In this document: in pieces, positions 1 through 64,000 of the stretch
Layout of the letters: the number at the start of each line of letters is the position of its first letter
How positions within the stretch are numbered: position 1 is the first letter of the stretch
Source: Patescibacteria group bacterium
GTDB lineage: Bacteria > Patescibacteriota > Patescibacteriia > Patescibacteriales > BM507
NCBI GenBank assembly: GCA_027858235.1
Contig: JAQIDC010000036.1
Location: 10,664-74,663, forward strand
Length of the DNA: 64,000 nucleotides
Direction of reading: 5' to 3'
Made by a program: the position numbers and the translations under genes
The notes under the pieces: model-generated
The model's input: the letters and a program-made list of their open reading frames with translations, nothing else
Databases searched by the model: none
What the model was told of the DNA's origin: nothing

Positions 1-997
1 AGAGAACGGTTGATGGAACAATAAAAAATAATATTTTTCTAAAAGTAGATGAAAAATTATGAACTAGTTTTTTCTTATCAAAAGCAAGGGCCGACAAGGT
101 TGGGAAGGCAGCAATAGCAAAAGATATTCCAAAAATACTAACTGGGAAAATTTGTAAATTATTGGCATAGTTAAAGACAGAAAGAGAACCAACACTCAAA
201 GTAGAGGCTATGATGGTTATTACTAAAAGATTAAATTGCCCAACTGCTAAACTCAGTGTTCTTGGAACCATCATGGTTGCAATCTTTAGAACATTGCTAT
301 TTTTATAATTTAGATTTAGTTTTGGTCTGTATCCAAGACCAAAAACAGTAGGCACCTGAATTATCATGTGGAGAAAGGCTCCCAAAACTACACCGTAGGC
401 AAGGCCGTATATTCCCCAGATTGGAGCGAAAAAAAGAGCACCGATAATTATTCCAATATTGTAAACAATAGGTGCTAGAGAATATATAAAAAATCTTTTA
501 TACGACTGCAAAACCCCACCCAAAATACTTGATATTCCTAAAAAAACTGGAGATAAAAACATAATCCTTGTGATATTAGCAGCCAATATTTGCTGTTCGG
601 AACTGAACCCGGGCGTTATCAGTTTCATCAAAAAAGGAGCAAAGACAATACCAAATGCTGACATTACAATCAAAGAGATACCAAGAATAGTAATAATAAT
701 ATTAGCTACTTCCCAGGCTTCTTTGTTGTGATTAATTTTTGCACTTGTCTTTTTTATTAACTGAGAAAAGATTGGAATAAATCCTGCCGAAAGAGCGCCT
801 AAAACAATTAGATTAAAAATAAGGTCTGGAATACGAAAGGCTGCAAAGTAAATATCCAGTGTCTCACCTAAGCCAAACTCTGCACCTAGGATACGATCAC
901 GAAAAATACCCAAGAATCGACTTAGCAAAGAAGATAGCGCCACCATTAGTGCCGCTATTGAAATACTATCAATTTTACACAACAATCTTTTTATCAT
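1..997 (-). CDS. murJ: Lipid II flippase MurJ/MviN, first ~332 codons; gene continues past the left window edge
   Basis: Not in ORF track (no in-window stop). Manual translation from ATG 997-995: MIKRLLCKIDSISIAALMVALSSLLSRFLGIFRDRILGAEFGLGETLDIYFAAFRIPDLIFNLIVLGALSAGFIPIFS, the conserved MurJ N-terminus. Spot checks at 2-121 and 781-997 show the frame open. Confidence 0.75.
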   Translation of the reverse strand, partial: MIKRLLCKIDSISIAALMVALSSLLSRFLGIFRDRILGAEFGLGETLDIYFAAFRIPDLIFNLIVLGALSAGFIPIFSQLIKKTSAKINHNKEAWEVANIIITILGISLIVMSAFGIVFAPFLMKLITPGFSSEQQILAANITRIMFLSPVFLGISSILGGVLQSYKRFFIYSLAPIVYNIGIIIGALFFAPIWGIYGLAYGVVLGAFLHMIIQVPTVFGLGYRPKLNLNYKNSNVLKIATMMVPRTLSLAVGQFNLLVITIIASTLSVGSLSVFNYANNLQIFPVSIFGISFAIAAFPTLSALAFDKKKLVHNFSSTFRKILFFIVPSTVL

Positions 998-998
998 T

Positions 999-2048
999 TT
1001 AATCTACTAATTTTCTTGTTTCCCTGGCTATTAATGCCTCTTCATTTGTTTCAAAGCTAATGTTTTTATGCTTTCCTAGAAATTTTGTATTATTTATAAT
1101 TTCATTGCGAGTCACAGAATCTCCCGCGCCAATTCCTCCAGAAAATACTATTGCATCAAGTTTTCCGCCGAGAGCAACAAAATAGGCTCCAATATATTTA
1201 GATAGTCTGTAGGTAGCAACATTAAAAGCGAGTCTGGCCTTTTTATTACCGAGGTTCATTTCACGAAGCAAGACCTGATAATCATCAATACCGCCTGATA
1301 AGCCTTTTATACCTGAATTATTGTTTAGGATATCATACAGTTTTTCAATATCATTTTGAGTACCGATCCCTTCTCTTAATATTTCAAAAACTACCCCTGA
1401 ACCAATATCTCCAGCTCTCGTCATCATAACCAATCCTTCCAGTGGTGTAAAGCCCATAGAAGTATCTATCGGTTTCCCATTTTTTATGGCCGTAATTGAC
1501 CAACCACCCCCTAGATGACAAGTTATTAAATTTAGTTTACTAAGTGGTTTCCCTAATTCTTGAGCTGCTTCGTGAGCTATGTAGTTATGAGAAATACCAT
1601 GAAAACCATATCTTTTTATACTATACCTTTCGGCCAAATCGTCAGGGATGGCATAAACTCTAGCTTTTTCTGGAATATTAGAAAAAAAAGCTGTATCGAA
1701 TACAGCAACCTGTGGAGTGTTTGGCAAAAATTCAGATATTATTTTAATTCCTAACAAATTATATGGATTATGAAGTGGTGCTAGATTGTTAATTTTTTCT
1801 AAACGTTCAAGAATATTTTCATTAATAATTACAGGTTCAACAAAATCTTCTCCACCATGAACAATCCGATGTCCAACAGCGCTAATGTCTGAAACATCAC
1901 CAACTTCTCTTAGAATTTTTTTAATTATCTTCTCGTGATTATTCTCTACTAAAAACTTCTCTCTTTTTATTTCATTTCCAGAAACATCAAACAACTTATA
2001 TTTCAAAGAGGTTGAGCCACTATTAATAACTAAAATATTTTGTGACAT
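999..2048 (-). CDS. ackA: Acetate kinase
   Basis: 349 aa with ILVINSGSTSLKYKLF, AVGHRIVHGG, GFHGISH, FSGGIGAGDS and a C-terminal TNEEALIARET. This is the ASKHA acetate/propionate kinase pattern, though somewhat short. Confidence 0.9.
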   Translation of the reverse strand: MSQNILVINSGSTSLKYKLFDVSGNEIKREKFLVENNHEKIIKKILREVGDVSDISAVGHRIVHGGEDFVEPVIINENILERLEKINNLAPLHNPYNLLGIKIISEFLPNTPQVAVFDTAFFSNIPEKARVYAIPDDLAERYSIKRYGFHGISHNYIAHEAAQELGKPLSKLNLITCHLGGGWSITAIKNGKPIDTSMGFTPLEGLVMMTRAGDIGSGVVFEILREGIGTQNDIEKLYDILNNNSGIKGLSGGIDDYQVLLREMNLGNKKARLAFNVATYRLSKYIGAYFVALGGKLDAIVFSGGIGAGDSVTRNEIINNTKFLGKHKNISFETNEEALIARETRKLVD

Positions 2049-2095
2049 ACTTTTTATAAATTCTAATAACTAAGCACCAAACTCTAAACAAATTC

Positions 2096-2137
2096 AAATC
2101 ATTAAATACAAATCATTAATTACAAATATTCAAAACA
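2096..2137. repeat. Tandem 14-nt repeat x3 in pduL-ackA spacer
   Basis: AAATCATTAAATAC / AAATCATTAATTAC / AAATATTCAAAACA, read directly from the sequence. Confidence 0.7.
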
Positions 2138-2170
2138 GTTTTATATTTTAAGACTTAGAATTTTGTATTT

Positions 2171-2205
2171 GTTTAGTATTTAGAATTTAGAGCTTAGAGT
2201 TTATA
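2171..2205. repeat. Tandem heptamer array, 5 units (35 nt)
   Basis: GTTTAGT ATTTAGA ATTTAGA GCTTAGA GTTTATA. The array ends 2 nt from the pduL stop codon (2208-2210). Confidence 0.75.
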
Positions 2206-2207
2206 CT

Positions 2208-2780
2208 CTACACTATTACTTCTCCCTTTTGACCTTTAAACCCGCAGGCATTAGCCTCGTCAGTATCAATATGCATGCTCAACTCATAGTTTTCATTTGT
2301 CTTTACTTTTACTTTATCAAAAATCAAAGCTCTCTCTCCATTAATTTTAACTTTAACAATTTGACCATTTCTTAATCCCAATTTCTTAGCTTGTTTTATG
2401 CTGGCGTGAATATGCCTATTGGCCAGGATAGCAGCTTCTTTCTTGTTCACACTAGCGATTGGACCAACAAGGGTAATTGGTGAACTTTTTACTAAATCTC
2501 CGCTCATTCTGGCTGGTGGAGTTAGCCCTAGTTTAATAGCATCTGTTCCAGATATTTCAACCTGAGTATAGGACCTCAGGGGGCCGATTATTCTAACACT
2601 AGAAAACTCTCCTTTTTTTGTTTTAATACCAATTTTTTCCTTACAGGCAAACTCGCCAGGTTGTGATAAATTTTTCAAAGGAGTTAGGCTCGCATTTGCA
2701 CCAAATAATTTTTTAAAATCATTTTCACTTAGGTGGCAATGTCTAGCTGATACCTCAACTTTTATTTTAAATGTTTTCAT
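2208..2780 (-). CDS. pduL: PduL-type phosphate acyltransferase (phosphotransacetylase)
   Basis: 190 aa with a duplicated PduL-like signature (VEVSARHCHLS and ILANRHIHAS). It lies directly upstream of ackA on the same strand. Confidence 0.8.
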   Translation of the reverse strand: MKTFKIKVEVSARHCHLSENDFKKLFGANASLTPLKNLSQPGEFACKEKIGIKTKKGEFSSVRIIGPLRSYTQVEISGTDAIKLGLTPPARMSGDLVKSSPITLVGPIASVNKKEAAILANRHIHASIKQAKKLGLRNGQIVKVKINGERALIFDKVKVKTNENYELSMHIDTDEANACGFKGQKGEVIV

Positions 2781-3769
2781 AATATTTCTGGTATTTTCTT
2801 CTTTGTTAAAAGGCCATTTTGAGCTCCTTGATGTTCTATGACAGATGCGGCGTTATACATACCAAGCTTTAGCGAACGTTGAATATCTTCATCGTATTTA
2901 TTGAGCCCGGCCACAAAAGTGGCTCCGAAGGCATCTCCAACGCCAGTAGTGTCGCTCACTTTCCTTGCTTTTATAATATTTTCGCTATAAAATTTAATGC
3001 CGTCATAAGCTTCGGCGCCCTCACTGCCATTGGTTATTAACACAATTTGTGGACCCCATTCTTTAATAATATGAAGTAGATTTTTGGTATTATTTAAAAA
3101 CTTATTATCTTTACTTCGGTATTTTTCATCTGACAACACTAGTTCAAGCGCCTCGTCTTTATTTAGGCTCAGAACGTATGTTCGTTCTAGATATTTTTTT
3201 AATAATTTGTGTCCAGCTTTTAACTGAGTTCCACCAGGATTCCATGCTATTTTTGCCTTATTGGTTGAAAAAACTTTATTTAAAACATCTTGCCAATGAC
3301 CCGAAAGAGAAGAAACATAAACCCAATCAGCACTCCTAATCGCTTTTAACTCTTTTTCTCTAATTTTTAATAAATTATTTGAAGCCCTGTCAGAAAATAA
3401 TATATGTTCATTTTCTGGGCCGATTAGAAGAAAAGAAAAACTACTTCCCCCAGAAACTCGTTGAATTAACTTGGTGTTGACACCAAAAGTCTTCAGATTT
3501 TTTATTACCCTTGCTCCCCTGTCATCATCTCCAAGAGCACTTATAATAGATGCGTCGAGACCAAGCGAGGACAAACAAGCAGCCACGTTCGCAGCTCCTC
3601 CTCCAAAAGATGAGTAAGATTTATTTACTTTTATTTTAGTGCCGAACTCGAAAGCAAGTAAATTTTGGCGAAGTAAGTCTTCTTTGTTGTCAATTAGTAT
3701 TCCTCCTTCGGTATAAAGAGCAATATCCTCAGTACATCCACCAATTGTAATAATCTTTGTTTTTAACAT
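2777..3769 (-). CDS. PfkB-family carbohydrate/nucleoside kinase
   Basis: 330 aa with PfkB signature 1 (GGGAANVAACLSSLG) and signature 2 (DTTGVGDAFGATFVAGL). Its end overlaps the pduL start by 4 nt. Confidence 0.8.
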   Translation of the reverse strand: MLKTKIITIGGCTEDIALYTEGGILIDNKEDLLRQNLLAFEFGTKIKVNKSYSSFGGGAANVAACLSSLGLDASIISALGDDDRGARVIKNLKTFGVNTKLIQRVSGGSSFSFLLIGPENEHILFSDRASNNLLKIREKELKAIRSADWVYVSSLSGHWQDVLNKVFSTNKAKIAWNPGGTQLKAGHKLLKKYLERTYVLSLNKDEALELVLSDEKYRSKDNKFLNNTKNLLHIIKEWGPQIVLITNGSEGAEAYDGIKFYSENIIKARKVSDTTGVGDAFGATFVAGLNKYDEDIQRSLKLGMYNAASVIEHQGAQNGLLTKKKIPEIL

Positions 3770-3835
3770 AAGAAAATGTATTATTTTTACTAACTATTAT
3801 TATACCATATTTAGATATCATCCACCAAGATAATT

Positions 3836-3875
3836 TAAAAAAGCTAAGCTCTTAATTAAAGCTTAGCTTTTTATA
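3836..3875 (-). terminator. Rho-independent terminator after the ABC operon
   Basis: 10-bp stem AAAGCTAAGC/GCTTAGCTTT (3840-3849 / 3861-3870). It is followed by a T-run on the minus strand and lies 13 nt 3' of the 3888 stop. Confidence 0.7.
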
Positions 3876-3887
3876 TTTTATTGTATT

Positions 3888-4799
3888 CTATCTCAAATCC
3901 CTGATACTAGTATCTAGAGTTTCTTTCTGCTCTGAACTAATCAAATAAATATTATCACTACTCCCCTTTTTGGCGAAGAAATTACCCTCAGCATTCTCTC
4001 CTCCAACCATAAGAACATTTTGAACTCCATCTCCACTAACTTCTACTATTACAGAATGGTTTTCAAGTCCCGTTCCTTCGAAAGTTTGTGCTGGGATGCC
4101 TGCGGCATTCAGGCTAGTCATTATTTCAAGAACTTTATTAATCTTCTCTTCATCTACGCTAAATGAATAAGGGAGGGTTCCCTTCCATTCTTCATCTATC
4201 TTTTCTATACTAAATTCACTATTTGGATATTGAAATCTAATTTTGTTGGCTAATTCAGGGCCTCCAGCAAAAATCATTGTATCATACCAAGAATTAACAT
4301 CCTTATTGAAAGCATAGCCTATATTAGCACCGACCTTATATATGTTGTTTGAATCAGGGATGGAAACATAAGAGCCAGCGAAATCATTAGTCATTTTTCC
4401 TACTATAAAATCAATCAATACCCCTTCACTATCTTCAAGACTTACTCTAGTCCCGCTCTCATCTGTTTCAAATTCTGATTTTTTATCTTTATTATTACTT
4501 GCTAAATCAAAATTGGCCTCAATAGCTTCTTCCATATATGTCACGAAAATTTCATCTGTATCTTTGACATAAAAGTCCTTTGTATCAGCTATTTTCCATT
4601 TTTCTCCCTGTCTCTCAAAACTTATTTTTTCTCCATTTTTTTCTAGATTTATCTTGATAACTTCTTCGAATTTAATTTTATCAAAGAAATTATCTGGCCT
4701 TCCTAAGTTTTTCTTCCAATCCATGATTGGTTCAAATACAAAAGCCAAAGCTAATAAAAAAACGAATACCCCTCCCAGAATAATATTTTCTTTTCTCAT
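3888..4799 (-). CDS. Membrane-anchored protein, DUF4340-like; last gene of the GldG-type ABC operon
   Basis: 303 aa with a single N-terminal TM. The slot after a GldG-like gene is the usual DUF4340 position; this is recalled family knowledge, not searched. Confidence 0.5.
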   Translation of the reverse strand: MRKENIILGGVFVFLLALAFVFEPIMDWKKNLGRPDNFFDKIKFEEVIKINLEKNGEKISFERQGEKWKIADTKDFYVKDTDEIFVTYMEEAIEANFDLASNNKDKKSEFETDESGTRVSLEDSEGVLIDFIVGKMTNDFAGSYVSIPDSNNIYKVGANIGYAFNKDVNSWYDTMIFAGGPELANKIRFQYPNSEFSIEKIDEEWKGTLPYSFSVDEEKINKVLEIMTSLNAAGIPAQTFEGTGLENHSVIVEVSGDGVQNVLMVGGENAEGNFFAKKGSSDNIYLISSEQKETLDTSIRDLR

Positions 4800-4817
4800 A
4801 ATCTTTTATGTTAATTT

Positions 4818-6374
4818 TTATAAATCATCAACAAATCTTGATTTTTTTCTCAAGAAATATCTAGAAAGTCCAATTGTCAAAACTAAAACGGTTACCCCAA
4901 AAACATTCAAATATCTTATCAAAACTTTTTGGCCGTCACTTATGTCTGTCTCAATTGGTCGACTAGTAATTCCTTTTGATCTAACTTCAATCAAATCGCC
5001 ATCCAAAGAAAGGCTATCAGTAATGTTTTGAAAAAATACTAAATTATCCGCCATGGTTACAAGATTTCCTGAAGCAAAATCACTATCACCAACAACTAAA
5101 ATTCTTGAAAAAATTGTATCTTCTATTCCATACGGGCTCTTGAACTTAGCGCTAACATCAACTGCTAAGTTGCTTGTTTGTGTTTTGTTGGGAGTGAAAG
5201 TTTGCTGAGGATTTAAATCATATTTACCAGTCTGTCTCCAGGATTTGTCAGATGATTTAGCAAGGTAAGATATGTTATAATTTTCTCCCAATTTTGTTTT
5301 ATCTACATCAATGCTTGATGCCCATTGCAAGACAACGTTCTCAAGCTTTGATACAGCTGAATTGTCTTGATCAAACCCATCTTTTGCAATCTTCGGCCAA
5401 TAAGAATAGCTTGTCTGGAATGTAAAAAATCCTTGATTAAAAGACGCTACTCCTGAATTCGCTTTCGATTCCAGCACCATGTCATTGTTTATTTTTATAC
5501 CATAATTTGTTAGCAAATTATTTAGTCCATTATTTTTGTTTGTGGCTTGCAATCCCTCGTCTATTGCCACACCTTCATCTAGGACTAAAAGATTCCCACC
5601 TTTCGCCACATAAGCATCTATTTTCACTAAGCCCCCCTCTGGTATCTCCTCTTTAGGGCTAACTATAATGAGTGTTTTTAGGCTTGTGTCTATTTCTTCA
5701 ACACTAAGCAGGTCAACATCCACCACCTCATAAAGTTCTTCTAGTTTTTGAATTCCCCCGCCAAGACTTTCTCTGTCTAGGGATCCATAACCGTTAAGAA
5801 GTCCTAATTTGATTGTTTCTCCAGAGGTTAACTTCTTAATTGCAAGCGTAATCTGATATTCCAAACTCTTGGTATCTTGAACTACAGGAATAATTTCAGA
5901 ATCACTTCCATATCCTATGGACATGCCCATATATCCTCTAACCAATTGCATTTGGTCCTTTTCAAAAACTTCAAACTGAAGTTCTGGTATTCCCTGCGCA
6001 TAAAGAGAGCTAGCTAGCTCTTCGTCATCAGTGGGGTCAATAAACTCAATTCTCACATTACCGCTTGAATAATTATCATAAGCATCTAGAATATCTCCGA
6101 CATTTTCTCTTAATGAAATAAATTGACTAGGTAGATTTTTACTGAAATAGACTTTAATGTTTACAACATCATCTAAATTTTTGAGCGTATTTTTTGTTAC
6201 TGCTGAAACTGTAAACTCTTTGTTTTGAGTTAAATCTAGTCTTGTAAATATTTTATAAGAAAAGAAATTGACCAAAATTATAATACCAATAATGGATAAT
6301 AGAGTTACATATGTTTCGCTACGTTGTTTTATTTTTTTCATAATTTTATTTCCAAGTTCTGTTCTCAATAACAC
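4818..6374 (-). CDS. GldG-like auxiliary component of an ABC-2 transporter
   Basis: 518 aa with N- and C-terminal TM anchors around a large external domain (VNIKVYFSKNLPSQF, IEFIDPTDDEE). The likelier start is MKKIKQRSETY at 6341, which removes the overlap with the permease. Confidence 0.65.
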   Translation of the reverse strand: MLLRTELGNKIMKKIKQRSETYVTLLSIIGIIILVNFFSYKIFTRLDLTQNKEFTVSAVTKNTLKNLDDVVNIKVYFSKNLPSQFISLRENVGDILDAYDNYSSGNVRIEFIDPTDDEELASSLYAQGIPELQFEVFEKDQMQLVRGYMGMSIGYGSDSEIIPVVQDTKSLEYQITLAIKKLTSGETIKLGLLNGYGSLDRESLGGGIQKLEELYEVVDVDLLSVEEIDTSLKTLIIVSPKEEIPEGGLVKIDAYVAKGGNLLVLDEGVAIDEGLQATNKNNGLNNLLTNYGIKINNDMVLESKANSGVASFNQGFFTFQTSYSYWPKIAKDGFDQDNSAVSKLENVVLQWASSIDVDKTKLGENYNISYLAKSSDKSWRQTGKYDLNPQQTFTPNKTQTSNLAVDVSAKFKSPYGIEDTIFSRILVVGDSDFASGNLVTMADNLVFFQNITDSLSLDGDLIEVRSKGITSRPIETDISDGQKVLIRYLNVFGVTVLVLTIGLSRYFLRKKSRFVDDL

Positions 6375-7077
6375 GCGCGTTGAGCCACAGGAACATAAAT
6401 ATAAATGAAATATAGTAAATTACATCTTTTGAATCAATTACTCCCCTAGCAATACTGTTAAAATGACTTCCGAGCCCAATAAACTTCATAATAGGGGCTA
6501 GAGCCATTGGAGCACCTGCCAGAACAAAGTCCGCACCGATAATAAAGAATCCAAAGCAAGCCATCACTCCAAGAATAAAAGCTATAATCTGATTTTTTGT
6601 AAGACTCGATATAAATAAACCGAGAGCCAAATAAGATCCTCCCAAGAAAAGAGCACCAAGGTATGAACCAATAATTGGACCCATGTCAGCGTTTCCAAGA
6701 GCAAAAATGGTAATAGGGAGAGTGAAGGTCATTAAAAGCGAAATAAAAAGGAAAACCAAAGCTCCAAAGAATTTTGCCAAAACCACCTGCCAGTTCGTTA
6801 TTGGGAGGGTTAATAAAAACTCTATCGTTCCACTTCTTTTTTCTTCTGCCCAAAGTCTCATAGTGAGAGCCGGGGCCAAAAATAGGAATATCCAAGGTAA
6901 CAATGAAAAGTAGTTTCTCATGCTCGCCTGTCCTATAATAAAAAACCATTTAAAAAAAAGCCAATTGCCCATAACGAGAAAAACTCCAATAAAAATATAG
7001 GCTATCGGAGAATTAAAGTATGACATTAACTCCTTCTTAAACAGTGAGTAAATTGTTTTTAAGTATTCTTTATTCAT
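6346..7077 (-). CDS. ABC-2 type transporter permease (GldF-like)
   Basis: 243 aa with about 6 TM segments, sitting between the ABC ATPase and the GldG-like gene. Confidence 0.7.
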   Translation of the reverse strand: MNKEYLKTIYSLFKKELMSYFNSPIAYIFIGVFLVMGNWLFFKWFFIIGQASMRNYFSLLPWIFLFLAPALTMRLWAEEKRSGTIEFLLTLPITNWQVVLAKFFGALVFLFISLLMTFTLPITIFALGNADMGPIIGSYLGALFLGGSYLALGLFISSLTKNQIIAFILGVMACFGFFIIGADFVLAGAPMALAPIMKFIGLGSHFNSIARGVIDSKDVIYYISFIFMFLWLNARVIENRTWK

Positions 7078-7083
7078 ATATTT

Positions 7084-8013
7084 TTATTTTGTTAATTCTC
7101 TAAAGACGTCTTCAAGACTTGTTTTCTTTCGACTATATTCAAGGATAGGCCATCCTTGTTGAGCGACAGCAATAGACAGATATTCCCGGATATCGACTCC
7201 ATTTTTAGGCTCAATTGAATATCCATAAATATTAGAACTCTCTTTATCCTTTATTTCTACTTTTTCGATATTTTCTAAACCTCTTATTCTCTTTAGGGCG
7301 GCGTCTTTGTCTGCTTTTATTTTCAAATAGATCAATTCTTTATGAGCTGATTTTTCAGTTAGTTCATCTGGCTTCCCTTCTCCGACTATTTTACCATCAT
7401 TGATAATAATAATTCGGTCGCAAGTAGCTGAAACTTCACTCAAAATATGAGTTGAGAAAATGACTGTTTTTTCTTTTCCAATCTTTTTTATCAAATCTCT
7501 AATTTCAGCAATTTGATTTGGATCAAGCCCAGTAGTTGGCTCATCTAAGATTAATATATCAGGCTCATGAATGATGGCTTGAGCCAAGCCAACTCTTTGA
7601 CGAAAACCCTTTGAAAGTTCATCAATTGGTTTTCGCAAAACTTTTGACAAACCACAGGCCTCTGAGGCTTTAGTGATAGCATTTTTATGCTCACTCTTTT
7701 CTATACCTCTAATTTCGGCGATAAATTTTAGGTACTCAAAAACCCTCATTTCATCATAAAGAGGGACATTTTCCGGTAAATAACCAATTTTTCTTCTTAT
7801 TTCTAGTGAGTCTTCGGCAACATTTAGGCCGTCAATAATGACTTTGCCTTCACTTCCTGCCCAAAAAGAAGTGATAATTTTCATGGTAGTGGATTTTCCG
7901 GCACCATTTGGTCCCAGAAAACCTAATATTTCTCCTTGTTTTACAGAAAAACTGATATCATCCAAAATTTTGGTTGACCCAATTTTTTTGCTTAGATTTT
8001 TAACTTCAATCAT
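7084..8013 (-). CDS. ABC transporter ATP-binding protein
   Basis: Walker A GPNGAGKSTT, signature LSKGFRQRVGLA, Walker B ILILDEPTTGLD. I place the start at MIEVKNLSK (ATG 8013); the ORF-track start at 8082 adds an atypical 23 aa. Confidence 0.9.
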   Translation of the reverse strand: MIEVKNLSKKIGSTKILDDISFSVKQGEILGFLGPNGAGKSTTMKIITSFWAGSEGKVIIDGLNVAEDSLEIRRKIGYLPENVPLYDEMRVFEYLKFIAEIRGIEKSEHKNAITKASEACGLSKVLRKPIDELSKGFRQRVGLAQAIIHEPDILILDEPTTGLDPNQIAEIRDLIKKIGKEKTVIFSTHILSEVSATCDRIIIINDGKIVGEGKPDELTEKSAHKELIYLKIKADKDAALKRIRGLENIEKVEIKDKESSNIYGYSIEPKNGVDIREYLSIAVAQQGWPILEYSRKKTSLEDVFRELTK

Positions 8014-8070
8014 GGGGTTTTTCAAAAATAAAACTACACAGAATGCAGTATATTTATTTATTATATTGTA

Positions 8071-8099
8071 ATTATAGAGCAAAATACAGAATGCTTCAA
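8071..8099 (-). promoter_or_regulatory. Putative sigma-70 promoter of the ABC operon
   Basis: Minus strand reads TTGAAG-17 nt-TATAAT, about 60 nt upstream of ATG 8013. Confidence 0.35.
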
Positions 8100-8133
8100 T
8101 ATTGACAAAAGTCCTAGTTGATATTATAAAAAA

Positions 8134-8637
8134 TTAGTCTTCTTGGTCCTCTCTCCATTTTTTAAGTTTCTCTGCCTCCGCATCCAGTTTAGCTTCTGTT
8201 TGTTGTGAAACTCCTTTTCCTATCCCCCATATCTCCTCGGTTTCATCATTATTTCCCACAAATTCCTCAGGAGCTTCATCTGTGACAATCGTTTCAGTAA
8301 CAGAATTAGTCACACTATTATCAGGTTCACCTAAATTTTTCCATCTATCAGGAATACTTATATCAGAATATTCAGCTGATGACAATATTTCATAAACTAC
8401 AGGAACTAATTCTTTGTAAAACTCCTGAAGAAGACCATCGGTACGAAAGTATTTTTCACTACCTTCAATATTTTTTGCAACAGTTGAAATAAATATTTCA
8501 TTTAATTTTAATAGGTCATCATCACTATTTTTAGAACGTTCTAAATTAAGGGATGTATTAATAGCAGCTATTATTTTTTCTCTAGGTGGCAAAACTATTT
8601 TCTCAAGTCCTTGAAAAAAACTATCTTCATTAATCAT
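8134..8637 (-). CDS. Hypothetical acidic protein downstream of dnaJ
   Basis: 167 aa with an Asp/Glu-rich C-terminal half. There is a 16-nt gap after the dnaJ stop. No family recognised. Confidence 0.5.
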   Translation of the reverse strand: MINEDSFFQGLEKIVLPPREKIIAAINTSLNLERSKNSDDDLLKLNEIFISTVAKNIEGSEKYFRTDGLLQEFYKELVPVVYEILSSAEYSDISIPDRWKNLGEPDNSVTNSVTETIVTDEAPEEFVGNNDETEEIWGIGKGVSQQTEAKLDAEAEKLKKWREDQED

Positions 8638-8653
8638 TTTTTTATAATTAATA

Positions 8654-9724
8654 TTAAATATTTAAATCTTGTAAAATTTTCCTTTGTTTTTTATCTAAAT
8701 TTTTTGGAGTTAAAATAACAACTTTTACCAAATGATCCCCGCGTCCTCTTCCATTTAGTTTGTTCACTCCTCTGCCTTTCATCTTAAAAATAGTCCCTGA
8801 CTGAGTTCCTTCTGGTATTTTTAGTTTAACTACACCATCAACTGTTTCTACTTCTATTTTATCACCTAAAACAGCTTGAGTAAAACTAATTTCCTTTTTA
8901 GAGACAATGTCAATTCCTTCCCTAGAAAACCTTTTATCTTCCTTAACATTAACCCTGATATAAAGATCTCCCGCAGGAGCTCCCTTTTCTCCAGCCTCGC
9001 CGTTAGCAGGCATCCTTAAAGATTCACCGTTATCTATCCCGGCTGGAATTTTTATATTAAGTTTTATATTTTCTAGTGTTATTCCATGTCCATGACACTT
9101 AGTGCATTTCTGGGAAAATTCCTTCCCCTCGCCATTACAAGCAGGGCAAGTCGTTTGCGTCTGGATTGAACCAAGGATTGTTTGCTGAACTCTCGAAACA
9201 CGACCAGCACCATTACAAGTAGCGCAGGTTTCAACATCAGACCCAGGCTCCGCTCCTTCACCCTTACATTTATCACAAGTTGTTTTCTTTCTAATATTTA
9301 TTTCCTTCTCCACACCAAAAACTGCTTCAGAAAAATCAATGACTACATTTGTTTCTATATCAGATCCTCTCTGTGCTCTTTTTCTTCCTCCACCACCACC
9401 GAAGCCAAATATATCACCGAAGCCACCAAACATATCACCGAGGTCATCCATATTTATATTCATTCCGTCAAACCCACCAGGACCAGGTCCTCCAGCTCCA
9501 CCAGCTTGACCATTTTGAAAACCTGAACCAAATTGATCATACTGTGACTTTTTCTTAGCATCACCTAAAACCTGATAAGCTTCATTTATTTCTTTAAACT
9601 TTGCTTCATCTCCGGTTTTTTTATCTGGGTGATATTCATGAGCCTTTTTTCTAAAAGCTTTTTTTATTTCATCTTGAGAAGAACCCTTTTCAACTCCTAA
9701 AATTTTATAATAATCTTTTCCCAT
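8654..9724 (-). CDS. dnaJ: Molecular chaperone DnaJ (type I)
   Basis: J domain with HPD (AHEYHPDK), G/F-rich linker, and four CxxCxGxG zinc motifs (CDKCKGEG, CATCNGAG, CPACNGEG, CTKCHGHG). Confidence 0.95.
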   Translation of the reverse strand: MGKDYYKILGVEKGSSQDEIKKAFRKKAHEYHPDKKTGDEAKFKEINEAYQVLGDAKKKSQYDQFGSGFQNGQAGGAGGPGPGGFDGMNINMDDLGDMFGGFGDIFGFGGGGGRKRAQRGSDIETNVVIDFSEAVFGVEKEINIRKKTTCDKCKGEGAEPGSDVETCATCNGAGRVSRVQQTILGSIQTQTTCPACNGEGKEFSQKCTKCHGHGITLENIKLNIKIPAGIDNGESLRMPANGEAGEKGAPAGDLYIRVNVKEDKRFSREGIDIVSKKEISFTQAVLGDKIEVETVDGVVKLKIPEGTQSGTIFKMKGRGVNKLNGRGRGDHLVKVVILTPKNLDKKQRKILQDLNI

Positions 9725-9754
9725 TATTTTATTAACATATACACAAAATTATTT

Positions 9755-9789
9755 TGTTATGTGTTACATGTTTTATGTTATGTGATTTC
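9755..9789. repeat. Tandem heptamer array, 5 units (35 nt)
   Basis: TGTTATG TGTTACA TGTTTTA TGTTATG TGATTTC. It abuts the stop codon at 9790-9792 and lies 30 nt from the dnaJ ATG. Confidence 0.75.
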
Positions 9790-10101
9790 TTATCCTTTAA
9801 AGCCAATTTCTTTATCGTTTATTTTTGACTCTTCAATTTTACCAAATTTCTCTTCATATTTTGACAAATTATCACTAAGAGCTGCAACCATTCTCTTTAG
9901 ATGCCCAGGACTTGAGATTATTTTTCCTGTTACTTTTCCGCTACCTCCAAATATATTTAGGAACATCATCTGAATCTCGTCTTTAGTGTGATTAACTTGC
10001 ATTGCATTTGCATATTCCGCCCCTGGAATATTATCTGCTATTTTAATGTCCTGCCTTCCGCCAGGCATAGCTTTTTTTTCTTGTTTTTCTTGATTTGTCA
10101 T
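9790..10101 (-). CDS. DUF3467-like protein
   Basis: 103 aa. AEYANAMQVNHTKDEIQMMFLNI...GKIISSPGHLKRMVAALSDNLSKYEEKFG matches my recollection of the DUF3467 consensus (..YSN...I.HS..EF.LDF....RIIL.P.HAKRLL.AL..NI..YE). Confidence 0.6.
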   Translation of the reverse strand: MTNQEKQEKKAMPGGRQDIKIADNIPGAEYANAMQVNHTKDEIQMMFLNIFGGSGKVTGKIISSPGHLKRMVAALSDNLSKYEEKFGKIEESKINDKEIGFKG

Positions 10102-10271
10102 AATGTATATAAATTAATAATTAATAAGTTGGGCGAAAGTTCTTCGCCAGGAAAAGTTTTAGTTATGTTCTGGTTCAATACCATTCACGAAATTAGTTGA
10201 TTCAATAATGGTTTTTTTCTTCTCATCAGCAGAATAAGAAAATTTTAATATTTTACCAGCCTCACAAATAA

Positions 10272-10493
10272 CTATTCAATTAACAATCGCTTTTTAACCT
10301 TGATTTTATAAATATCAAATTCGCTCTCATATTCCTCTTGATTATTAATATTAATAAATAATCTACCACCAATTCGACATTCAATAATTTTAACTTCAGT
10401 ATTATACAGGACGATACCATCTTCAAGCATTAATTTTTTCGTTCTCGGATAAATAGCGATTTTTTCATAATTAGGAAATGTAAGCAAAATCAC
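10272..10493 (-). CDS. Hypothetical 73-aa protein (GTG start, no SD)
   Basis: ORF-track only. It has a poor start context. An upstream SD-preceded mini-ORF lies in another frame (see findings). Confidence 0.3.
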   Translation of the reverse strand: MILLTFPNYEKIAIYPRTKKLMLEDGIVLYNTEVKIIECRIGGRLFININNQEEYESEFDIYKIKVKKRLLIE

Positions 10494-10584
10494 TGAACAA
10501 TCGTTAATTTTCTGATAATATTCCTATTCTTCCTCTAAGGGTCGCCATTTTTCCTCCTTTTTTTTGTTTAAATAAATCCTCATT

Positions 10585-10610
10585 AGTTTGCTCCTCGAAA
10601 GGAGCAAACT
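10585..10610 (-). terminator. Strong hairpin 3' of dnaK (no clear U-tract)
   Basis: 10-bp stem AGTTTGCTCC/GGAGCAAACT with a 6-nt loop, 36 nt after the dnaK stop. Confidence 0.4.
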
Positions 10611-10645
10611 ATCAAGATATATTTATTTGGCAAAGGCCACCTTCT

Positions 10646-12589
10646 TTACTTTGTCTTATCTTGTTTTTCCTGTTCGTCTTCTTCTTCGGTTTTTTTAGAT
10701 TCACCTTCTTCAAATTCTCCTTCCACTGGTCCTTCCTTCTCATTCTTTTCTTCCTCACCTTCCTTCGGTGCTTCAGTCCCAGCTTGATCAGGTTGTTGAT
10801 ACATAGCAGCTCCTATTTTTTGAGCAATTGTATTTAATTCTTCCATTTTAGCTTTAATAGCCTCTACATCATCTGAGTCTTTTACTTTCTTTAAAGCTTC
10901 TAATTTCTCTTCAAGTTCTTTTTTGTCTTCTTCTTTCATTTTATCAGCTGACTCCTGAATAAGCTTTTCGGTTTGGAAAACAACAGCATCGGCATGATTT
11001 TTAGTTTCAATCGTTTCTTTCTTTTTCTTGTCTTCATCGGCATGTAATTCTGCTTCCTTTTTCATCTTTTCTACTTCCTCTTCTGAGAGACCTGATGAAG
11101 CAGTGATAGTAATTTTCTGTTCTTTATTTGTAGCCTTATCGGTTGCTGAAACATTTAGTATACCATTTGCATCAATGTCAAATTTCACCTCCACTTGAGG
11201 AACTCCTCTTGGAGATGGCGGAAGACCATCAAGCATAAACCTACCAAGACTTTTATTGTCTGTAGCCATAGGACGTTCTCCTTGAACAACATTAATCTCT
11301 ACACTTGCTTGGTTATCTGCAGCAGTTGAGAAGATTTGAGCCTTTGATGATGGAATGGTTGTATTTCTTTCAATTAGCGGAGTGGCAACACCACCAAGAG
11401 TTTCAATGCCAAGAGTTAACGGAGTAACATCCAAAAGTAAAACATCTTTAACATCACCTTGCAAGACACCTGCTTGAACTGCAGCTCCCAGGGCTACAAC
11501 CTCATCAGGGTTTACACCTAAATGAGGTTCTTTCCCAAAATATTCTTTAACTTTAGCTAGCACCATTGGCATTCTTGTCATACCTCCAACCATAATTATT
11601 TCTTCAATATCAGAAGTTTTCATTCCGGCGTCTTTTAGGGCCGCCTTACATGGTTCAAGAGTTTTTTCGACTAAGTCACCAACTAATTCCTCCAACTTAG
11701 ATCTAGACATTTTCAAAACCAAATGCTTAGGTCCTTCGTTGTCGGTTGTAATAAATGGCTGATTGATTTCAGTCTCCATTGTAGTTGATAGTTCAATCTT
11801 CGCTTTCTCAGCAGCTTCTTTTATTCTTTGTAGGGCTAGAGGGTCTTTAGACAAATCGATTCCTTGATCTTTTTTAAATTCATCAATAATCCATTTAATA
11901 ATTCTCTGATCAAAATCTTCACCACCAAGATGAGTGTCACCATTTGTTGATTTAACTTCTACTGTATCTTCAGAAACATCCAAAATGGAGATATCAAAAG
12001 TTCCTCCACCAAGGTCATAAACTGCAATTTGCTGTCCCTTTTTCTTATCAAATCCATAGGCGAGTGCGGCTGCTGTCGGTTCATTAATAATACGCTTTAC
12101 ATCAAGACCGGCAATCTTACCAGCATCTTTTGTAGCCTGCCTTTGTGAATCATTAAAGTAAGCAGGAACCGTAATAACAGCTTCGGTTATTTTTTCACCA
12201 ATTTTTGCTTCAGCATCTGCTTTCATTTTACCCAAAATCATAGCTGATATTTCTTGAGGAGAATGTTCCTTCCCACCCATTAATATCTTTACACCATCAC
12301 CAGATTTAACAATTTTGTATGGTGCTGTTTCTAAATCTTTTTGAACTTCACCATCTTCAAACTTTCTGCCGATTAATCTTTTAATCGCATACAAAGTATT
12401 TTCTGGATTAGTTACTGCTTGTCTTTTAGCTGTTTGACCAACTAGTCTTTCATTATTTTTTGAAATTGCAATGATAGACGGAGTTGTTCTATTTCCTTCT
12501 GCATTTTCTAAGATTTTAGGCTGACCACCTTCAATAATTGCCATAGCACTATTAGTGGTTCCCAAATCGATTCCTAATATTTTTCCCAT
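10646..12589 (-). CDS. dnaK: Molecular chaperone DnaK (Hsp70)
   Basis: 647 aa with [17 protein letters not shown], the substrate-binding domain and an acidic EEE-rich tail. Confidence 0.97.
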
Positions 12590-12640
12590 ATTTTTATTTT
12601 ATATCGTTAAACGATATTTTTTAATTATTTTAATTATTAA

Positions 12641-13546
12641 CTATTTTAATTCTATGCTTTCTAAAAATGCTTTAAAATCATCGGGAGATAATTGCCCAAA
12701 ATCAGAATTGATCATCGCCATACCAGAAAAGCCTTCTTTGTTTGTGTTCAATACAGCACCTAAGTTCTGACCAATCCCAACTGCAAGCTGTTCTTCTTCA
12801 AGAATAAATGACTTGCTATCAACGAGTAAAGCCTCTCCTCCAGAAAATGGGATCACCTCTATCGGATTTAATTTATATTCCACTTCTTCACCTTGGACTG
12901 AAACATAATACATATATTCGTCCTTATCTTTCTCAATCTTTATAAAATTGTCGAAATTCGCTTCGGTACTAGTAGAGACTTCTAGCCCCTTATATCCCGC
13001 ACTAACTCCAGCTATATGAAAATTATCATTCTTTGAAAACTTAATAGAAAATTTTTCTCCTGATTCACCTGCTGATTTTTCATAATTTACACTCTCGAAA
13101 AGAGCCGGATAGGAAAAACTTATTCCTAATTCTTCGTTGCTATAATTTTTAACAGCCCCCTTTACAGAATCAACTGTAGTTTTTAGTTCATCATTTTCTG
13201 TTTTCAAATTATCATTTTCACTCGCTACTTTTCTCTTTTCATTTTCAAGATTTTTCAAACTTCTTTCATATCCTTCTCTGACATTTTTTGCATCTAGTTG
13301 AACTTTTGACAAACTGTCATCCTTGGCCTTGTCTTGCCAGGCATAAATTGCCCCTCCTACTATCAAGGCAGTCACTGCGATAGATAGCAGATTGGTCAAA
13401 ACACTGTTTCCCTTTAACATATTTTCTTTTTTAGATTTATTAATATTATTACTCTTTTTAATAATTTTTTTTGCCTGGTCCAAGTTACTCCTCCTAACAG
13501 AAGTATCCATCTTGCTTTTCTTTGGATTTGCTCTTACTCCATCCAT
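12641..13546 (-). CDS. Hypothetical membrane-anchored coiled-coil protein
   Basis: 301 aa: basic N-terminus, one TM (LLSIAVTALIVGGAIYAW), a coiled coil, then an external domain of about 160 aa. It sits between hsp20 and dnaK. Confidence 0.6.
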   Translation of the reverse strand: MDGVRANPKKSKMDTSVRRSNLDQAKKIIKKSNNINKSKKENMLKGNSVLTNLLSIAVTALIVGGAIYAWQDKAKDDSLSKVQLDAKNVREGYERSLKNLENEKRKVASENDNLKTENDELKTTVDSVKGAVKNYSNEELGISFSYPALFESVNYEKSAGESGEKFSIKFSKNDNFHIAGVSAGYKGLEVSTSTEANFDNFIKIEKDKDEYMYYVSVQGEEVEYKLNPIEVIPFSGGEALLVDSKSFILEEEQLAVGIGQNLGAVLNTNKEGFSGMAMINSDFGQLSPDDFKAFLESIELK

Positions 13547-13548
13547 GC

Positions 13549-13974
13549 TTATTTTTTATTCTTAGTTTTTATTTTAATAGTTTTTGATTTTACTTCTGTC
13601 GTTTTTGGAATAGTTATTTTCAATACTCCATCCGTAGCTTCCGCATCCGTAGCATCTCCATTGACATGGGATGGCAATTGGATGGTTCTATAAAAATTTC
13701 CTCTTTTTATTTCTTTTTTATAATAATTTTTATCATCTACTTCACTTGTCTTTTCACTTTGGCCTCTAACTATTAAAACATCATTCTCAATTGAAATTTC
13801 GACATCCTCTGGATCAATCCCCGCCAATTGAACTTCAACAACTACGTTTTTCTCGTCTTGGTACATGTCGACAGCTGGAACAAAGCCTGATTTCTCCCCT
13901 CTCAGGGCAGGAAACAATTCTTCAAAATCTTCAAAGCCATCAAAGAACGGTGACCATTTTACTAATCTTGTCAT
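13549..13974 (-). CDS. Hsp20/alpha-crystallin small heat-shock protein
   Basis: 141 aa with the alpha-crystallin core (PAVDMYQDEKNVVVEVQLAGIDPEDVEISIENDVLIVRG ... DGVLKITIPK). Confidence 0.9.
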   Translation of the reverse strand: MTRLVKWSPFFDGFEDFEELFPALRGEKSGFVPAVDMYQDEKNVVVEVQLAGIDPEDVEISIENDVLIVRGQSEKTSEVDDKNYYKKEIKRGNFYRTIQLPSHVNGDATDAEATDGVLKITIPKTTEVKSKTIKIKTKNKK

Positions 13975-13982
13975 ATTTTTAC

Positions 13983-14011
13983 ATTGCTAAATTGCTCTAT
14001 TGCTAAATTGC
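13983..14011. repeat. Direct repeat ATTGCTAAATTGC x2 (16-nt period) upstream of hsp20
   Basis: Copies at 13983-13995 and 13999-14011, 8 nt from the hsp20 ATG. The core GCTAAATTGC recurs at 25770-25779. Confidence 0.7.
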
Positions 14012-14020
14012 CTTTTTATA

Positions 14021-14043
14021 ACAATTTAACAATTTAACAATTT
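14021..14043. repeat. Tandem octamer array x3
   Basis: ACAATTTA ACAATTTA ACAATTT. It ends 5 nt from the grpE stop codon (14049). Confidence 0.7.
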
Positions 14044-14048
14044 GACCC

Positions 14049-14909
14049 TTACTTTTTAATATATTCATAAACCACAACTTTTGTGTGATTTATTATTTTA
14101 TCTTTTAATTTATACCCTGGCTTCATAATTTTCGAGACAAAACCATCCTTTTTCTTGTCTTCTGTTTCTTCCTTCTCTAGGGCCTCCATTGTATTGTGAT
14201 CAAATTTCAGTCCTTCTGCTTTTAGCTCTTCGAGACCTATATTTGATAATACATCTTCAAGTTGTTTCGTTACATGGACTACTCCTGCAAACCAAGGGTT
14301 TTCTTGTGCTTTTTCGTCAGCATGTTTAATTGCTAGTTTCAAATTATCAAAAACTGGAATCAAATCATAGACAATTTGCTCATTAGCATATTTCAAAAAT
14401 TCTTGTTTTTCTTGAGCTCCTTGTTTTAGAAGGTTCTGATAATCAGCCAAGGCTCTTTTGTACATATCTTTGTATTCATCCTTTTCACCTAAAAATTTAT
14501 CCAAAGCTTCTTTTGTGTATTTTCCTAAGTCGTCACGAACGAGCCATTCTGAAACTCTCAACCACTTATACTTTGTTCCTTCTTCATTTAATATTATTTT
14601 TTTAGCATTTTTAACAATTGCTCTGTTATTTAGAAAAATTAAATGTTTGTATTTTTTATCTAAATGCTTATCTACATCCAACCCTTCCAAAACCCCCAAT
14701 AACTCAATTTCTTTAATATCAATATTTGTTTCTTCTTTTGTTTCCCTTTTTGTGGCTTGTTCTATTGTCTCCCCAATTTCAACTTTACCGCCTGGGCAAA
14801 TATATTTATTTTTCCATTGAGGTGATTTCATTAGAAATAATTCATCTTTATCGTTAAAGATAAATGATCCAGTAACCACTAAGGGATATTTTTTTTCTTG
14901 TTTCTCCAT
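14049..14909 (-). CDS. grpE: NUDIX hydrolase domain fused to nucleotide-exchange factor GrpE
   Basis: 286 aa. Residues ~1-140 carry a NUDIX box (GGKVEIGETIEQATKRETKEETN). Residues ~145-286 are GrpE-like (YKRALADYQNLLKQ...LIPVFDNLKLAIKH...GLKFDHNTMEAL...KPGYKLKDKIINHTKVVV). Confidence 0.8.
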   Translation of the reverse strand: MEKQEKKYPLVVTGSFIFNDKDELFLMKSPQWKNKYICPGGKVEIGETIEQATKRETKEETNIDIKEIELLGVLEGLDVDKHLDKKYKHLIFLNNRAIVKNAKKIILNEEGTKYKWLRVSEWLVRDDLGKYTKEALDKFLGEKDEYKDMYKRALADYQNLLKQGAQEKQEFLKYANEQIVYDLIPVFDNLKLAIKHADEKAQENPWFAGVVHVTKQLEDVLSNIGLEELKAEGLKFDHNTMEALEKEETEDKKKDGFVSKIMKPGYKLKDKIINHTKVVVYEYIKK

Positions 14910-14911
14910 TT

Positions 14912-15601
14912 TTATTTACTATTTAATTCTTCTTTTATAAAATTTGCAATTGATAGACAATATTGATAATCCATCCTAACTGGTCCCATTATTCCAAAAA
15001 GGCCCATGTTATTTTTATGCTTGTACTTAAACATAACCGTTCCACACATATCACCAAAAGGATTTTCTGAACCAAGTAAAATTACATTCTCATTCAGAGG
15101 CAAGCCTTCAAAGACTTTTTCAATAGTTTCGTCCATATGGTCAATTATCAAAGAAATATCATATATCACATCAGCCTGCCTAAACTCTGGTTGATTGAGA
15201 AGATTTGAAACGCCTGTATAATAAAGACTATTCTTATGGAAGGCCCAGAAAACTGTTTGACCTGACAATTTAGCAATTTCTTTAGCGACTTGTTTAAAAT
15301 CCTTTTCGTCACCATTGCTTAAAATGTCTTTTATCACGGAGAAGTCTTTTTGTGCTAATTTTTTATCAGAAATATTTTCAAGATAAAATCGATAAGCGTC
15401 TTCTGTCGGGATACGTCCAGCAGAGGTGTGAGGCTGTACGATATGACCCTCATTTTCCAAATAAACCATGTCATTTCTGACAGTCGCAGGTGATACTTCT
15501 AGACTATATTTATCAACCAAAACCCCAGAACTAACAGGAATTCCAGTACTTATATATTCTTTAATGATTGTATTTAATATTAACTGTTTTCTTTCATTCA
15601 T
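14912..15601 (-). CDS. hrcA: Heat-inducible transcription repressor HrcA (short form)
   Basis: 229 aa with N-terminal wHTH (RKQLILNTIIKEYISTGIPVSSGVL...SPATVRNDMVYLENEGHIVQPHTSAGRIPT). A CIRCE element lies immediately upstream. Confidence 0.85.
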   Translation of the reverse strand: MNERKQLILNTIIKEYISTGIPVSSGVLVDKYSLEVSPATVRNDMVYLENEGHIVQPHTSAGRIPTEDAYRFYLENISDKKLAQKDFSVIKDILSNGDEKDFKQVAKEIAKLSGQTVFWAFHKNSLYYTGVSNLLNQPEFRQADVIYDISLIIDHMDETIEKVFEGLPLNENVILLGSENPFGDMCGTVMFKYKHKNNMGLFGIMGPVRMDYQYCLSIANFIKEELNSK

Positions 15602-15637
15602 AAACTCACTTTGTTAACTAAAACCATTTTAGCATCC

Positions 15638-15664
15638 TTAGCAGTCTAGTGTCAAGAGTGCTAA
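15638..15664 (-). promoter_or_regulatory. CIRCE operator (HrcA binding site)
   Basis: Minus strand reads TTAGCACTC-N9-GACTGCTAA, against the consensus TTAGCACTC-N9-GAGTGCTAA. It lies 37 nt upstream of the hrcA ATG. Confidence 0.85.
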
Positions 15665-15666
15665 AA

Positions 15667-15700
15667 TAAAAAAAACCCTGCTCACAAATACGAGCAGGGC
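15667..15700 (-). terminator. Rho-independent terminator
   Basis: Stem CCCTGCTC/GAGCAGGG with an 8-nt loop, followed by T8-9 on the minus strand, 6 nt after the 15706 stop. Confidence 0.75.
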
Positions 15701-15705
15701 TAGGT

Positions 15706-15930
15706 CTATTTAATAACTATAACTTCGCCTGTTTCTTGATCTACCCAGATGTTTACTGATACATCTAAATTATCTCCATCGAGTTTATTATCAATTTTTT
15801 TTTCCTTCTTTTTAACCTCTTTTTTCCTGTTCAAAATATCTTTATGCTGAAAGTAGAGTGGGCAGGGTTCAAAATTTCCTGAACCAGAATATTCCTTTCC
15901 GCAAATTGAACATGAAAACTTAGGCATCAT
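15706..15930 (-). CDS. Hypothetical small protein with an N-terminal CxxC
   Basis: 74 aa. A strong SD (AAGGAGGAAT) precedes the ATG. It has its own terminator. Confidence 0.55.
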   Translation of the reverse strand: MMPKFSCSICGKEYSGSGNFEPCPLYFQHKDILNRKKEVKKKEKKIDNKLDGDNLDVSVNIWVDQETGEVIVIK

Positions 15931-16258
15931 ATTCCTCCTTTTTTGTTATAATGAGCCACGTATTATTCGCAAGTAAACATATCTTTAATTTTAAAAATAT
16001 TATCTCATGACCTACATTTAGTCAATAGAGCTTATTCTTTTCTCTTTCATTATTGTGAACATTGAGAAATTTAGAATAGTAAAATTTATTGCGAAATTCG
16101 CCAAAAAATGCTCACTGTTTGAGCGAAGCGAGTTTGAGATTTTTGGAGTGAATCGTCGTAATGAAAATATTCTAAATTTTTTCTGAGAACGATTTTGGTA
16201 CTTTTCTAAAAAGTACAGAGAAAACTTACATAATATCAAATAAATCAGGATAGTACTA

Positions 16259-16318
16259 TTTCTGGATTCTGGATCCCTATACGTTTTAACTACAAGGTAA
16301 ACAAGTCCGGAATGACAA
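16259..16318. repeat. Intergenic palindromic element, copy A
   Basis: Termini TTTCTGGATTCTGG ... CCGGAATGACAA, shared with copy B at 33885-33967. The interior is unrelated and AT-rich. Confidence 0.6.
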
Positions 16319-16344
16319 CGGATATTGAATTATTCAGCAATAAC

Positions 16345-16381
16345 TACGTACGTACGAACGTACGTACGCGCGTACGTACGT
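16345..16381. repeat. (TACG)n tract containing a 24-nt perfect palindrome
   Basis: TACGTACGTACGAACGTACGTACGCGCGTACGTACGT. Within it, 16358-16381 (ACGTACGTACGC|GCGTACGTACGT) is a perfect palindrome. It ends 1 nt from the mrdA stop codon. Confidence 0.85.
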
Positions 16382-16382
16382 C

Positions 16383-18416
16383 CTATTCCTCAATCGGTTT
16401 ATACTCCTTATAATACCACTCCAAAAATTCTCGCATTATTGGAACAGACACAGCACTTCCTTCTACTCCCTCCTCCACTAAAACCACAAAAGCCAGCTCT
16501 GGATTTTCATATGGAGCAAAGCCTGTATACCAAGCATGATTATCTTTGACCGAAGACCACTGAGCTGTTCCTGTTTTTCCGGCTGATGTAACTGGAAGAT
16601 TACTTAAGCTTCTAGCTGAGCCTTCTGTTACTGTTTCTCTCATTCCTTGTCTGACTACTTGAACATTATAATTATCAATGAATCCATCTCGAACAGCCTC
16701 TCCTTTCACATCAGCTAGAATAACATCGTCTCCGTCTAATATTTGTTTTATTAAATGAGGTCTATACATGGTCCCCCCATTCGCAAAAAATGAAATAAAG
16801 TTTACTACTTGCAAGGGGGTAACAAGCAAATCACCCTGCCCAATAGATAGATGATAAGTATCCCCAATATACCAAGGTTCCTCTTTAACTTCTTCTTTCC
16901 ATTCCCTGGTAGGCAAAAATCCATCAGCCTCCCCAGCTAAATCAATCCCAGTTTGCGCTCCCAGTCCAAATTTTTCTTCATACTCTATAATTCTTTCAAG
17001 CCCTAGACCTTGGAAATTATTATTATCTCCTCCGCCAATATAGTAGAAGAAAGTATTAACTGACTGAGATATGGCCTTGCGAACATCTGTGATGCCATGT
17101 CCACCAGCACGCCAATCAGGAAAATACCACTGACCAATACTAACACCTCCCGTGCTCAGAAAACTGGTCTTCTCTGTTATAACCCCTTCCTGCAAAGCGG
17201 CAGCTGCCATGACTGGTTTAATAGTTGAACCTGAAGGAAATTCGCCACTAACCGCTCTATTGAACAATGGATTGTCGGGATGCTCCAAAAGAGATGAATA
17301 TTCTTCTTGTGTAATACCACGTGCAAAAGCATTGTTATTATATGAAGGATAACTTACCAAAGTTAGCACCTCACCATTATTTGGATTAAGAATTACAGCC
17401 GAAGCCTTCCCAAGACTTAGTTTTTCAAGATATGAAATAATAATTTCCTCCATCTTCTTTTGCATCACAATATCTAGAGACAAAACTAAATTATGTCCAT
17501 CTTCTGCTTCAGTTTTACTTATAATTTTTTTCTCATAACCCAAGGCATCGACTTCAATTTGTTTCTTACCATTTATTCCTTTTAGTTCATTCTCCCAAAA
17601 ATACTCAACACCCATTTTACCTATATAATCTATCGGACTATACTCATCGCTAGAACTGTCTAATTCTTCACGGCTTATTATCCCTGTATACCCCAAGATG
17701 TGAGAGAGAGTCATGCTGTAAAGATTGTATTCTCTCTTGATTTTATTGGAAACAACAACCCCTGGCATCCTATCTGCTTCCAAATATAGTTTAATTGCTT
17801 TCTCATAATCAATTCCATCCGCAACAAAAAGGGGTCGATATGATTCAAACGATCCTATTGTTACGGAAGAATAGATATTCTCCAATTCTTCCAAAGAAAT
17901 TTTATCTGTTATTTCAGAAATTCGTTTAAAAATTTCCATTCGTTCTGAGCTAACAACTTTTATTTTAATATCATCTTGTATTTTAATGTCATCCCGAGGT
18001 AAATCGATTGGTATAAAATACAAAACAAAATTGGCCTTGTTTCTAACCAAAGTGTTTCCATTCCTGTCATAAATTATTCCTCTTTTTGGTTCAATTCTCT
18101 CTTCTCTTATTCTATTACCTTCAGCCATCATATAATAATAATCACCCTTTACGACTTGTAGCCAAGCCGTTCTCCCAAAAAGGATTGAAATAAAAAATAT
18201 TAAAATTACTGCCAACAAATAAATTTTATTAAAATTAAAATTTCTTCCAATGGTGTCTTTTTTCCCAACACTTGGATCGAAAGAATTTTCAGTCCACTGT
18301 CTTCTAAGAGAAGAATTTTTTAAAACGCCATCATGAAAAGAACCCTCTTTTATAGAAAATGGGTCACTGCCTATATTATTATTATTTTTATTGTAAAAAC
18401 TACTTAATATTTTCAT
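16383..18416 (-). CDS. mrdA: Penicillin-binding protein 2 (elongasome transpeptidase)
   Basis: 677 aa with an N-terminal TM, the SxxK motif (GSTIKP), SxN (SQSVN) and KTGTA. It follows mreBCD. Confidence 0.9.
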   Translation of the reverse strand: MKILSSFYNKNNNNIGSDPFSIKEGSFHDGVLKNSSLRRQWTENSFDPSVGKKDTIGRNFNFNKIYLLAVILIFFISILFGRTAWLQVVKGDYYYMMAEGNRIREERIEPKRGIIYDRNGNTLVRNKANFVLYFIPIDLPRDDIKIQDDIKIKVVSSERMEIFKRISEITDKISLEELENIYSSVTIGSFESYRPLFVADGIDYEKAIKLYLEADRMPGVVVSNKIKREYNLYSMTLSHILGYTGIISREELDSSSDEYSPIDYIGKMGVEYFWENELKGINGKKQIEVDALGYEKKIISKTEAEDGHNLVLSLDIVMQKKMEEIIISYLEKLSLGKASAVILNPNNGEVLTLVSYPSYNNNAFARGITQEEYSSLLEHPDNPLFNRAVSGEFPSGSTIKPVMAAAALQEGVITEKTSFLSTGGVSIGQWYFPDWRAGGHGITDVRKAISQSVNTFFYYIGGGDNNNFQGLGLERIIEYEEKFGLGAQTGIDLAGEADGFLPTREWKEEVKEEPWYIGDTYHLSIGQGDLLVTPLQVVNFISFFANGGTMYRPHLIKQILDGDDVILADVKGEAVRDGFIDNYNVQVVRQGMRETVTEGSARSLSNLPVTSAGKTGTAQWSSVKDNHAWYTGFAPYENPELAFVVLVEEGVEGSAVSVPIMREFLEWYYKEYKPIEE

Positions 18417-18417
18417 C

Positions 18418-18951
18418 TTAATATTTTTTGTTCACTAAAAATACTGGTCTAAAACTATTATTAAAAAGATTGGTCAAATAAAATACGATAACCATAATAA
18501 TTGAGTTTAGAAACAACTGTTTTACTGCTGACAAGAAAAAGCCTTGATTGAACAAGATAGAAGGGACTCCAAGGAAAATAGAAATGACGTTACTCACAAA
18601 AGTCACGAAGAAAAAATTCAAAATAGTGGCTGAAATGATTAAAGCCAAAAAAGCATACAGAGACCTATTGGTAAAAAAATTAATAAGTAAAAAATTTACA
18701 ATTAGAATTGAAAAAACAAACCCCCCTAAGTAAATTCCAAAATAATAAAAAGAAAAAATATCCATCAAGAAACCTATAGTAATCCCGTAAATTAAAGTAG
18801 TGCTCAAACTACTAATCATTAAAACATAAACCAAGAATATTAATAATATATTTGTATTAGAAAAAGAACCAGGCAGAGAAGAAATAAAAGATATCTGGAA
18901 AATAACTAGGAACAAAATTAAAAGTAAATTTAGAAATATTTTAAAATACAT
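18418..18951 (-). CDS. mreD: Rod shape-determining protein MreD
   Basis: 177 aa polytopic membrane protein in the mreC-mrdA slot. Confidence 0.7.
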   Translation of the reverse strand: MYFKIFLNLLLILFLVIFQISFISSLPGSFSNTNILLIFLVYVLMISSLSTTLIYGITIGFLMDIFSFYYFGIYLGGFVFSILIVNFLLINFFTNRSLYAFLALIISATILNFFFVTFVSNVISIFLGVPSILFNQGFFLSAVKQLFLNSIIMVIVFYLTNLFNNSFRPVFLVNKKY

Positions 18952-18952
18952 A

Positions 18953-19771
18953 TTATTCTGATATTACTATACTAACTATCACGAGATCATCAAAATTAAC
19001 CAAAGGTTCAATCACTGCACTCTGCCAAAGATTATTATTTTCTTTTATAACCTCGGAAACTCTTCCTATCACAAGTCCTCTGGGGATATTGTTTTCGAGG
19101 CCGGAACTAACAATGATATTTCCTTTTTCTAGAACCTCTGTCTGAGGAATCAAGTCCATTTTCATTGTTAAGCCAAGCTCTCCCTCAACAACACCAGATG
19201 TTCTATCTTCATTCTGAACAGCAGCGGCAAATTTACATTTTTTATCTACGACTAGACAGGCCCTTGAGATACTATCTCTGGCTTCAATAATTTTTCCTAT
19301 TACGACCCCTTCTCCATCAAGAAGAACAAAACCTTCGCGAAGTCCGTCCCTAGCCCCCTTGTCAATAATAATTGATTTTTCTTCAGAAGAATTGTTCATC
19401 AAGTCGTTCCTGGAAACAATCTCAGCAAGTAGATACTTATAATCATTCTCCTTTCTAAAGTCAATCTGATTTTTCAAATATTCATTTTCCTCTTCAATTG
19501 TTTTTAATTTAGCATTCTCTGCTAGCAATTTTCTATTGTCTTGCTGTAATTCGGTAATAACAAAATTTTGGTCTCTTTTGTCAACCTGATCACCGTAGGC
19601 ATTCCTAATTTTTGATCCACCAGAATAAAAAACCTTAGAAACGGGGTTCATAACTCTAGCAAAAAGCCCCTCTATTGGTTTAGATATACCAGTAAAATGC
19701 AAAAAAATAAGCAGTCCAATAACTGCCAGATATATAAAAGTTTTTTTTGAATTTATTGCAGACTTAGGCAT
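18953..19771 (-). CDS. mreC: Rod shape-determining protein MreC
   Basis: 272 aa with an N-terminal TM, a coiled coil (LLAENAKLKTIEEENEYLKNQ) and C-terminal beta domains. It follows mreB. Confidence 0.85.
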   Translation of the reverse strand: MPKSAINSKKTFIYLAVIGLLIFLHFTGISKPIEGLFARVMNPVSKVFYSGGSKIRNAYGDQVDKRDQNFVITELQQDNRKLLAENAKLKTIEEENEYLKNQIDFRKENDYKYLLAEIVSRNDLMNNSSEEKSIIIDKGARDGLREGFVLLDGEGVVIGKIIEARDSISRACLVVDKKCKFAAAVQNEDRTSGVVEGELGLTMKMDLIPQTEVLEKGNIIVSSGLENNIPRGLVIGRVSEVIKENNNLWQSAVIEPLVNFDDLVIVSIVISE

Positions 19772-19788
19772 ATTTAGTTACATAAAAA

Positions 19789-20832
19789 TTATAATTCATC
19801 AGAACTGGGTGTTAATACTTTTTCCAATAACTCAGGGTCACTCAAAAGAATTCCTGTTCCTCGAACAACGCAGGTTAAAGGGTCTTCGGCTACTCTAACA
19901 GGTATTTTTGTTGCCTGGGCTATTTCTTTGTCTATCCCTCGCAAAATAGCACCTCCCCCGGTTAAAACTATTCCCTTTTCATAGATATCGGAAACTAACT
20001 CTGGTGGAGTTTTTTCTAAAGTTATTTTTATGTTTTCTATTATTATATTGATTGTTTTTGAAAGTGCTTCCCTAATCTGAGTATCTGTAACAGTCACTGC
20101 TCGGGGCAAACCATTTATAAGATCACGACCACGCACCTCCATCTCAACTGCTTCCTTTAAGCCTGTGGCTGAACCTATCCTTACTTTTATATTTTCAGCC
20201 ACCTGTTCACCAATTAATATATTGAATTCTTCACGAATAAACTGAATAATATTATTATCAAGCTCATTTCCGGCTAGGCGAAGTGTTTTGTAGGTAACTA
20301 CACCACCAAGCGATATAACAGATATTTCGGTTGTTCCTCCACCAATATCCACTATCATTGTTGCTGTAGCATCAGCCACAGGAAGTCTTGTCCCAATGGC
20401 TGCGGCCATGGACTCTTCGATTAAATAGACCTGTCTGGCACCAGCAGATTTTGCAGCATCCTCAACTGCCTTTTTTTCTACTTCAGTAATATCAAGAGGA
20501 ATGCCTATAATTACTCTTGGTCTAGGAATCAGAGTAAAACTTTCACTATGAACTTTATTAATGAAATATTTAAGCATTTTTTCTGTTACTTCAAAATCAG
20601 AAATTACTCCATCCACCAATGGTCTTATGGCCTGTATGTGTGATGGTGTTTTACCAACCATGATTCGAGCTTCTTCTCCAACTGCCAATATTTCATCAGT
20701 CCTTTTATTAACAGCCACAACTGATGGTTCGTTAATAATAATACCCTTGTCCTGAGTATAAACCAAGGTATTCTTCGTACCCAAATCAATACCTACATCT
20801 TTACTAAATTTTCCTAATAATTTATTGAACAT
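19789..20832 (-). CDS. mreB: Rod shape-determining protein MreB
   Basis: 347 aa, actin fold (GIDLGTKNTLVY, VDIGGGTTEISV, VLTGGGAILRGID). Confidence 0.95.
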   Translation of the reverse strand: MFNKLLGKFSKDVGIDLGTKNTLVYTQDKGIIINEPSVVAVNKRTDEILAVGEEARIMVGKTPSHIQAIRPLVDGVISDFEVTEKMLKYFINKVHSESFTLIPRPRVIIGIPLDITEVEKKAVEDAAKSAGARQVYLIEESMAAAIGTRLPVADATATMIVDIGGGTTEISVISLGGVVTYKTLRLAGNELDNNIIQFIREEFNILIGEQVAENIKVRIGSATGLKEAVEMEVRGRDLINGLPRAVTVTDTQIREALSKTINIIIENIKITLEKTPPELVSDIYEKGIVLTGGGAILRGIDKEIAQATKIPVRVAEDPLTCVVRGTGILLSDPELLEKVLTPSSDEL

Positions 20833-20834
20833 AA

Positions 20835-22085
20835 TTATGAAATAAGCAATTTGTCTATTAATTCTTCTTTTTCTAACATCTCTGCTTTTTCCTCATCTCT
20901 TTTTTTGAATTCAAAAACATTTTTCTTTAAGTTTTTTTCACTAATTACAACTCTATAAGTGCATCCGATTAAATCAGCTTCAGCAAATTTTGCGCCAGCA
21001 CTAAAATCCCTGTCGTCATATAATACTTCAATGTCTTTGTTCATTAATTCTTCATACAATCCCTCAGCAAGTTTTTTAACATCTTTGTTGTCACTTTTCA
21101 GTTCAATTAAATGCACTCTATAGGGGCTAAGCTCGTCTGGCCAAACAATTCCTTTCTCGTCATGATGAACTTCAACCACAGTCCCCATAATTCTACTAGG
21201 ACCTATGCCGTAGCAACCCATAATAACAGGTTTTTTATTTCCCTCTTCGTCCACATATTGGAAACCAAAAGGCTCAGAAAACTTCGTAGCAAGTTTAAAA
21301 ATATTACCAACTTCCACTGCCTTCTCTTCTTCTAATTTTTCATTTCCACAATTGGGACAAGCATTTTGTTCTTCAATAATTTCACTATTTATTGCAACAC
21401 TACAATCTTGGCAAATATAGATAGTGTCTTCCCCTGCCTCAGTTACCGTTTGGAATTCATGAGAATATTTTGAAAAAGAACCACCAGAAGCATAGGTTAA
21501 ATATGTATTCTCCAACAAACCACATCTTTCAAAAATTTTAAAATATGCTTTCTGAGCATTCAAATAAAAATTATTTAAATCATCATTATCAACATGAAAA
21601 GAATAAAGATCCTTCATTAGAAATTCTCGACCTCTAATAAGACCAGCCTTCGCTCTTTTTTCATTTCTAAATTTTGTTTGAATATGATAAGGATAAACAG
21701 GTAAGTCTTTGTACGAAAAAACGTGTTTTTGAACCAATGGGGTAACTATTTCTTCATGTGTTGGAGCTAGGGCATATTCCTTTGAATCTGATGAATTTCC
21801 CAATTTAAACAACGCATCAAAACCTTCCCAACGATTTGTTTGTACCCAATTTTCTTTTGGATTTAGCGCTGGCATCAAGAGTTCTTGTCCACCAATCTTG
21901 TCCATCTCTTCTCTGACTATTTGAGATATTTTTTTTAAAACTCTAAGGCCATAAGGCAAATAAGTATAAATACCTGCTCCGAGCTTATCAATAAAACCAG
22001 CCCTAATTAGGGCCTGAGCATTAAAGCTTGTTTCATCTTTTGGTAAGTCTTTTGTTGCTTTAATAAAATTCTTCGATTGTCTCAT
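20835..22085 (-). CDS. proS: Proline--tRNA ligase, INS-less bacterial type with a Zn-ribbon insert
   Basis: 416 aa. The N-terminus aligns by eye to E. coli ProRS (LIRAGFIDKLGAGIYTYLPYGLRVLKKISQIVREEM). Motif 2 is RGREFLMKDLYSFH. CQDC-x17-CPNC sits where the INS editing domain normally lies. Confidence 0.85.
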   Translation of the reverse strand: MRQSKNFIKATKDLPKDETSFNAQALIRAGFIDKLGAGIYTYLPYGLRVLKKISQIVREEMDKIGGQELLMPALNPKENWVQTNRWEGFDALFKLGNSSDSKEYALAPTHEEIVTPLVQKHVFSYKDLPVYPYHIQTKFRNEKRAKAGLIRGREFLMKDLYSFHVDNDDLNNFYLNAQKAYFKIFERCGLLENTYLTYASGGSFSKYSHEFQTVTEAGEDTIYICQDCSVAINSEIIEEQNACPNCGNEKLEEEKAVEVGNIFKLATKFSEPFGFQYVDEEGNKKPVIMGCYGIGPSRIMGTVVEVHHDEKGIVWPDELSPYRVHLIELKSDNKDVKKLAEGLYEELMNKDIEVLYDDRDFSAGAKFAEADLIGCTYRVVISEKNLKKNVFEFKKRDEEKAEMLEKEELIDKLLIS

Positions 22086-22234
22086 ATGTTTATTTCAAAA
22101 ATAAAAGCTCATTAATCAAGCTTTTTATATTACCTATATTACCCCAAAATGGGCTCAGTTGTCAAAGTGTTGACAAAAATGTACAATAATACTGTTGTAC
22201 ATTTTGTTAACATTTCAACAGCCAGGAGGGTTCA

Positions 22235-22471
22235 ATGAAATTTTTTTTAGTTGCTCATTTCTCAATATTTATTATATTTTATTTCTACATTTTCTTTGCT
22301 ATAAAAATAGATAGACGAAGGAAAGATCTAAAAAATAAAAAAATTAACAAGCTTATTTTATTGTTAATTACATTTTTCTGGGAAATTATTGTTTTAATTG
22401 CTATAATATTTTACCCCCTAAAGACTGTCATTAAAATAAGGTTATATTTTAAAAACAAAGCGGCTAACTAG
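22235..22471 (+). CDS. Hypothetical small membrane protein
   Basis: 78 aa with 2 TM, SD AGGAGGG 5 nt before the ATG, and a terminator overlapping the stop. Confidence 0.55.
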   Translation: MKFFLVAHFSIFIIFYFYIFFAIKIDRRRKDLKNKKINKLILLLITFFWEIIVLIAIIFYPLKTVIKIRLYFKNKAAN

Positions 22472-22483
22472 GCCGCTTTTTTA
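22458..22483 (+). terminator. Rho-independent terminator
   Basis: Stem AAGCGGC/GCCGCTT with a 7-nt loop, followed by T6. Confidence 0.7.
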
Positions 22484-22513
22484 TAAAAAAAAGACAAGCT
22501 CAGAACTTGTCTT
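22483..22513 (-). terminator. Rho-independent terminator (minus strand)
   Basis: Stem AAGACAAG/CTTGTCTT with a 7-nt loop and T6 on the minus strand, directly after the 22513 stop. Confidence 0.7.
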
Positions 22514-22710
22514 TAATGCATGTTATATACAATAACAATTAGACCCATCATAAACAATAAAATAGCTCTTTTTGCTTTTATTTTATCTATCTCGTAAATG
22601 ACATCAAAAAAATTTCTACTAAAGAATTTTCTAGAGCCTACCATTAGCGCGGACATGATTATCATAACTATACCAATAATAATTCCTACACCGGACCAGG
22701 GACTAATCAT
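22513..22710 (-). CDS. Hypothetical small membrane protein downstream of secF
   Basis: 65 aa with 2 TM. An AAGGAG SD precedes the ATG. Confidence 0.55.
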   Translation of the reverse strand: MISPWSGVGIIIGIVMIIMSALMVGSRKFFSRNFFDVIYEIDKIKAKRAILLFMMGLIVIVYNMH

Positions 22711-22740
22711 TGTTTTCTCCTTTACTAAAGAGCTGTTATA

Positions 22741-23631
22741 TTATTTTCTAAACCTCTCCCAAACAACAAGTAAGGGACTAGCTAGAAAAATTGAAGAATA
22801 AGTACCTATACCAATACCAATAGTTAGAGCCAAAACAAAAGATCTAATAGTCTCTCCTCCAAAAATCAAAACTGAAACCAAAACCAGGAGAGTTGTCATG
22901 GAAGTATTTATTGAACGAGTGACTGTTTGATTAACACTCTTATTTACTGTATCTTCAAAGTCCGCATCACTAATTGGCAAGTTCTCACGAATTCTATCAA
23001 AAACAACAATCGTATCATTCACACTATAACCAAGCACGGTCAAAATCGCGGCCACAAAAGGGGTGTTTATTTCTACCCCAAAATATTTTCCAAGGATTGC
23101 AAAAACACCTAATGTAATTATAACATCGTGAAACAGGGCGATATTTGCCACAATACCATATTTCCATGAAGCGATTGGCTTTGAAACACGTCTAAATACC
23201 CATGCAATATAGGCTACAATTGCCAAGAGAACTAGAAGAGTAGCATAAATTGATTTCTTTTTTAATTCTTGACCAATCGAAGGTCCAACTGCCTCAAAAC
23301 GCATTTCTTCAAAACTTATTTCACCTTCTATATTTTTCAGAGCTGAAATTACCTCTTGATGTTTTTCCTCACTAATTTCCTGAAACCTTAGAAGCATTCC
23401 ATCAGCGCCAACTGGTTGTATCACTAAACTACTTAATTCTACTGATGATAATCTATCTTGGACTTCTGCTACAGATGGTATTGACTCATCATATCTGATT
23501 TCAAGTATTGATCCTCCTGTAAAATCAATGCCTAACTTTAAACCAAAAGATAGCAAGAGAACTAAAGAGATTACTACAAACAAACTTGAAATACTTAACC
23601 AAATTTTTCTATTTTGAATTATTTTATACAT
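22741..23631 (-). CDS. secF: Protein translocase subunit SecF
   Basis: 296 aa with GIDFTGGS and the 6-TM SecD/F core. Confidence 0.9.
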   Translation of the reverse strand: MYKIIQNRKIWLSISSLFVVISLVLLLSFGLKLGIDFTGGSILEIRYDESIPSVAEVQDRLSSVELSSLVIQPVGADGMLLRFQEISEEKHQEVISALKNIEGEISFEEMRFEAVGPSIGQELKKKSIYATLLVLLAIVAYIAWVFRRVSKPIASWKYGIVANIALFHDVIITLGVFAILGKYFGVEINTPFVAAILTVLGYSVNDTIVVFDRIRENLPISDADFEDTVNKSVNQTVTRSINTSMTTLLVLVSVLIFGGETIRSFVLALTIGIGIGTYSSIFLASPLLVVWERFRK

Positions 23632-23635
23632 ATTT

Positions 23636-25714
23636 TTATTTCTTATTTGTTAATTGTCTTCCTCCAAATAGCCAAGGTCTCTTTCCAAAGAATTCTGTAT
23701 CAAGTATTTTTGAAAAATTCTTAGTAACAACTACGGCTGTTAACATTGACATTGTTACACCAAGACCAAGTGTTATCGCAAATCCTTTTACAACACTGGT
23801 TGAGAATTGAATCAAAATAAAACAGGTAATCAATGTTGAAACATTACCATCACGGATTGATGGCCAAGCTTTTTTGAAAGCCTCATCAAGTGCTAGGTTA
23901 TATGGGTTTCCTCTCCTTAGCTCTTCTTTCAGTCTTTCAAATATCAAGACATTAGCATCAACCGCCATTCCGATAGACAATATAAATCCAGCCATTCCAG
24001 AAAGTGTTAAGGTGACTGGCCAAAGTTTGAATATTGCAAGTACCAATATACCATAAATAGTTAGGGAAAAAACAGCCAAAACACCAGATAGTCTATAATA
24101 GAGTATCATAAATATAGCCACCAAAATAAGTCCCGCCAATCCAGCCTTTAGACTTTCCATTAGAGAAATCTTACCGAGGCTTGGCCCAACTGTTTGTTGG
24201 CTTATAAGCTCAATAGGCACAGGGAGAGCACCAGCGTTTAGTCTTTGCGCTAAAAGTTTAGCGTCAACTACATTGAAGCTTCCAGAAATTACAGCTCGAC
24301 CACTTGGAATTCTTTCATTAACCGTTGGAATACTTATTGGATAGGCATCAAGGAAAATAGCGACTGGCTTACCTATATTTCTCTCAGTAATATCAGCGAA
24401 TAAATCAGTACCCTCTGAATCAAACTCAAGGGAGACTTCAGGACTGTTATCACTTGGATTAAAACTTACTGTCGCTCTTTCAAGATTTTTCCCAGTTAAC
24501 TCAGTATTTCTCCATTCTGCTTGAGGCCCAATTATATCAAGCTCTGTTGTTTTATTTATTTTTACTACACTCACCTTATATTCAAAAGTAGTTCTTTCAT
24601 CTTCCTTGTAAATCAAATGGTAACCAAATTGTGTTTCAACCACGAAAGAAATAGTTCCAACTTCTTGAGGGAAAACAGTGTCCTCAAATGGAGTAACCAT
24701 CATCCCCTTTGAGAACCAGCCAAGCGTTCCTTCTCTGTCCGCCCCACCTGGCTCTGTTGTATATTCCTTAACTAATGAAACAAAATTTGAAGGAGTAGCT
24801 GTTTCTTTTATTTCTTTAATTTTTGTATAAGCCTCATCTTTCGATAGCCCGTCTTCACATCCAGCGACTTCATTGTGACAAAGTAGCAAATGAGACGCTT
24901 TCACTTCTTTTTCAACGTCGTTCTCGTCAAAAGGATTTGTTTTTTCTTTTTTGTCTTCTAATTTATAAATTTCGTAAGCAGAGGGAGCGTCTATTAATTC
25001 TTCGGTATAAGCACCCACTTCCAGGTTCTCAACCAGAGAGACTGTTCTTTGGTCATCTAGATTTGTTACATAATCTAGATTACCTCCAGCAATTTTTATA
25101 TTTTCGTCAGTAGAATATTCTTTTGATATTTCAATAAAATCTGAACCGTCTTTTATTTTTGATAATGCTTCTTCTGCTTTTTCTTTCGCTACAGCGTTCT
25201 CAGCCTCTATTTGAACCTTTTCTTCTTCTGTAAGTTCCCTTATTTCTGTTTCTTCCTCTTTGAACTCAAGCAATGGAGTCTCTCCAATTTGTTGGATTGC
25301 TTCGTTTACATCAGTTATTCCAGCTAACTCAACTATAATTCTATGTTCTCCACCAGAAATATTCGTTTGTACAACTGGTTCAGAAACTCCAAAAACATTT
25401 ACTCTTCGTTCAATAACATCACGAACTCCCTCAAGGGCAGCTCCAGCATCCCCGTCATCAATCAAGCTCATGTCAGCCTTATAAACCAAATGTGTTCCAC
25501 CTTGTAGGTCAAGACCCAACTTAAAGGGAATGGGTTCTACACGAGGTAAACTTATTCCAAATTTTCCTTCTAAATAATCTGCTGATTTATCATAATAACT
25601 GCTACCATCTATCATGGACAATCCAAAAGTGATAATAATAATAACAATAAAAGTTCTCCAAATTTTCCCACGAACACCTGGTTTTAAGATTCTCGATATA
25701 ATATTTTCTGACAT
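23636..25714 (-). CDS. secD: Protein translocase subunit SecD with inserted parvulin-type PPIase domain(s)
   Basis: 692 aa with LGLDLQGGTHLVY and a C-terminal 6-TM core. Residues ~155-375 carry a parvulin signature (KASHLLL...GTLGWFSKGMMVTPFEDTVF...FGYHLIYKE). Confidence 0.9.
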   Translation of the reverse strand: MSENIISRILKPGVRGKIWRTFIVIIIITFGLSMIDGSSYYDKSADYLEGKFGISLPRVEPIPFKLGLDLQGGTHLVYKADMSLIDDGDAGAALEGVRDVIERRVNVFGVSEPVVQTNISGGEHRIIVELAGITDVNEAIQQIGETPLLEFKEEETEIRELTEEEKVQIEAENAVAKEKAEEALSKIKDGSDFIEISKEYSTDENIKIAGGNLDYVTNLDDQRTVSLVENLEVGAYTEELIDAPSAYEIYKLEDKKEKTNPFDENDVEKEVKASHLLLCHNEVAGCEDGLSKDEAYTKIKEIKETATPSNFVSLVKEYTTEPGGADREGTLGWFSKGMMVTPFEDTVFPQEVGTISFVVETQFGYHLIYKEDERTTFEYKVSVVKINKTTELDIIGPQAEWRNTELTGKNLERATVSFNPSDNSPEVSLEFDSEGTDLFADITERNIGKPVAIFLDAYPISIPTVNERIPSGRAVISGSFNVVDAKLLAQRLNAGALPVPIELISQQTVGPSLGKISLMESLKAGLAGLILVAIFMILYYRLSGVLAVFSLTIYGILVLAIFKLWPVTLTLSGMAGFILSIGMAVDANVLIFERLKEELRRGNPYNLALDEAFKKAWPSIRDGNVSTLITCFILIQFSTSVVKGFAITLGLGVTMSMLTAVVVTKNFSKILDTEFFGKRPWLFGGRQLTNKK

Positions 25715-25793
25715 AAAACAAAATACCCAATGAAAGGTATTATTTAATTAACTTATTTAAATATAATAGGCTAAATTGCTAATATTTGCAATA

Positions 25794-25822
25794 TTGACAA
25801 ATGATAATTCTAGTGTTATAGT
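25794..25822 (+). promoter_or_regulatory. Putative sigma-70 promoter (extended -10)
   Basis: TTGACA-17 nt-TATAGT preceded by TGT. A GAGGAGG SD lies before ATG 25876. Confidence 0.5.
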
Positions 25823-25875
25823 TTTCGACTGACTATAGATAGAACCTTGAAAATCAATCATGTGAGGAGGAAAAA

Positions 25876-26553
25876 ATGTATAATCTTTCTTTTAGGGAAA
25901 AGGCTTTAATCTGGAGTAAATATATCAACCTTTTTAGAAATGGTCATCCATCGATAGGGAAGCTCAACGATGCAGATTACGCCATAGTTCTATCTTTTGG
26001 AAGAATAACAATAAGCAACGAAGACTTTTTTTATGTAATAAAAAATCTTCCAAGATGCAAAGACAACATTTTATCTTTTGATGAATTAATTAAAACTTTC
26101 GATTTTGATTCAGGAATATCCAATATTGAGATTGCCAAAGAGTGTTATCTTATCCTTAAGAAATATAGAATAAAAATATTTGTTCAATGGGAAGTAGCCT
26201 TCGAAATGTACAGACTTCACCCTCAAAACTACAAAAATTTTGACAAGCTAATAGTTTCTATTTGGCCAGAAACCGACAAGAAAAATTTTACAACTATGGA
26301 TGTTTTACAGCAAATAAAAACCAAAGTCTCGGAGGATTCTTTGAAACAGCCGATTCTAATTGCCAATAACTGGATGAGTATCCGAGCTGCCCTGCTAGTA
26401 AAAAAGCAGATAGGAACATTCCCTGTCTTAACCCCTCTCGATTGTAGCTCTTTCAACTTAGAGGCTATTCAAAAATGGGTAAACAGTTATAGCAGATGGA
26501 TAGTCTACGAAACACTAACAAGGATGCATCATTTTCTATTCAAATGGATCTAA
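25876..26553 (+). CDS. Hypothetical protein (weak DUF218/YdcF-like resemblance)
   Basis: 225 aa, a lone plus-strand gene with its own promoter, SD and terminator. The family resemblance is only a loose pattern (DYAIVLSFGR ... ILIANNWMSIRAALLVKK). Confidence 0.55.
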   Translation: MYNLSFREKALIWSKYINLFRNGHPSIGKLNDADYAIVLSFGRITISNEDFFYVIKNLPRCKDNILSFDELIKTFDFDSGISNIEIAKECYLILKKYRIKIFVQWEVAFEMYRLHPQNYKNFDKLIVSIWPETDKKNFTTMDVLQQIKTKVSEDSLKQPILIANNWMSIRAALLVKKQIGTFPVLTPLDCSSFNLEAIQKWVNSYSRWIVYETLTRMHHFLFKWI

Positions 26554-26560
26554 CACACAA

Positions 26561-26588
26561 AAAGCCCCTCAAGTAAGGGGCTTTTTTC
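26561..26588. terminator. Bidirectional rho-independent terminator
   Basis: Stem AGCCCCT/AGGGGCT with a 6-nt loop, flanked by A5 and T6, between convergent genes. Confidence 0.75.
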
Positions 26589-26616
26589 ATGTCTATTCTA
26601 TAATAATTTAAATCGA

Positions 26617-27288
26617 CTACATCCTTCCACCAACCTCCTCTTCGAGTCGTTCAAGAAATTCTTTATAATATTTGTGCCTTTCCGTAGCCATTTCTTTTCC
26701 TGCTTTTGTATAAAATTTATCCAAAATATCTTTCTGTTTTATTTCATATTCAATCTGTACGCTATGAATAGTCTTATCTTGAATGTCTCCCTTTCGATGC
26801 CCCTCCATGTTCTCATTTATATATTTATCTAAATCATCAACCTTTTTAAAAATTTTTGCTCTATGCTTTCCAATCCAAGCATAAGATCTGGCTATACCAA
26901 TAGCTCCGATTGAATCTAGCTTATCTGCATCAAAAAGAATCCTCGCTTCAATGCTCTCAGGAACTCTCCCTTTCCTGTACCTATGAGTTAATATACAATT
27001 TTTAACTTGCTCAATTTTTTTTGCATTATACCCAATTTGCTCAAGAACCTTCTCGGCTTTTTGAGCACCAACCACCGCATGATCGGTCTCCCCGGTTTTA
27101 TCATTATTTTCCTCATCTTTTCCGATGTCGTGAAGCAAAGAGGCTATTTCTAGAACTTCTAAATCTACACGCTCCTCTTTCTCTGCAATGTTTTTGCAAA
27201 GATTATGAACTCGCATAACATGATCGATGTCATGAGCCGCACACTCCTTCATCTCATCCACTGCAATTTTTTTTATCTTATCAATCAT
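26617..27288 (-). CDS. HD-domain phosphohydrolase
   Basis: 223 aa with H...HD...D metal motifs (AAHDIDHVMRV, LLHDIGK, FDADKLD). Confidence 0.8.
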   Translation of the reverse strand: MIDKIKKIAVDEMKECAAHDIDHVMRVHNLCKNIAEKEERVDLEVLEIASLLHDIGKDEENNDKTGETDHAVVGAQKAEKVLEQIGYNAKKIEQVKNCILTHRYRKGRVPESIEARILFDADKLDSIGAIGIARSYAWIGKHRAKIFKKVDDLDKYINENMEGHRKGDIQDKTIHSVQIEYEIKQKDILDKFYTKAGKEMATERHKYYKEFLERLEEEVGGRM

Positions 27289-27350
27289 AAAATATTAACT
27301 AAGTCTCTTCTTTTTATTTCGACTACAGCAAGGGGCTTTCTACACAAGAT

Positions 27351-27776
27351 TTATTCTCTTATCTCAAAATAGGTTTTCTTTTTCTTTATTGCTTCTAAAA
27401 CAATTTTTACAGGCTCAAACAAAGGTTCAGGTAGATCATCGAGAGAATACCAACCTATGCTTTCTATCTTATCTGGTTCACATATTTTCGGTTCTCCCGA
27501 AATTATTTCAGCAACAAAAGAAACATCCAGATAGTGCTTTCCGTGTTTTATAATATTAGCACAAGAAACAAATTTTATATTCCCAATTTCTACCCCCAAC
27601 TCCTCCATTGCTTCTCTTTTTACTGCAATGGTTAAATCTTCACCATATTCTAGATGTCCGCCCACAGAACCATAGTAACCAGATGCATGAGATCCTTTTC
27701 TCTTTGCCAACAAGGTTTTATTACCATTAATTATAACGGCACCAACACCTACCTTGACTTGTTTATCTTGAGTCAT
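27351..27776 (-). CDS. NUDIX hydrolase
   Basis: 141 aa with NUDIX box GGHLEYGEDLTIAVKREAMEELGV. Confidence 0.85.
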   Translation of the reverse strand: MTQDKQVKVGVGAVIINGNKTLLAKRKGSHASGYYGSVGGHLEYGEDLTIAVKREAMEELGVEIGNIKFVSCANIIKHGKHYLDVSFVAEIISGEPKICEPDKIESIGWYSLDDLPEPLFEPVKIVLEAIKKKKTYFEIRE

Positions 27777-27805
27777 AAAATTCTATTTATAGTTTTAATA
27801 TACTT

Positions 27806-27839
27806 TCTACGCTCCACAACACTTCTTATGTTTCTTTCC
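27806..27839 (-). repeat. Degenerate duplicate of the secA 3' end (last ~11 codons plus stop)
   Basis: 27806-27839 matches 27906-27939 at 32 of 34 nt, offset exactly 100 nt. It would encode ..GGSGKKHKKCCGA*, against the SecA tail CPCGSGKKYKKCCGA*. It is out of frame with secA. Confidence 0.75.
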
Positions 27840-27906
27840 TGAACCACCCCACTTCGCTAAAGCTACGAGGGGCAAGACTCAAATTATTTAAGGTTTCTCT
27901 GGTTCT

Positions 27907-30666
27907 CTACGCTCCACAACACTTTTTATATTTCTTTCCGCTTCCACAGGGGCAATCATCATTTCTTCCGACTTTCTCCCCTGCCTCATTTCTTTCTTTT
28001 TGCTTTATTATTTGCGCGCCTCCCATATCTCCTTTTGACATAGTTTTAGCAGGAGCACTAAACTGAGTTGCCCTATCAATCAAACTTGGTGCTGTGAATC
28101 CTTTACTTACAACATCATCAATTTGACCAACCTTATAAATTGAATAAACTACCTCTTTTTGAATTAAACTATTTAATTCATTGTAGAGAATATATCCTTC
28201 TTTTTTATATTCTACCAAAGGATCTCTTTGTCCATAACCTCGAAGACCAATCCCCTGTCTAACGCTAGACATGGCCTCAAGATGTTCTATCCAGAGCGTG
28301 TCGTATGATCGAATCAAAACTGATTTCTCAATACTAGACCAATCAAGTCCAAAACCATCAGCACTTTTCTTAATTTCTGTATATCTCTCCTTGGCTTGTT
28401 TAACTAAACTTTCTATGATTTCTGTTCTTATATTTGCTTTGTCCAATTTCGGAGTTTCTTCTTTATTGCTAACAAGTTCTTTTTTCGATTCATCATTAAC
28501 CTTAAATATAGTTGAAGCTACTTGATAAATTTCCCCTACATCCCATTCTTTGATGTACTCTGAAACTGTATGGAAAGAAACAACTTGTTCAATTTCATTC
28601 TCCACCATTTCAAGAACTGTATCGCTTAAAACATCTTTGTTATCTTCTGACTCAGAAGAAACGAGTATATTTTTTCTTTTTGAATAGATTGATTCTCTAT
28701 GTTTATTTATAACGTCATCATACTCAACCAAATGCTTTCTAATATCAAAATTATTCCCCTCAACTTTTTTCTGAGCAGATTCAATGGATCTGGAAATCAT
28801 TTTGTTCTCAATCGGCATATCATCTGGGACACGCAAGGTGGTCATTATATTTTTCATTTTATCACCACCAAAAACTCTCATTAAATCATCTTCCATCGAA
28901 ACAAAAAATTGCGAAGAACCAGCATCCCCCTGACGACCAGCACGTCCACGAAGCTGGTTGTCAATACGTCTAGCTTCATGACGTTCTGTACCGATAACAT
29001 GAAGACCCCCTAACTCTAAAACTTTTTCATGTTGAATCTTCCAGTCGGCATATTCAGGGTCATCTTTTTTCAGTTCTGTTCCACCAAGCATGATATCAAC
29101 ACCACGACCAGCCATATTTGTGGCGATTGTGACAGAGCCGACTTTACCAGCGTCTGCTATAATACGCGCCTCTCTGGCATGATTTTTGGCGTTCAGGGCA
29201 GATGGTCTCAATCCCTCTCGTTCCATTAAGGCAAGTAAGTATTCATTCTTTTCAATTGAAATAGTACCAACTAATACGGGCTGTCCTTTTTTTTGTCTCT
29301 CTCTAATATCTTCAATGACTGCCATATATTTAGCTTCTTCTGTTTTATATATCAGATCATTCTTATCATCTCTTTTGATTGGCTTATTTGTAGGGATAAT
29401 AACAGTTTCAAGACCATAAATTTTTGAAAACTCTTCTGCTTCAGTCACAGCAGTTCCTGTCATTCCGGCTAGCTTGTCATACATTCTAAAATAATTTTGA
29501 AAAGTAATAGTGGCCAAAGTTTGTGATTCTCTTTGAATCTTTACACCTTCCTTGGCTTCAATTGCTTGATGTAATCCTTCAGAATATCTTCGACCAGGCA
29601 TCATTCTCCCAGTAAACTCATCGACTATTATTACTTCGTCATCTTTTACCACATAATCTTTATCTCTTTTAAAAATAGCATGAGCCTTAAGAGCTTGTTC
29701 AATATGATGAACCTCTCTAACTCCAGCTGTAGTATAAATATTTTCTACACCAAGCATTTTTTCCATTTTAGTAATTCCTTCTTCGGACAAAGTTGAAGTT
29801 CTCATTTTTTCATCAATATTGTAGTCAACATCTTCTTTTAATTTTTTAACCAAATCAGCAAACTGAAAATATTTATCAGTAGATTCTTCAGCTGGCGCAG
29901 AAATTATCAAAGGTGTTCTTGCCTCATCGATTAGAATAGAATCGACTTCATCAACAATTGTAAAGTACAAATCTCTTTGTACCATTCTATCTAGACTAGG
30001 AACCATGTTGTCCCGAAGGTAATCAAAACCAAACTCGTTATTTGTTCCATACAAAACATCGCACTTATAAGCTTCGCCTCGTTCAACTTGTCTAAAGTGT
30101 TTTAGTTTTTCCTCGAACTCTTCATTGTCAGAAAATTCAGGATCATACATTAGTGACTTATCATGGATAATAACACCCGTAGAAATACCAAGAAAATGAT
30201 AAACTGGAGCATTCCATCCAGCTCCCATTCGAGAAAGATAATCATTAACGGTTATTAAGTGGCAACCATAGCCAGCAAGCGCGTTTAAGTAAAGAGCTAA
30301 TGATGCGACAAGTGTTTTACCTTCCCCAGTTTTCATTTCTGCAATTTGACCTCTGTGCAAGGCAACACCACCAACTAACTGAACATCGTAGGGACGTTGA
30401 CCTATGACTCTCCAAGCAGCTTCACGAATAACAGCAAAAGCTTCTGGAAGTATATTATCTAGTTTTTTTCTTAATTCTTCTTTTTCAATTTTCTCACCTT
30501 CTTTGATGGAGAGTTTATCTCGAAATTTTTGGGTATAGGCTTTTAATTCATCGTCTGTTTTCGCCTTCATTTCCTCCTCAAAAGCATTAATCTTATCTAC
30601 GGTAGTATTAATCTCTTTAATAACTTTATCATTCGGATCCCCGAAAATCTTATCTAATATTCCCAT
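27907..30666 (-). CDS. secA: Preprotein translocase ATPase SecA
   Basis: 919 aa with MKTGEGKTL, DEVDSILIDEARTPLIIS, and the C-terminal zinc tail CPCGSGKKYKKCCG. Confidence 0.97.
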   Translation of the reverse strand: MGILDKIFGDPNDKVIKEINTTVDKINAFEEEMKAKTDDELKAYTQKFRDKLSIKEGEKIEKEELRKKLDNILPEAFAVIREAAWRVIGQRPYDVQLVGGVALHRGQIAEMKTGEGKTLVASLALYLNALAGYGCHLITVNDYLSRMGAGWNAPVYHFLGISTGVIIHDKSLMYDPEFSDNEEFEEKLKHFRQVERGEAYKCDVLYGTNNEFGFDYLRDNMVPSLDRMVQRDLYFTIVDEVDSILIDEARTPLIISAPAEESTDKYFQFADLVKKLKEDVDYNIDEKMRTSTLSEEGITKMEKMLGVENIYTTAGVREVHHIEQALKAHAIFKRDKDYVVKDDEVIIVDEFTGRMMPGRRYSEGLHQAIEAKEGVKIQRESQTLATITFQNYFRMYDKLAGMTGTAVTEAEEFSKIYGLETVIIPTNKPIKRDDKNDLIYKTEEAKYMAVIEDIRERQKKGQPVLVGTISIEKNEYLLALMEREGLRPSALNAKNHAREARIIADAGKVGSVTIATNMAGRGVDIMLGGTELKKDDPEYADWKIQHEKVLELGGLHVIGTERHEARRIDNQLRGRAGRQGDAGSSQFFVSMEDDLMRVFGGDKMKNIMTTLRVPDDMPIENKMISRSIESAQKKVEGNNFDIRKHLVEYDDVINKHRESIYSKRKNILVSSESEDNKDVLSDTVLEMVENEIEQVVSFHTVSEYIKEWDVGEIYQVASTIFKVNDESKKELVSNKEETPKLDKANIRTEIIESLVKQAKERYTEIKKSADGFGLDWSSIEKSVLIRSYDTLWIEHLEAMSSVRQGIGLRGYGQRDPLVEYKKEGYILYNELNSLIQKEVVYSIYKVGQIDDVVSKGFTAPSLIDRATQFSAPAKTMSKGDMGGAQIIKQKERNEAGEKVGRNDDCPCGSGKKYKKCCGA

Positions 30667-31357
30667 TTTTATTATATATTAATATTTTTTAAATCAATAG
30701 ACCTGCTTCTCAATAATCTTCTTGAAAAAATTATTATATTTTAAGGAAATTTTTGCAGTAAATTTACCTAAATATATGGATTTTTACTGAATATTATTGG
30801 GAAATAGGTCTATAAAATATTATATTCCAAATGTTAAAATAAATCAATAAATCAATAAATGAAGACAAGCAAAAAAATATTTCTATTAACTGCTTGTTAT
30901 GCTTAAAATGATCCTAGTTTGTAAATATGAACTTTATATTTTTTTAATGTTATTTTAACCAAACAAGATTAAAGTTATAGAGTAGGCTAGAATTGAGTTC
31001 ATATTATTTTAGAAACATAATTTAAAACCTCTCTATACGGGCTAAACTTAAGTATTTTTATTATATTTATTAATTATAGATTAAAATAATTGATTGACAA
31101 CAATGTATTAGGCGCCTATGTACAATTAAATCTAACCGTGCTAAGATGCATAGACAAATTAATAAATTTATTGTATAATATGTTTTTTGATTTAATATTA
31201 TACAAATTTCATTGTCTTAATTTTAATTAATCTGCAATCGATTTTTGTCAAAAAAAATAAATTTGACAATATGTCCAACACTCACATTTAGAGATTGTTC
31301 ATTTCCTTATCTCATCAGAAGTTGATAAATATTTTAAAAAAGTAAGAAAGTAAAAGT

Positions 31358-32509
31358 ATGAAAAATTTTAAACAAACATTTATAATTGCCATCATGGCAG
31401 TTATGTTATCAAGCATTAGTATCCCATCCACTGCTTTAGCAGCCGACCCACTTGCTGTCGACCTTTTATCGGCAAACAATTTTACAATTCTAGCAAAAAC
31501 CGGCATTACAAACACAGGCAGTCATTCTTCAGAAATCACTGGCAATATTGGTTCTAGCCCAATTACAGCAGCAGCTATGAGTAATGTATATTGTTCAGAA
31601 ATTACTGGCACAATTTATGGAGTCGACGCCGCTTATGTTGGTAGTGGAGACCAAACTTGCTTTGCTGGTAACCCACCTGTAGAAAACAAAACTTTAGTGG
31701 ATAATGCTATTCTAGACATGGAGACTGCCTATAATAATTTAGCCAACATGACAGATCCTACTGCTACTGAGTTAGGAGCTGGTAACATAGGTGGTTTAAC
31801 CATAACTCCTGGTCTTTATAAATGGAGCTCAAATGTTATAATCCCAACCAACGTAATATTATCAGGTAGCGCAACTGATATTTGGATTTTTCAAATCGCT
31901 GGTAATCTAAACCTTGCATCTGCTGGTGATGTTTCATCTGGTATTAAAGTAGTTCTAAGTGGCGGTGCTCAAGCTTCAAATATTTTTTGGCAAGTCGGAG
32001 GTCTAACAGGGGCTACTCTTGGCACCTACTCAACATTTAACGGAAATATTTTAAGTGCCAAACAAATAATTTTAGAGACTGGATCTATTTTAAATGGTAA
32101 AGCGCTTGCTCAAACTCAAGTTACGCTTGATGCAAATATTGTCTCATCGTCAGCTGTTGTTATTCAAGTTGAACCACCAGCAGTCGATCTTCCTACTGTT
32201 ACACCCCCAGTTGTTATCACTCTGCCGACAACAACATCTTCTTCAACTGATACGATTACGCCTATTATTAACGACACGGTTACAACTCCACTTGTAGAAG
32301 ATACTATAGAACCAACTATCACTGCAACTGAAACAATCACACCGATAATTTCAACAACCACTCCTAGCTCAACAATTACCCCAAAACTTCCAAGTGCAGG
32401 AACTAAACCTAATAATTCAAATGCCTCACAAATATTATTTTCTTTACTTGGATTAAGTGCCTTAATGTTGGTAATTTTTAAAGCAAGAAAGAAAAAATAT
32501 CTTTCTTAA
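31358..32509 (+). CDS. DUF3494 (ice-binding-like) surface protein with Thr/Pro stalk and LPSAG sorting signal
   Basis: 383 aa. In order: signal peptide; LLSANNFTILAKTGITNTG...ITGNIGSSP beta-solenoid repeats; Thr/Pro-rich linker; LPSAG, a hydrophobic stretch and KARKKK at the C-terminus. Confidence 0.8.
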   Translation: MKNFKQTFIIAIMAVMLSSISIPSTALAADPLAVDLLSANNFTILAKTGITNTGSHSSEITGNIGSSPITAAAMSNVYCSEITGTIYGVDAAYVGSGDQTCFAGNPPVENKTLVDNAILDMETAYNNLANMTDPTATELGAGNIGGLTITPGLYKWSSNVIIPTNVILSGSATDIWIFQIAGNLNLASAGDVSSGIKVVLSGGAQASNIFWQVGGLTGATLGTYSTFNGNILSAKQIILETGSILNGKALAQTQVTLDANIVSSSAVVIQVEPPAVDLPTVTPPVVITLPTTTSSSTDTITPIINDTVTTPLVEDTIEPTITATETITPIISTTTPSSTITPKLPSAGTKPNNSNASQILFSLLGLSALMLVIFKARKKKYLS

Positions 32510-32539
32510 TTGAATAATCTAAATATGTACGGTTAAAAA

Positions 32540-32569
32540 AGAAACCAGACAATTTGTTGTCTGGTTTCT
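32540..32569. other. 13-bp perfect hairpin between surface-protein gene and sortase gene
   Basis: AGAAACCAGACAA-TTTG-TTGTCTGGTTTCT. A6 lies upstream and only TT then A5 downstream, so the U-tract is on the minus strand, not the sense strand. Confidence 0.6.
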
Positions 32570-33195
32570 TAAAAACCAATTTCAAGAATATACTTATTAA
32601 ATTTTCTAAAATATTGCGTACAAAAAATATATTAATATTCTTATTAATAGGATTGCTGTTTTTATGGCAACATTTTATTATTCAAAACATCAAAACTACA
32701 CAACAAAATATAGTTGTTAAAAAGGAAACTCCCCTTTCAAACATGCAAATCGTTTCGAAGACCAGACTACCGTTATTATTAAATATTCCAAAATTGAACA
32801 TCAATGCTAATATTCAATATGTCAGCCTCACCCCAGATGGATTAATGGATGTTCCAAGTAATCAATTTGAAGTGGCTTGGTATCAACCGGGGACACCACC
32901 AGGAGAAATAGGCAGTGCAGTTATTACAGGGCATTTCGGAAAAGAAAATTCAGTTTTTAATGATTTAGATGAATTAAAAAAAGGAGACGAAATAAAGATT
33001 ATAAACGATCAAAGCAATGCCGTCGTTTTTGTTGTCAGTAAAACTGAAAAATACGAAGCCGATGATAATGCATCAACAGTATTTTTTTCAGACGATAACC
33101 AAGCTCACCTTAACTTGATAACTTGCCAAGGTGTTTGGAATAAAAATACAAAAAGCTATCCATCAAGATTAATAATTTTTACGGATTTAAAATAA
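32554..33195 (+). CDS. Sortase-family transpeptidase
   Basis: 213 aa with catalytic His (VITGHFG), Cys (LNLITCQG) and Arg (PSRLIIF). The ORF-track TTG start lies inside the hairpin. The likelier start is TTG 32614, giving MRTKNILIFLLIGLLFLW. Confidence 0.8.
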   Translation: MLSGFLKTNFKNILIKFSKILRTKNILIFLLIGLLFLWQHFIIQNIKTTQQNIVVKKETPLSNMQIVSKTRLPLLLNIPKLNINANIQYVSLTPDGLMDVPSNQFEVAWYQPGTPPGEIGSAVITGHFGKENSVFNDLDELKKGDEIKIINDQSNAVVFVVSKTEKYEADDNASTVFFSDDNQAHLNLITCQGVWNKNTKSYPSRLIIFTDLK

Positions 33196-33487
33196 TTATA
33201 AAATATTAATAATTGACCTCTTCATAATTACGGAGAAGATTAAAGTAATAAACAATAACATTTTTTACTTATTTTTTCCATATTCGTTACATCAATATCT
33301 ACTGATTTGTATACAAAATGCAAGAACTAAAATAAAGTAAATCTACTGTCCACAGTGTTTCAAAATAGTCAGACTTAATAGCCGAGCTGTTATTCGTTCT
33401 CATTCTAGAGAAAGCTCTATGATGTTTAGGTGTGGAGCAGAACAATGCCCAGGAACATACAAAAAGTCTGAAAAATTAACTCATTAT

Positions 33488-33515
33488 AAAAGCGACTCAA
33501 CTGAGTCGCTTTTTC
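33488..33515 (-). terminator. Rho-independent terminator after hpf
   Basis: Stem AGCGACTC/GAGTCGCT with a 4-nt loop, flanked by A4 and T5. Confidence 0.7.
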
Positions 33516-33529
33516 TATTTATACTATCT

Positions 33530-33835
33530 TTATTTTCTCTTCTCCTTATACTTAACAATCGCTTGAGCCATATGATCTTTTACTTTTTCGATGGCTTTGT
33601 ATAGGTCTTCTGCTTCTTTTTCTACTCGGAGTAGTTCCCCTGGAACTTGTAGATTCATTTCTGCTTTAAAGATTTTTCCTTTTTGATGTCTTCCTGAATT
33701 AAGTCCAACTTCAACATCACAATTAACAGCCTCATAACTTCCTAAATATTTTTCTAACATATCTGCTTTTTGTTGAACATAATCTCTGATAGCATCTGTC
33801 ATTTCAATTTTAGTTGCTTTTATTCTTACTTGCAT
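33530..33835 (-). CDS. hpf: Ribosome hibernation promoting factor / RaiA (short form)
   Basis: 101 aa, MQVRIKATKIEMTDAIRDYVQQKADMLEKYL..., the sigma-54 modulation / S30EA family pattern. Confidence 0.85.
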   Translation of the reverse strand: MQVRIKATKIEMTDAIRDYVQQKADMLEKYLGSYEAVNCDVEVGLNSGRHQKGKIFKAEMNLQVPGELLRVEKEAEDLYKAIEKVKDHMAQAIVKYKEKRK

Positions 33836-33843
33836 ATAATTTT

Positions 33844-33878
33844 AGTTAAAAGTTAAAAGTATAAAGTTAAAAGTTTTT
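33844..33878. repeat. Tandem heptamer array, 5 units (35 nt)
   Basis: AGTTAAA AGTTAAA AGTATAA AGTTAAA AGTTTTT, 8 nt from the hpf ATG. Confidence 0.75.
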
Positions 33879-33884
33879 ATTGCT

Positions 33885-33967
33885 TTTCTGGATTCCGGGT
33901 CACCCCGCTACGCCACTTCGTGATTACGGTAGACATCGCTCACACACGAGCCAGCCCGGAATGACAA
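33885..33967. repeat. Intergenic palindromic element, copy B (GC-rich interior)
   Basis: TTTCTGGATTCCGGG ... CCCGGAATGACAA. The 8-bp closing stem is ATTCCGGG/CCCGGAAT. The interior is visibly GC-rich with an internal hairpin GCTC-N6-GAGC. It starts 1 nt after the rseP stop. Confidence 0.65.
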
Positions 33968-33968
33968 T

Positions 33969-35129
33969 TTAGTTAATTATCCTACTAAAAAGTCCTTTTA
34001 TAGCTCCGCTATATCTAGAGACATCATTAAAGGTTACAATTAATATTAAAATCATCAAAAGTATAAAACCAGTATTATGAATCAAGGCTTCTGTCTCTCT
34101 TTTAATTGGGCTCCCTTTTATTTTCTCAACTAATAGGAATAATAATCTTCCTCCATCGAGTGCCGGAATTGGCAGGATATTAATAATTGCCAAATTAATA
34201 GAAAGAAGAGCTGTAAATTGTAGTAAATGAGCTATCCCCAATCGAGCTGCTTGTCCTGTAATAGCCGCTATTCCAACTGGACCAGCTACTTCTACTCCAA
34301 CTCCAGAACCCATGATAAGATCTTTTATGAGATTGAAGAAAGCGAGCAATATCAACCATGTTATTAGTCCTGTTGTTTTCAGTCCTTCCCAAATTGATCT
34401 AAAGAATGAATATTTAACCGTTCCAAGTTCAACAATAGATATACCTACTCCACCCCGTTCTGTTTCTTCACGTATCTCCGGCGTCATACTGAATTCTATC
34501 TCCTCATATCCCCGCCTCACTTCATAATTTATTTCATTGGCTACATTTTCATCTACATAAGCCTGCAGAGCTGCGAAGTTTTCGAACTCAATGCCATCAA
34601 TGCCCGTAATCACATCGCCTGACTTCATTCCAGCAACTTCCGCCACTGAATTTTCAAGAAGTTCAATAACTTGAATTTGCGGATCTACTACTGTTCCACC
34701 GGAAATTTCGGCATCAATTGCCTGGGGGAATCCAATCATGTACCCAGCTGATATCAACACAAAGGCAAGAACAATATTCATAGTAACTCCCGCTGACAAA
34801 ATAATAGCTTTCTGCCACATTTTTCTACTTACAAAACTATCTGAATCACTATTCTCTCCGTCTTCTCCTTTTATTTTTACAAAACCGCCTAGAGGAAGCC
34901 AGTTTAGGGAATAAATTGTATCCGCTGCATCTGTTACCTCCTTGGTTCCATAAACCTTTTTCCATTTCCCTTCAGTGCTTTTATATATTCCAATTGCCCT
35001 CGGAGGAAAACCAAGTCCAAATTCCTCTGATTTTGCTCCAAACTTCCTTGCTGTCAAGAAATGCCCCAATTCATGAACAAGAACCAAAAGAGATAAGACT
35101 GCTAAAAATACTATTATCGTAAAAAACAT
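33969..35129 (-). CDS. rseP: RIP site-2 metalloprotease RseP (M50)
   Basis: 386 aa with HELGHF, one PDZ domain, and NILPIPALDGG. Confidence 0.9.
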   Translation of the reverse strand: MFFTIIVFLAVLSLLVLVHELGHFLTARKFGAKSEEFGLGFPPRAIGIYKSTEGKWKKVYGTKEVTDAADTIYSLNWLPLGGFVKIKGEDGENSDSDSFVSRKMWQKAIILSAGVTMNIVLAFVLISAGYMIGFPQAIDAEISGGTVVDPQIQVIELLENSVAEVAGMKSGDVITGIDGIEFENFAALQAYVDENVANEINYEVRRGYEEIEFSMTPEIREETERGGVGISIVELGTVKYSFFRSIWEGLKTTGLITWLILLAFFNLIKDLIMGSGVGVEVAGPVGIAAITGQAARLGIAHLLQFTALLSINLAIINILPIPALDGGRLLFLLVEKIKGSPIKRETEALIHNTGFILLMILILIVTFNDVSRYSGAIKGLFSRIIN

Positions 35130-35183
35130 ATTTTATTATTTATTATTATTTTATCTATTTTTCATTAAAACAAAATTAGTTTC

Positions 35184-35738
35184 CTAAATTGTCATTATAT
35201 CTGCTTCTTTAGAATCTCTAATATTCTTTATTTCATCATTGAACTCACGAATCCTCTCATCCAGCTCTTTGATTGATGAGAACTTGTCATCTTCGCTTAT
35301 CTCTTTTTCTTTTTCATCCTTTTCAATTCCATCTTTAATATCATCTCTCAATTGTCTAACAGAAATACGAGATTTTTCCATTTTTTCATTCAATTTCTTT
35401 ACCAATTCTTTCCTATTCTCTTCTGTCATTTGAGGAACCGTCAGACGAATTTTCTCTCCGTCATTCATAACACCCAATCCCAAATCAGCATCCACGATTG
35501 CCTTTTCAACGTCTTTAATTACACTTTTATCCCAAGGAGCCACAAGTAAACTCTGTGAGTCTGCCACATTAATATTGGCAACACCGTTAAGAGGTGTCTT
35601 AACTCCATAAGCCTCAACCATAACACCCTCCAGAACCGCTGGGTTAGCTCGACCTGTTCTAATGCTTGAAATATCTTTCTTAAAATATTCCATTATATTT
35701 TCAAAGTCTCCTTGTTTTTCTTCAATGTAGGTATTCAT
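35184..35738 (-). CDS. frr: Ribosome recycling factor
   Basis: 184 aa with typical RRF sequence (ISSIRTGRANPAVLEGVMVEAYG ... RISVRQLRDD). Confidence 0.93.
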   Translation of the reverse strand: MNTYIEEKQGDFENIMEYFKKDISSIRTGRANPAVLEGVMVEAYGVKTPLNGVANINVADSQSLLVAPWDKSVIKDVEKAIVDADLGLGVMNDGEKIRLTVPQMTEENRKELVKKLNEKMEKSRISVRQLRDDIKDGIEKDEKEKEISEDDKFSSIKELDERIREFNDEIKNIRDSKEADIMTI

Positions 35739-35754
35739 ATATTTTAATAAATAA

Positions 35755-36885
35755 TTATTTTTTCAATGATTTAATGGCCATATAAATAATGCTTGGATTT
35801 TCTGGGTCAATCAAAAGTTTCCATCCTGCTCTGATTGTTGGTAACTTCTGCGGTGTCCAATTTATCCCTCCGTCTGATGATTTATAAAAAGTAGTATTAG
35901 TTACATAATAAATTTCATTTGTATCTTCTTCATTAACAGCAACGGAGTTAATTTGAGATTTTATATCAGGAGTTATTAGTTCAATTTTTTCGAAAGAATC
36001 ACCGTTATTAGATGATTTAACAATACCATTAATACCCGCCAAATAGATAACAGTTGGCTCAGTGTTTAATATTATCATATCTCTAATATTATTCCCAATA
36101 CTTGATTCAGCCTCTTTTAGGGCTGTGCCTAGGTTGTCCCAATTAATACCTGAATCAAAGCTTCTAAATACTCCCTGCCTAGCTGTAACAACATACATTT
36201 TCCTACTATCTTTTGGGTCAATTAATATTTTGGCGATACTATCCTTAAATCTATAAATTGTTTTCCAGCTTTCACCAAAATCAGAGCTTTGGACCAAATC
36301 ACCTCTACTAAGTCCCATGAAAACTTTTGAATTATCAAAATGATTTACAACCAGAGAATTGACCTTAACGGCAGCATCATTATCAATATAAGTTTGCTTC
36401 CAGTGCCTTGAGCAATCATCGGTCTTGAAAACTTTATTAGAAATTGCTGTATACACCCTGCATCTTGAACCTGGATCAATTTCTAAATCATTTATTGGAG
36501 TTGCTCCGAGTGCCTTGGCCACCTGCCAACTATTACCTCCATCATAAGTATAAGCCAATCCATTCGCAACACTCCCGTAATACAAGGCCATATTATCTCC
36601 TGGATCCATTTTGAAAGAATTAACACTTGTTCCCCCAAAGTTTTTTTGAGAAGCTCCTACATCAGACAACAATACTCTTTGTTTCCAAGTGGCCCCCTTG
36701 TCGATTGATTTAAAAACGCCTCCGATATCTGCTTCAGCTTTTTTTGAATCTCCAGAATCAAAATTTACAGAGCAGGCGCTTAAAGTGAAAGCTAGAAATA
36801 ATAATGTTGATAAAAATTTTATTTTTCTTACCCTAGGGGTGCCCCGTGGGGAATGCCCTTGTGGTTCATTTGTTTTATTGTACAT
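35755..36885 (-). CDS. BNR/Asp-box repeat lipoprotein (Ycf48/sialidase-like beta-propeller)
   Basis: 376 aa with lipobox LTLSAC and repeated SxDxGxxW-type boxes (DKGATWKQ, DGGNSWQ, DFGESWK, DSGINWD, DGGINWT). Confidence 0.7.
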   Translation of the reverse strand: MYNKTNEPQGHSPRGTPRVRKIKFLSTLLFLAFTLSACSVNFDSGDSKKAEADIGGVFKSIDKGATWKQRVLLSDVGASQKNFGGTSVNSFKMDPGDNMALYYGSVANGLAYTYDGGNSWQVAKALGATPINDLEIDPGSRCRVYTAISNKVFKTDDCSRHWKQTYIDNDAAVKVNSLVVNHFDNSKVFMGLSRGDLVQSSDFGESWKTIYRFKDSIAKILIDPKDSRKMYVVTARQGVFRSFDSGINWDNLGTALKEAESSIGNNIRDMIILNTEPTVIYLAGINGIVKSSNNGDSFEKIELITPDIKSQINSVAVNEEDTNEIYYVTNTTFYKSSDGGINWTPQKLPTIRAGWKLLIDPENPSIIYMAIKSLKK

Positions 36886-36889
36886 AAAT

Positions 36890-37951
36890 TTACAAAGATA
36901 AAGTTATATTTTCTAAAATTAATTTTGAACTCAAATTTGCTCCAATATAGTCCTCAGATTTTTCAATTTCATCTAAAATATTTGTTATTTTGTTTATACT
37001 ATTTTTTACTTGCATTTTTTTAAGTCGCGTATCGACTATTTCATTTTGAACTAAATTGTTTAGGCCGTAGTTTATTAGATACAAGTCTCGATATACGCCT
37101 TGCAAGGTTTCAAGTAATCTCTTGAGAACAGCTGACGCCTCTAAACCACTTAGTTTTTTATCAATCATGCTAGCAACTAATGAAAATTTTTCATTTATAT
37201 CACCGCTCTCAATTAGATCTAAAAGCAAATCAAGCCTATGAGTATAGTTACTATAAAATTCTTTATCTTCAATAAATTTAAGAGCGAGCGCTGGTCTTCC
37301 AAGAGAAATACGAGAATAATTCTTAGCAGCGCTTCTCGTTAACTTATAATTATCAAGTAAATATTTATTTATTTTATTTATTTCGACAGGTCCAAAATCG
37401 AGAACCTGACAACGAGAAATAATGGTCGTTAACATTTTATCAATGTTTGATGAAACAAGAATTATTACAACCTTTTTCCTAGGCTCTTCTAAAATTTTGA
37501 GCAGTGCGTTAGAAGCTGATTCGCTTAAAGTGTCGGCATGTTTTATAATACCCACCTTATAAGAATCAGAAAAAGAGCTCATTCCGAAAGAGCGAATCAA
37601 ATCTCTGACTTGCTCAACTGATATGTTTTTTTTATCTTTTTCTTTTTTAACAATATAGAAGTCTCCATGGGCAAACTCTTTTTCAGGATTATCATTAGTT
37701 GTCTGAGAATTAAACTTCTTGCAAGATGAACATGTTCCACAAGGCTTTTCACTGTAGCTAGTGTCTTTTTCTTCACAAAGAATAATTTTTGCAAAATGCT
37801 CAGCTAATTTGGTCTTTCCCATATTATCTGGGCCTGAAAAAATATATGAACTTGTTAACTTATTATTAGCTAAACCACGAGAGAGAAAATCAATATTTTT
37901 TTTATTTCCTATAAGTGGCCACTTATACTTACTTTTTGCATCATTTTTCAT
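36890..37951 (-). CDS. holB: DNA polymerase III delta-prime subunit
   Basis: 353 aa, AAA+ clamp-loader fold: GPDNMGKTKLAEHFAKIILCE, Zn module CGTCSSCKKF, SRCQVL. Confidence 0.8.
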   Translation of the reverse strand: MKNDAKSKYKWPLIGNKKNIDFLSRGLANNKLTSSYIFSGPDNMGKTKLAEHFAKIILCEEKDTSYSEKPCGTCSSCKKFNSQTTNDNPEKEFAHGDFYIVKKEKDKKNISVEQVRDLIRSFGMSSFSDSYKVGIIKHADTLSESASNALLKILEEPRKKVVIILVSSNIDKMLTTIISRCQVLDFGPVEINKINKYLLDNYKLTRSAAKNYSRISLGRPALALKFIEDKEFYSNYTHRLDLLLDLIESGDINEKFSLVASMIDKKLSGLEASAVLKRLLETLQGVYRDLYLINYGLNNLVQNEIVDTRLKKMQVKNSINKITNILDEIEKSEDYIGANLSSKLILENITLSL

Positions 37952-38039
37952 ATTTTAATTATAACAATTCATAATTTTTTAATCAATAGACAAAATATCT
38001 ATTTTTACTTAATATTGGGAAAAATTTTTTGCGTAAAAA

Positions 38040-38067
38040 TTGATTTTTTGCTTATTCTTGCTATAAT
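38040..38067 (+). promoter_or_regulatory. Putative promoter with extended -10 (TGCTATAAT)
   Basis: TTGATT-16 nt-TATAAT preceded by TGC. The -10 ends 6 nt before ATG 38074, suggesting a leaderless transcript. Confidence 0.45.
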
Positions 38068-38073
38068 ATCTCT

Positions 38074-39438
38074 ATGAATAATAAAATTAAAAAGATTTTT
38101 CTCTTGCTGGGCGATATCTCAATGCTATACATTTCTCTCTATTTAACCCTCTTGTTGAGATATAGAGATAATTTTAGTGTTGAAATTTGGCAAAACCACT
38201 ATCCTCCCTTTACTTATATTTTCATTGCTTGGCTTTTCTTGTTTTACTTTTTAAATCTTTATAATCTCTATTTTACTCAAAATAGCAAAATATTCTATCG
38301 TTCTATTATAAAAAGTATCGGAATCGCTGGTGTTATTGCTGCTCTTTTTTTCTATTTAAACCCATCCATTGGAATTGCTCCAAAAATAAACCTACTGCTA
38401 TACATCCTAGTATTTTCGTTTGTTTTTTCTCTTTGGCGATTTTTTTATAATTCCATTTTATTTTCTTATCTTCCAAAAAATCGCATTGCCTTTATAGGAG
38501 TAAATGATCAAATATCTGAAATAATTTATTTTTTAAAAGCAAATCCAAATGCTGGCTACAAACCACTTCTTATTATTGACGCCAAAAGCGAGCTTACTGA
38601 GAGCTACCACGGGATTAAAACCATTAGAGATATTAGCAATCTAAAAGATGATATTAAAAGGAACCATATAAATACCATTGTCTTATCAACCAACCCGGAT
38701 AACTCCAGCGTTCTAAGACAGCAATTATTTTCCTCCCTCTCTCTTAAACTTGATTTCATAAATTCTATTAACTTCTATGAACTCATCATTGGTAAGGTTC
38801 CGATAGACGCCATTAATCAAATGTGGTTTTTAGAAAATCTCAACGAAGGTGGGAAGGCCTTGTTTGATAGAACTAAAAGTATATTTGATTTTTTGTTTGC
38901 GCTTAGCATCTTACTACTCACACTTCCCTTTTGGATTTTAATAATAATTATTATTAAAATAGAAAGTCATGGCCCAGTATTTTTTAAACAGATTAGAATT
39001 AGTAAAGACGGGAAAGAATTCAGCATAATAAAGTTTAGAACAATGAAGATAGAAAACAATAATTTCGCCCCAACCACCAAGAATGATTCAAGAATAACTT
39101 CTTTCGGTTCATTCCTAAGAAAAAGTAGAATCGACGAGATTCCGCAAGCTCTAAATATTTTAAAAGGTGAGATGAGCTTTGTTGGACCAAGACCGGAGCG
39201 ACCAGAAATTATCAAAGACCTCGAAAAGGTTGTTCCATTCTATAAAGAAAGGATGCTCGTAAAGCCGGGCTTAACAGGCTGGGATCAAGTTTCTGGTGAA
39301 TATCATTCACCAAGTGTAGACGACACCTTAAAAAAACTTCAATATGATCTCTATTATGTAAAAAATAGGTCAATATACCTAGACACTTCAATTCTCCTAA
39401 AAACAATTTCAGTTGTTATGAATAGAGCCGGGATGTAG
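38074..39438 (+). CDS. Polyprenyl-phosphate hexose-1-phosphate transferase (WbaP/bacterial sugar transferase family)
   Basis: 454 aa with an N-terminal polytopic region and a C-terminal sugar-transferase domain (FVGPRPERPE, KPGLTGWDQVSG). Confidence 0.85.
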   Translation: MNNKIKKIFLLLGDISMLYISLYLTLLLRYRDNFSVEIWQNHYPPFTYIFIAWLFLFYFLNLYNLYFTQNSKIFYRSIIKSIGIAGVIAALFFYLNPSIGIAPKINLLLYILVFSFVFSLWRFFYNSILFSYLPKNRIAFIGVNDQISEIIYFLKANPNAGYKPLLIIDAKSELTESYHGIKTIRDISNLKDDIKRNHINTIVLSTNPDNSSVLRQQLFSSLSLKLDFINSINFYELIIGKVPIDAINQMWFLENLNEGGKALFDRTKSIFDFLFALSILLLTLPFWILIIIIIKIESHGPVFFKQIRISKDGKEFSIIKFRTMKIENNNFAPTTKNDSRITSFGSFLRKSRIDEIPQALNILKGEMSFVGPRPERPEIIKDLEKVVPFYKERMLVKPGLTGWDQVSGEYHSPSVDDTLKKLQYDLYYVKNRSIYLDTSILLKTISVVMNRAGM

Positions 39439-39439
39439 G

Positions 39440-39469
39440 TCTATGTACGTTGATATGTACGTACATAGA
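39440..39469 (+). other. 11-bp perfect hairpin immediately after the stop codon
   Basis: TCTATGTACGT-8 nt-ACGTACATAGA. It shares the GTACGT theme with the 16345-16381 tract. Confidence 0.7.
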
Positions 39470-39474
39470 AAATG

Positions 39475-39501
39475 AAAAACCAGCCGGTTGGCTGGTTTTT
39501 T
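39475..39501. terminator. Bidirectional rho-independent terminator
   Basis: Stem AAAACCAGCC/GGCTGGTTTT with loop GGTT, A5 upstream and T6 downstream, between convergent genes. Confidence 0.8.
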
Positions 39502-39512
39502 GTTCGAACAAA

Positions 39513-39716
39513 TTATCTTTTCTTTCTAAAGAGACTATTGCTAAACCTAATTGGAAGAGCTCTCATGCTCCTTTTGGTCTTAACAGACCGAATTCTTTTT
39601 ACTGATCTGTGGCAAGAATGTTGGTTTTCAGCAACCTCACCTCCACAAGCTAGGCAGGTAAAAACGAAGCGTTGGTAAAAAGGGTTCATGTGTTTTCTTC
39701 TGGAAATAGGGTTCAT
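39513..39716 (-). CDS. Small basic protein with a CxxC motif (possibly a very divergent L32-like ribbon; uncertain)
   Basis: 67 aa. A perfect SD (AAGGAGG, 5-nt spacer) precedes it. CLACGGE...HSC loosely recalls L32 CxxCGE...HxxC, but the N-terminus and second Cys pair do not fit. Confidence 0.5.
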   Translation of the reverse strand: MNPISRRKHMNPFYQRFVFTCLACGGEVAENQHSCHRSVKRIRSVKTKRSMRALPIRFSNSLFRKKR

Positions 39717-39781
39717 TTAATCCTCCTTAAAGAATTGTTTAAAACTCTTTTATGTGCGATACTTCTTCTTTTGGAAAGAAC

Positions 39782-39982
39782 TCATAAACCCTCCTCATTG
39801 GCCTCTCTGCCTAGCGCAAGTAAACTGTCTGTCATTCTTCTATGACATTCGGAACAACGAAATTCTAAAGGCTTACTTGGCTCATTCATCAAATCTGGCC
39901 TATCGGCATAACTGGGCGCATCTTTTCTTTTTTTTACAATAACACCAATTTTACCACAATTACATTCATTATTATTGCACAT
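39782..39982 (-). CDS. Small Cys-rich hypothetical protein
   Basis: 66 aa with CNNNECNC at the N-terminus and CSECH at residues 43-47. A GAGGAG SD overlaps the end of the upstream gene. Confidence 0.5.
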   Translation of the reverse strand: MCNNNECNCGKIGVIVKKRKDAPSYADRPDLMNEPSKPLEFRCSECHRRMTDSLLALGREANEEGL

Positions 39983-39984
39983 TT

Positions 39985-40395
39985 TTAGCTCCTCTCTGAA
40001 AGAAATTTTTGATACTCATTATAGTCCTCAATATAATCAGACCTATTTGGATTGTAATTAGTTGATGAAAGAGCTAGCAAAATCGCATCGTCTGAAAAAT
40101 TTTTAAATCCATGCCAAACATATTCTCCAACATAAAGGGCGTCAGATGGACCTTGTATTTTTATTTCTTCAATACCATTACCATAATCAATTGTAGCTGT
40201 GCAAGTACCCTTAAGCAAGACAAATAGTTCCTTTTCAATCTTATGACAATGTTGACCTGTATTTCCTTTGATTTCTGTAATAAAATAAACTCGCTTAACA
40301 TCAAAGTCTATATAGTCTTTGAGTTCTAAAGGACTCATTATAAAGTCTGGTGCTTGAATTTTATTTACTTTTAGTTTCTCAAATTTTAAGTCCAT
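39985..40395 (-). CDS. Cupin-fold sugar nucleotide 3,4-ketoisomerase (FdtA/WxcM-like)
   Basis: 136 aa. FDVKRVYFITEIKGNTGQHCHKIEKELFVLLKGTCT...YVWHGFKNFSDDAILLALSS resembles the FdtA family. It follows rmlB. Confidence 0.65.
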   Translation of the reverse strand: MDLKFEKLKVNKIQAPDFIMSPLELKDYIDFDVKRVYFITEIKGNTGQHCHKIEKELFVLLKGTCTATIDYGNGIEEIKIQGPSDALYVGEYVWHGFKNFSDDAILLALSSTNYNPNRSDYIEDYNEYQKFLSERS

Positions 40396-40406
40396 TTGTT
40401 TAAAAA

Positions 40407-41603
40407 TTATTTTTTGATTCTAAAAAAATCTTCTTGCCAATCGTTCATTTCTTCTTTTTTCTTTCTAAGTGCTTCCACCCATTCTGTATTAGCAAGATAC
40501 CAATCAACTGTTTCCTTAAGGCCAGCTTCGAATTTATCAAAAGTATATTCTGGTCTCCAGCCAAGAGCAAATATTTTACTAGCATCAATCGCATATCTTC
40601 TGTCATGACCTGGTCTATCTGCTACATATTCTATACTATCTTCATCTTTTCCAAGAACCTTTAACATCATCCTTGTGACGTCCATATTGTTTCTTTCGTT
40701 ATCGGAGCCGATATTATAAACCTCTCCTGGCTCACCTTTGTGCAAAAGTAAATCTAGGGCAGTGGCATGATCACGAACATGAATCCAGTCTCGAACATTT
40801 AGGCCATCGCCATAAACAGGAACTTTTTCGCCGGCAATAAGCTTAAATATAAAAAATGGTATTAGTTTTTCTGGAAACTGATAAGGACCATAATTATTCG
40901 AACAATGAGTTACTACTACAGGAGTGCCGTGAGTTTTGAAATAAGCATTACACATTAAGTCACCACCAGCCTTTGCAGCCGCATAAGGCATATTTGGCAT
41001 GATTGGAGTGTCTTCAGTAAACATGTCTTCGGAATCAAGCTCAAGCGCTCCATATACTTCATCGGTGGATACATTTACAAATTTTTCAATTTTATTTATT
41101 TTAACTGCGTCCAATATCATCTGAACACCAAGAGAATTTGTCATCACAAAATCTTTGCTTCCTCCATGAATAGACCTGTCGACGTGAGTTTCAGCTGCAA
41201 AATTAATAACATGAGTTATATTATGGTCGACAATAGTTTTATTTAAAAAATCCAGGTCAACAATATCGCCCTGAACAAATGTATAATTTGGGTTATTCTC
41301 AATATCTCGAAGGTTTTCTAAGTTGCCGGCATAAGTTAACTTATCGTAGTTAACTATTCTATAGTTTGGATGAGCCTCTAGCATATGGCGAACAAAATTC
41401 GAACCAATAAAGCCGGCTCCACCACAAACCAAGATATTTTTAATTCCACCTTTTATTTCTAGTGATTCTTCAAATAGAAGAGAAAAGTTCTTATCATCTA
41501 AGCCAAGAAGTTTTTGAGCTTCTGCTTTTGTTAAAGATTTTCTGTCCATTAACCCCCTTATAATATTTATTTTGCTGTTCAATTCTTGCATGGCAAACAT
41601 CAT
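40407..41603 (-). CDS. rfbB: dTDP-glucose 4,6-dehydratase with an N-terminal extension of ~50 aa
   Basis: 398 aa with GGAGFIGSNF, YDKLTYAGNLENL and catalytic YAAAK. Confidence 0.9.
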   Translation of the reverse strand: MMFAMQELNSKINIIRGLMDRKSLTKAEAQKLLGLDDKNFSLLFEESLEIKGGIKNILVCGGAGFIGSNFVRHMLEAHPNYRIVNYDKLTYAGNLENLRDIENNPNYTFVQGDIVDLDFLNKTIVDHNITHVINFAAETHVDRSIHGGSKDFVMTNSLGVQMILDAVKINKIEKFVNVSTDEVYGALELDSEDMFTEDTPIMPNMPYAAAKAGGDLMCNAYFKTHGTPVVVTHCSNNYGPYQFPEKLIPFFIFKLIAGEKVPVYGDGLNVRDWIHVRDHATALDLLLHKGEPGEVYNIGSDNERNNMDVTRMMLKVLGKDEDSIEYVADRPGHDRRYAIDASKIFALGWRPEYTFDKFEAGLKETVDWYLANTEWVEALRKKKEEMNDWQEDFFRIKK

Positions 41604-41697
41604 GTTTTTGTTAATTGTTAGTAAAAAAATATTAAACTAAACATGCCCTTCTGTCAATCTAGACAAAAATACAATAAAATAGTTTAATATTCTATTT

Positions 41698-42105
41698 TTA
41701 TAAAAACTTTTTAATTTTTTCTAGTACTTCTTGAGCCTCCCCCTCTTTATACTCTTTTGAAGGCCACAAACCAAGACCATCACCTTTGACTCTTGGGATA
41801 AGATGAAAATGAATATGTGGAACATCTTGACCCGCGACTGGGTCATTATTTTCAACTAAATTATATCCTTCGCAAGCCATGCCTTTTTTCAGAGCCAATC
41901 CCATTTGTTTAACTACTTTTATCACATCAGACAATAAATCTTCTGGGATTTCTTCAAGATTTGAAAAATGTTTTTTTGGAATAACCAAAATATGGCCGGA
42001 ATGAATAGGCGCAATATCTAAAAAAGCTAAAACATTCTCATCTTCATATACTTTGTTGCTTGGTAAAGATCCCTCTACAATTTTACAAAAAATACAATTA
42101 CTCAT
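41698..42105 (-). CDS. HIT-family nucleotide hydrolase/transferase
   Basis: 135 aa with CIFCKI and the histidine triad HIHFHLIPR. Confidence 0.9.
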   Translation of the reverse strand: MSNCIFCKIVEGSLPSNKVYEDENVLAFLDIAPIHSGHILVIPKKHFSNLEEIPEDLLSDVIKVVKQMGLALKKGMACEGYNLVENNDPVAGQDVPHIHFHLIPRVKGDGLGLWPSKEYKEGEAQEVLEKIKKFL

Positions 42106-42109
42106 AATC

Positions 42110-42520
42110 CTAACTTATTTCTCTTGAAATTTTTGTCGCCACAAATTCTGCCTCTCCTTCTTCATAGGCACTTTGTGCCCATCTCTCAAATCCATCCCCT
42201 TCTTTTCTTGGAACAACATGAAAATGAATGTGAGGAACATGTTGATTGGCAGCACTTTTATTATCAAGAAAAACGCTATAACCCTCGACACCAAGGCCTT
42301 CTATCATAGCCTTACCAAGAAGCTTAATTGTTCTAGTCATTTCAGCTAACTGGGTATCGCTAATCGATTCCATGTCTGAGATATGTTCTTTAGGAATAAC
42401 AATAGTATGTCCTGAACTCATTGGAAGAACATCCAGAAAGGCAAGTACAGCATCATTCTCATAAATCTTGTGAGAGTTAATCTCTTTGTTAACGATCTTA
42501 CAAAAAATACAGTCTGTCAT
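42110..42520 (-). CDS. HIT-family nucleotide hydrolase/transferase (tandem paralogue)
   Basis: 136 aa with CIFCKI and HIHFHVVPR. Confidence 0.9.
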   Translation of the reverse strand: MTDCIFCKIVNKEINSHKIYENDAVLAFLDVLPMSSGHTIVIPKEHISDMESISDTQLAEMTRTIKLLGKAMIEGLGVEGYSVFLDNKSAANQHVPHIHFHVVPRKEGDGFERWAQSAYEEGEAEFVATKISREIS

Positions 42521-42530
42521 ATTTTTTATA

Positions 42531-43556
42531 TTAATTACCTAAACCTTTAAACAAAGGTACTCCACTATTAGTTCCTGTTGGGACATAAATTGTTCCTTCT
42601 CTGTCTTTCAATCCATTAATATAAAGATAATAGAGATAATTCGTTGTAAGACTTTCGTTAATAATCTTTTGAGCATCTCTTTGTCCTTCTGCTTCAATTA
42701 TTTTTCTTTCCTTTTCTTTACTTTCCCTTTGAAGGATAAACTCGTATTTCTGGGCTTCTTGTTCTGCTTGAAGCTTCTCTTGGATAGCATTGGCTAAATT
42801 TGGAGGAAGAGCAACATTTCTCAATAACACGTCCTCAATTATTATACCTCTATCACCTAGGTTATTACTTAATGCTTCTTTTATTTTTGTAGCAGCCTCT
42901 TGTCTCTTTTCTGAATAAATATCCTTTGCTTCATACTGAGCGATAACGTCTCTAATGGAAGTTCTAATCGATGGACGTAGTATCTTGTCTTCAAAGTTAA
43001 GTCCAACATCTTTGTAAATGTCTGAAGCTCTCTCTTCTTCAATTCGATAAAGAACAGTCATATCAAGATCGACACTAAGTCCTTCCTTTGTTAATGAAGT
43101 AATAGCGTCTGCCCCAGAAATTTTTCCTTCGTTTTTTGTGACACTCATTGTGTATTCTTCAGTCCTAATTGACATTGGAGTGATTTTTGCAAAAGGGTTA
43201 ATAACATGAAGCCCTGATTTAACTTCATTGTCTTTTACTTTTCCAAATAAAGAATAAACTCCTGTTTCTCCTGCCCCAACTATCCTAATAGCATTGACTA
43301 GAAAGATAACGATTGCGAGTGATATTAAGACGGTGACAAAAATTCTCTTTGTCCCCTTTATTGCCCCAGTTATGGGGTCAACATTAATTGTTTGACTCAT
43401 AGTTTTATTAAAATTATTTTTAAATTTATATTTGAATAAAAAAGCTAGACCAACAAGAACTGTGATTAATAACAAAAATTTATTAGCCAAAATAGATGGC
43501 AAAATAAATATAGCTAAAAAAAGTAAAATTGGGATTAAATTTTTATTTTTTTCCAT
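42531..43556 (-). CDS. SPFH/band-7 (prohibitin-like) membrane protein
   Basis: 341 aa with N-terminal TMs, an SPFH core (VGAGETGVYSLFGKV...VDLDMTVLYRI) and a coiled-coil EA-rich segment. Confidence 0.8.
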   Translation of the reverse strand: MEKNKNLIPILLFLAIFILPSILANKFLLLITVLVGLAFLFKYKFKNNFNKTMSQTINVDPITGAIKGTKRIFVTVLISLAIVIFLVNAIRIVGAGETGVYSLFGKVKDNEVKSGLHVINPFAKITPMSIRTEEYTMSVTKNEGKISGADAITSLTKEGLSVDLDMTVLYRIEEERASDIYKDVGLNFEDKILRPSIRTSIRDVIAQYEAKDIYSEKRQEAATKIKEALSNNLGDRGIIIEDVLLRNVALPPNLANAIQEKLQAEQEAQKYEFILQRESKEKERKIIEAEGQRDAQKIINESLTTNYLYYLYINGLKDREGTIYVPTGTNSGVPLFKGLGN

Positions 43557-43559
43557 ATA

Positions 43560-43751
43560 TTATTGTTTATTTCTTGATACTATGACTATAGCAAGGAAAA
43601 CCCATATTATCAATAAATAGTTAAGATTAAAGTAAGCAAGGACTATTCTTGGTTTTATAAGTTCCATAACGAAGAAAATAAAAATTGCCCCATTTAACAC
43701 ATAAAATAATTCCCTAGAATACAAATCTATTTTATTAATATTTTTTTTCAT
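43560..43751 (-). CDS. Hypothetical small membrane protein
   Basis: 63 aa with 2 TM, tightly packed between the 481-aa ORF and the SPFH gene. Confidence 0.45.
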   Translation of the reverse strand: MKKNINKIDLYSRELFYVLNGAIFIFFVMELIKPRIVLAYFNLNYLLIIWVFLAIVIVSRNKQ

Positions 43752-45197
43752 TTATTTAAAAATTGTTTTTATTTTTCCAAGCAAGTCAGTTCCTCGCAAG
43801 TCTACTTTTATTTCATCAATTTCGATCGAATCATTAATTTTATCATCTACCCTAAGGCCTGGAATTGAAATTAAAAAACTGTATTTAGAATTCTCTCTAT
43901 AAGCACCAGCTAAATCAATTTTTATTTCTTTTGTAAAATAATCTCCAGATTTTTCTGGTTTCTCGTAATCGGCCAAAATATAATTAATTTCAGTATTTCT
44001 TAAATCAAAGCTAGAATCTATTTTTTTAATATTTGGATTTAACAAAGAATCGAAGTTGAAAGAGAAAACTCCGTTCCCAGCTAAAATGATGTCACCTTTC
44101 TCAAAAATAAGTTCAGTTGTGCTTGCTTCAAGCTCTTGTGAAAATTGTCTGAAAGTTTCTCCAAGAATAAAAGTGCTAGTAGCGAATTGAATTTCTTGCA
44201 CACTGCTGGGGTTTGAAGTTTGAGCATAAATTATATTGCTATCAGTAAATACCGAGAAATCAGAAATATTTTCGTCTGAAATCCAAATCTTATTTAGAAA
44301 AGACAATTTATTTTGTTTGGTCTCAATACTTTTGGTGACGATATCATCCCCCACCCTTAATTCAATCTTATAAACACCCTTTGGCATGTTAACCAAATCG
44401 AAACGCAAATTTCTTAAGCCTGAATTTTCTCCACTGTCATCCTTAACACCATCATCATCAAGATGACCAGAATCAATTAATTGATCTTCGAAATATAGAT
44501 TAATATTAATTTCGTCATCGTCCTTGTTTTTATTTACATCAATAAAACTAAAATCAAAATACAAATCTTCATTATCAATATATGCAAGTATTTGATATGG
44601 GCCTCTCAGGTCAGTCTCAAATACTTTAATACCAGAGCTAGAAGCGTAGTTCTCTAAAACGTAGTCGATATCCAGGTCATAATCATAAATTGCTATTTCT
44701 CTGGTGGCTGGAGGATTTGCTAGAAATGAATCGACAGAATCATAAGTTGAGCTAGCATTATTTGGATTTACAAAAAGAGAAACACCCCCACCCTCAAAAA
44801 CGGCCCACTCATCGTATATATAATTCAGAAAATGATTATCAAGTGGTTCTAACTTATATCTCCATACGGTTTTATCGACTAAGACTCCCGCTTCAATTAT
44901 CGGATTATCTAGAGGATTGTTGTTTTTGTATTTAATGCTCAAAACAGCCTCGTTGAATTTTCTAGGAGTCTCGAGAGAAAAATAAACAGGATCACCTATT
45001 ATTTTCTGAGCTCCTCCAAGTGGAAATTCAACTCTATCCCTAGGGCTTAATTTAGAAATAAATGAGCTATCTTTTTCTAAATCATAAACATAAGAGATAT
45101 GACCGCTTGGCACAATTGCCATATACACAAAAAACAAAACAGCAATAACTAAAATATGCCAAAGAATTATTCTTAATTTTATAATACTCATCTTCAT
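43752..45197 (-). CDS. Hypothetical membrane-anchored extracytoplasmic protein
   Basis: 481 aa with one N-terminal TM and an Asp-rich middle. No family recognised. Confidence 0.6.
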   Translation of the reverse strand: MKMSIIKLRIILWHILVIAVLFFVYMAIVPSGHISYVYDLEKDSSFISKLSPRDRVEFPLGGAQKIIGDPVYFSLETPRKFNEAVLSIKYKNNNPLDNPIIEAGVLVDKTVWRYKLEPLDNHFLNYIYDEWAVFEGGGVSLFVNPNNASSTYDSVDSFLANPPATREIAIYDYDLDIDYVLENYASSSGIKVFETDLRGPYQILAYIDNEDLYFDFSFIDVNKNKDDDEININLYFEDQLIDSGHLDDDGVKDDSGENSGLRNLRFDLVNMPKGVYKIELRVGDDIVTKSIETKQNKLSFLNKIWISDENISDFSVFTDSNIIYAQTSNPSSVQEIQFATSTFILGETFRQFSQELEASTTELIFEKGDIILAGNGVFSFNFDSLLNPNIKKIDSSFDLRNTEINYILADYEKPEKSGDYFTKEIKIDLAGAYRENSKYSFLISIPGLRVDDKINDSIEIDEIKVDLRGTDLLGKIKTIFK

Positions 45198-45285
45198 ATC
45201 TAAATTATAAGCTATATGGTTAAAAAAAACAAAAAAAGACCTATCAATATAAATCTTTTTAAAAAAAGAAATAATTCAACTTAGA

Positions 45286-47838
45286 CTACACTGGAGATTT
45301 TTTCTTGTTTTTATCTATTATTTTATAGGTGTATACTTTTAAGAAATCGTTAAACAGCCACCAAGCTGTCGCATACAGCCACATTATCCCTGCATATTTC
45401 CAGCCAATCGGAATCATAAATACCCCGTAGACGGCTATAAGGGTTCCAATGATTCTAGAACTAAAGGCTGGCAGGAAAAACTTTAAAGAAGGGTATGGTC
45501 TATGCCAAAAATGATTTCGACCAGTTCGTGTTAAATAAAGAGTGGAATGACCAGCTACGTCTAATTTAATAAAAAGTAAAGATTGAATTAAAAGTATGGA
45601 ATAACCTTGCAAATTAAGCCAATAAAACAAAATAAATGAAGAAACTACGCCAGCTAGACCGAGTACTGTAGCGACCGTCAAGACTTCCTTCATATCCCAT
45701 CTTACGGGCTTGTTGTTTCCTGGAGCATTATCATAGGCTATCATCATAACAGGAATATCATTTAAAAGAGCTAGAACAATTATCATTGTTGCCGTTATCG
45801 GATAAGAATCAAAGAATATAATAGACAGGGCCATAAACAAAATAATACGCATTGTCTCGGCAATTCGAAAAATAGCATAACCCTTCATTCTTTCAAAAGT
45901 TTGACTAGCAATACGGATTGCATGATTAATAACAGAGAGCCCTGGAGAGAGTAAAATCAAATCAGCAGCCGCGCGTGCTGCATCTGTTGCGCCTGAAACC
46001 GCTATCCCAATATCAGCCTTTGAAAGCGCTGGAGCATCATTTACTCCATCTCCCGTCATTGCAACAATATGACCAGCTTTTTGTAGTTGCTCAATTATAA
46101 AATATTTATCTTCGGGCATTACCTGAGAAAAACCATTGGAATTTTCAATAAACCTAACAATATCATCCTTATGTTTTTTAATGAATCCATCTGGTAGTCC
46201 ATTCGACCCCAACTCTTCTTTCACTTTTTCAGATATTTTTTCTCCAAAATCTTTTGCTTCCTCTTTCGAGGCAGTTAATTTTAATTTTTTATACAAGCCT
46301 TGGGCAATTATACTACTTAGAGTTGCAAATTCGTCAGAGACACCATCAGTTTTCAATTTTGAAATGTCTACAATATTCAATCCAATATCAAGAAGATCAG
46401 CAATTTGAGTTGCGATGGCATGATTATCACCAGTAAGCATTTTTACATCTACCCCACCTTCCCTTACTTTTTTAATGACAAGAGAAGATTCCTTGCGGGG
46501 AGGGTCAAATAATGGGATTAAACCAACAAGCTTAAAACCGCCTCTTTTTTTATCTTTTATAGCTACTGCCAAGGTTCTATATCCTTCCTTTGCTAAATTA
46601 TAAACATCCTCCATGGCTTTCTCTCTAACTGCCTCATTATCACACATTGAAATAATAACCTGAGGGGCCCCTTTACTCACAAGAAGATTTTTATTTTTTC
46701 CACTAAAACTAACTTCTGTTCTTTTCGTTATTGGATCAAATGGAATAAACTCTTCCTCAACAAATGAATAAATATCATTATCAAAATGATGTTTATTTAA
46801 ATATTCAAATATTGGTGTTTCAATTGGATCTTTATTTTCCCTGCTACTCGCAAGGGCAGCATAAATAAACAAATCTTTTTCCTTAAATTTTGAATATATA
46901 ATTGGCTGACCAACGCTCATCCTGTTTTGAGTCAGTGTCCCCGTCTTATCAATACAAAGTACATCTATTCCGGCCAATTCTTCAATGGCAGAGAGATCGC
47001 TTACAATAGCCTTAAATTTTGAGATAGAGACTGCACCAACAGCCATTGTAACCGAAAGAACAGCTGGCAAGGCAACAGGAATTGAAGCAACTGCCAAGAC
47101 TAGGACAAACTGTAAAACTTCAAAAAAATTATCATGTCTAAAGAAAGCAACAACAATTATTAGAACAGCCAACATTGCAGAGAACAATATTAAGAAATCA
47201 CCAATGCGAATAATTGCTTTTTGAAAATGACTTTGTTGACTAGCCTGAGCTTTCTCAATTAACGTGGTGTTTTTACCAAAATATGTTTTCTCTCCAATAC
47301 TAAGAACCTCTGCGAGCATTTCTCCTATTTTAACAACGGAGTTTGAATAAATTTTATCTCCAATGATCTTGTTAATAGGGAGTGATTCTCCTGTCAGAGT
47401 AGATTGGTCAATTTGTAAATATTTCCCTTGAATTAACTTTGCGTCTGCTGGAACAATATCTCCGATCTTTAACTTGATAATATCACCAGGAACCAAAAAA
47501 CGAGCATCAATCTCCTTGAACTCACCATCACGTAAAACTATTGCTTTTTTAGCAAGCTTTTCCCTCAATATTTCAAGAGCATCTAGCGCCTTTGATTCTT
47601 GTTTATAGTCAATAAAAACATTAACAAAAAGTAGAATTGAAATAATAATAAAATCATCCCATCTTCCCAAAATCATAGATAGCACAGCAGCTATTTCTAT
47701 CATCCAAGGGATAGGACTCCACATTCTTTTTAATAAGCGCTTAAAAGCAGAGTGTCTTTTTATTGGAAGCTCATTAAATCCAAAAGTTTTTTGCAAATCA
47801 GCTACTTGAATTTCGGATAAACCACTAATATTTTCCAT
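45286..47838 (-). CDS. P-type ATPase, type III (plasma-membrane H+-ATPase-like)
   Basis: 850 aa with CIDKTGTLTQN, MLTGDNHAIA and MTGDGVNDAPAL. The N-terminus (GLSEIQVADLQKTFGFNELP) and TM6 (LALLNDIPVMMIAYDN) resemble PMA/AHA-type pumps. Confidence 0.8.
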   Translation of the reverse strand: MENISGLSEIQVADLQKTFGFNELPIKRHSAFKRLLKRMWSPIPWMIEIAAVLSMILGRWDDFIIISILLFVNVFIDYKQESKALDALEILREKLAKKAIVLRDGEFKEIDARFLVPGDIIKLKIGDIVPADAKLIQGKYLQIDQSTLTGESLPINKIIGDKIYSNSVVKIGEMLAEVLSIGEKTYFGKNTTLIEKAQASQQSHFQKAIIRIGDFLILFSAMLAVLIIVVAFFRHDNFFEVLQFVLVLAVASIPVALPAVLSVTMAVGAVSISKFKAIVSDLSAIEELAGIDVLCIDKTGTLTQNRMSVGQPIIYSKFKEKDLFIYAALASSRENKDPIETPIFEYLNKHHFDNDIYSFVEEEFIPFDPITKRTEVSFSGKNKNLLVSKGAPQVIISMCDNEAVREKAMEDVYNLAKEGYRTLAVAIKDKKRGGFKLVGLIPLFDPPRKESSLVIKKVREGGVDVKMLTGDNHAIATQIADLLDIGLNIVDISKLKTDGVSDEFATLSSIIAQGLYKKLKLTASKEEAKDFGEKISEKVKEELGSNGLPDGFIKKHKDDIVRFIENSNGFSQVMPEDKYFIIEQLQKAGHIVAMTGDGVNDAPALSKADIGIAVSGATDAARAAADLILLSPGLSVINHAIRIASQTFERMKGYAIFRIAETMRIILFMALSIIFFDSYPITATMIIVLALLNDIPVMMIAYDNAPGNNKPVRWDMKEVLTVATVLGLAGVVSSFILFYWLNLQGYSILLIQSLLFIKLDVAGHSTLYLTRTGRNHFWHRPYPSLKFFLPAFSSRIIGTLIAVYGVFMIPIGWKYAGIMWLYATAWWLFNDFLKVYTYKIIDKNKKKSPV

Positions 47839-47876
47839 GTAAAATTATAATAGAATAAATCTAAGTATTGTTAAAT

Positions 47877-48077
47877 TTAGAATCCTCCCAAGGCTGAAGA
47901 ATAAGTTGAAATAAAACCAGGGAGAATGAAAATTAGACCAAGCAAAGGAAGAAAAAACATTACTAATGAAATAATTAAAGTCCACATAAAATACTTTCTT
48001 GTTTTCTCAGATGATTTGTAAATATTTTTCAATATCTCATCTTGTGCATCAAGTCTGTTTTTGATATCTTCTTCCAT
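47877..48077 (-). CDS. Hypothetical small membrane protein
   Basis: 66 aa with 1-2 TM. ORF-track only. Confidence 0.4.
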   Translation of the reverse strand: MEEDIKNRLDAQDEILKNIYKSSEKTRKYFMWTLIISLVMFFLPLLGLIFILPGFISTYSSALGGF

Positions 48078-48142
48078 AAATTTGAGTTAATAATTATATA
48101 TTTAGTATACCACCAAGTCTGTTTAATTAAAATTCTTTATTT

Positions 48143-48171
48143 AAAAAGACACTTTGGAAAAGTGTCTTTTT
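48143..48171 (-). terminator. Rho-independent terminator after the HU gene
   Basis: Stem AAAGACACT/AGTGTCTTT with a 7-nt loop and T-run on the minus strand. Confidence 0.75.
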
Positions 48172-48190
48172 AAATATACTAAAATTCAAT

Positions 48191-48472
48191 TTATAGCACT
48201 GCGTCTTTAGCTGCTTTAGCTAATCTAAATTTTACAACAGTCTTAGCTTTAATCTGAATTTTTTCACCAGTTGCTGGGTTAACTCCCATTCTAGCAGCTC
48301 TCTTAGCTTTTACCATTTTACCAAAACCAGGAATAACGAATTCGCCTTCTTTTTTTACTTCAGAGTAAGCTAAGCTTGCTAGCTCATCCATCAATAATAC
48401 AACGTCTTTTTTCGGCAACTCAGTCTTCTCAGATAAAGTTGTCATTAGTTGTGATTTTGTCATTTTTGCCAT
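48191..48472 (-). CDS. hup: HU-family DNA-binding protein
   Basis: Start placed at MAKMTKSQLM (ATG 48472), giving 93 aa. Motifs: FVIPGFGKMVKAKRAARMGVNPATGEKIQIKAKTVVKFR. Confidence 0.9.
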   Translation of the reverse strand: MAKMTKSQLMTTLSEKTELPKKDVVLLMDELASLAYSEVKKEGEFVIPGFGKMVKAKRAARMGVNPATGEKIQIKAKTVVKFRLAKAAKDAVL

Positions 48473-48567
48473 AATTTTAAAATTATTTATTATGCATGGG
48501 GATTTACTTATCCACAAGTATTTTTATTATACATTATTTTTTTTTAAAAGCCAACAATAATCGTGTT

Positions 48568-49029
48568 TTATTCATTGCATTTATAAATACCTCGATTAAA
48601 ACACTTCATAAAGTACAGGGCTAGTATCTGCAAGATTACTGAAAACCAAATAATTAGATGACCATAACTAGAGAGAAAACCTACTAAAAAGCTAGGAAAA
48701 ATGGTGCTAACGACCCCCATCCCAACTGTTGCAGTACACATACCAGCATTAATGCCACATACCTGAAAAGCTGAAAAACCAAGGACGGACAGTATTAAAC
48801 TAAAAACTGATGTTTTATAGGTTCTTGCCAAAATTATCTTCTCTTTTATATTTCTAACTATGCAAGAAACAGAAAATGAAAAACTAAACATGAAAATAAT
48901 CGCAATATATTTATGAACTCCGCCAAAAACACCTTCGGGTAAAAGAAAATAAGAAAGGAGAAAAGCAAGCACAAAAACAATCTTACAGTATATGCTGGAC
49001 ATTACCTTTTGAAGATAGATATTTTTCAT
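48568..49029 (-). CDS. Hypothetical 4-TM membrane protein with membrane-embedded Cys residues
   Basis: 153 aa, including FQVCGINAGMCTATVG. It lies downstream of trx, separated by a hairpin. Confidence 0.55.
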   Translation of the reverse strand: MKNIYLQKVMSSIYCKIVFVLAFLLSYFLLPEGVFGGVHKYIAIIFMFSFSFSVSCIVRNIKEKIILARTYKTSVFSLILSVLGFSAFQVCGINAGMCTATVGMGVVSTIFPSFLVGFLSSYGHLIIWFSVILQILALYFMKCFNRGIYKCNE

Positions 49030-49041
49030 TTTTTTGTAAAC

Positions 49042-49071
49042 AAAAACCCCTTGTTTTAAGAAGGGGTTTTA
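49042..49071 (-). terminator. Hairpin / weak terminator between trx and the membrane-protein gene
   Basis: 10-bp stem AAAACCCCTT/AAGGGGTTTT with an 8-nt loop. Confidence 0.5.
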
Positions 49072-49076
49072 ATGTG

Positions 49077-49400
49077 TTATTTGTGTTTTTTCAATGTTTC
49101 AACCAAACCGTCTTTTGGCTGAACGCCTACAAACTGTTCAACTATTTTACCATCCTTAAAGACTAGTAGGGTTGGAATGCTCATTATTCCAAACTTTGAA
49201 GCTGTTTGCATAGCCTCTTCTGTATTTAGCTTACCAACTACAGCTTCTTCTCCCATTTCTTTAGCAACTTCCTCGACAATTGGACCTTGCATCTTACAAG
49301 GAGCACACCAATCTGCATAAAAATCAACTAAAACTGGTTTACTTTTAGATGCTTCAATTACGTCAGTATCGAAATTAGCATCATTGAAATGTTTTTCCAT
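49077..49400 (-). CDS. trxA: Thioredoxin
   Basis: 107 aa with active site WCAPCK. Confidence 0.93.
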   Translation of the reverse strand: MEKHFNDANFDTDVIEASKSKPVLVDFYADWCAPCKMQGPIVEEVAKEMGEEAVVGKLNTEEAMQTASKFGIMSIPTLLVFKDGKIVEQFVGVQPKDGLVETLKKHK

Positions 49401-49430
49401 ATTTTTATTTATTTAATTATTAATTATTTA

Positions 49431-49619
49431 TTATTGTTTAATTACTTTTATTACTTGTGCTGGACAAACTTCGCTTGCGTCGCTATTGCATCCTACTTCC
49501 TCTATCTCAGCTTTGACTGGATCAACCTTGCCATCATCAGCGAATTGCCAATTATCACACATTGTGCAAGCCCCACAACCGAGGCATTCATCTCTATTGA
49601 ATTCAATTTTATAACTCAT
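49431..49619 (-). CDS. Small single-cluster ferredoxin
   Basis: 62 aa with CLGCGAC ... and a distal CP motif (EVCPAQ). Confidence 0.8.
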   Translation of the reverse strand: MSYKIEFNRDECLGCGACTMCDNWQFADDGKVDPVKAEIEEVGCNSDASEVCPAQVIKVIKQ

Positions 49620-49625
49620 AATATA

Positions 49626-49868
49626 TTATTTCTTAGTTATTTCTTTTATCAATTTCTGCATCATTTCTTTACTCTCTTTTTTACCAGGATCTTTTAAGCA
49701 TGTGTTCATATTTTCTTCAATATATTTATCCATAATAGAAGAAATAGCAGATTTAACTGCTTTCATCTGATTGATAACCAAATAGCAGTTTTTCTTTTCT
49801 TCAATCATCTTTTTTACTCCGTTGGCCTGCCCTATAATGTTGTTTATAAGTTGTTCAGTCGTTTTCAT
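49626..49868 (-). CDS. CsoR/RcnR-family (DUF156) metal/thiol-sensing repressor
   Basis: 80 aa. IIGQANGVKKMIEEKKNCYLVINQMKAVKSAISSIM matches the RIxGQxxG...C...QxxA family pattern. Cys28 and Cys57 are present. Confidence 0.8.
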   Translation of the reverse strand: MKTTEQLINNIIGQANGVKKMIEEKKNCYLVINQMKAVKSAISSIMDKYIEENMNTCLKDPGKKESKEMMQKLIKEITKK

Positions 49869-49896
49869 ATTTTTAATTATAGTTTCAATATATCAC

Positions 49897-49913
49897 ACAC
49901 CCCCCAGGGGTGT
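49897..49913. promoter_or_regulatory. Candidate CsoR-type operator (G/C-tract inverted repeat)
   Basis: ACACCCC-CCA-GGGGTGT, 29 nt upstream of the regulator ATG. CsoR-family operators are typically C/G-tract palindromes. Confidence 0.5.
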
Positions 49914-49928
49914 CAAGAAATAACAATC

Positions 49929-50210
49929 CTATGAAAACCTTTTTAACAATTCTTGTCTAATAATAGCTAAATCTTCATCACTTAGTTCATTGTCTAGGGA
50001 CTCAAACTTATCACAAATTTTTATTATTTCTTCATCTAGCATCACTCCCCCTTCTGGCATAGACTTCATGTCAAAAACAGCTTCCATAACTATATCAGTT
50101 TCCTCATCAGAAAATCCTGCTTGGAATAAAACATTAATAAGGTCCCCGATATCATCGTCTGGGACAACCACATTCTCAAGCTCAATTTTTTCTGTATTGT
50201 TGTCTTCCAT
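49929..50210 (-). CDS. Hypothetical highly acidic protein
   Basis: 93 aa, Asp/Glu-rich. No family recognised. Confidence 0.45.
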   Translation of the reverse strand: MEDNNTEKIELENVVVPDDDIGDLINVLFQAGFSDEETDIVMEAVFDMKSMPEGGVMLDEEIIKICDKFESLDNELSDEDLAIIRQELLKRFS

Positions 50211-50262
50211 TTTTTTAATTTAATATAAAAATATACTAACATTTTTTGGGACATCCATCAAT

Positions 50263-50754
50263 CTAGAACAAAATCCATTTTGGGACATCTTGTTTATAGG
50301 TAGAATATATTAAGCCAAAACGTTTCATTAGGGCTGGCTCTTCAAAAAATATCACATATACGTTAATAAAGACAACTATAAACAAAAAATAATAAAGTAG
50401 AAGAATATAACCTAAAACAAAAAACTCACCTAAAATGATTGAAAAATAGCAAAGATACATTGGGTTTCTAGTGTGCTTGTAAATACCTCGCGAAACCAAA
50501 TTTTGATGAGGTTCAATCGGAGCAGGAGTCCCCTTCCCGAATATTGAAAATAGACCTGTGCAGTACCAAAAGTACAAAGATGAAGCAGATATCAAAACAA
50601 TCCCCATAAACCATAGAATATCATTCTTTAAAATAGCAAAATCATTAGAAATATTCAAAATAACTAAAAATGCCGGGATTATGAGCATAAATAAAGATCC
50701 AGCAGCTAGCCCAGCGATACTTGCTTTTAATATTTTTACAAAATTTATTTTCAT
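50263..50754 (-). CDS. Isoprenylcysteine carboxyl / phospholipid methyltransferase-family membrane protein
   Basis: 163 aa with 4 TM and the motif GIYKHTRNPMYLCY. Confidence 0.7.
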   Translation of the reverse strand: MKINFVKILKASIAGLAAGSLFMLIIPAFLVILNISNDFAILKNDILWFMGIVLISASSLYFWYCTGLFSIFGKGTPAPIEPHQNLVSRGIYKHTRNPMYLCYFSIILGEFFVLGYILLLYYFLFIVVFINVYVIFFEEPALMKRFGLIYSTYKQDVPKWILF

Positions 50755-51740
50755 AGCATTAGCGAGATAACAGAAAAATAAATAAGAACCGAGAGGGTGT
50801 CTTGCAAAATAGTTCCGAAGGGACCGCTGGCATTCGCTGGATCAATTTTCATTCTATCTAGGATAAATGGAATAATAAGCCCCGTAAAAAGTGCTGACAT
50901 TATGGCCACGAATATTGCCACACTAAGAACAATACCAATTTGAAGGTTCCTATAAATAGCTATATCTAACATAAAAAAAGAGACTGCTGAAGCCACAGCA
51001 ATCAAAAACACAATGAAAAAATTTCTCAAAAAATATTTTAAAAAAGAAAAACCGTTGCCAACTGCTAAATCTCTTATTAAGAAAGTTGACATTTGAGTAC
51101 TAACAGCACTTGCTATGTATATGACTAATGGAATAAAGACTATCAAAATTACATTAGTATAAATCTCTTTTTCGAACACTCCAATTATTTTAGCAATCAA
51201 TAAACCTCCCAATAGCCCAACGAAGAGCCATGGGAATCTATGAATAAAAGACTTAAAAATAGAGATATTCATTATATTGTCAAAGTTCCCTTTTGAGTTT
51301 AAGACACCGGCCATTTGAAAGATATCTTTCTCTGTTTCTTTATGCAAAACTCGCAATATATCATCACTTTGCACAACACCTAGAAAATAACCATTTTTGT
51401 CTACAACTGGTACTGCCTTAATTTTGTACTTCAAGGCCTTGTAGACAATTTTTTCCTGGTCAGTACTTGATCTTGAAACAATTAACTCGGAAGTCATTAT
51501 TCGCCTTATCTTAATATCTTTTTTTTGCCTAAAAATTTCCTTGATTGAAGCAACGCCAGCCAATTTTTTCCTTTTATTTACAACATAGACGTAATTGATA
51601 GAATCAAATTTATCAGCATCTTTTATTAAGAGTTTTTCTATTCCCTTAATATCTTCGTCAATATCAACAACAGGAACTAAAGTAGTCATGATTTTCCCAG
51701 CTGTTTCTTTTTCAAATTTTTTAATATTGTTTTCCTCCAT
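50751..51740 (-). CDS. MgtE-like divalent cation channel (CBS pair plus MgtE membrane domain, no N-domain)
   Basis: 329 aa with a tandem CBS region, then 5 TM with GPFGTILQDTLSVLIYF. Its end overlaps the downstream gene's start by 4 nt. Confidence 0.7.
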   Translation of the reverse strand: MEENNIKKFEKETAGKIMTTLVPVVDIDEDIKGIEKLLIKDADKFDSINYVYVVNKRKKLAGVASIKEIFRQKKDIKIRRIMTSELIVSRSSTDQEKIVYKALKYKIKAVPVVDKNGYFLGVVQSDDILRVLHKETEKDIFQMAGVLNSKGNFDNIMNISIFKSFIHRFPWLFVGLLGGLLIAKIIGVFEKEIYTNVILIVFIPLVIYIASAVSTQMSTFLIRDLAVGNGFSFLKYFLRNFFIVFLIAVASAVSFFMLDIAIYRNLQIGIVLSVAIFVAIMSALFTGLIIPFILDRMKIDPANASGPFGTILQDTLSVLIYFSVISLML

Positions 51741-51802
51741 ATTTTTATTATATCATTTATTCACAATAGCCTAAAGACTTAAAAGGATATATAATTAATA
51801 AT

Positions 51803-52834
51803 ATGTTTAATAAGAGAAAAAAACCAAAGGATAAAAAAATATTCAACATAAATATTGTTAGCTGGTTTCTTGGCATAGTTTTTTACTTTTCTTTTTTTGG
51901 CTACGTTTGGTCCCTTGATTTAATAAATGCAGTTATCTTCCTGTTAATAGCAATAATAACTTTTCCGCCTAGCTACAAACTTCTGGAAAATCAATTAAAA
52001 AAGCGTTATGATTTTAGCCTTGGAAGTATTCACAGACTTGCTTTAATAATTTCTTTATTTATAATTTTTAACCTCTTAAATCCATCTGAGCTTAATAAGG
52101 ATATAAGTTTAGAAAATTTGGATGATATAAAACCAAGCTCATTATTAAATCAATTTGAAAACACGGAAGAAAAAGTTGCGGAATCTAATGAAAATATTGA
52201 ACTCAAAAAACTTACTAGCTATAAAGTAATAGACGTTATTGATGGGGATACAATAAAAGTAAATATTGATAATCAAATAAAAACAGTTCGTCTCATTGGT
52301 ATAGATACTCCAGAAACAGTCCACCCCGAAAAACCAGTCGAATGCTTCGGCAGAGAATCTTCACAAAAGTTAAAAGAACTTCTCTCGGGAGCTGAAGTTT
52401 ACTTAGAAAAAGATAAAACTCAAGACAATCTAGACAAATACTCACGTCTTCTCCGTTATGTTTATCGTAATGATAATTTGTTTATCAATAAATGGATGAT
52501 TGAGAATGGCTATGCTTATGAATTTACATATGAAATACCCTATATTTACCAAAACGATTTTAAAGAAGCCGAAACAAGCGCCAAAAATAACAAATTAGGC
52601 TTATGGAGTGACGATGTTTGCATTGACTTTGATTCACAACCAACAGAAGAAAACAAAAAATATTGCCTAATAAAAGGCAATATTTCATACAACACCGGTG
52701 AGAAGATATATCATCATCTTGGATGTGATGAGTACGAAAAAACTATCATAAATACAGCTAAGGGTGAAAAATGGTTTTGCTCTGAAGAAGAGGCGCTTAA
52801 GGCTGGCTGGAGAGTGGCAGAAAGTTGTCCTTAA
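51803..52834 (+). CDS. Membrane-anchored thermonuclease (SNase) with a C-terminal Cys-containing domain
   Basis: 343 aa with N-terminal TMs and an SNase core (IDGDTIKV...VRLIGIDTPET...RLLRYVY). The C-terminal IKGNISYNTGEKIYHHLGC...WFCSEEEALKAGWR is a motif seen on secreted nucleases. Confidence 0.85.
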   Translation: MFNKRKKPKDKKIFNINIVSWFLGIVFYFSFFGYVWSLDLINAVIFLLIAIITFPPSYKLLENQLKKRYDFSLGSIHRLALIISLFIIFNLLNPSELNKDISLENLDDIKPSSLLNQFENTEEKVAESNENIELKKLTSYKVIDVIDGDTIKVNIDNQIKTVRLIGIDTPETVHPEKPVECFGRESSQKLKELLSGAEVYLEKDKTQDNLDKYSRLLRYVYRNDNLFINKWMIENGYAYEFTYEIPYIYQNDFKEAETSAKNNKLGLWSDDVCIDFDSQPTEENKKYCLIKGNISYNTGEKIYHHLGCDEYEKTIINTAKGEKWFCSEEEALKAGWRVAESCP

Positions 52835-53157
52835 TTTTGTTTCCTTTTGATAATCACCCAATAATATCGCCAATGAGAAAGTGTGTGAATGAAAGCGATA
52901 ACAGCCATAACCATTCCTATTCTAACATGGAGAGTTAAGAGTTGCGGATAAGACATCACGATTAAACCATAGTCAATAATAACTGCCATCACTATCCCCA
53001 GAAATGCTGAAGCTAGAAATGTAAAGAGTAAAACCACATTCCAAAATCGTCTTTGGTTTATTTTCTTTACTTTTCCAAATTTAACAAGCAAAAATGACCC
53101 AAAATAAAAAAGAAGGGTGAAAAATATTATTGTTAGCGTGTTATAGGCCTCTGCCAT
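52831..53157 (-). CDS. Membrane protein (DUF4405-like His-containing helices); probable 3' half of a split gene
   Basis: Start placed at MAEAYNTL (ATG 53157). It has 3 TM with HVRIGMVMAVIAFIHTLSHWRYY and overlaps the upstream ORF by 17 nt in another frame. Confidence 0.55.
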   Translation of the reverse strand: MAEAYNTLTIIFFTLLFYFGSFLLVKFGKVKKINQRRFWNVVLLFTFLASAFLGIVMAVIIDYGLIVMSYPQLLTLHVRIGMVMAVIAFIHTLSHWRYYWVIIKRKQN

Positions 53158-53446
53158 AATTTTGATTTTGAGTGGTTGATCTATCACAAAGTTTGTCGTA
53201 GTTTTGGTCAGTAAACAGAGTGCAGCGACCTGGGAGAGCACAAGCAAGACCACGAGGGCAAGTATTAGCTAAATTAACTGATGGTTTATCTAAGTTTCCA
53301 TTACCATTCTTTATTATTTCATCATCATTGTCCTGTGTGTTATTTGTGGTATTGCTATCGCTAACTGAACAACCTTGAACAAAAATCATCACCAAAAGAT
53401 AGCCAATAAAATATATTGATGTTTTTTTAGATTTGAATATATTCAT
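53141..53446 (-). CDS. Lipoprotein with a Cys-rich CPRGL...C...C motif; probable 5' half of a split gene
   Basis: 101 aa with lipobox FVQGC, then CPRGLACALPGRCTLFTDQNYDKLCD. Confidence 0.55.
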   Translation of the reverse strand: MNIFKSKKTSIYFIGYLLVMIFVQGCSVSDSNTTNNTQDNDDEIIKNGNGNLDKPSVNLANTCPRGLACALPGRCTLFTDQNYDKLCDRSTTQNQNYGRGL

Positions 53447-53499
53447 AAATTTGATTTTAAAGTTTAAACATTATAACATATAAACATTAATTAAAAAAA

Positions 53500-53994
53500 A
53501 TGAGAGTCCCAACAAGAAAACCAGGTATTTATACTCACGACAAAAAAGACCCCCACATAACTGAGTCTAAGTATTGTAGTTTAAAAAATAAACTACAAGT
53601 TTTAAAAAGCAGAAGACCAGCCTTGATTGATGAGGTTAAAAGACTCGCTCTTGATGGAGATTTTTCTGAAAATCACGCCTACAGCCTAGCTAAAGGTAAA
53701 CTAAGAGGTCTTAATCAGAAAATGCTAGAGATAGAAAATCATCTCAAAAAATCAATAATCATAAAGAAATCAAAATCGAATTTTATTGAAATTGGGTCCA
53801 CAGTAGAGGTGGAGGTGAACGGGAAAATAAAAGAATTAACCATACTGGGATCAAGTGAAACAAATCCAAGCACTGGCATAATATCGCACCTCTCCCCAAT
53901 CGGTGAAGCCCTGATAAATAGAAAAGTTGGACATGAAATATCTCTAAATATTAAAGATAGAACAATAAAATATAAAATAATTAAAATAAAATAA
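53500..53994 (+). CDS. greA: Transcription elongation (transcript cleavage) factor GreA
   Basis: 164 aa with coiled-coil motif GDFSENHAYSLAKGKL and a C-terminal FKBP-like domain (ISHLSPIGEALINRKVG). Confidence 0.85.
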   Translation: MRVPTRKPGIYTHDKKDPHITESKYCSLKNKLQVLKSRRPALIDEVKRLALDGDFSENHAYSLAKGKLRGLNQKMLEIENHLKKSIIIKKSKSNFIEIGSTVEVEVNGKIKELTILGSSETNPSTGIISHLSPIGEALINRKVGHEISLNIKDRTIKYKIIKIK

Positions 53995-54026
53995 AACTGT
54001 GATTTAAAGGTCACAGTTTTATTTTT
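53993..54026. terminator. Bidirectional rho-independent terminator
   Basis: Stem AAAACTGTGA/TCACAGTTTT with an 8-nt loop, A/T runs on both sides, between convergent greA and the sensor gene. Confidence 0.75.
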
Positions 54027-54034
54027 AAAAATCT

Positions 54035-57000
54035 CTAAACTTTTTTCTTACTTTTATTCGTAGTCTTTTTGATATTTTCTAATTCCTTTATTGTTTTTTT
54101 CATTTCTCTCATCTTTAATTCTCTACCCACCACCAAATCATTAAACTTTTCCATCTCCTCAACTTTTTCCTCAAGTTTTTTCTTATCTTTTTTTTGCTCA
54201 ATTAGTAATTTTTCTTTTTCTTTATTAATTATTTCTTCTTTTTTGAGTTGATTTTTAATAAATTCGGCCGTATTCCTTACTTCAGATGTTTTCTTATCAA
54301 CTTCTTTTCTTAATGACTTTGTTAAAAAATAACTAAAGAAAATTCCAGTAACTGCAAATGAGGCTAGAGCTATAAAAGTAAAAAACCAAATATTTTTCAT
54401 AGCACTATCTAATCCATGATATGCTTCCTTTTCTTCCCATACTGTAAGTAGAAAAATCTTTTTGTCTACAGCCTCAATTGGTTGATAATTAACTACTTGA
54501 TTTTCTCCATTAATAACAAATTCTATATATCCCTCTTTTTCTTCTTTAAAAATACTTTCTAAATCATTTTTTACTGCTTTGTATTTTTCCAATGTTAGAA
54601 TATTTTTTCCAAGATAATCATTAATCCCTGAGGTAATAATGTTCCCATCAGTTTCCAGCAAAAAAGATTCATTATTATGAATATGTTCAAGAAAGAAAGA
54701 AAGACTGCCAAAAAAATCGTTTGCATTAATAAATGAATCGACAATACCGTCAAAGTCTCCATTCTTGATTACTGGATATTGGAAGGCAATGCCTGGAAAC
54801 CCCTGTACTGCGTCAAAGATATCACTAAATACGGGACTCATAGTTTTCTTGAGCTTGATAACGTGTTCCTGCCCACCAATATCAATCCCAATTGCAGAAT
54901 CATCATTCGGATAAATATATTTTATAATATTGTCTTTATCTATTCTGGTAAAAGCGTGGACATAATCCTTGTTCCTCTCATAAGCTCCTTTCAATAAACT
55001 CAATCGGCATTCTTCACTGCAATCATCATTTGAATAATTTTCAGATATATATTCTAACTCCTTTTCCATATCTTCAAATAGCTCAAGAAGTTTTTCTGAC
55101 AAAAGATTACCTATCTCAAAATATTGTTTTCTATGGTTGTCTTTAAATTGACTCTTTAAATTATTAATAGTTGAGATAGAACCAAAAATGAACATCCCAC
55201 CAACTAGACTGAATAGAAAAATAAGAATTATTATCAAACTTGTTCTTTCTAGCTTCAAAATTTTAAAATAATATAATAATACTAAAAGAAACACAACAAC
55301 CACTAAAATAGAAATAAACAAATATATATATCTAAGATAATTAAAATTAAGAACTTCATTATTTTTCTGAACCAAGTCCTGGTCAGGCTCAATAAACTCT
55401 TTCTCATATTCATCTAAATACGTGGTGGCAGCAACACTTAGCCCAATACCGTCAGCCGTCTTAGCATCTACTATTGCGATATACATATACTTTTGAGTTA
55501 TAGTCCCATCTGCCTCTTCCCATGCATAGACTCCATCAGAAACAAGCCCACCCTCTGATTTGGACATAACATCCCAAAAACCTGGGAGCTTATTCTTTAA
55601 GGTATGTAAATCTAAATCTACTATTGCTGGATTAGTATGGTAGCGAGCCACTAAAGTATTATAATCAGTCACTGCAGTATAACCAGTTTTCCCAACTAAC
55701 TGCACGGCGATTTTCTGAAAATATGGGTCTTCTTGAAAATCTTTCACTGTCATTTCCGGGTTTCCTCTTAGGTAAATTTCCACTTGCTTAGCAACATCCT
55801 CCGCTTTTTGCTTTATAGCTAATTTTGAATATTCAAAGGAGTTCTTAATATTATATTCCTCTATATATTCTTCCGCGGTTTTTTTATCGATATATGAAGT
55901 AGCTCCTACAAATAGTTTCTTATTATCTGCTGTGGGGGTATCCACACAAGCCGTAACCATATATTTATCTGTTAAAGTCCCATTGCTTTCTTCCCATTCA
56001 TAATATCCAGATGAGTTTTTGCATTTAGGTCCAATTGATCCGCCATGAATTTTCCACCAATCAGGGAGTTGTTCTTTTAAAAGATGGGAATCTGTATTTA
56101 CTAATTTCTCTTGTGGATGAAGATAAAAATAACCTGATTCGCTATCCACAAGCCCTGTGTAACCTTCATCTCCGAGCCTTTGAACAGCAATAGATTTAAA
56201 AACATCATCTTTTTGCAAATCTTCAATCGTGAGCTCGGGGTGATTTATTAAGTACTCATCAATTTTTTCGGCAGTTTCCTTTGCGTACGATTGAATAAAT
56301 TCTACATCAACAGATTTATTTTCAACGAGAATCGGAGCTATCCATTCATTGTATATTTCATCAAATTGCCCACTAATGATAATTTTTGACAATCCATCAT
56401 TAAGCCTAGTTAATAATTCTGCATTCCCTTCTTGCACAGCAAAAGTAAAGTCTTGTTTGAAATTATCAATTTGAGAGACTGCAATAACATTATTTATTCC
56501 TAATTTTTTTATTAGTTGTTTTCCGACTATTTCTTGAATAATAATTGCGTCATATTTTCCTTCAGCCAGTAGAGTAAATGCTTCCTCATAGCTCTCAACT
56601 GCAATAATGTTATCTGATACCTTCTCGCGTCGTGCAAATTCCTCGGCATTATCTCCTGCCATTACAAGCACTTCTTTCCCCCATAGGTCAGATAATTTAT
56701 TTATATTATCATGATCTCTTCTAACAAAAATATTTCCATAAATAGAAATATAGGGAACGGTAAAATCATACAAGACTTCTCGCTCTGGAGTTCTCCCAAC
56801 CAAAGGTAATACGTCAATTCTTCCTTCTGTCAAATCTTCTTTTATTTCAGACCAAGGTCCAACATAAAACTCAACATCTAGATCCACAGCTTTAAGCGTA
56901 GCCTCTAATAACTCAACAGAAAAACCATCTGCTTGACCATCGTTAATAACAGAAAAAGGTGGATAATCGTATTCTGTTGCTGATTTAATAGTTGGAGTGG

Positions 57001-57115
57001 TTACTTCTCCATCAACAAAAAAATTGTCATTGCCGACAGCATTAACATGACTAAAGGTTATTAAACCTGAAAAAATTAATAGTCCTAAAAATAAAATCCT
57101 CCTTGTTATATTCAT
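54035..57115 (-). CDS. Multi-domain extracytoplasmic sensor-like protein lacking a recognisable output domain
   Basis: 1026 aa, in order: signal peptide; SBP_bac_3-like domain (EYDYPPFSV...GFSVELL); two paralogous sCache-like domains; TM hairpin; a third Cache-like region; a final TM; then ~90 aa of K/E coiled coil. Confidence 0.7.
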   Translation of the reverse strand: MNITRRILFLGLLIFSGLITFSHVNAVGNDNFFVDGEVTTPTIKSATEYDYPPFSVINDGQADGFSVELLEATLKAVDLDVEFYVGPWSEIKEDLTEGRIDVLPLVGRTPEREVLYDFTVPYISIYGNIFVRRDHDNINKLSDLWGKEVLVMAGDNAEEFARREKVSDNIIAVESYEEAFTLLAEGKYDAIIIQEIVGKQLIKKLGINNVIAVSQIDNFKQDFTFAVQEGNAELLTRLNDGLSKIIISGQFDEIYNEWIAPILVENKSVDVEFIQSYAKETAEKIDEYLINHPELTIEDLQKDDVFKSIAVQRLGDEGYTGLVDSESGYFYLHPQEKLVNTDSHLLKEQLPDWWKIHGGSIGPKCKNSSGYYEWEESNGTLTDKYMVTACVDTPTADNKKLFVGATSYIDKKTAEEYIEEYNIKNSFEYSKLAIKQKAEDVAKQVEIYLRGNPEMTVKDFQEDPYFQKIAVQLVGKTGYTAVTDYNTLVARYHTNPAIVDLDLHTLKNKLPGFWDVMSKSEGGLVSDGVYAWEEADGTITQKYMYIAIVDAKTADGIGLSVAATTYLDEYEKEFIEPDQDLVQKNNEVLNFNYLRYIYLFISILVVVVFLLVLLYYFKILKLERTSLIIILIFLFSLVGGMFIFGSISTINNLKSQFKDNHRKQYFEIGNLLSEKLLELFEDMEKELEYISENYSNDDCSEECRLSLLKGAYERNKDYVHAFTRIDKDNIIKYIYPNDDSAIGIDIGGQEHVIKLKKTMSPVFSDIFDAVQGFPGIAFQYPVIKNGDFDGIVDSFINANDFFGSLSFFLEHIHNNESFLLETDGNIITSGINDYLGKNILTLEKYKAVKNDLESIFKEEKEGYIEFVINGENQVVNYQPIEAVDKKIFLLTVWEEKEAYHGLDSAMKNIWFFTFIALASFAVTGIFFSYFLTKSLRKEVDKKTSEVRNTAEFIKNQLKKEEIINKEKEKLLIEQKKDKKKLEEKVEEMEKFNDLVVGRELKMREMKKTIKELENIKKTTNKSKKKV

Positions 57116-57216
57116 TTAATTATTATACCACAAAAAAACTCTATTTGTAATAAATATGATGGTTTAGAACAACAACTATTTTAAAACTCTGTTTTTGCGT
57201 TTAAAGACAAAATATT

Positions 57217-58257
57217 TTATCTTCCTCTTCCTCTCCCATTATTCACTTTCGATGGATCTTCCTTGTTGGGCCCCTTCATTTTAATAAAATGTTTAGCATT
57301 ATTTGTAATAGCTTTTGTTGAATTTATAATACCATTTATATTTTTTTGATCTTCATTCTCTATGGCTTCAGTAACAGTCTCCACTCTCTTGTCTAGTTTC
57401 TCGAAAAGAGCTTCAACGTCTGTTTCGTCATAGTCATCATCTTTTAAATCAATCTTTAGAGCTTCAACTTTTTCTTTAAGTTCCAAAAGTCTCTCAGTAT
57501 TTTCTAGGTCTTCTGTTATTCTATCGCTACTATTTTCTCCTTGTCCCATCAGTCTGTCGTCTGATTCAAGATTATTTGAACGTATTTGTCCATTATTAAA
57601 TTTTGTAGAACTAGCATTTCTCATCATTTCACCCCTTCCGTTATTATTCACTTGAATATTTTCTCCAATGTTATCCATCGCCGATGCAATATTTTCTACT
57701 AATTCATCATCCTCTTCAATACCGACAAAAGATGCTATGTTATTTAGCTTTTCTCTTTGATTTATACGACTTTGTTCGCTTCCATCTCCTTCTTTAAAAG
57801 CGATCTCTCTAGCCTTTTCCTTCAAAGCAACTGCCGCCTTAATTGTATTTGAGATAGCCACTCTGTCTTCATTTTCTTTTATGTTTTCACTCAAAACTTC
57901 TGCTTCACTCAGCCTTCTTTCAGAAAATTTTTCATATTTTTCTTGCTTTTCAATATCAGTATTCGCTACTTTTAATTCAATCTTTTCTATAGCTAATTTA
58001 ACAGGATATAAAATATGTTTTTCATTTACCCCAGGGCTTGCATAACTATACAAAGGGAGTCCAAACAATAAAGATAGAAGTAAAACAAAAGAGATAGCTC
58101 TATGTTGAAATTTCCTATTCAAAAGAAATTCAAAACTAAAACTTTCCTGAATAATCAAAACATATAGTTTATATTTCAAATTCATTTTTTTTACCAAACT
58201 CATTTTAGGTTTTGGTAAGCTATTCAATTGTTTATCTAACTTATTCATATTATTCAA
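57217..58257 (-). CDS. Membrane-anchored DUF5667-like protein, putative anti-sigma partner
   Basis: 346 aa with one TM (ISFVLLLSLLFGLPLY). YPVKLAIEKIELKVA...FSERRLSEAEVL resembles the DUF5667 consensus as I recall it. It overlaps the sigma gene by 8 nt. It has no Cys, so no ZAS motif. Confidence 0.5.
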   Translation of the reverse strand: MNNMNKLDKQLNSLPKPKMSLVKKMNLKYKLYVLIIQESFSFEFLLNRKFQHRAISFVLLLSLLFGLPLYSYASPGVNEKHILYPVKLAIEKIELKVANTDIEKQEKYEKFSERRLSEAEVLSENIKENEDRVAISNTIKAAVALKEKAREIAFKEGDGSEQSRINQREKLNNIASFVGIEEDDELVENIASAMDNIGENIQVNNNGRGEMMRNASSTKFNNGQIRSNNLESDDRLMGQGENSSDRITEDLENTERLLELKEKVEALKIDLKDDDYDETDVEALFEKLDKRVETVTEAIENEDQKNINGIINSTKAITNNAKHFIKMKGPNKEDPSKVNNGRGRGR

Positions 58258-58735
58258 TATCTTCTCTTAATTTATTCAGAGCTCTGTTCAGCTGTACTCT
58301 AACCGCATTCACCTCTTTGTCTAAAATTTCGGCTATCTCCTTGTTGTCCAGTTCGTCAACATATCTCATTATTACAACTTCTCTTGAATAATCATCCAAT
58401 TTTCCAATATGCTTCATTATTCGCTCAACCTCAATGCTTGTATTTATTTTTTGCAAAGTTTCAACTGATAGATCCAGAGCACTCTCAAGGTCAACTTCCC
58501 TCCCTCTCGTTCTATAGTGATTTAACAAATGATTTTTAGCTATTCTGTATATCCAGGACTGAAAAGATCTAGTTTCATCGAAGCTATCATGACTCTTAAA
58601 TGCTTTCAAAAATATTTCCGAGCACAAATCCTCTGCCGTTGTCTTATCAAAACCAACTCGATACCAAATATAGGCATAAATCTTATCAACATACTTATTA
58701 TAGTTCGCTAGAAAATTTTTATTGTCTTTTGACAT
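58250..58735 (-). CDS. ECF-type RNA polymerase sigma factor (sigma-70 regions 2 and 4)
   Basis: 161 aa. Region 2: FLKAFKSHDSFDETRSFQSWIYRIAKNHLLNHYR. Region 4: VVIMRYVDELDNKEIAEILDKEVNAVRVQLNRALNKLR. Confidence 0.88.
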   Translation of the reverse strand: MSKDNKNFLANYNKYVDKIYAYIWYRVGFDKTTAEDLCSEIFLKAFKSHDSFDETRSFQSWIYRIAKNHLLNHYRTRGREVDLESALDLSVETLQKINTSIEVERIMKHIGKLDDYSREVVIMRYVDELDNKEIAEILDKEVNAVRVQLNRALNKLREDIE

Positions 58736-58757
58736 AAACCTGTTAAATACTCAGATA

Positions 58758-58766
58758 ATTATAGCA
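58758..58766 (-). promoter_or_regulatory. Extended -10 element (TGCTATAAT) upstream of the sigma gene
   Basis: Minus strand reads TGCTATAAT 22 nt upstream of ATG 58735, the same nonamer as at 38059-38067. No clear -35. Confidence 0.4.
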
Positions 58767-58865
58767 CTTTAGCAGTAAATCATCTTTTTTTCAACTGGCT
58801 TACCTTTTATATGAGATTCTTTTATATTATTTTTTGGCCCAGGCCACCTTCTCTGCCTTCGTCAT

Positions 58866-60419
58866 TCACCTTGTCTTTCCTCTACTTTTGTTCAATGAGC
58901 TCATTATACTTCCTTTTTCTTGTCCTGACATTTTACCACTCTTTTTTAATGAGTTTGTAAGGTGAGCCATTTCACTAACGTATTGACCGTGATTTTTGTA
59001 GCCATTATCTTCACCCTCATATTCTCCATTGTGATTTTGGTGTTGATATTGATATGAATAGCCGTCACCGTCATTATCGCAATCGCCATCTCCATCACAG
59101 TCGCAATTACAATCATTGTCGTTATTATTAACGCCTTCATCAATTCTACCATCGCAATCATTATCAATGTTATCATCAAGTTCCGTAGCCCCAGGATAAA
59201 CTGTATCATTATTATCATCACAATCATCGTCATTATCAACGTAACCGATTGGAGTATCAAATGCTTCAACAAAGCTAAGAGCATTTCCGTAACCATCTCC
59301 GTCGTTGTCAACATAATAAGTATTAAATACTTCATCAACAATTTCGTTGCAATTATTATCAATATCATCATCAAGTTCAGAAGCTCCTGGATAAACTGTA
59401 TTATTGTTATTATCACAGTCACCATCGTTAGCCACATAGTTATTTTCAGCAACGCAAGCAAGTATTATATTAGTGTCAATACCATAGCCATCGCCATCAC
59501 CATCGTAATAAAAAGTACTTTTAACATTCTCATCGATTAAACTATCGCAATCATTATCAATACCATCACAAACTTCACCAGCATTTGGATAGATGCTTGA
59601 ATCATTATCATTACAATCAATATTATTTTCTACAAAACCTTCTGGAGCTTCCATGGCAATACTTGTGCTAGCATCACTTCCATATCCATCTCCGTCCTCG
59701 TCAATATAAAATGTTCTATCAACAAAGCCCTCATCAACATCACTATCACAATCGTCATCAATTGAGTTATAAATTTCTGTTGCTCCTGGGTATACATCCA
59801 TATCATCATCATTACAATCATCATTCAATGAAGCATATCCGACAGGTGCTGCGCAGGACTCAGTAGTACTAGCAGTAAATCCATATCCGTCAGCATCATC
59901 GTCTAGATAATAAGTAGTTGTTACTCCTTCATCAACACTCCCATCACAATTTTGATCAACTCCATCACAAATTTCAGTAGCATTAGGATTTGTACTTGAA
60001 GCCATATCATCACAATCGCCACTTACTTCTACATAATCGATACTTGGAGCCGAGCAAGCTAGTGTTGAAGTACCAATTTCTCCAAAACCATCAGCATCAA
60101 AATCATAATAATAAGCTGTTTGGACTCCTTCATCATCTATATCCCCACTACAATTATTGTCTACTCCGTCGCAAAGCTCATCTGCTTCAGGGTGGATTGA
60201 ACTATCATTATCATCACAATCACTAGAATCTAAAACATAACCAGATGGAGAAGTTGTACTAGCAATTGAAACAGCAGAATCTCCATACCCATCACCGTCT
60301 GTGTCTAGATAATAAGTTTGCGTAGTGTCGGCATTTACAGCAAATAGAACTCCTGCTCCAAAAACTAAAGAAAGTGAAACAAGCGCTACATTCGCCAAAA
60401 GATTGTTTGTAAATTTCAT
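58866..60419 (-). CDS. Secreted Asp/Cys-rich protein with six MopE-like putative metal-binding repeats
   Basis: 517 aa with a signal peptide and six ~65-aa repeats (Y.D.DGDGYG ... DCDD.D..I.PGA.E.CDG.DNDCD..IDE). The tail is DCNCDCDGDGDCDNDGDGY followed by an H/Q/Y/N-rich segment. Confidence 0.8.
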   Translation of the reverse strand: MKFTNNLLANVALVSLSLVFGAGVLFAVNADTTQTYYLDTDGDGYGDSAVSIASTTSPSGYVLDSSDCDDNDSSIHPEADELCDGVDNNCSGDIDDEGVQTAYYYDFDADGFGEIGTSTLACSAPSIDYVEVSGDCDDMASSTNPNATEICDGVDQNCDGSVDEGVTTTYYLDDDADGYGFTASTTESCAAPVGYASLNDDCNDDDMDVYPGATEIYNSIDDDCDSDVDEGFVDRTFYIDEDGDGYGSDASTSIAMEAPEGFVENNIDCNDNDSSIYPNAGEVCDGIDNDCDSLIDENVKSTFYYDGDGDGYGIDTNIILACVAENNYVANDGDCDNNNNTVYPGASELDDDIDNNCNEIVDEVFNTYYVDNDGDGYGNALSFVEAFDTPIGYVDNDDDCDDNNDTVYPGATELDDNIDNDCDGRIDEGVNNNDNDCNCDCDGDGDCDNDGDGYSYQYQHQNHNGEYEGEDNGYKNHGQYVSEMAHLTNSLKKSGKMSGQEKGSIMSSLNKSRGKTR

Positions 60420-60483
60420 ATATTTGTATTATTAATTAATACTCCTTGTACTAAATAATACACAAAAAAACTGCAATCATTAC

Positions 60484-60499
60484 ATTGGCTAATTGGCTA
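60484..60499. repeat. Tandem octamer ATTGGCTA x2
   Basis: Read directly; 11 nt 3' of the DUF1624 stop codon (60511). Confidence 0.6.
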
Positions 60500-60510
60500 A
60501 TATTAAAGAC

Positions 60511-61263
60511 TTAAATTAAAGTAGAAATATAAAATAGTAGAAATAAGACTGGTTGGTGAGCTAAATATACAAACAAGGAGTTCTTTCCCAAATAAGACAT
60601 ACTTTTTGACACAAAGTTGTTGTTTTCAAAATTGAATATATATAACCTATCACTACCCTTGTAAAACAATTGCGCCCAGAAAATGCCAAACAATACTATT
60701 CCAAACCAAGGAAATATTGGAAAATAATCTAATGTTGAAAAATTTTCTGGGATGAAACCAAAAGGTAATACAAGGTGAATGACGAAGTCAGAGAGGGTGG
60801 CCTGGGCCAAATAAGAAAAATCAAAATAGTTATTTTTCAATATCCCCCCGCCAACAATAAACAAAACACCAATAAATAAATTTAGATACCTTAGTTTAAT
60901 AAAAAAATAAGAGAGAACAATTGCTACACCTATGAAATGTAGTATTCCAAATATTATGTATTCACTGGGAAATATAATTCTTGTAACGATGGTTATTAAG
61001 ACCCCAAAAGAAAAAACTTTCAAACCTCTTTTTAAAAACGTTCTAAACTCTGGATTGGATTTTTGAGAACTCAAGAATGACGAAACACCAACCAAAAATA
61101 TAAACAGAGAAGCAGTCAAGGTTTGAAATATTTTCCAAAAACCAAAACCAAAATTGACTTCAACGCTATAAAAATAATTCAAATCCCAAACAAAATGAAA
61201 AACGACCATCATAAGAATAGCCACCCCTCTCATAAAATCAATTTCCCAAAATCTTTTAGACAT
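60511..61263 (-). CDS. DUF1624 / heparan-alpha-glucosaminide N-acetyltransferase-like membrane acyltransferase
   Basis: 250 aa, polytopic, with N-terminal RFWEIDFMRGVAILMMVVFHF, typical of the family. Confidence 0.7.
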   Translation of the reverse strand: MSKRFWEIDFMRGVAILMMVVFHFVWDLNYFYSVEVNFGFGFWKIFQTLTASLFIFLVGVSSFLSSQKSNPEFRTFLKRGLKVFSFGVLITIVTRIIFPSEYIIFGILHFIGVAIVLSYFFIKLRYLNLFIGVLFIVGGGILKNNYFDFSYLAQATLSDFVIHLVLPFGFIPENFSTLDYFPIFPWFGIVLFGIFWAQLFYKGSDRLYIFNFENNNFVSKSMSYLGKNSLFVYLAHQPVLFLLFYISTLI

Positions 61264-61264
61264 A

Positions 61265-61855
61265 TTATTTTTTTATTTCCTCAACTATCTCGGGAAAATG
61301 CTCTTGATGAAAATGACCTCGGTCTTTGTATGTATGTATCTTGGCATTTGGTAAATCTCTCCTGTAATATTCGACTTCTTTATATGGCACTAATAAATCA
61401 TCCTCACTTTGATGTAAGTGAATATCTTCGCACTGCTCAGAAACACCGTCCAATGTCTGATTTAATGCAAAACTTCCTATTTTATCAGAACCTGAGTGCG
61501 GAGCTGCTACAAGAATAAGTTTTTTTATTTTTTTGGGAAAATTATTTTCAGACAAATACTTAACTAAAAATATACCTCCCATAGAATGTCCAACGAGAAC
61601 AACATCTTCTTGAATATAAGGGAATATTCTCTCAAACCATATTTTCCACTCCGCATATTTAGCATTGTCTTTATTCGGCATACGAGGAGCAAATACTTCA
61701 AAATCACTTCCCAATTCATCTGCCAAATTATCCTTCCATCCTCTCCATGATAAAAATGACTCAACAGTCACTTCTCTATTTTTTAGATAATTAATATATT
61801 CATCATAAGAATCAAATGAATTTGCCCCATGTATAACAATAACTTGTTTTTTCAT
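61265..61855 (-). CDS. Alpha/beta serine hydrolase (YdeN/RBBP9-like)
   Basis: 196 aa with nucleophile elbow VGHSMGG and a C-terminal GHF motif. Confidence 0.7.
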   Translation of the reverse strand: MKKQVIVIHGANSFDSYDEYINYLKNREVTVESFLSWRGWKDNLADELGSDFEVFAPRMPNKDNAKYAEWKIWFERIFPYIQEDVVLVGHSMGGIFLVKYLSENNFPKKIKKLILVAAPHSGSDKIGSFALNQTLDGVSEQCEDIHLHQSEDDLLVPYKEVEYYRRDLPNAKIHTYKDRGHFHQEHFPEIVEEIKK

Positions 61856-61895
61856 ATTTTTAATTTATCTATAAATCCTCCTTTTATTATATCAC

Positions 61896-61925
61896 AAAAA
61901 AAGACGCGTTTAAGCGTCTTTTTCT
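61896..61925 (-). terminator. Rho-independent terminator after the GH5 gene
   Basis: Stem AAGACGC/GCGTCTT with a 6-nt loop, flanked by A7 and T5. Confidence 0.7.
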
Positions 61926-61943
61926 ATTTAAACTATCTTTTGT

Positions 61944-64000
61944 TTATTCCATCAAAGTCTCCTCAATATTATTAATTCCAGCCAACACAGCTTCTAGCTG
62001 TGCTGGGTCTGTTGAGAAATCATTCATTCCCGCTCTACTCCAATCATAATCAAGATGATTTAATCTAGCGTATTGGTCTTCTTCCCAAACATGAACTGAC
62101 CATCCCCAAATCTCGTCTGAATATTCTTTATTCATCAAATTCATCATATCAAGTAACCAAAGCTCCGCTCCTGGTGCTTCTCTATTCACGGCAAATTCGG
62201 CAAGATAAACTTGAACTCCATATTCCTTATAAAAATTACCTACAGTATCTGCAAAAAGATTATCAATCATTTCATAATTCCAAGTTGTTTCGCCATAATG
62301 CTCTTCGTCATAAGTTCCTGGATAAGCATTATATTCAACATTACCATACCAAGCCTCCTCTTGAATAGTAAACTGAATCGGTCTGTAGCCATGAACTGAT
62401 GCTGCTATATTTTCATCATTCAATACAGCTATAGATGGAATCCAATCAGATAATGATTCTGTTTTCCAGGAATATGCTGGAGTTGCAACTATTAAATGAG
62501 TATCATTATTTTCTCTAATTGTATCGATTAAGCTATCTTGTAAATCATACCAAAGATATCCTTTATCTTCATTTGGGTCATAGTCTGTTTTTGGTTCTGG
62601 TTCATTGAACAATTCATATACAACAGCTTCACTGTCTCTATCTTTCATTAATTGAGACAATTGATCCCAAACCGTAACAAGAAGCTCTCGATATTCTTCA
62701 CCGGCACTTATATTTTCTGCAACATCCCACATCCTAGTATCTTTTGGCTTGTCCTCTGAAATAAACCAACGATTTAATCCTGGAATTTCATGAACATCAA
62801 CAATAACTTTTATTCCATATTCTTTTCCTAATGCTAAAACTGAATTTAGCTTATCAATATTTTCAGGCAAGATGGTTCTTGATGAACTAGCTAAATTAAA
62901 ATCAACGCTCGGTTCTAGAAGATCACCATCCATTAGCATTAAACGAACAGTTGAGACGCCATTTTCAGAAAAATATTCAAAATCATTTCTACCTACTGTA
63001 TTATAAACAGTAACTCCACGATTATAATCTTCATAAGTTACTGGGTCTACAACTGGATCAACTATCGGATCCTCATCAACAGAGTCTTCAATTACTAGAT
63101 CTTCGTCAATTGGTTCGTCTCCATCAGGAATAACATCAAAAGCTTTTTTACCATACAATTCGAATCCTTCTCCTGTATCTAGATAATACCAAAATTCTAA
63201 GTGACCAGCTTGAGCATTATAATATGCTGGGAAAAAATTACTATAAGCCCAGCCAGCTCCAACGTTTTGCCAATCAGTATCATAAGTCCACATTAACTCT
63301 TCTCCGTTATGCAATTCGACTCTATATCTATGGTCAACATAAATATTTCTAACCTGTGCCATTAGATAAACGTTTTCGCCTTCGTTAAAAGTATTGCTTA
63401 CTTTTAGTGGTTTTAGATTCCAATGATCATTATCTCCTCCATGCTCCCACTCAGTGGCAGTCACAGCATGATCAAAAACTAATTCATCCATTTCTCCTTC
63501 AACTGAAAATGCCTTATTCTCAAGAAGTTTATAACCATCTCCGGTATTTATATAAATTCTAAATCTATAATTACCTGGTTGGGCATCAGAAAATGTTGGT
63601 AAGAAATTTGCATAGGTCCAACCTGTTCCAACTTCTCTCCATGGGGTTTCATACTCCCACAACATATCATCTCCCTTAAGAACCTCTACCTTCCATTGAT
63701 GGTTGCGATAAATATTCTTTACTTGAGATAGTGCAAAAATTGTTTCTCCTTTAGAAAAAACATTTTTTTGCCCAGTTGGTTTTATATCCCAATAAGCCCC
63801 TTCGTTCTCATCTCCATGTTCCCAACCAGAGCTTAAATATGTATGACGATAAGTGTGTTCTTCAAGATCTCCCACAACTCTAAAATCAGTGTTAGCAATA
63901 TTAAAAAATCCTACGCCTGTATCAATATACACCTTGAACTTATAATTTCCTGGTTGTGTATTAGTATAGCTTGGATAAAAATTACTATATTCCCATTTTT
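61944..64000 (-). CDS. GH5-family glycoside hydrolase with N-terminal tandem ~115-aa repeats; 5' end off the right window edge
   Basis: C-terminal catalytic domain with acid/base LFNEPEP and nucleophile YLAEFAV. The ORF-track start at 63932 is an internal GTG. The frame stays open to 64000 and encodes another repeat (KWEYSNFYPSYTNTQPGNYKFKV). Confidence 0.8.
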   Translation of the reverse strand, partial: KWEYSNFYPSYTNTQPGNYKFKVYIDTGVGFFNIANTDFRVVGDLEEHTYRHTYLSSGWEHGDENEGAYWDIKPTGQKNVFSKGETIFALSQVKNIYRNHQWKVEVLKGDDMLWEYETPWREVGTGWTYANFLPTFSDAQPGNYRFRIYINTGDGYKLLENKAFSVEGEMDELVFDHAVTATEWEHGGDNDHWNLKPLKVSNTFNEGENVYLMAQVRNIYVDHRYRVELHNGEELMWTYDTDWQNVGAGWAYSNFFPAYYNAQAGHLEFWYYLDTGEGFELYGKKAFDVIPDGDEPIDEDLVIEDSVDEDPIVDPVVDPVTYEDYNRGVTVYNTVGRNDFEYFSENGVSTVRLMLMDGDLLEPSVDFNLASSSRTILPENIDKLNSVLALGKEYGIKVIVDVHEIPGLNRWFISEDKPKDTRMWDVAENISAGEEYRELLVTVWDQLSQLMKDRDSEAVVYELFNEPEPKTDYDPNEDKGYLWYDLQDSLIDTIRENNDTHLIVATPAYSWKTESLSDWIPSIAVLNDENIAASVHGYRPIQFTIQEEAWYGNVEYNAYPGTYDEEHYGETTWNYEMIDNLFADTVGNFYKEYGVQVYLAEFAVNREAPGAELWLLDMMNLMNKEYSDEIWGWSVHVWEEDQYARLNHLDYDWSRAGMNDFSTDPAQLEAVLAGINNIEETLME

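Follow-up and report, generated by a model that had tools for sequence, protein, structure and literature searches.

A putative two-gene surface-display unit in a Patescibacteria bacterium: a DUF3494 protein with a sorting signal beside a class F-like sortase

Organization of the locus

The locus lies within a 64-kb stretch of DNA from a Patescibacteria (CPR) bacterium, all of which was analysed and is referred to here as the window. It consists of two open reading frames (31358-32509 and 32554-33195), both on the plus strand, which form an island amid minus-strand genes, as proposed in the initial annotation, and each of the elements first described was found where that annotation had placed it (Table 1). 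Gene 1 encodes the precursor of a DUF3494 (ice-binding-like) protein, gene 2 encodes a sortase, and a conserved RNA hairpin element is located at their junction.

Table 1. Features of the two-gene locus, in window coordinates
Feature	Coordinates	Strand	Basis
Promoter-like site (candidate), TAGACA-17-TATAAT	31151..31179	+	consensus scan, 11/12 positions matched
Gene 1, putative cell-wall-anchored DUF3494 (ice-binding-like) surface protein precursor	31358..32509	+	ORF, 383 aa
Predicted signal peptide MKNFKQTFIIAIMAVMLSSISIPSTALA, aa 1-28	31358..31441	+	inspection and hydropathy
DUF3494 beta-solenoid head, aa 29-265	31442..32152	+	AF2 model, Foldseek
Thr/Pro/Ile-rich stalk or linker, aa 266-343	32153..32386	+	composition
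Cell-wall sorting signal	32387..32497	+	regex screen, hydropathy, family consensus
Conserved RNA hairpin element	32533..32583	+	covariance models, folding
Gene 2, membrane-anchored class F-like sortase	32614..33195	+	PF04203, NCBIfam, AF2
Catalytic residues His127 (32932-32934), Cys191 in NLITC (33124-33126), Arg205 (33166-33168)	32932..33168	+	codons checked
Terminator-like hairpin	33488..33513	.	scan: 11 pairs, 5 G-C, then T-run

Upstream, gene 1 shares an AT-rich intergenic region of 690 nt with a divergent secA gene. A promoter-like site lies inside it, about 180 nt before gene 1, and is regarded as a candidate only, given the high AT content and a count of 22 such sites against 17.5 expected; nothing else beyond AT-rich chance repeats was found in these 690 nt. 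Downstream, a terminator-like hairpin separates the sortase gene from the convergent hpf/raiA gene, which has the Pfam domain Ribosomal_S30AE, and this hairpin is likely the 3' end of the two-gene unit. The window also encodes MreB, MreC and PBP2, with MurJ on the same contig a short way beyond its edge, and a peptidoglycan acceptor should therefore exist. A tRNA scan and an Rfam scan of the whole window were both empty. Horizontal transfer of the island was considered and left without compositional sign, its GC content being 0.32-0.33 against 0.31-0.37 in the window.

The DUF3494 surface protein

The product of gene 1 corresponds to GenBank MDA3840120.1, an 'ice-binding family protein' (exact-sequence cluster member), and had 6647 homologues in a homology search. 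The signal peptide claimed for it could be recognised by inspection and hydropathy: a basic, Lys-rich start leads into a hydrophobic core that peaks (Kyte-Doolittle) at aa 8-22, and an A-L-A motif follows. Cleavage is predicted between ALA and ADP, and crystallised IBPs match the resulting mature N-terminus at their residue 5. The three motifs quoted earlier, NFTILAKTGITNTG, ITGNIGSSP and IFWQVGG, occupy aa 41-54, 60-68 and 209-215, respectively.

The DUF3494 assignment was borne out by profile search, in which PF11999 (Ice_binding) matched with E=2.4e-58 (197.7 bits, cut-off 28.7) over profile positions 1-207 of 208. Against the NCBIfam equivalog IBP_CFB (NF045625) the protein scored 230.1 bits, under the cut-off of 400, and on this score it is classed as a homologue, not an equivalog, of IBP_CFB. 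Profile searches detected no second DUF3494 gene in the 64-kb window. The AF2 model (pLDDT 82-94 across the head) agrees with the solenoid that had been predicted, giving a discontinuous beta-solenoid braced by a long alpha-helix (aa 108-129), and Foldseek superposed the head on 4NU2, 7EHK, 3WP9 and 9LHN with target-normalised TM scores of 0.87-0.92. The closest solved relatives, 44-47% identical to the head and of the same fold, are FfIBP of Flavobacterium frigoris (4NU2), ColAFP of Colwellia (3WP9) and the IBP of Ca. Cryosericum odellii (9LHN). The N- and C-terminal domain boundaries match those of FfIBP-type IBPs, and residues C79 and C101, invariant in 40 relatives, align with both capping-head cysteines of FfIBP, so that the capping-head disulfide region of the FfIBP subgroup appears to be present as this Cys pair.

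Following the head is the Thr/Pro/Ile-rich stalk, for which about 75 aa had been estimated and which measures 78 aa (23 T, 12 P, 11 I and 9 V). It is disordered in the AF2 model (pLDDT <50 for residues 288-352), and relatives carry SpaA_2, DUF7507 or DUF11 Ig-like stalk domains at the same position.

A true ice adhesin, in which the wall-anchored head binds ice and, where the habitat freezes, serves to tether or protect the cell, would have a precedent in the idea put forward for SfIBP_1 of Shewanella frigidimarina (6BG8), where Ig-like repeats tether the protein to the cell membrane (PMC9957290). The identity to the three solved IBPs and the shared Cys pair are consistent with such a role, as are the Antarctic sources given in the Foldseek descriptions for the F. 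frigoris and Colwellia proteins and the thermal-hysteresis activity measured for FfIBP (PMC10853241). Sequence as such does not reveal ice activity. However, the DUF3494-sortase module returned at least 578 matches in hundreds of Patescibacteria species, and many genomes of the clade have titles suggesting unfrozen habitats. From titles and sample codes, the carriers presumably come from the Rifle aquifers, Crystal Geyser, the Zodletone spring, Lac Pavin and peat. On the strength of these habitat names, which denote aquifers, springs, lakes and peat, the head is more readily seen as a general adhesin or part of a surface coat than as an ice binder, and DUF3494 is also regarded as a substrate-adhesion domain in non-polar organisms (PMC12337378). 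Ice adhesion is considered unlikely for this protein.

The sortase

Gene 2 corresponds to GenBank MDA3840121.1, a 'class F sortase' of 193 aa starting from TTG 32614. Its open frame reaches up to TTG 32554 (213 aa, JGI call), while the ATG of homologues falls at ATT 32596 in the alignment. As TTG 32554 falls within the conserved RNA hairpin, the start is argued to lie downstream of it, and 32554 is probably not the real start; residue numbers nevertheless count from 32554 throughout. The Pfam Sortase profile (PF04203) matched with E=4e-21 (75.5 bits, cut-off 26.6), and the catalytic His127, Cys191 and Arg205, which the initial annotation had described as intact, do not vary in either of two alignments, one with 14 and one with 60 homologues. 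Profile searches of the 64-kb window gave no second sortase.

Among the NCBIfam classes, the enzyme scores closest to class F (class_F_sortase, NF033748, 112.3 bits), ahead of classes E (33.8), D (32.2) and C (29.4), although it remains under the curated class F cut-off of 166 bits. The AF2 model is confident over aa 71-213 (pLDDT >90), and Foldseek aligned it to class A, C, D and E sortases with probability 1.0. Structural similarity is highest to class C (pilus) enzymes, at 17-24% identity, and none of the solved structures exceeds 25%. The N-terminal membrane anchor consists of a hydrophobic segment (aa 26-42) within a modelled helix (aa 10-48), followed by a disordered linker. Class F is typified here by SrtF of Cutibacterium acnes. 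Gene 2 resembles this class in that F is its best class by about 80 bits and in its small size, single N-terminal membrane anchor and LPxTG-like motif, but differs in its score under the curated cut-off (112 versus 166) and in being a CPR lineage tied to a particular family of substrates.

The sorting signal

The LPSAG motif (aa 344-348, nt 32387-32401) and the basic KARKKK tail (aa 375-380, nt 32480-32497) are present as claimed. Between them are the spacer TKPNNSN and a hydrophobic segment, ASQILFSLLGLSALMLVIF (aa 356-374, nt 32423-32479), with a Kyte-Doolittle maximum of 2.7. Gene 1 contains no canonical LPXTG, its motif being LPSAG, and Pfam Gram_pos_anchor (PF00746) scored 14.3 bits against a cut-off of 20. 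Across the family, the signal follows the consensus P-[KG]-[LF]-P-N-[TA]-G-[IFLV]-x-P, while the gene 1 tail fits the clade-specific form P-[KG]-[LF]-P-x-[TA]-G-x-x-P.

The departure from LPXTG had been read as the mark of a private enzyme-substrate pair, which the family does not support. Of the 64 signals, 48 have Thr, 13 Ala and 3 Ser at the fourth position; the sortases nearest those with Ala-type substrates are mostly paired with Thr-type substrates, and the substrate of the nearest relative of the window sortase (locus L002) carries LPNTG. In two loci (L047 and L071), Thr and Ala substrates both adjoin one sortase. Ala and Thr thus interchange among close sortases and within single loci, and on this sequence comparison LPSAG is an ordinary variant rather than a private one. 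The dedication is therefore that of a sortase family to the DUF3494 family and does not stem from the Ala.

When all six frames were screened by regex, the gene 1 tail was the only sorting-signal tail in the 64-kb window, and no further signal was present in an extension of about 8 kb to its left (about 72 kb of the genome screened in all). A profile built from 45 signal tails had no match in the protein database at E<=10, because the query is too short.

The RNA hairpin between the two genes

The conserved element at the junction contains a stem of 13 bp (32540-32569; AGAAACCAGACAA-tttg-TTGTCTGGTTTCT) with the core CCAGAC…GTCTGG and a predicted MFE of -26.3 kcal/mol (z=-4.8). Covariance models recovered it in 19 of the 84 sequences searched, and all 19 finds are on the sense strand, immediately upstream of the sortase gene. 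In the alignment, 96% of the cells are paired, 8 of the 13 pairs change on both sides, and 17 cells are G.U. Rfam 15 gave no match for it at gathering thresholds anywhere in the window, and a permissive Rfam search of 32450-32700 returned noise only (<=22 bits, E >=0.25).

Three explanations of the element were tried. The terminator scan made no call of an intrinsic terminator, and the stem is followed by UAAAAACC, with no downstream U-tract; other members have a U-richer tail (…CAUUUGUGGUUAU). A conserved peptide, PD[KNQR]xLSG, is encoded in the sortase frame in 4 of 7 members and interrupted by stops in the others, and was rejected as the cause of conservation. A DNA palindrome serving as operator is disfavoured by the 17 sense-strand G.U cells and by scores that are 10-20 bits higher in the sense orientation. 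As a search pattern, the bare core (GCCAGACAAN{2,8}TTGTCTGGC) proved unspecific, as 72 of the 80 loci returned by a metagenome scan were generic hairpins in unrelated contexts; the junction hairpins are set apart only by the full model with its flanks (>50 bits, with strong strand asymmetry).

The hairpin may keep the substrate abundant and the enzyme scarce by setting their expression ratio, whether through partial termination, a stabilised 3' end of the gene 1 mRNA or restricted sortase translation. As a candidate cis-regulatory RNA it is small, particular to this module and amenable to testing.

Conservation of the gene pair across Patescibacteria

Of the 69 sortase loci from other Patescibacteria that have enough upstream sequence to be informative, 63 (91%) carry a DUF3494 gene immediately before the sortase gene. 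The 63 comprise 47 plus 16 same-strand loci, the latter with an upstream ORF initially classed as 'other', and all 10 of these ORFs that were examined are PF11999. Among close relatives, the same pair occurs in three unrelated genomic contexts. Within 1.04 Mb of sortase loci, 64 of the 73 ORFs with a strict sorting signal are DUF3494-like, the rest being mostly contig-end fragments or false positives, which makes the pairing family-wide. Conservation of the two genes extends across Patescibacteria, and DUF3494 proteins are overwhelmingly the dominant signal-bearing proteins beside this sortase family. The 80 comparison loci are the best matches to the sortase subfamily of the window, so more distant CPR sortases may differ. 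The dedicated pair proposed earlier thus stands as a conserved functional pairing, though not by the argument from LPSAG.

Two or three tandem DUF3494 genes lie beside one sortase gene in 18 of 82 related loci. Some DUF3494 paralogues in the same loci end instead in a PG_binding_1-like (peptidoglycan-binding) C-terminus, and wall attachment therefore appears to be a common requirement. The cultured model Southlakia has sortases and no annotated DUF3494 protein. In the library searched, DUF3494 and sortase do not occur together in any paper, and neither do 'ice-binding' and 'candidate phyla radiation'; four papers containing both 'ice-binding' and 'Patescibacteria' looked unrelated, judged by title. 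A 2026 preprint on a 'novel CPR pilus' was set aside as a description of the same system, since it concerns unrelated Ig-like pilins.

In some Actinobacteria, class F sortases are the housekeeping class. Gene 2 could encode a housekeeping sortase with many unrelated substrates elsewhere in the genome, adjacency to DUF3494 being just the commonest arrangement; 'sortase motifs' on other domains of CPR proteins have been mentioned (PMC5220378), and the portion of the genome seen amounts to only about 10%. Against this stand the 91% synteny, which is kept across phylum-level distances, the 64 of 73 signal-bearing ORFs that are DUF3494, and the lack of any other signal in the window and the 8 kb added to it. 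Because the sampling favours the surroundings of sortase genes, the housekeeping explanation is weakened only; it is rated as improbable.

Proposed function of the two-gene unit

The two genes probably constitute a surface-display unit of this Patescibacteria (CPR) bacterium, in which the sortase anchors the DUF3494 protein to the cell wall. As inferred from the sortase family, the product of gene 1 would be exported via Sec and its signal peptide removed, while the C-terminal hydrophobic segment and KARKKK tail would hold the precursor in the membrane. The adjacent membrane-anchored sortase (Cys191, His127, Arg205) would then cut LPSAG between Ala and Gly and pass the protein to a peptidoglycan precursor, leaving the DUF3494 head covalently fixed to the wall on a flexible Thr/Pro stalk of about 78 residues.

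A pilus-type polymerase, joining DUF3494 subunits head-to-tail into a covalent fibre instead of or before wall anchoring, is very improbable, as the tandem genes of the 18 loci (which recall pilin clusters), the class C best fold matches and a Lys111 that is invariant within the close clade are opposed by the single substrate gene of the window, by the failure to identify either a pilin motif or a lid, by the NCBIfam scores (class F 112 bits versus class C 29 bits) and by a class C fold likeness of only 17-24% identity that is common to classes A, D and E.

A wider reading is offered tentatively and with some doubt: a superphylum-wide module in which a class F-like sortase has essentially only DUF3494 clients, these clients are the main surface or host-contact proteins that the episymbionts anchor covalently to their wall, and the junction hairpin (GCCAGAC…GTCTGGC, with specific flanks) controls the amount of sortase. 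As to episymbiosis, the gene 1 protein may be an attachment factor, as had been suggested.

For the window itself, the result is mostly confirmation, as both names are already in GenBank and LPSAG is not special; new here are the family-wide context of the DUF3494-sortase pairing and the unreported junction hairpin. Much of bacterial diversity belongs to CPR/Patescibacteria, which live attached to other cells, but few of their surface proteins are known. If DUF3494 proteins are the standard sortase cargo of CPR, they would be a concrete and widespread candidate for an anchored surface layer or a host-contact adhesin, and the "ice-binding" fold would have a general surface role well beyond frozen habitats.

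Comparison with known systems

Dedicated sortase-substrate pairs of Gram-positive bacteria include SrtB-IsdC, class D SrtC-BasH/BasI and class E with LAxTG substrates. The pair described here shares with them the adjacency of sortase and substrate genes, a variant pentapeptide and, presumably, the His/Cys/Arg transpeptidation chemistry. It differs in that the enzyme is nearest class F rather than B, D or E, that the substrate is a DUF3494 protein, and that the CPR pairing spans a superphylum rather than a genus and is accompanied by a conserved RNA hairpin.

Tethered DUF3494 adhesins are represented by SfIBP_1 and by the fibrillar adhesins with an Ice_binding head of Monzon et al. 2021 (PMC8286594), a study which also defined the stalk family SpaA_2/PF19403 that relatives of the gene 1 protein use. 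All have the same order of adhesive head, stalk and cell anchor. Compared with SfIBP_1, the stalk of gene 1 is a low-complexity Thr/Pro linker, and anchoring is predicted to be covalent, by a sortase whose gene is adjacent.

FfIBP-type IBPs are secreted, single-domain proteins, whereas gene 1 adds a stalk and a sortase signal and adjoins a sortase gene. The nearest homologues that have been characterised do bind ice, in part hyperactively, which speaks against a non-ice role of the head.

The DUF3494-sortase pair

Gene 1 and gene 2 form a plus-strand island of two open reading frames amid genes that are nearly all on the minus strand, as the initial annotation had described, and every motif it quoted is found where it was placed (LPSAG from nt 32387). 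Both proteins occur in GenBank as exact matches from the same 'Patescibacteria group bacterium' MAG, MDA3840120.1 ('ice-binding family protein') and MDA3840121.1 ('class F sortase'), and their basic annotation is therefore public; they constitute a real, intact sortase-substrate unit, annotated as such before. The island has an unremarkable GC content (0.32-0.33) and is flanked by secA on one side and by hpf, an rseP-like gene, frr and others on the other. No second sorting-signal tail was detected in a six-frame screen of the 64 kb, and profile searches of the window returned no further sortase or DUF3494 gene.

Features of the pair, its junction hairpin and related genes (window nucleotides, gene 1 residues, or positions in comparison sortase loci L002-L082 from other genomes and metagenome loci L091-L156)
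Feature	Location	Strand	Remarks
Gene 1 ORF	31358-32509	+	383 aa
Signal peptide	gene 1 aa 1-28	+	typical; ALA/ADP boundary; read by inspection
DUF3494 domain (head)	gene 1 aa 29-265	+	Pfam and model
Stalk	78 residues after head	+	Thr, Pro, Ile, Val
Sorting signal		+	LPSAG, 7-residue spacer, 19-residue hydrophobic segment, KARKKK tail
RNA hairpin	32533-32583, stem 32540-32569	+	between gene 1 and sortase gene
Gene 2 ORF, longest reading	32554-33195	+	213 aa from TTG
Hairpin members	L053 7932, L022 86, L056 275, L012 6879, L008 3167, L032 7726
Hairpin members	L013 7960, L080 6146, L057 2071, L062 1142, L018 1059, L066 7816
Hairpin members	L038 7551, L044 7987, L002 7885, L074 2148, L025 7761, L003 7889
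Hairpin members, metagenome	L091, L104, L121, L146, L148, L150, L151, L156
PG_binding_1-like DUF3494 paralogues	L010 1259-2512, L011 9892-11202, L021 522-2078
PG_binding_1-like DUF3494 paralogues	L038 4446-5705, L041 10426-11649, L047 3171-4436
PG_binding_1-like DUF3494 paralogues	L064 4684-5937, L075 4594-5682, L082 4959-6200
Tail-less DUF3494 ORFs	L017 7012-7905, L050 6888-7841, L077 1203-2189		just before sortase gene

The DUF3494 assignment of gene 1 is borne out by its match to Pfam Ice_binding/DUF3494 (E=2.4e-58), which covers the whole profile. In the AlphaFold model the head (pLDDT 82-94) reaches TM scores of 0.87-0.92, normalised to the target, when overlaid on ice-binding proteins of solved structure, and the stalk is disordered (pLDDT < 50, residues 288-352). 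The head shares 44-47% identity with solved ice-binding proteins including FfIBP, ColAFP and the Ca. Cryosericum odellii IBP, and its sole two cysteines (C79 and C101), which align with the capping-head cysteines of FfIBP, are invariant across 40 relatives. From the TM scores, the identities and the shared cysteines, it is thus a genuine FfIBP-type DUF3494 domain. The cut-off of the NCBIfam equivalog 'IBP_CFB' is not reached (230 bits vs 400).

Gene 2, which had been read as a sortase, matches Pfam Sortase (E=4e-21) and has its sortase barrel (aa 71-213, pLDDT > 90) joined through a disordered linker to a membrane helix at the N-terminus. Its His/Cys/Arg residues are intact, where His127, Cys191 (in NLITC) and Arg205, numbered from TTG 32554, are invariant in 60 homologues. 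Foldseek matches the model to sortases of several classes with a probability of 1.0 at only 17-25% identity, and the NCBIfam class models favour class F (112 bits, below the cut-off of 166) over classes E, D and C (34 bits or less). The window codes for MreB, MreC, a PBP2-type transpeptidase, SecA and SecDF, with MurJ on the same contig just past its left end, and a peptidoglycan acceptor for sorting is plausible in this organism.

Conservation across Patescibacteria

A DUF3494 gene followed by a sortase gene recurs as a pair in close relatives, where the surrounding genes are entirely different; at L002 and L003, where the neighbours of the pair are a cation ATPase or Fur/peroxiredoxin, it is likewise a plus-strand unit amid minus-strand genes. 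A sortase-alignment scan of one genome per species gave at least 578 confirmed matches, the best 80 of which served as comparison loci. Going by their titles, nearly all of these 80 are unclassified MAGs or Patescibacteria (Saccharibacteria, Paceibacterota/Parcubacteria, Uhr-, Magasanik-, Berkel-, Peri-, Gracili-, Komeili-, Woese-, Lloyd- and Moranii-bacteria); in a few the title gives another taxon.

Sequence of 1.5 kb or more upstream of the sortase is available at 69 loci, of which 47 contain a same-strand DUF3494 ORF at the sortase as detected by a close-relative HMM, and a further 16 a signal-bearing ORF, together 63 of 69 (91%). PF11999 was found in all ten ORFs tested of those 16, fused to SpaA_2, DUF7507 or DUF11 stalk domains. 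A strict sorting signal is present in 73 ORFs across the comparison loci (1.04 Mb). Of these, 64 are DUF3494-like, and most of the nine remaining are either false positives or fragments at contig ends that bear the same type of stalk repeats. The chief addition of this analysis is that, judged by sequence comparison, gene 1 and gene 2 form a conserved module, and it is this conserved pairing, not the deviant motif, that supports the proposed cognate sortase-substrate relationship.

A sortase family is known from over half of CPR genomes (PMC6744442), and Ice_binding is listed as an 'adhesive' head of fibrillar adhesins (PMC8286594). The literature searched contains no joint mention of DUF3494 with sortase, or of 'ice-binding' with 'candidate phyla radiation', and its co-mentions of 'ice-binding' and 'Patescibacteria' are unrelated, as judged by title. 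The near-obligate DUF3494-sortase synteny across Patescibacteria is apparently unreported.

Two to three tandem DUF3494 genes, often differing in stalk length, adjoin a single sortase in 18 of the 82 loci (L011, L034, L036, L047, L053, L059 and L064 among them), an arrangement reminiscent of pilin clusters. Many loci encode an extra DUF3494 paralogue which lacks a sorting signal and has a PG_binding_1-like C-terminus (...YFGxLTRAALAEFQ...GxFGPITRAY...), by which the same head domain would be held at the wall non-covalently instead. At three high-GC loci (L017, L050 and L077), two of them titled Saccharibacteria/Saccharimonadia, the DUF3494 ORF ends '...VPKLPNAG[IA]GPR[RN]', with a TAA stop following in the two loci read, and therefore has the sorting motif without the hydrophobic or charged tail.

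The LPSAG motif

The aligned signals have the consensus P-[KG]-[LF]-P-N-[TA]-G-[IFLV]-[APG]-P, where position 4 is threonine in 48, alanine in 13 and serine in three. The initial suggestion that LPSAG marks a private pair is rejected, as the window tail (TPKLPSAGTKP) agrees with this consensus and alanine and threonine interchange among close sortases. The nearest relative of the window sortase (61% identity) lies beside an LPNTG substrate, and the sortase of L057 (LPKAG) is 84% identical to sortases paired with LPNTG or LPATG. Sortases with Ala-type substrates do not cluster together, and L047 and L071 each combine one Thr and one Ala substrate with a single sortase; the inference from a 'deviant' LPSAG is therefore unsupported.

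A conserved RNA hairpin at the junction

The junction contains a 13-bp hairpin, AGAAACCAGACAA-tttg-TTGTCTGGTTTCT (MFE -26.3 kcal/mol, z=-4.8 vs shuffles). Its core, CCAGAC...GTCTGG (GCCAGAC...GTCTGGC), occurs once in the window and six times in the 82 comparison loci; six of the seven copies are directly 5' of a sortase ORF, and the remaining one (L022) lies ahead of an ATG that opens a reading frame with a typical sortase N-terminus. A covariance model built on the seven copies added twelve members whose cores vary (CCAGGC/GCCTGG, GTCGGAC/GTTTGAC and others), and a second one, built on the full set of 19, yielded nothing more in 1.11 Mb. All matches with E<0.05 sit at a sortase 5' end and score 10-20 bits higher on the sense than on the antisense strand.

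In the 19-sequence alignment 96% of cells are paired (17 being G.U), against 29-49% in slid controls, and both sides have changed in eight of the 13 pairs; the six core pairs of the seed are paired by construction, but the outer and inner pairs are not, and those covary. The flanks are conserved as well (5' AG-N-AA-N-N-AA-R, 3' YTTG-Y-GGTTA), with the sortase ATG about 25 nt after the 3' flank. In the metagenome collection many unrelated hairpins share the bare core, whereas the top eight model matches (47-63 bits), which score far higher on one strand than on the other, all directly follow an LPxTG-bearing gene, DUF3494-like in most, and are followed by an intact sortase in six. At L151 the hairpin is followed by a sortase N-terminus that runs off the contig end. 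The hairpin of L121 (63 bits) lies 3' of a DUF3494 gene, and a transposase-like ORF (969-1804; ...FWIYAKHILYNYRGVSKYHFPMYLKEVEYRFNHR..., by eye) occupies the place of the expected sortase, an apparent insertion at the hairpin junction.

The junction hairpin is a sense-strand RNA structure which matches no Rfam family. At the window copy a U-tract is absent and a terminator scan made no call; tentatively, the hairpin might lower or gate sortase expression relative to the substrate. Its conservation at the DUF3494-sortase junction is apparently unreported.

The hairpin also bears on the start of gene 2, as TTG 32554, the start in the ORF list and at JGI, falls within it. Homologous sortases start at an ATG past the hairpin (MRxKILSK..., MNLSKILSRR...), which aligns with ATT 32596 in the window (...IKFSKILRTKN...), while the NCBI start is TTG 32614 (193 aa). 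No obvious Shine-Dalgarno sequence precedes any of these three candidates, and the true start most likely lies at 32596-32614.

Role of the head and neighbouring features

The habitat spread of the loci, judged from record titles and sample codes, speaks for a general role of the head as a surface, adhesion or coat component. That the head may truly bind ice is a live rival, favoured by its close similarity to hyperactive IBPs.

Two sortases are listed in the Tn-seq table for Southlakia epibionticum ML1, a cultured Saccharibacterium: SEML1_0327, beside PEGA- and PKD-domain proteins, is scored as growth-defective or essential, and SEML1_0711, of class E, as non-essential with a growth advantage (PMC10633639). 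The same table lists no annotated ice-binding or DUF3494 protein (PMC10633639), so current models do not address the DUF3494-sortase module.

The divergent intergenic region between secA and gene 1 (30667-31357) is unusually long (690 nt) and very AT-rich, with repeats and promoter-like hexamers at chance level only. The convergent sortase and hpf/raiA genes are separated by a likely bidirectional terminator, a hairpin that is both strong and symmetric (AAAAGCGACTCA-ACTG-AGTCGCTTTT, 33488-33513). A 376-aa putative lipoprotein (35755-36885, minus strand; ...LAFTLSAC...) with faint BNR/Sortilin-Vps10-type beta-propeller matches is predicted to be another surface protein, 2.5 kb from the sortase. 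Further away (54035-57115 and 57217-58735, minus strand), a 1026-aa protein with SBP_bac_3 and dCache-like sensor domains, whose Pfam calls were taken from the matching JGI contig, adjoins an ECF-type sigma factor and a DUF5667 protein, with which it may form a signalling unit.

What the first reader, a model, noticed from the sequence alone, without database searches (positions are those of the whole stretch)
54035..57115. Giant extracytoplasmic sensor that ends in a bare coiled coil, with no kinase, cyclase or MCP output
The sequence shows, in order:
- a signal peptide;
- an amino-acid-binding-protein-like SBP_bac_3 domain (residues ~45-260);
- two paralogous ~135-aa sCache-like domains (HPELTIEDLQKDDVFKSIAVQRLGDEGYTG... 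vs NPEMTVKDFQEDPYFQKIAVQLVGKTGYTA...; both end in a W.EE..GT...KYM...V....AD pattern);
- a TM hairpin;
- a third external region of ~240 aa;
- a last TM;
- only ~90 cytoplasmic residues of Lys/Glu coiled coil, ending ...EKFNDLVVGRELKMREMKKTIKELE.

From memory, an RFN.LMVGRELRM.ELK-type helix is the linker that precedes PAS/HisKA modules in many sensor kinases. Here the ORF stops right after it, and the next elements are a bidirectional terminator and the convergent greA. Three or four ligand-binding modules therefore feed a helix with no enzymatic transmitter.

The gene is the last in a co-directional string: MopE-like protein, ECF sigma, DUF5667 protein, sensor. This suggests signalling by protein-protein contact with the sigma/anti-sigma pair, which as far as I know is not a described architecture.
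Basis: partly seen in the sequence, partly recalled or inferred. Interest (0 to 1): 0.72.

Follow-up and report, generated by a model that had tools for sequence, protein, structure and literature searches.

The report
Kinase-less sensor with conserved docking tail
This gene from a tiny-genome (Patescibacteria) bacterium encodes an intact four-module membrane sensor with no enzyme of its own; its short conserved end helix, found across Bacteria and Archaea and not described in anything I could search, probably plugs the sensor into a separately encoded histidine kinase.

Summary
ORF 54035-57115(-) encodes 1026 aa: signal peptide, SBP_bac_3, two paralogous PAS/Cache-like domains, a TM hairpin, a dCache domain, a last TM, and a 96-aa helix with no transmitter domain. 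It is not a truncation. The identical protein occurs in independent assemblies, and homologues end the same way.

(1) The tail motif is not a linker. In 110 occurrences from 80 genomes it lies 18-57 aa from the stop codon in 106, and no kinase domain ever follows it. (2) Linkage to the ECF sigma/DUF5667 pair is not conserved.

The tail (ELExF-x3-VGRELKMxELKxxIxxL) is instead a widespread C-terminal module. It sits on PAS, HAMP, Cache, CHASE, REC and Amt inputs, and has no match in Pfam, NCBIfam, PDB or the searched literature. In 38 of 61 informative loci a co-directional gene 1-4 genes downstream carries a second conserved coil motif, xA(L)LN(I/L/M)(L/M)ED. That gene is usually a histidine kinase, often translationally coupled. 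A fused Falkowbacteria protein equals tail sensor plus kinase at a syntenic locus.

Most likely the tail docks the sensor onto such a kinase in trans. This step is inferred. In this window the partner is not nearby.

The parts
54035..57115 (-). Complete sensor ORF, 1026 aa plus TAG stop. It is GenBank MDA3840149.1, Patescibacteria group bacterium.
57038..57115 (-). Signal peptide or N-terminal anchor, residues 1-26 (...FSHVNA/VG).
   Evidence: Hydropathy. Cleavage is inferred from the sequence.
56339..56989 (-). SBP_bac_3 (amino-acid-binding type II periplasmic binding protein) domain, residues 43-259.
   Evidence: Pfam E 6e-27. The best PDB sequence match is 3h7m 'Sensor protein', E 1e-29.
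55856..56305 (-). PAS/Cache-like repeat 1, residues about 271-420. No Pfam model matches.
55409..55837 (-). PAS/Cache-like repeat 2, residues about 427-569, 40% identical to repeat 1.
55175..55330 (-). TM hairpin: TM 596-616, short basic loop KILKLERTS, TM 625-647.
54473..55111 (-). dCache-type double-PDC ectodomain, residues 669-881.
   Evidence: PF22309 E 9e-17; dCache_1 below its cut-off. PDB 5ere E 3e-16. AF2 model.
54326..54394 (-). Last TM, residues 908-930, followed by the conserved juxtamembrane motif LTKSLRKEVxxKTxE.
54038..54325 (-). Cytoplasmic Lys/Glu-rich helix, residues 931-1026. It is continuous with TM4 in the model.
54080..54157 (-). Conserved C-terminal tail module, residues 987-1012: EMEKFNDLVVGRELKMREMKKTIKEL. 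R998, E999, M1002 and K1006 are invariant in the family.
53988..54025 (.). Hairpin terminator shared with the convergent greA gene.
57122..57151 (-). Promoter-like site (ATTACA-18-TATAAT with TG) in the 101-nt gap in front of the sensor gene. It suggests the sensor has its own transcription unit, but it is only a consensus match.
57217..60419 (-). MopE-repeat protein, ECF sigma and DUF5667 protein. This is a neighbouring block, not part of the system; it is absent from the syntenic relative L005.

Best explanation
The gene encodes an intact, transmitter-less, multi-input membrane sensor of a Patescibacteria (CPR) bacterium. Outside the cell it carries an amino-acid-type SBP_bac_3 domain, two PAS/Cache-like domains and a dCache domain. 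Inside it carries only a long helix ending in a roughly 27-residue module (ELExF-x3-V-G-R-E-L-K-M-x-E-L-K-x-x-I-x-x-L).

Shown: this module is the C-terminal hallmark of a very large family of sensor proteins in Bacteria and Archaea, a family I found described nowhere. The proteins have input domains but no output domain. They are typically encoded just upstream of a histidine kinase (once an HD-GYP protein) that carries a second conserved, acidic coil motif, xA(L)LN(I/L/M)(L/M)ED, ahead of its PAS/GAF/DHp part. One or two CheY-like receivers follow the kinase.

Inferred: ligand-induced movement of the sensor's helix is passed on in trans. The basic tail helix packs against the kinase's LNxLED coil and changes its autophosphorylation. 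The tail would thus replace the covalent sensor-to-kinase connection seen in fused paralogues such as P0004. Several tail sensors could converge on one kinase.

In this window the sensor is an 'orphan' copy. Its kinase is not within about 80 kb and would be elsewhere in the roughly 1-Mb genome. In related CPR genomes the likely locus is RR-HK-[sensor]-HK-REC next to type IV pilus genes.
For: 1. The tail is a conserved terminal module.
- 19 of the 150 best full-length hits carry it, always 20-50 aa from their end, and none has HisKA, HATPase or GGDEF.
- A genome scan gave more than 600 pattern matches, of which 391 were confirmed. The 80 loci kept span CPR, DPANN, methanogen relatives, Desulfuromonadales, Planctomycetota, Nitrospirota, Bacteroidota and others.
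- Among 110 occurrences the median distance to the stop codon is 26 aa.
- Positions not fixed by the search pattern are 79-98% conserved: E-10, L-9, E-8, F-6, V-1, G0, L3, E7, L8, I12 and L15.

2. The carriers have only input domains: PAS 52, HAMP 25, dCache 9, REC 4, CHASE 3 and Amt 3 of 99. None of 104 has a kinase core.

3. Directional linkage to the second motif.
- 26 of 72 next co-directional genes are HisKA+HATPase kinases.
- 38 of 61 loci with at least 2.5 kb downstream have an LNxLED-bearing gene at +1 to +4.
- 46 of the 47 LNxLED-bearing ORFs among 897 lie downstream of a tail gene.
- Background is about 3 of about 85 unrelated SBP_bac_3 kinases.
- The gap to an LNxLED gene directly downstream is at most 7 nt in 23 of 26 cases.

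4. Gene fusion versus split. P0004 (1550 aa, fused, 44% identical to the window protein over residues 40-1023) lies in a locus RR-x-x-HK-[P0004]-REC-PilB-PilC. The syntenic locus L094 holds the tail sensor P0007, then an overlapping 699-aa kinase whose residues 97-699 are 57% identical to P0004 residues 946-1550.

5. Some downstream kinases are only 314-380 aa, with no Pfam-detected input domain in the one scanned (L081). They have 1-4 tandem 21-residue LNxLED repeats directly before the H-box, so they need an external input.

6. An Amt-tail protein followed by an LNxLED-like kinase (L027) parallels the fused ammonium sensor kinase Ks-Amt5 (PMC5764959).

7. The tail is net basic and the LNxLED segment strongly acidic. 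The tail has hydrophobic residues on more than one face around VGRELKMI.
Against: - No direct evidence of binding. The docking step rests on gene neighbourhood, the fusion/split comparison and charge complementarity.
- No LNxLED kinase lies in the 64-kb window or in about 10 kb beyond either end. The closest relatives P0002, P0012 and P0003 are also orphans.
- 23 of 61 informative loci lack a downstream LNxLED gene. In the Geobacter-type subgroup (L018, L030, L077) tandem tail genes sit next to kinases without the motif.
- Both motifs are too invariant for covariation analysis.
- The AF2 monomer shows only a straight helix, with modest confidence (pLDDT 62-70) at the motif.
Confidence: 0.6

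Rival explanations
1. The tail only caps and stabilises the sensor's own homodimeric coiled coil. The protein acts without docking to a kinase coil. It might be a ligand-binding or scaffold protein, or it might influence paralogous kinases (P0004-like) through ectodomain or transmembrane hetero-oligomerisation.
For: - The window copy and its nearest relatives have no adjacent kinase.
- Kinase paralogues share the same ectodomains and TM segments.
- AF2 shows a plain helix.
Against: - A mere cap would not need invariant surface residues (R, E, K, E, K) conserved from DPANN archaea to Proteobacteria.
- It would not explain the directional linkage to a second specific motif.
- Soluble PAS-only and REC-only carriers have no membrane or ectodomain part through which to heteromerise.
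Confidence: 0.2
2. The tail is a degenerate first DHp helix: VGRELRM resembles the HisKA_3 H-box IARELHD, with His replaced by Arg or Lys. It would act as a pseudo-kinase stub that inserts into a kinase's DHp bundle or binds a response regulator.
For: - A five-residue resemblance, noted from my own knowledge of HisKA_3 H-boxes.
- Kinases and CheY-like receivers are adjacent.
Against: - No HisKA-family hit in the tail even at E 0.1.
- The heptad pattern after the motif differs from DHp helix 1.
- This reading does not explain the specific enrichment of LNxLED, which lies upstream of the DHp domain.
Confidence: 0.1
3. One reading: the sensor signals by contact with the co-directional ECF sigma / DUF5667 (anti-sigma-like) pair.
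For: - Co-directional order MopE, sigma, DUF5667, sensor in the window and in identical contigs.
- DUF5667 has a TM segment.
Against: - The block is missing in the syntenic relative L005 and in all other close homologues.
- An ECF sigma lies near only 2 of 80 tail loci; DUF5667 and MopE near none.
- A 101-nt gap with a promoter-like site separates the DUF5667 gene from the sensor gene, whereas the sigma and DUF5667 genes overlap.
Confidence: 0.05
4. The gene is a truncated or decaying histidine kinase, or an assembly or recoding artefact.
For: Kinase-bearing paralogues exist with the same N-terminal 1000 residues (P0004, P0019).
Against: - The identical sequence occurs in four independent contigs.
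- The end is a conserved motif, not a random break.
- Dozens of 50%-identity clusters and more than 100 genomic copies end the same way.
- Stop codons are mixed: TAA 47, TGA 37, TAG 18.
- A terminator and the convergent greA follow the gene, and this position is conserved in P0002 and P0012.
Confidence: 0.03

Closest known systems
Fused CPR sensor histidine kinases of the same family (P0004 = KKQ54244.1, Candidatus Falkowbacteria, 1550 aa; also P0019, P0042)
   Same: P0004 is 44% identical over window residues 40-1023. It has the same order of SBP_bac_3, two PAS/Cache-like repeats, TM hairpin, dCache, TM, juxtamembrane LTRSLRxE motif and the first part of the coil.
   Different: After the shared coil these proteins continue with QRMAILNILED, then GAF/PAS, HisKA and HATPase_c. 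The window protein instead ends with the GRELKM tail.
Methyl-accepting chemotaxis proteins and phototransducers (Tar, PctA-type dCache MCPs, HtrII)
   Same: A ligand-binding ectodomain (Cache, PBP) and TM helices, then a purely helical cytoplasmic part with no enzyme activity, which controls a separately encoded histidine kinase through helix contacts.
   Different: The window protein has no MCPsignal domain, no methylation helices and no HAMP, and no CheA or CheW context. Its helix is about 95 aa and single, not a 200-aa hairpin. Its partners are ordinary HisKA kinases.
Accessory or co-sensor proteins and split histidine kinases (split-kinase theory PMC3591291; Hik36-Hik43 of Synechocystis PMC7656254; from my own knowledge UhpC-UhpB, LuxP-LuxQ, YycHI-WalK)
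   Same: Sensing and kinase functions lie on separate polypeptides that are encoded together.
   Different: Known cases use idiosyncratic contacts or split the DHp/HPt part from the CA part. Here one short conserved helix and one conserved acceptor motif recur across phyla and across many input-domain types.
Venus-flytrap (SBP_bac_3) sensor kinases: BvgS (PDB 4q0c, 3mpk) and the Geobacter sensor domain 3h7m
   Same: An amino-acid-type periplasmic binding domain used as a sensor rather than for transport. 3h7m is the best PDB sequence match, E 1e-29.
   Different: Those are covalently linked to PAS, HisKA and HATPase transmitters.
Ks-Amt5 ammonium sensor histidine kinase (PMC5764959)
   Same: An Amt module used as the input for a histidine kinase. 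L027 (Planctomycetota) has an Amt-tail protein followed by a kinase with an LNxLED-like motif (AINIMKD).
   Different: In Ks-Amt5 the kinase is fused. In L027 the Amt protein ends in the tail and the kinase is a separate gene. This parallel concerns the family, not the window gene itself.

Membership tests
Sensor histidine kinase (HisKA/HATPase_c) | A DHp domain with a phospho-acceptor His (H-box) | tested here: not met
   No HisKA-family hit at E<=0.1. The 96-aa tail contains no His.
Sensor histidine kinase (HisKA/HATPase_c) | A catalytic ATP-binding domain (HATPase_c) | tested here: not met
   There is no hit. The ORF ends 30 aa after the motif, and only a terminator and greA lie downstream. 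phmmer with kinase cores finds nothing in the window.
Methyl-accepting chemotaxis protein | An MCPsignal hairpin domain | tested here: not met
   No Pfam hit. The AF2 model shows a single straight helix.
Cyclic-nucleotide or c-di-GMP output proteins (GGDEF, EAL, HD-GYP, Guanylate_cyc) | The respective catalytic domain | tested here: not met
SBP_bac_3 (type II amino-acid-binding protein fold) | A Pfam PF00497 match above the gathering score | tested here: met
   94.4 bits against a cut-off of 26.4, residues 43-259. PDB relatives reach E 1e-29. Ligand specificity was not tested.
dCache (double PDC) extracytoplasmic sensor | A long N-terminal helix plus two PDC modules between two TM segments | tested here: met
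   PF22309 scores 61.8 bits against a cut-off of 27; dCache_1 scores 33.7, below its cut-off of 45. The AF2 secondary structure shows two alpha/beta modules between helices 2-56 and 261-385 of the fragment.
sCache/PAS-like fold (the two 135-150-aa repeats) | A PAS/PDC-type alpha/beta fold | tested here: met
   AF2 pLDDT 87.7. The top Foldseek PDB hits are dCache ligand-binding domains (Tlp1, TlpA, PctC) and tandem PAS proteins, E about 1e-7, but TM-scores are only 0.2-0.3 because the two modules are oriented differently. No Pfam Cache family matches, so assignment to a named Cache family is open.
GRELKM-tail sensors (family defined here) | The motif ELExF-x3-V[GDN]RE[LI][KR]Mx[ED]LK with invariant R, E, M and K | tested here: met
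   EMEKFNDLVVGRELKMREMK at residues 987-1006. One deviation: M1005 where 98% of members have L.
GRELKM-tail sensors (family defined here) | The motif lies 18-57 aa from the C-terminus and no transmitter domain is present | tested here: met
   30 aa from the motif's first residue (G997) to the stop codon.
GRELKM-tail sensors (family defined here) | A co-directional downstream gene carries the xALLNxLED coil motif (seen in 62% of informative loci) | tested here: not met
   No such motif and no kinase in the window or in about 10 kb beyond either end. This is a frequent feature of the family, not a universal one.
Tail to LNxLED docking (proposed mechanism) | Physical interaction between the two helices | not testable with these tools
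   Only monomer prediction was available, and chimeric inputs are not accepted.

The most novel reading that the evidence does not exclude
The GRELKMxELK tail and the 21-residue xALLN(I/L)LED repeats form a universal plug-and-socket pair. It lets kinase-less sensors of any input type (Cache, SBP, PAS, HAMP, CHASE, REC, Amt) drive histidine kinases, and occasionally HD-GYP enzymes, in trans in both Bacteria and Archaea. Several sensors could share one kinase. That would be a previously unrecognised modular layer of two-component signalling, especially common in CPR and DPANN organisms.
Probability: 0.45. Interest if true: 0.88.

Novelty: new variant of a known kind. Interest (0 to 1): 0.78.

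Why it matters
Censuses of prokaryotic signalling classify proteins by their output domain. Proteins with input domains only are usually set aside as 'unknown output'. The evidence here suggests that a large share of them, from CPR and DPANN symbionts to Geobacter relatives and Planctomycetota, share a short C-terminal helix that no domain library models. Their genes are coupled to kinases that carry a matching motif.

If the helix is a docking element, three things follow:
- It gives these sensors a pathway.
- It explains short histidine kinases that have no detected input domain.
- It provides a simple rule for predicting, and perhaps engineering, which sensors talk to which kinases, including many sensors feeding one kinase.

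In CPR bacteria the clusters often sit next to type IV pilus genes. The system may therefore link nutrient or host-derived cues to attachment.

Tried and rejected
- A word-indexed homology search with residues 639-1026 returned nothing, because 8000 candidates were saturated by Lys/Glu words. A first attempt used the wrong reading frame. A 31-aa tail alignment was below the tool's 40-aa minimum.
- The tail-profile search of the 5.8-billion-protein set returned only fragments of 76 aa or less. That shows breadth and C-terminal position, but not architectures. Those came from the genome scan.
- Rfam found nothing in the window.
- Full-text searches for the tail strings, the LNxLED strings, and concept terms such as 'split histidine kinase' found no description of either motif.
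- A PDB profile search with the tail found only chance coiled-coil matches, E >= 0.9.
- Truncation, assembly error and stop-codon recoding were considered and rejected.
- A split single gene (readthrough into the next ORF) was rejected. The six downstream kinases I scanned or read have their own N-terminal TM, sensor or repeat regions.
- I looked for covariation between tail and LNxLED residues in 46 adjacent pairs. Both motifs are too invariant to be informative.
- The HisKA_3 H-box resemblance is kept only as a low-probability rival.
- I looked for a partner kinase in the window and on longer contigs and found none.
Full report
**1.

ORF 54035..57115 on the minus strand encodes 1026 residues.

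- Pfam places SBP_bac_3 at residues 43-259 (E 6e-27). It places the HK/GC/chemotaxis sensor family PF22309 at 680-794 (E 9e-17), inside a sub-threshold dCache_1 match at 669-881.
- Nothing matches in residues 260-600 or 931-1026. No HisKA, HATPase_c, GGDEF, MCPsignal or HAMP appears even at E 0.1.
- The two internal repeats are real paralogues: 40% identity over 146 aa, E 2e-35.
- An AF2 model of residues 262-585, built on 17 homologues (pLDDT 87.7), gives two helix-plus-sheet modules. Their best PDB fold matches are dCache ligand-binding domains and tandem PAS proteins.
- Hydropathy gives a signal peptide and three TM segments at 596-616, 625-647 and 908-930.
- An AF2 model of residues 640-1026 (pLDDT 82.9) shows a double-PDC domain followed by one uninterrupted helix from residue 900 to 1024.
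- The stop codon is followed by a 15-bp-stem hairpin and the convergent greA gene.
- The protein is GenBank MDA3840149.1 from a Patescibacteria-group MAG. The identical sequence occurs on four contigs from different assemblies. The end of the ORF is therefore not an error.

**2. The tail is an end module, not a linker**

An exhaustive phmmer search of 1.84 billion representative proteins gave 20,483 hits, mostly through the SBP domain.

- Among the best 150 hits, 19 others carry the motif [V/I/T]x[G/D/N]RE[L/I/F][K/R]Mxx[L/M]K, always 20-50 residues from their C-terminus.
- None of them has a transmitter domain. They carry SBP_bac_3, dCache, PAS or Cache_3-Cache_2.
- Kinase-bearing homologues (P0004, P0019, P0025, P0042) share the ectodomains, the last TM and the first part of the coil. 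P0004, P0019 and P0042 then diverge into '...QRMAILNILED...' followed by GAF/PAS, HisKA and HATPase; P0025 has no such motif.

A profile of the tail found 250 hits at E<=10 among 5.8 billion proteins. The 120 best listed have E-values from 2e-14 to about 5e-10. All are short fragments that end 25-45 residues after the motif. Their source names include Nealsonbacteria, Pacebacteria, Elusimicrobia and Tichowtungia.

The 80 loci kept come from CPR phyla, DPANN archaea, Methanoperedenaceae, Methanomassiliicoccaceae, Thermoplasmata, Desulfuromonadales, Planctomycetota, Nitrospirota, Bacteroidota, Verrucomicrobiales, Spirochaetes, Chloroflexi, Omnitrophota, Margulisiibacteriota and Gammaproteobacteria.

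- In these loci I found 110 motif occurrences. The distance to the stop codon has a median of 26 aa. It is 18-57 aa in 106 of the 109 complete cases and 91-99 aa in three.
- Tandem paralogues are common, up to six in 16 kb.
- Of 239 non-redundant tails, positions not constrained by my pattern are 79-98% conserved: E-10, L-9, E-8, F-6, V-1, G0, L3, E7, L8, I12 and L15. Conservation of charged surface positions from DPANN to Proteobacteria argues for a specific interface rather than a generic coiled coil.

**3. What the tail is attached to**

Pfam scans of 99 complete tail-bearing ORFs found only input or relay domains: PAS in 52, HAMP in 25, a diguanylate-cyclase-like sensor domain in 13, dCache in 9, REC, HisKA_7TM and GAF in 4 each, CHASE and ammonium transporter in 3 each, plus MASE3 and PocR. 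None of 104 tail ORFs matches a kinase core by phmmer. The tail therefore occupies the position where a transmitter would normally be.

**4. A second motif in the neighbours**

- The next co-directional gene is a complete HisKA+HATPase kinase in 26 of 72 cases.
- The six kinases I scanned or read have their own N-terminal TM, sensor or repeat regions, so this is not one gene split by a stop codon.
- Reading them showed a recurring coil motif, xA(L/T)(L/I)N(I/L/M)(L/M)(E/D)D followed by acidic residues, placed before the PAS/GAF or H-box.
- With a strict pattern, 36 of 70 kinases in the loci have it. All 36 lie +1 to +4 genes from a tail gene, and none of the 7 upstream kinases has it. It occurs in 5 of 827 non-kinase ORFs and in none of 104 tail ORFs.
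- With an HMM of the motif, 38 of 61 loci with at least 2.5 kb of downstream sequence have an LNxLED-bearing gene within four genes. Of the 47 bearers among 897 ORFs, 46 lie downstream of a tail gene.
- When the LNxLED gene follows directly, the gap is at most 7 nt in 23 of 26 cases, often an ATGA overlap. Tail stop codons are mixed, which argues against recoding.
- When the kinase is at +2, the intervening gene is often a solute-binding protein, judged from the ones I scanned (NMT1 in L014 and L087, SBP_bac_5 in L034) and from the family counts among downstream genes.
- 34 of the 37 small ORFs after these kinases are CheY-like receivers.
- Background: among the 97 kinases in the 150 representative hits, 11 have the motif. 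Most of those 11 are paralogues of the window protein, leaving about 3 of about 85 unrelated SBP_bac_3 kinases.
- Some downstream kinases are only 314-380 aa, with 1-4 tandem 21-residue LNxLED repeats directly before the H-box. The one I scanned with Pfam (L081) has no detected input domain.
- One LNxLED-like motif sits in a PAS-HD-GYP protein downstream of a tail gene.

**5. Fusion versus split at one locus**

P0004 (Falkowbacteria, 1550 aa) is 44% identical to the window protein over residues 40-1023. Its locus reads RR - x - x - HK - [P0004] - REC - PilB - PilM - PilC - pilins.

In GCA_030631305.1 the syntenic locus reads RR - x - x - 7TM-HK - [P0007, a 928-aa tail sensor] - overlapping 699-aa kinase - REC - PilB - PilC - pilin. 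Residues 97-699 of that kinase, including 'QRLATLNILED', are 57% identical to P0004 residues 946-1550.

One fused protein in one genome thus corresponds to tail sensor plus LNxLED kinase in another. This is classical evidence that the two separate proteins act in one pathway.

Related loci fit the same picture:

- L086 has a PAS-tail protein, the tail sensor P0022, a 1343-aa kinase with 'AMLNILED', and a REC.
- L087 has a PAS-tail protein, the tail sensor P0014, an NMT1 binding protein, and a further ORF cut by the contig end.
- An Amt-tail protein followed by a kinase with an LNxLED-like motif (L027, Planctomycetota) parallels the fused ammonium sensor kinase Ks-Amt5 (PMC5764959).

**6. Mechanism: what is shown and what is inferred**

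Shown:

- The family, its C-terminal position and the absence of a transmitter.
- The directional and tight linkage to LNxLED-bearing kinases.
- The fusion/split equivalence.

Inferred:

- The tail helix physically packs on the LNxLED coil. The tail is net basic, and has an invariant Arg at a core 'd' position in my heptad assignment, with extra hydrophobic residues on other faces around VGRELKMI. The LNxLED coil is strongly acidic, with Asn and Ala invariant.
- Conformational changes from the sensor's coil thereby reach the kinase's DHp domain.

I could not run a multimer prediction or a genome-wide co-occurrence test.

**7. The window copy**

- It carries the motif with one deviation, M1005 where 98% of members have L.
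- It has no kinase and no LNxLED motif in the 64-kb window or in about 10 kb beyond either end.
- Its position against convergent greA, SNase and MgtE is shared by P0012 and P0002. It is therefore a conserved orphan location rather than a remnant.
- The MopE/ECF-sigma/DUF5667 block lies between the Acyl_transf_3 gene and the sensor only in this lineage. It is absent in L005. Across 80 tail loci an ECF sigma appears twice, and DUF5667 and MopE never.
- The sigma and DUF5667 genes overlap each other. A 101-nt gap containing a promoter-like site separates them from the sensor gene.

**8. Comparison with known systems and novelty**

In function the protein resembles a chemoreceptor: a ligand-binding ectodomain plus a purely helical cytoplasmic part that controls a separate kinase. 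It also resembles accessory sensors and split kinases (PMC3591291, PMC7656254). It meets none of the defining features of MCPs or histidine kinases.

I found neither the tail nor the LNxLED repeat in Pfam-A (2025 copy), NCBIfam 20, the PDB sequence set or the searchable literature. I therefore rate it a new variant of a known kind: trans-acting receptor to kinase coupling through a conserved helix pair. The caveat is that the subscription literature could not be searched.

**9. Unexplained**

- The Geobacter/Desulfuromonadales-type tails (N-x-E-L-x-x-M-N-K-x-F-V-G-R-E-L-K-M) occur in tandem arrays next to kinases without LNxLED.
- Three CPR tails carry an extra conserved extension of about 70 aa.
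- 38% of informative loci, including this window, have no nearby acceptor.

Noticed in passing
window 57217-60419 (-): The MopE-repeat protein, ECF sigma and DUF5667 protein form a block inserted between the Acyl_transf_3 gene (60511-61263) and the sensor. The syntenic relative L005 goes straight from Acyl_transf_3 to the sensor. The sigma and DUF5667 genes overlap by 8 nt, which is typical of a sigma/anti-sigma pair.
   Followed up: partly
L088, L089, L094, L095; also L007, L010, L015, L024, L031, L069, L071, L072, L073, L082, L083: In CPR genomes the tail-sensor / LNxLED-kinase / CheY-like receiver clusters often lie next to type IV pilus genes (PilB-like ATPase, PilC, PilM, pilins). PilB homologues occur in 11 of the 80 tail loci. 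Pilus control may be the output.
   Followed up: partly
L011:7818-8345, L024:7620-8327, L048:7182-8345: Three tail proteins continue for about 70 more residues after the motif, with a shared sequence (...KTWAARFKEAINLEEDV...). This small extra C-terminal element has unknown meaning.
   Followed up: no
L045:8132-9181: An LNxLED-like motif (AFFNMLED) lies between the PAS and HD-GYP (HD_5) domains of the gene directly after a tail gene. The acceptor motif may therefore not be restricted to histidine kinases.
   Followed up: partly
L018 (Desulfuromonadaceae), L030, L077 (Geobacteraceae/Geobacter), L078 (Nitrospirae): Tandem arrays of up to six tail genes with a distinct flavour (NxELxxMNKxFVGRELKMVELKxRIxELE). 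The neighbouring kinases lack the LNxLED motif. This is unexplained.
   Followed up: no
L027:6591-8189 and 8185-10020: An ammonium-transporter (Amt) protein ends in the tail. It is followed, with overlap, by a Tll0287-like histidine kinase with an LNxLED-like motif (AINIMKD) in a Planctomycetota MAG. This is a split counterpart of the fused ammonium sensor kinase Ks-Amt5.
   Followed up: partly
L074:961-1977, L081:4346-5479, L084:5549-6544, L065:6475-7455, L070:8134-9108: These histidine kinases are only 325-380 aa long. The N-terminus consists of 2-4 tandem 21-residue repeats (TQ+A-L-L-N-I-L-D/E-D-x-x-E-E-+). Pfam, run on L081 only, finds nothing in this region.
   Followed up: partly
window 1-64000: GC content is about 33%. 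GC skew is negative in every 2-kb bin except 52001-54000, and nearly all long ORFs are on the minus strand. No replication origin or terminus signature is visible in the window.
   Followed up: no
window 58946-59461 (-): A 171-aa ORF lies in another frame inside the MopE-repeat gene. It is rich in I/M/T/L and is almost certainly a by-product of the D/N/G-rich repeats, not a gene.
   Followed up: no
window 61944-63932 (-); L090:7429-9912: A large protein (called as 827 aa in the JGI contig) has two internal repeats and no Pfam hit on record. Just beyond the window's right end lie a Y1 transposase and a MazE-like antitoxin gene.
   Followed up: no
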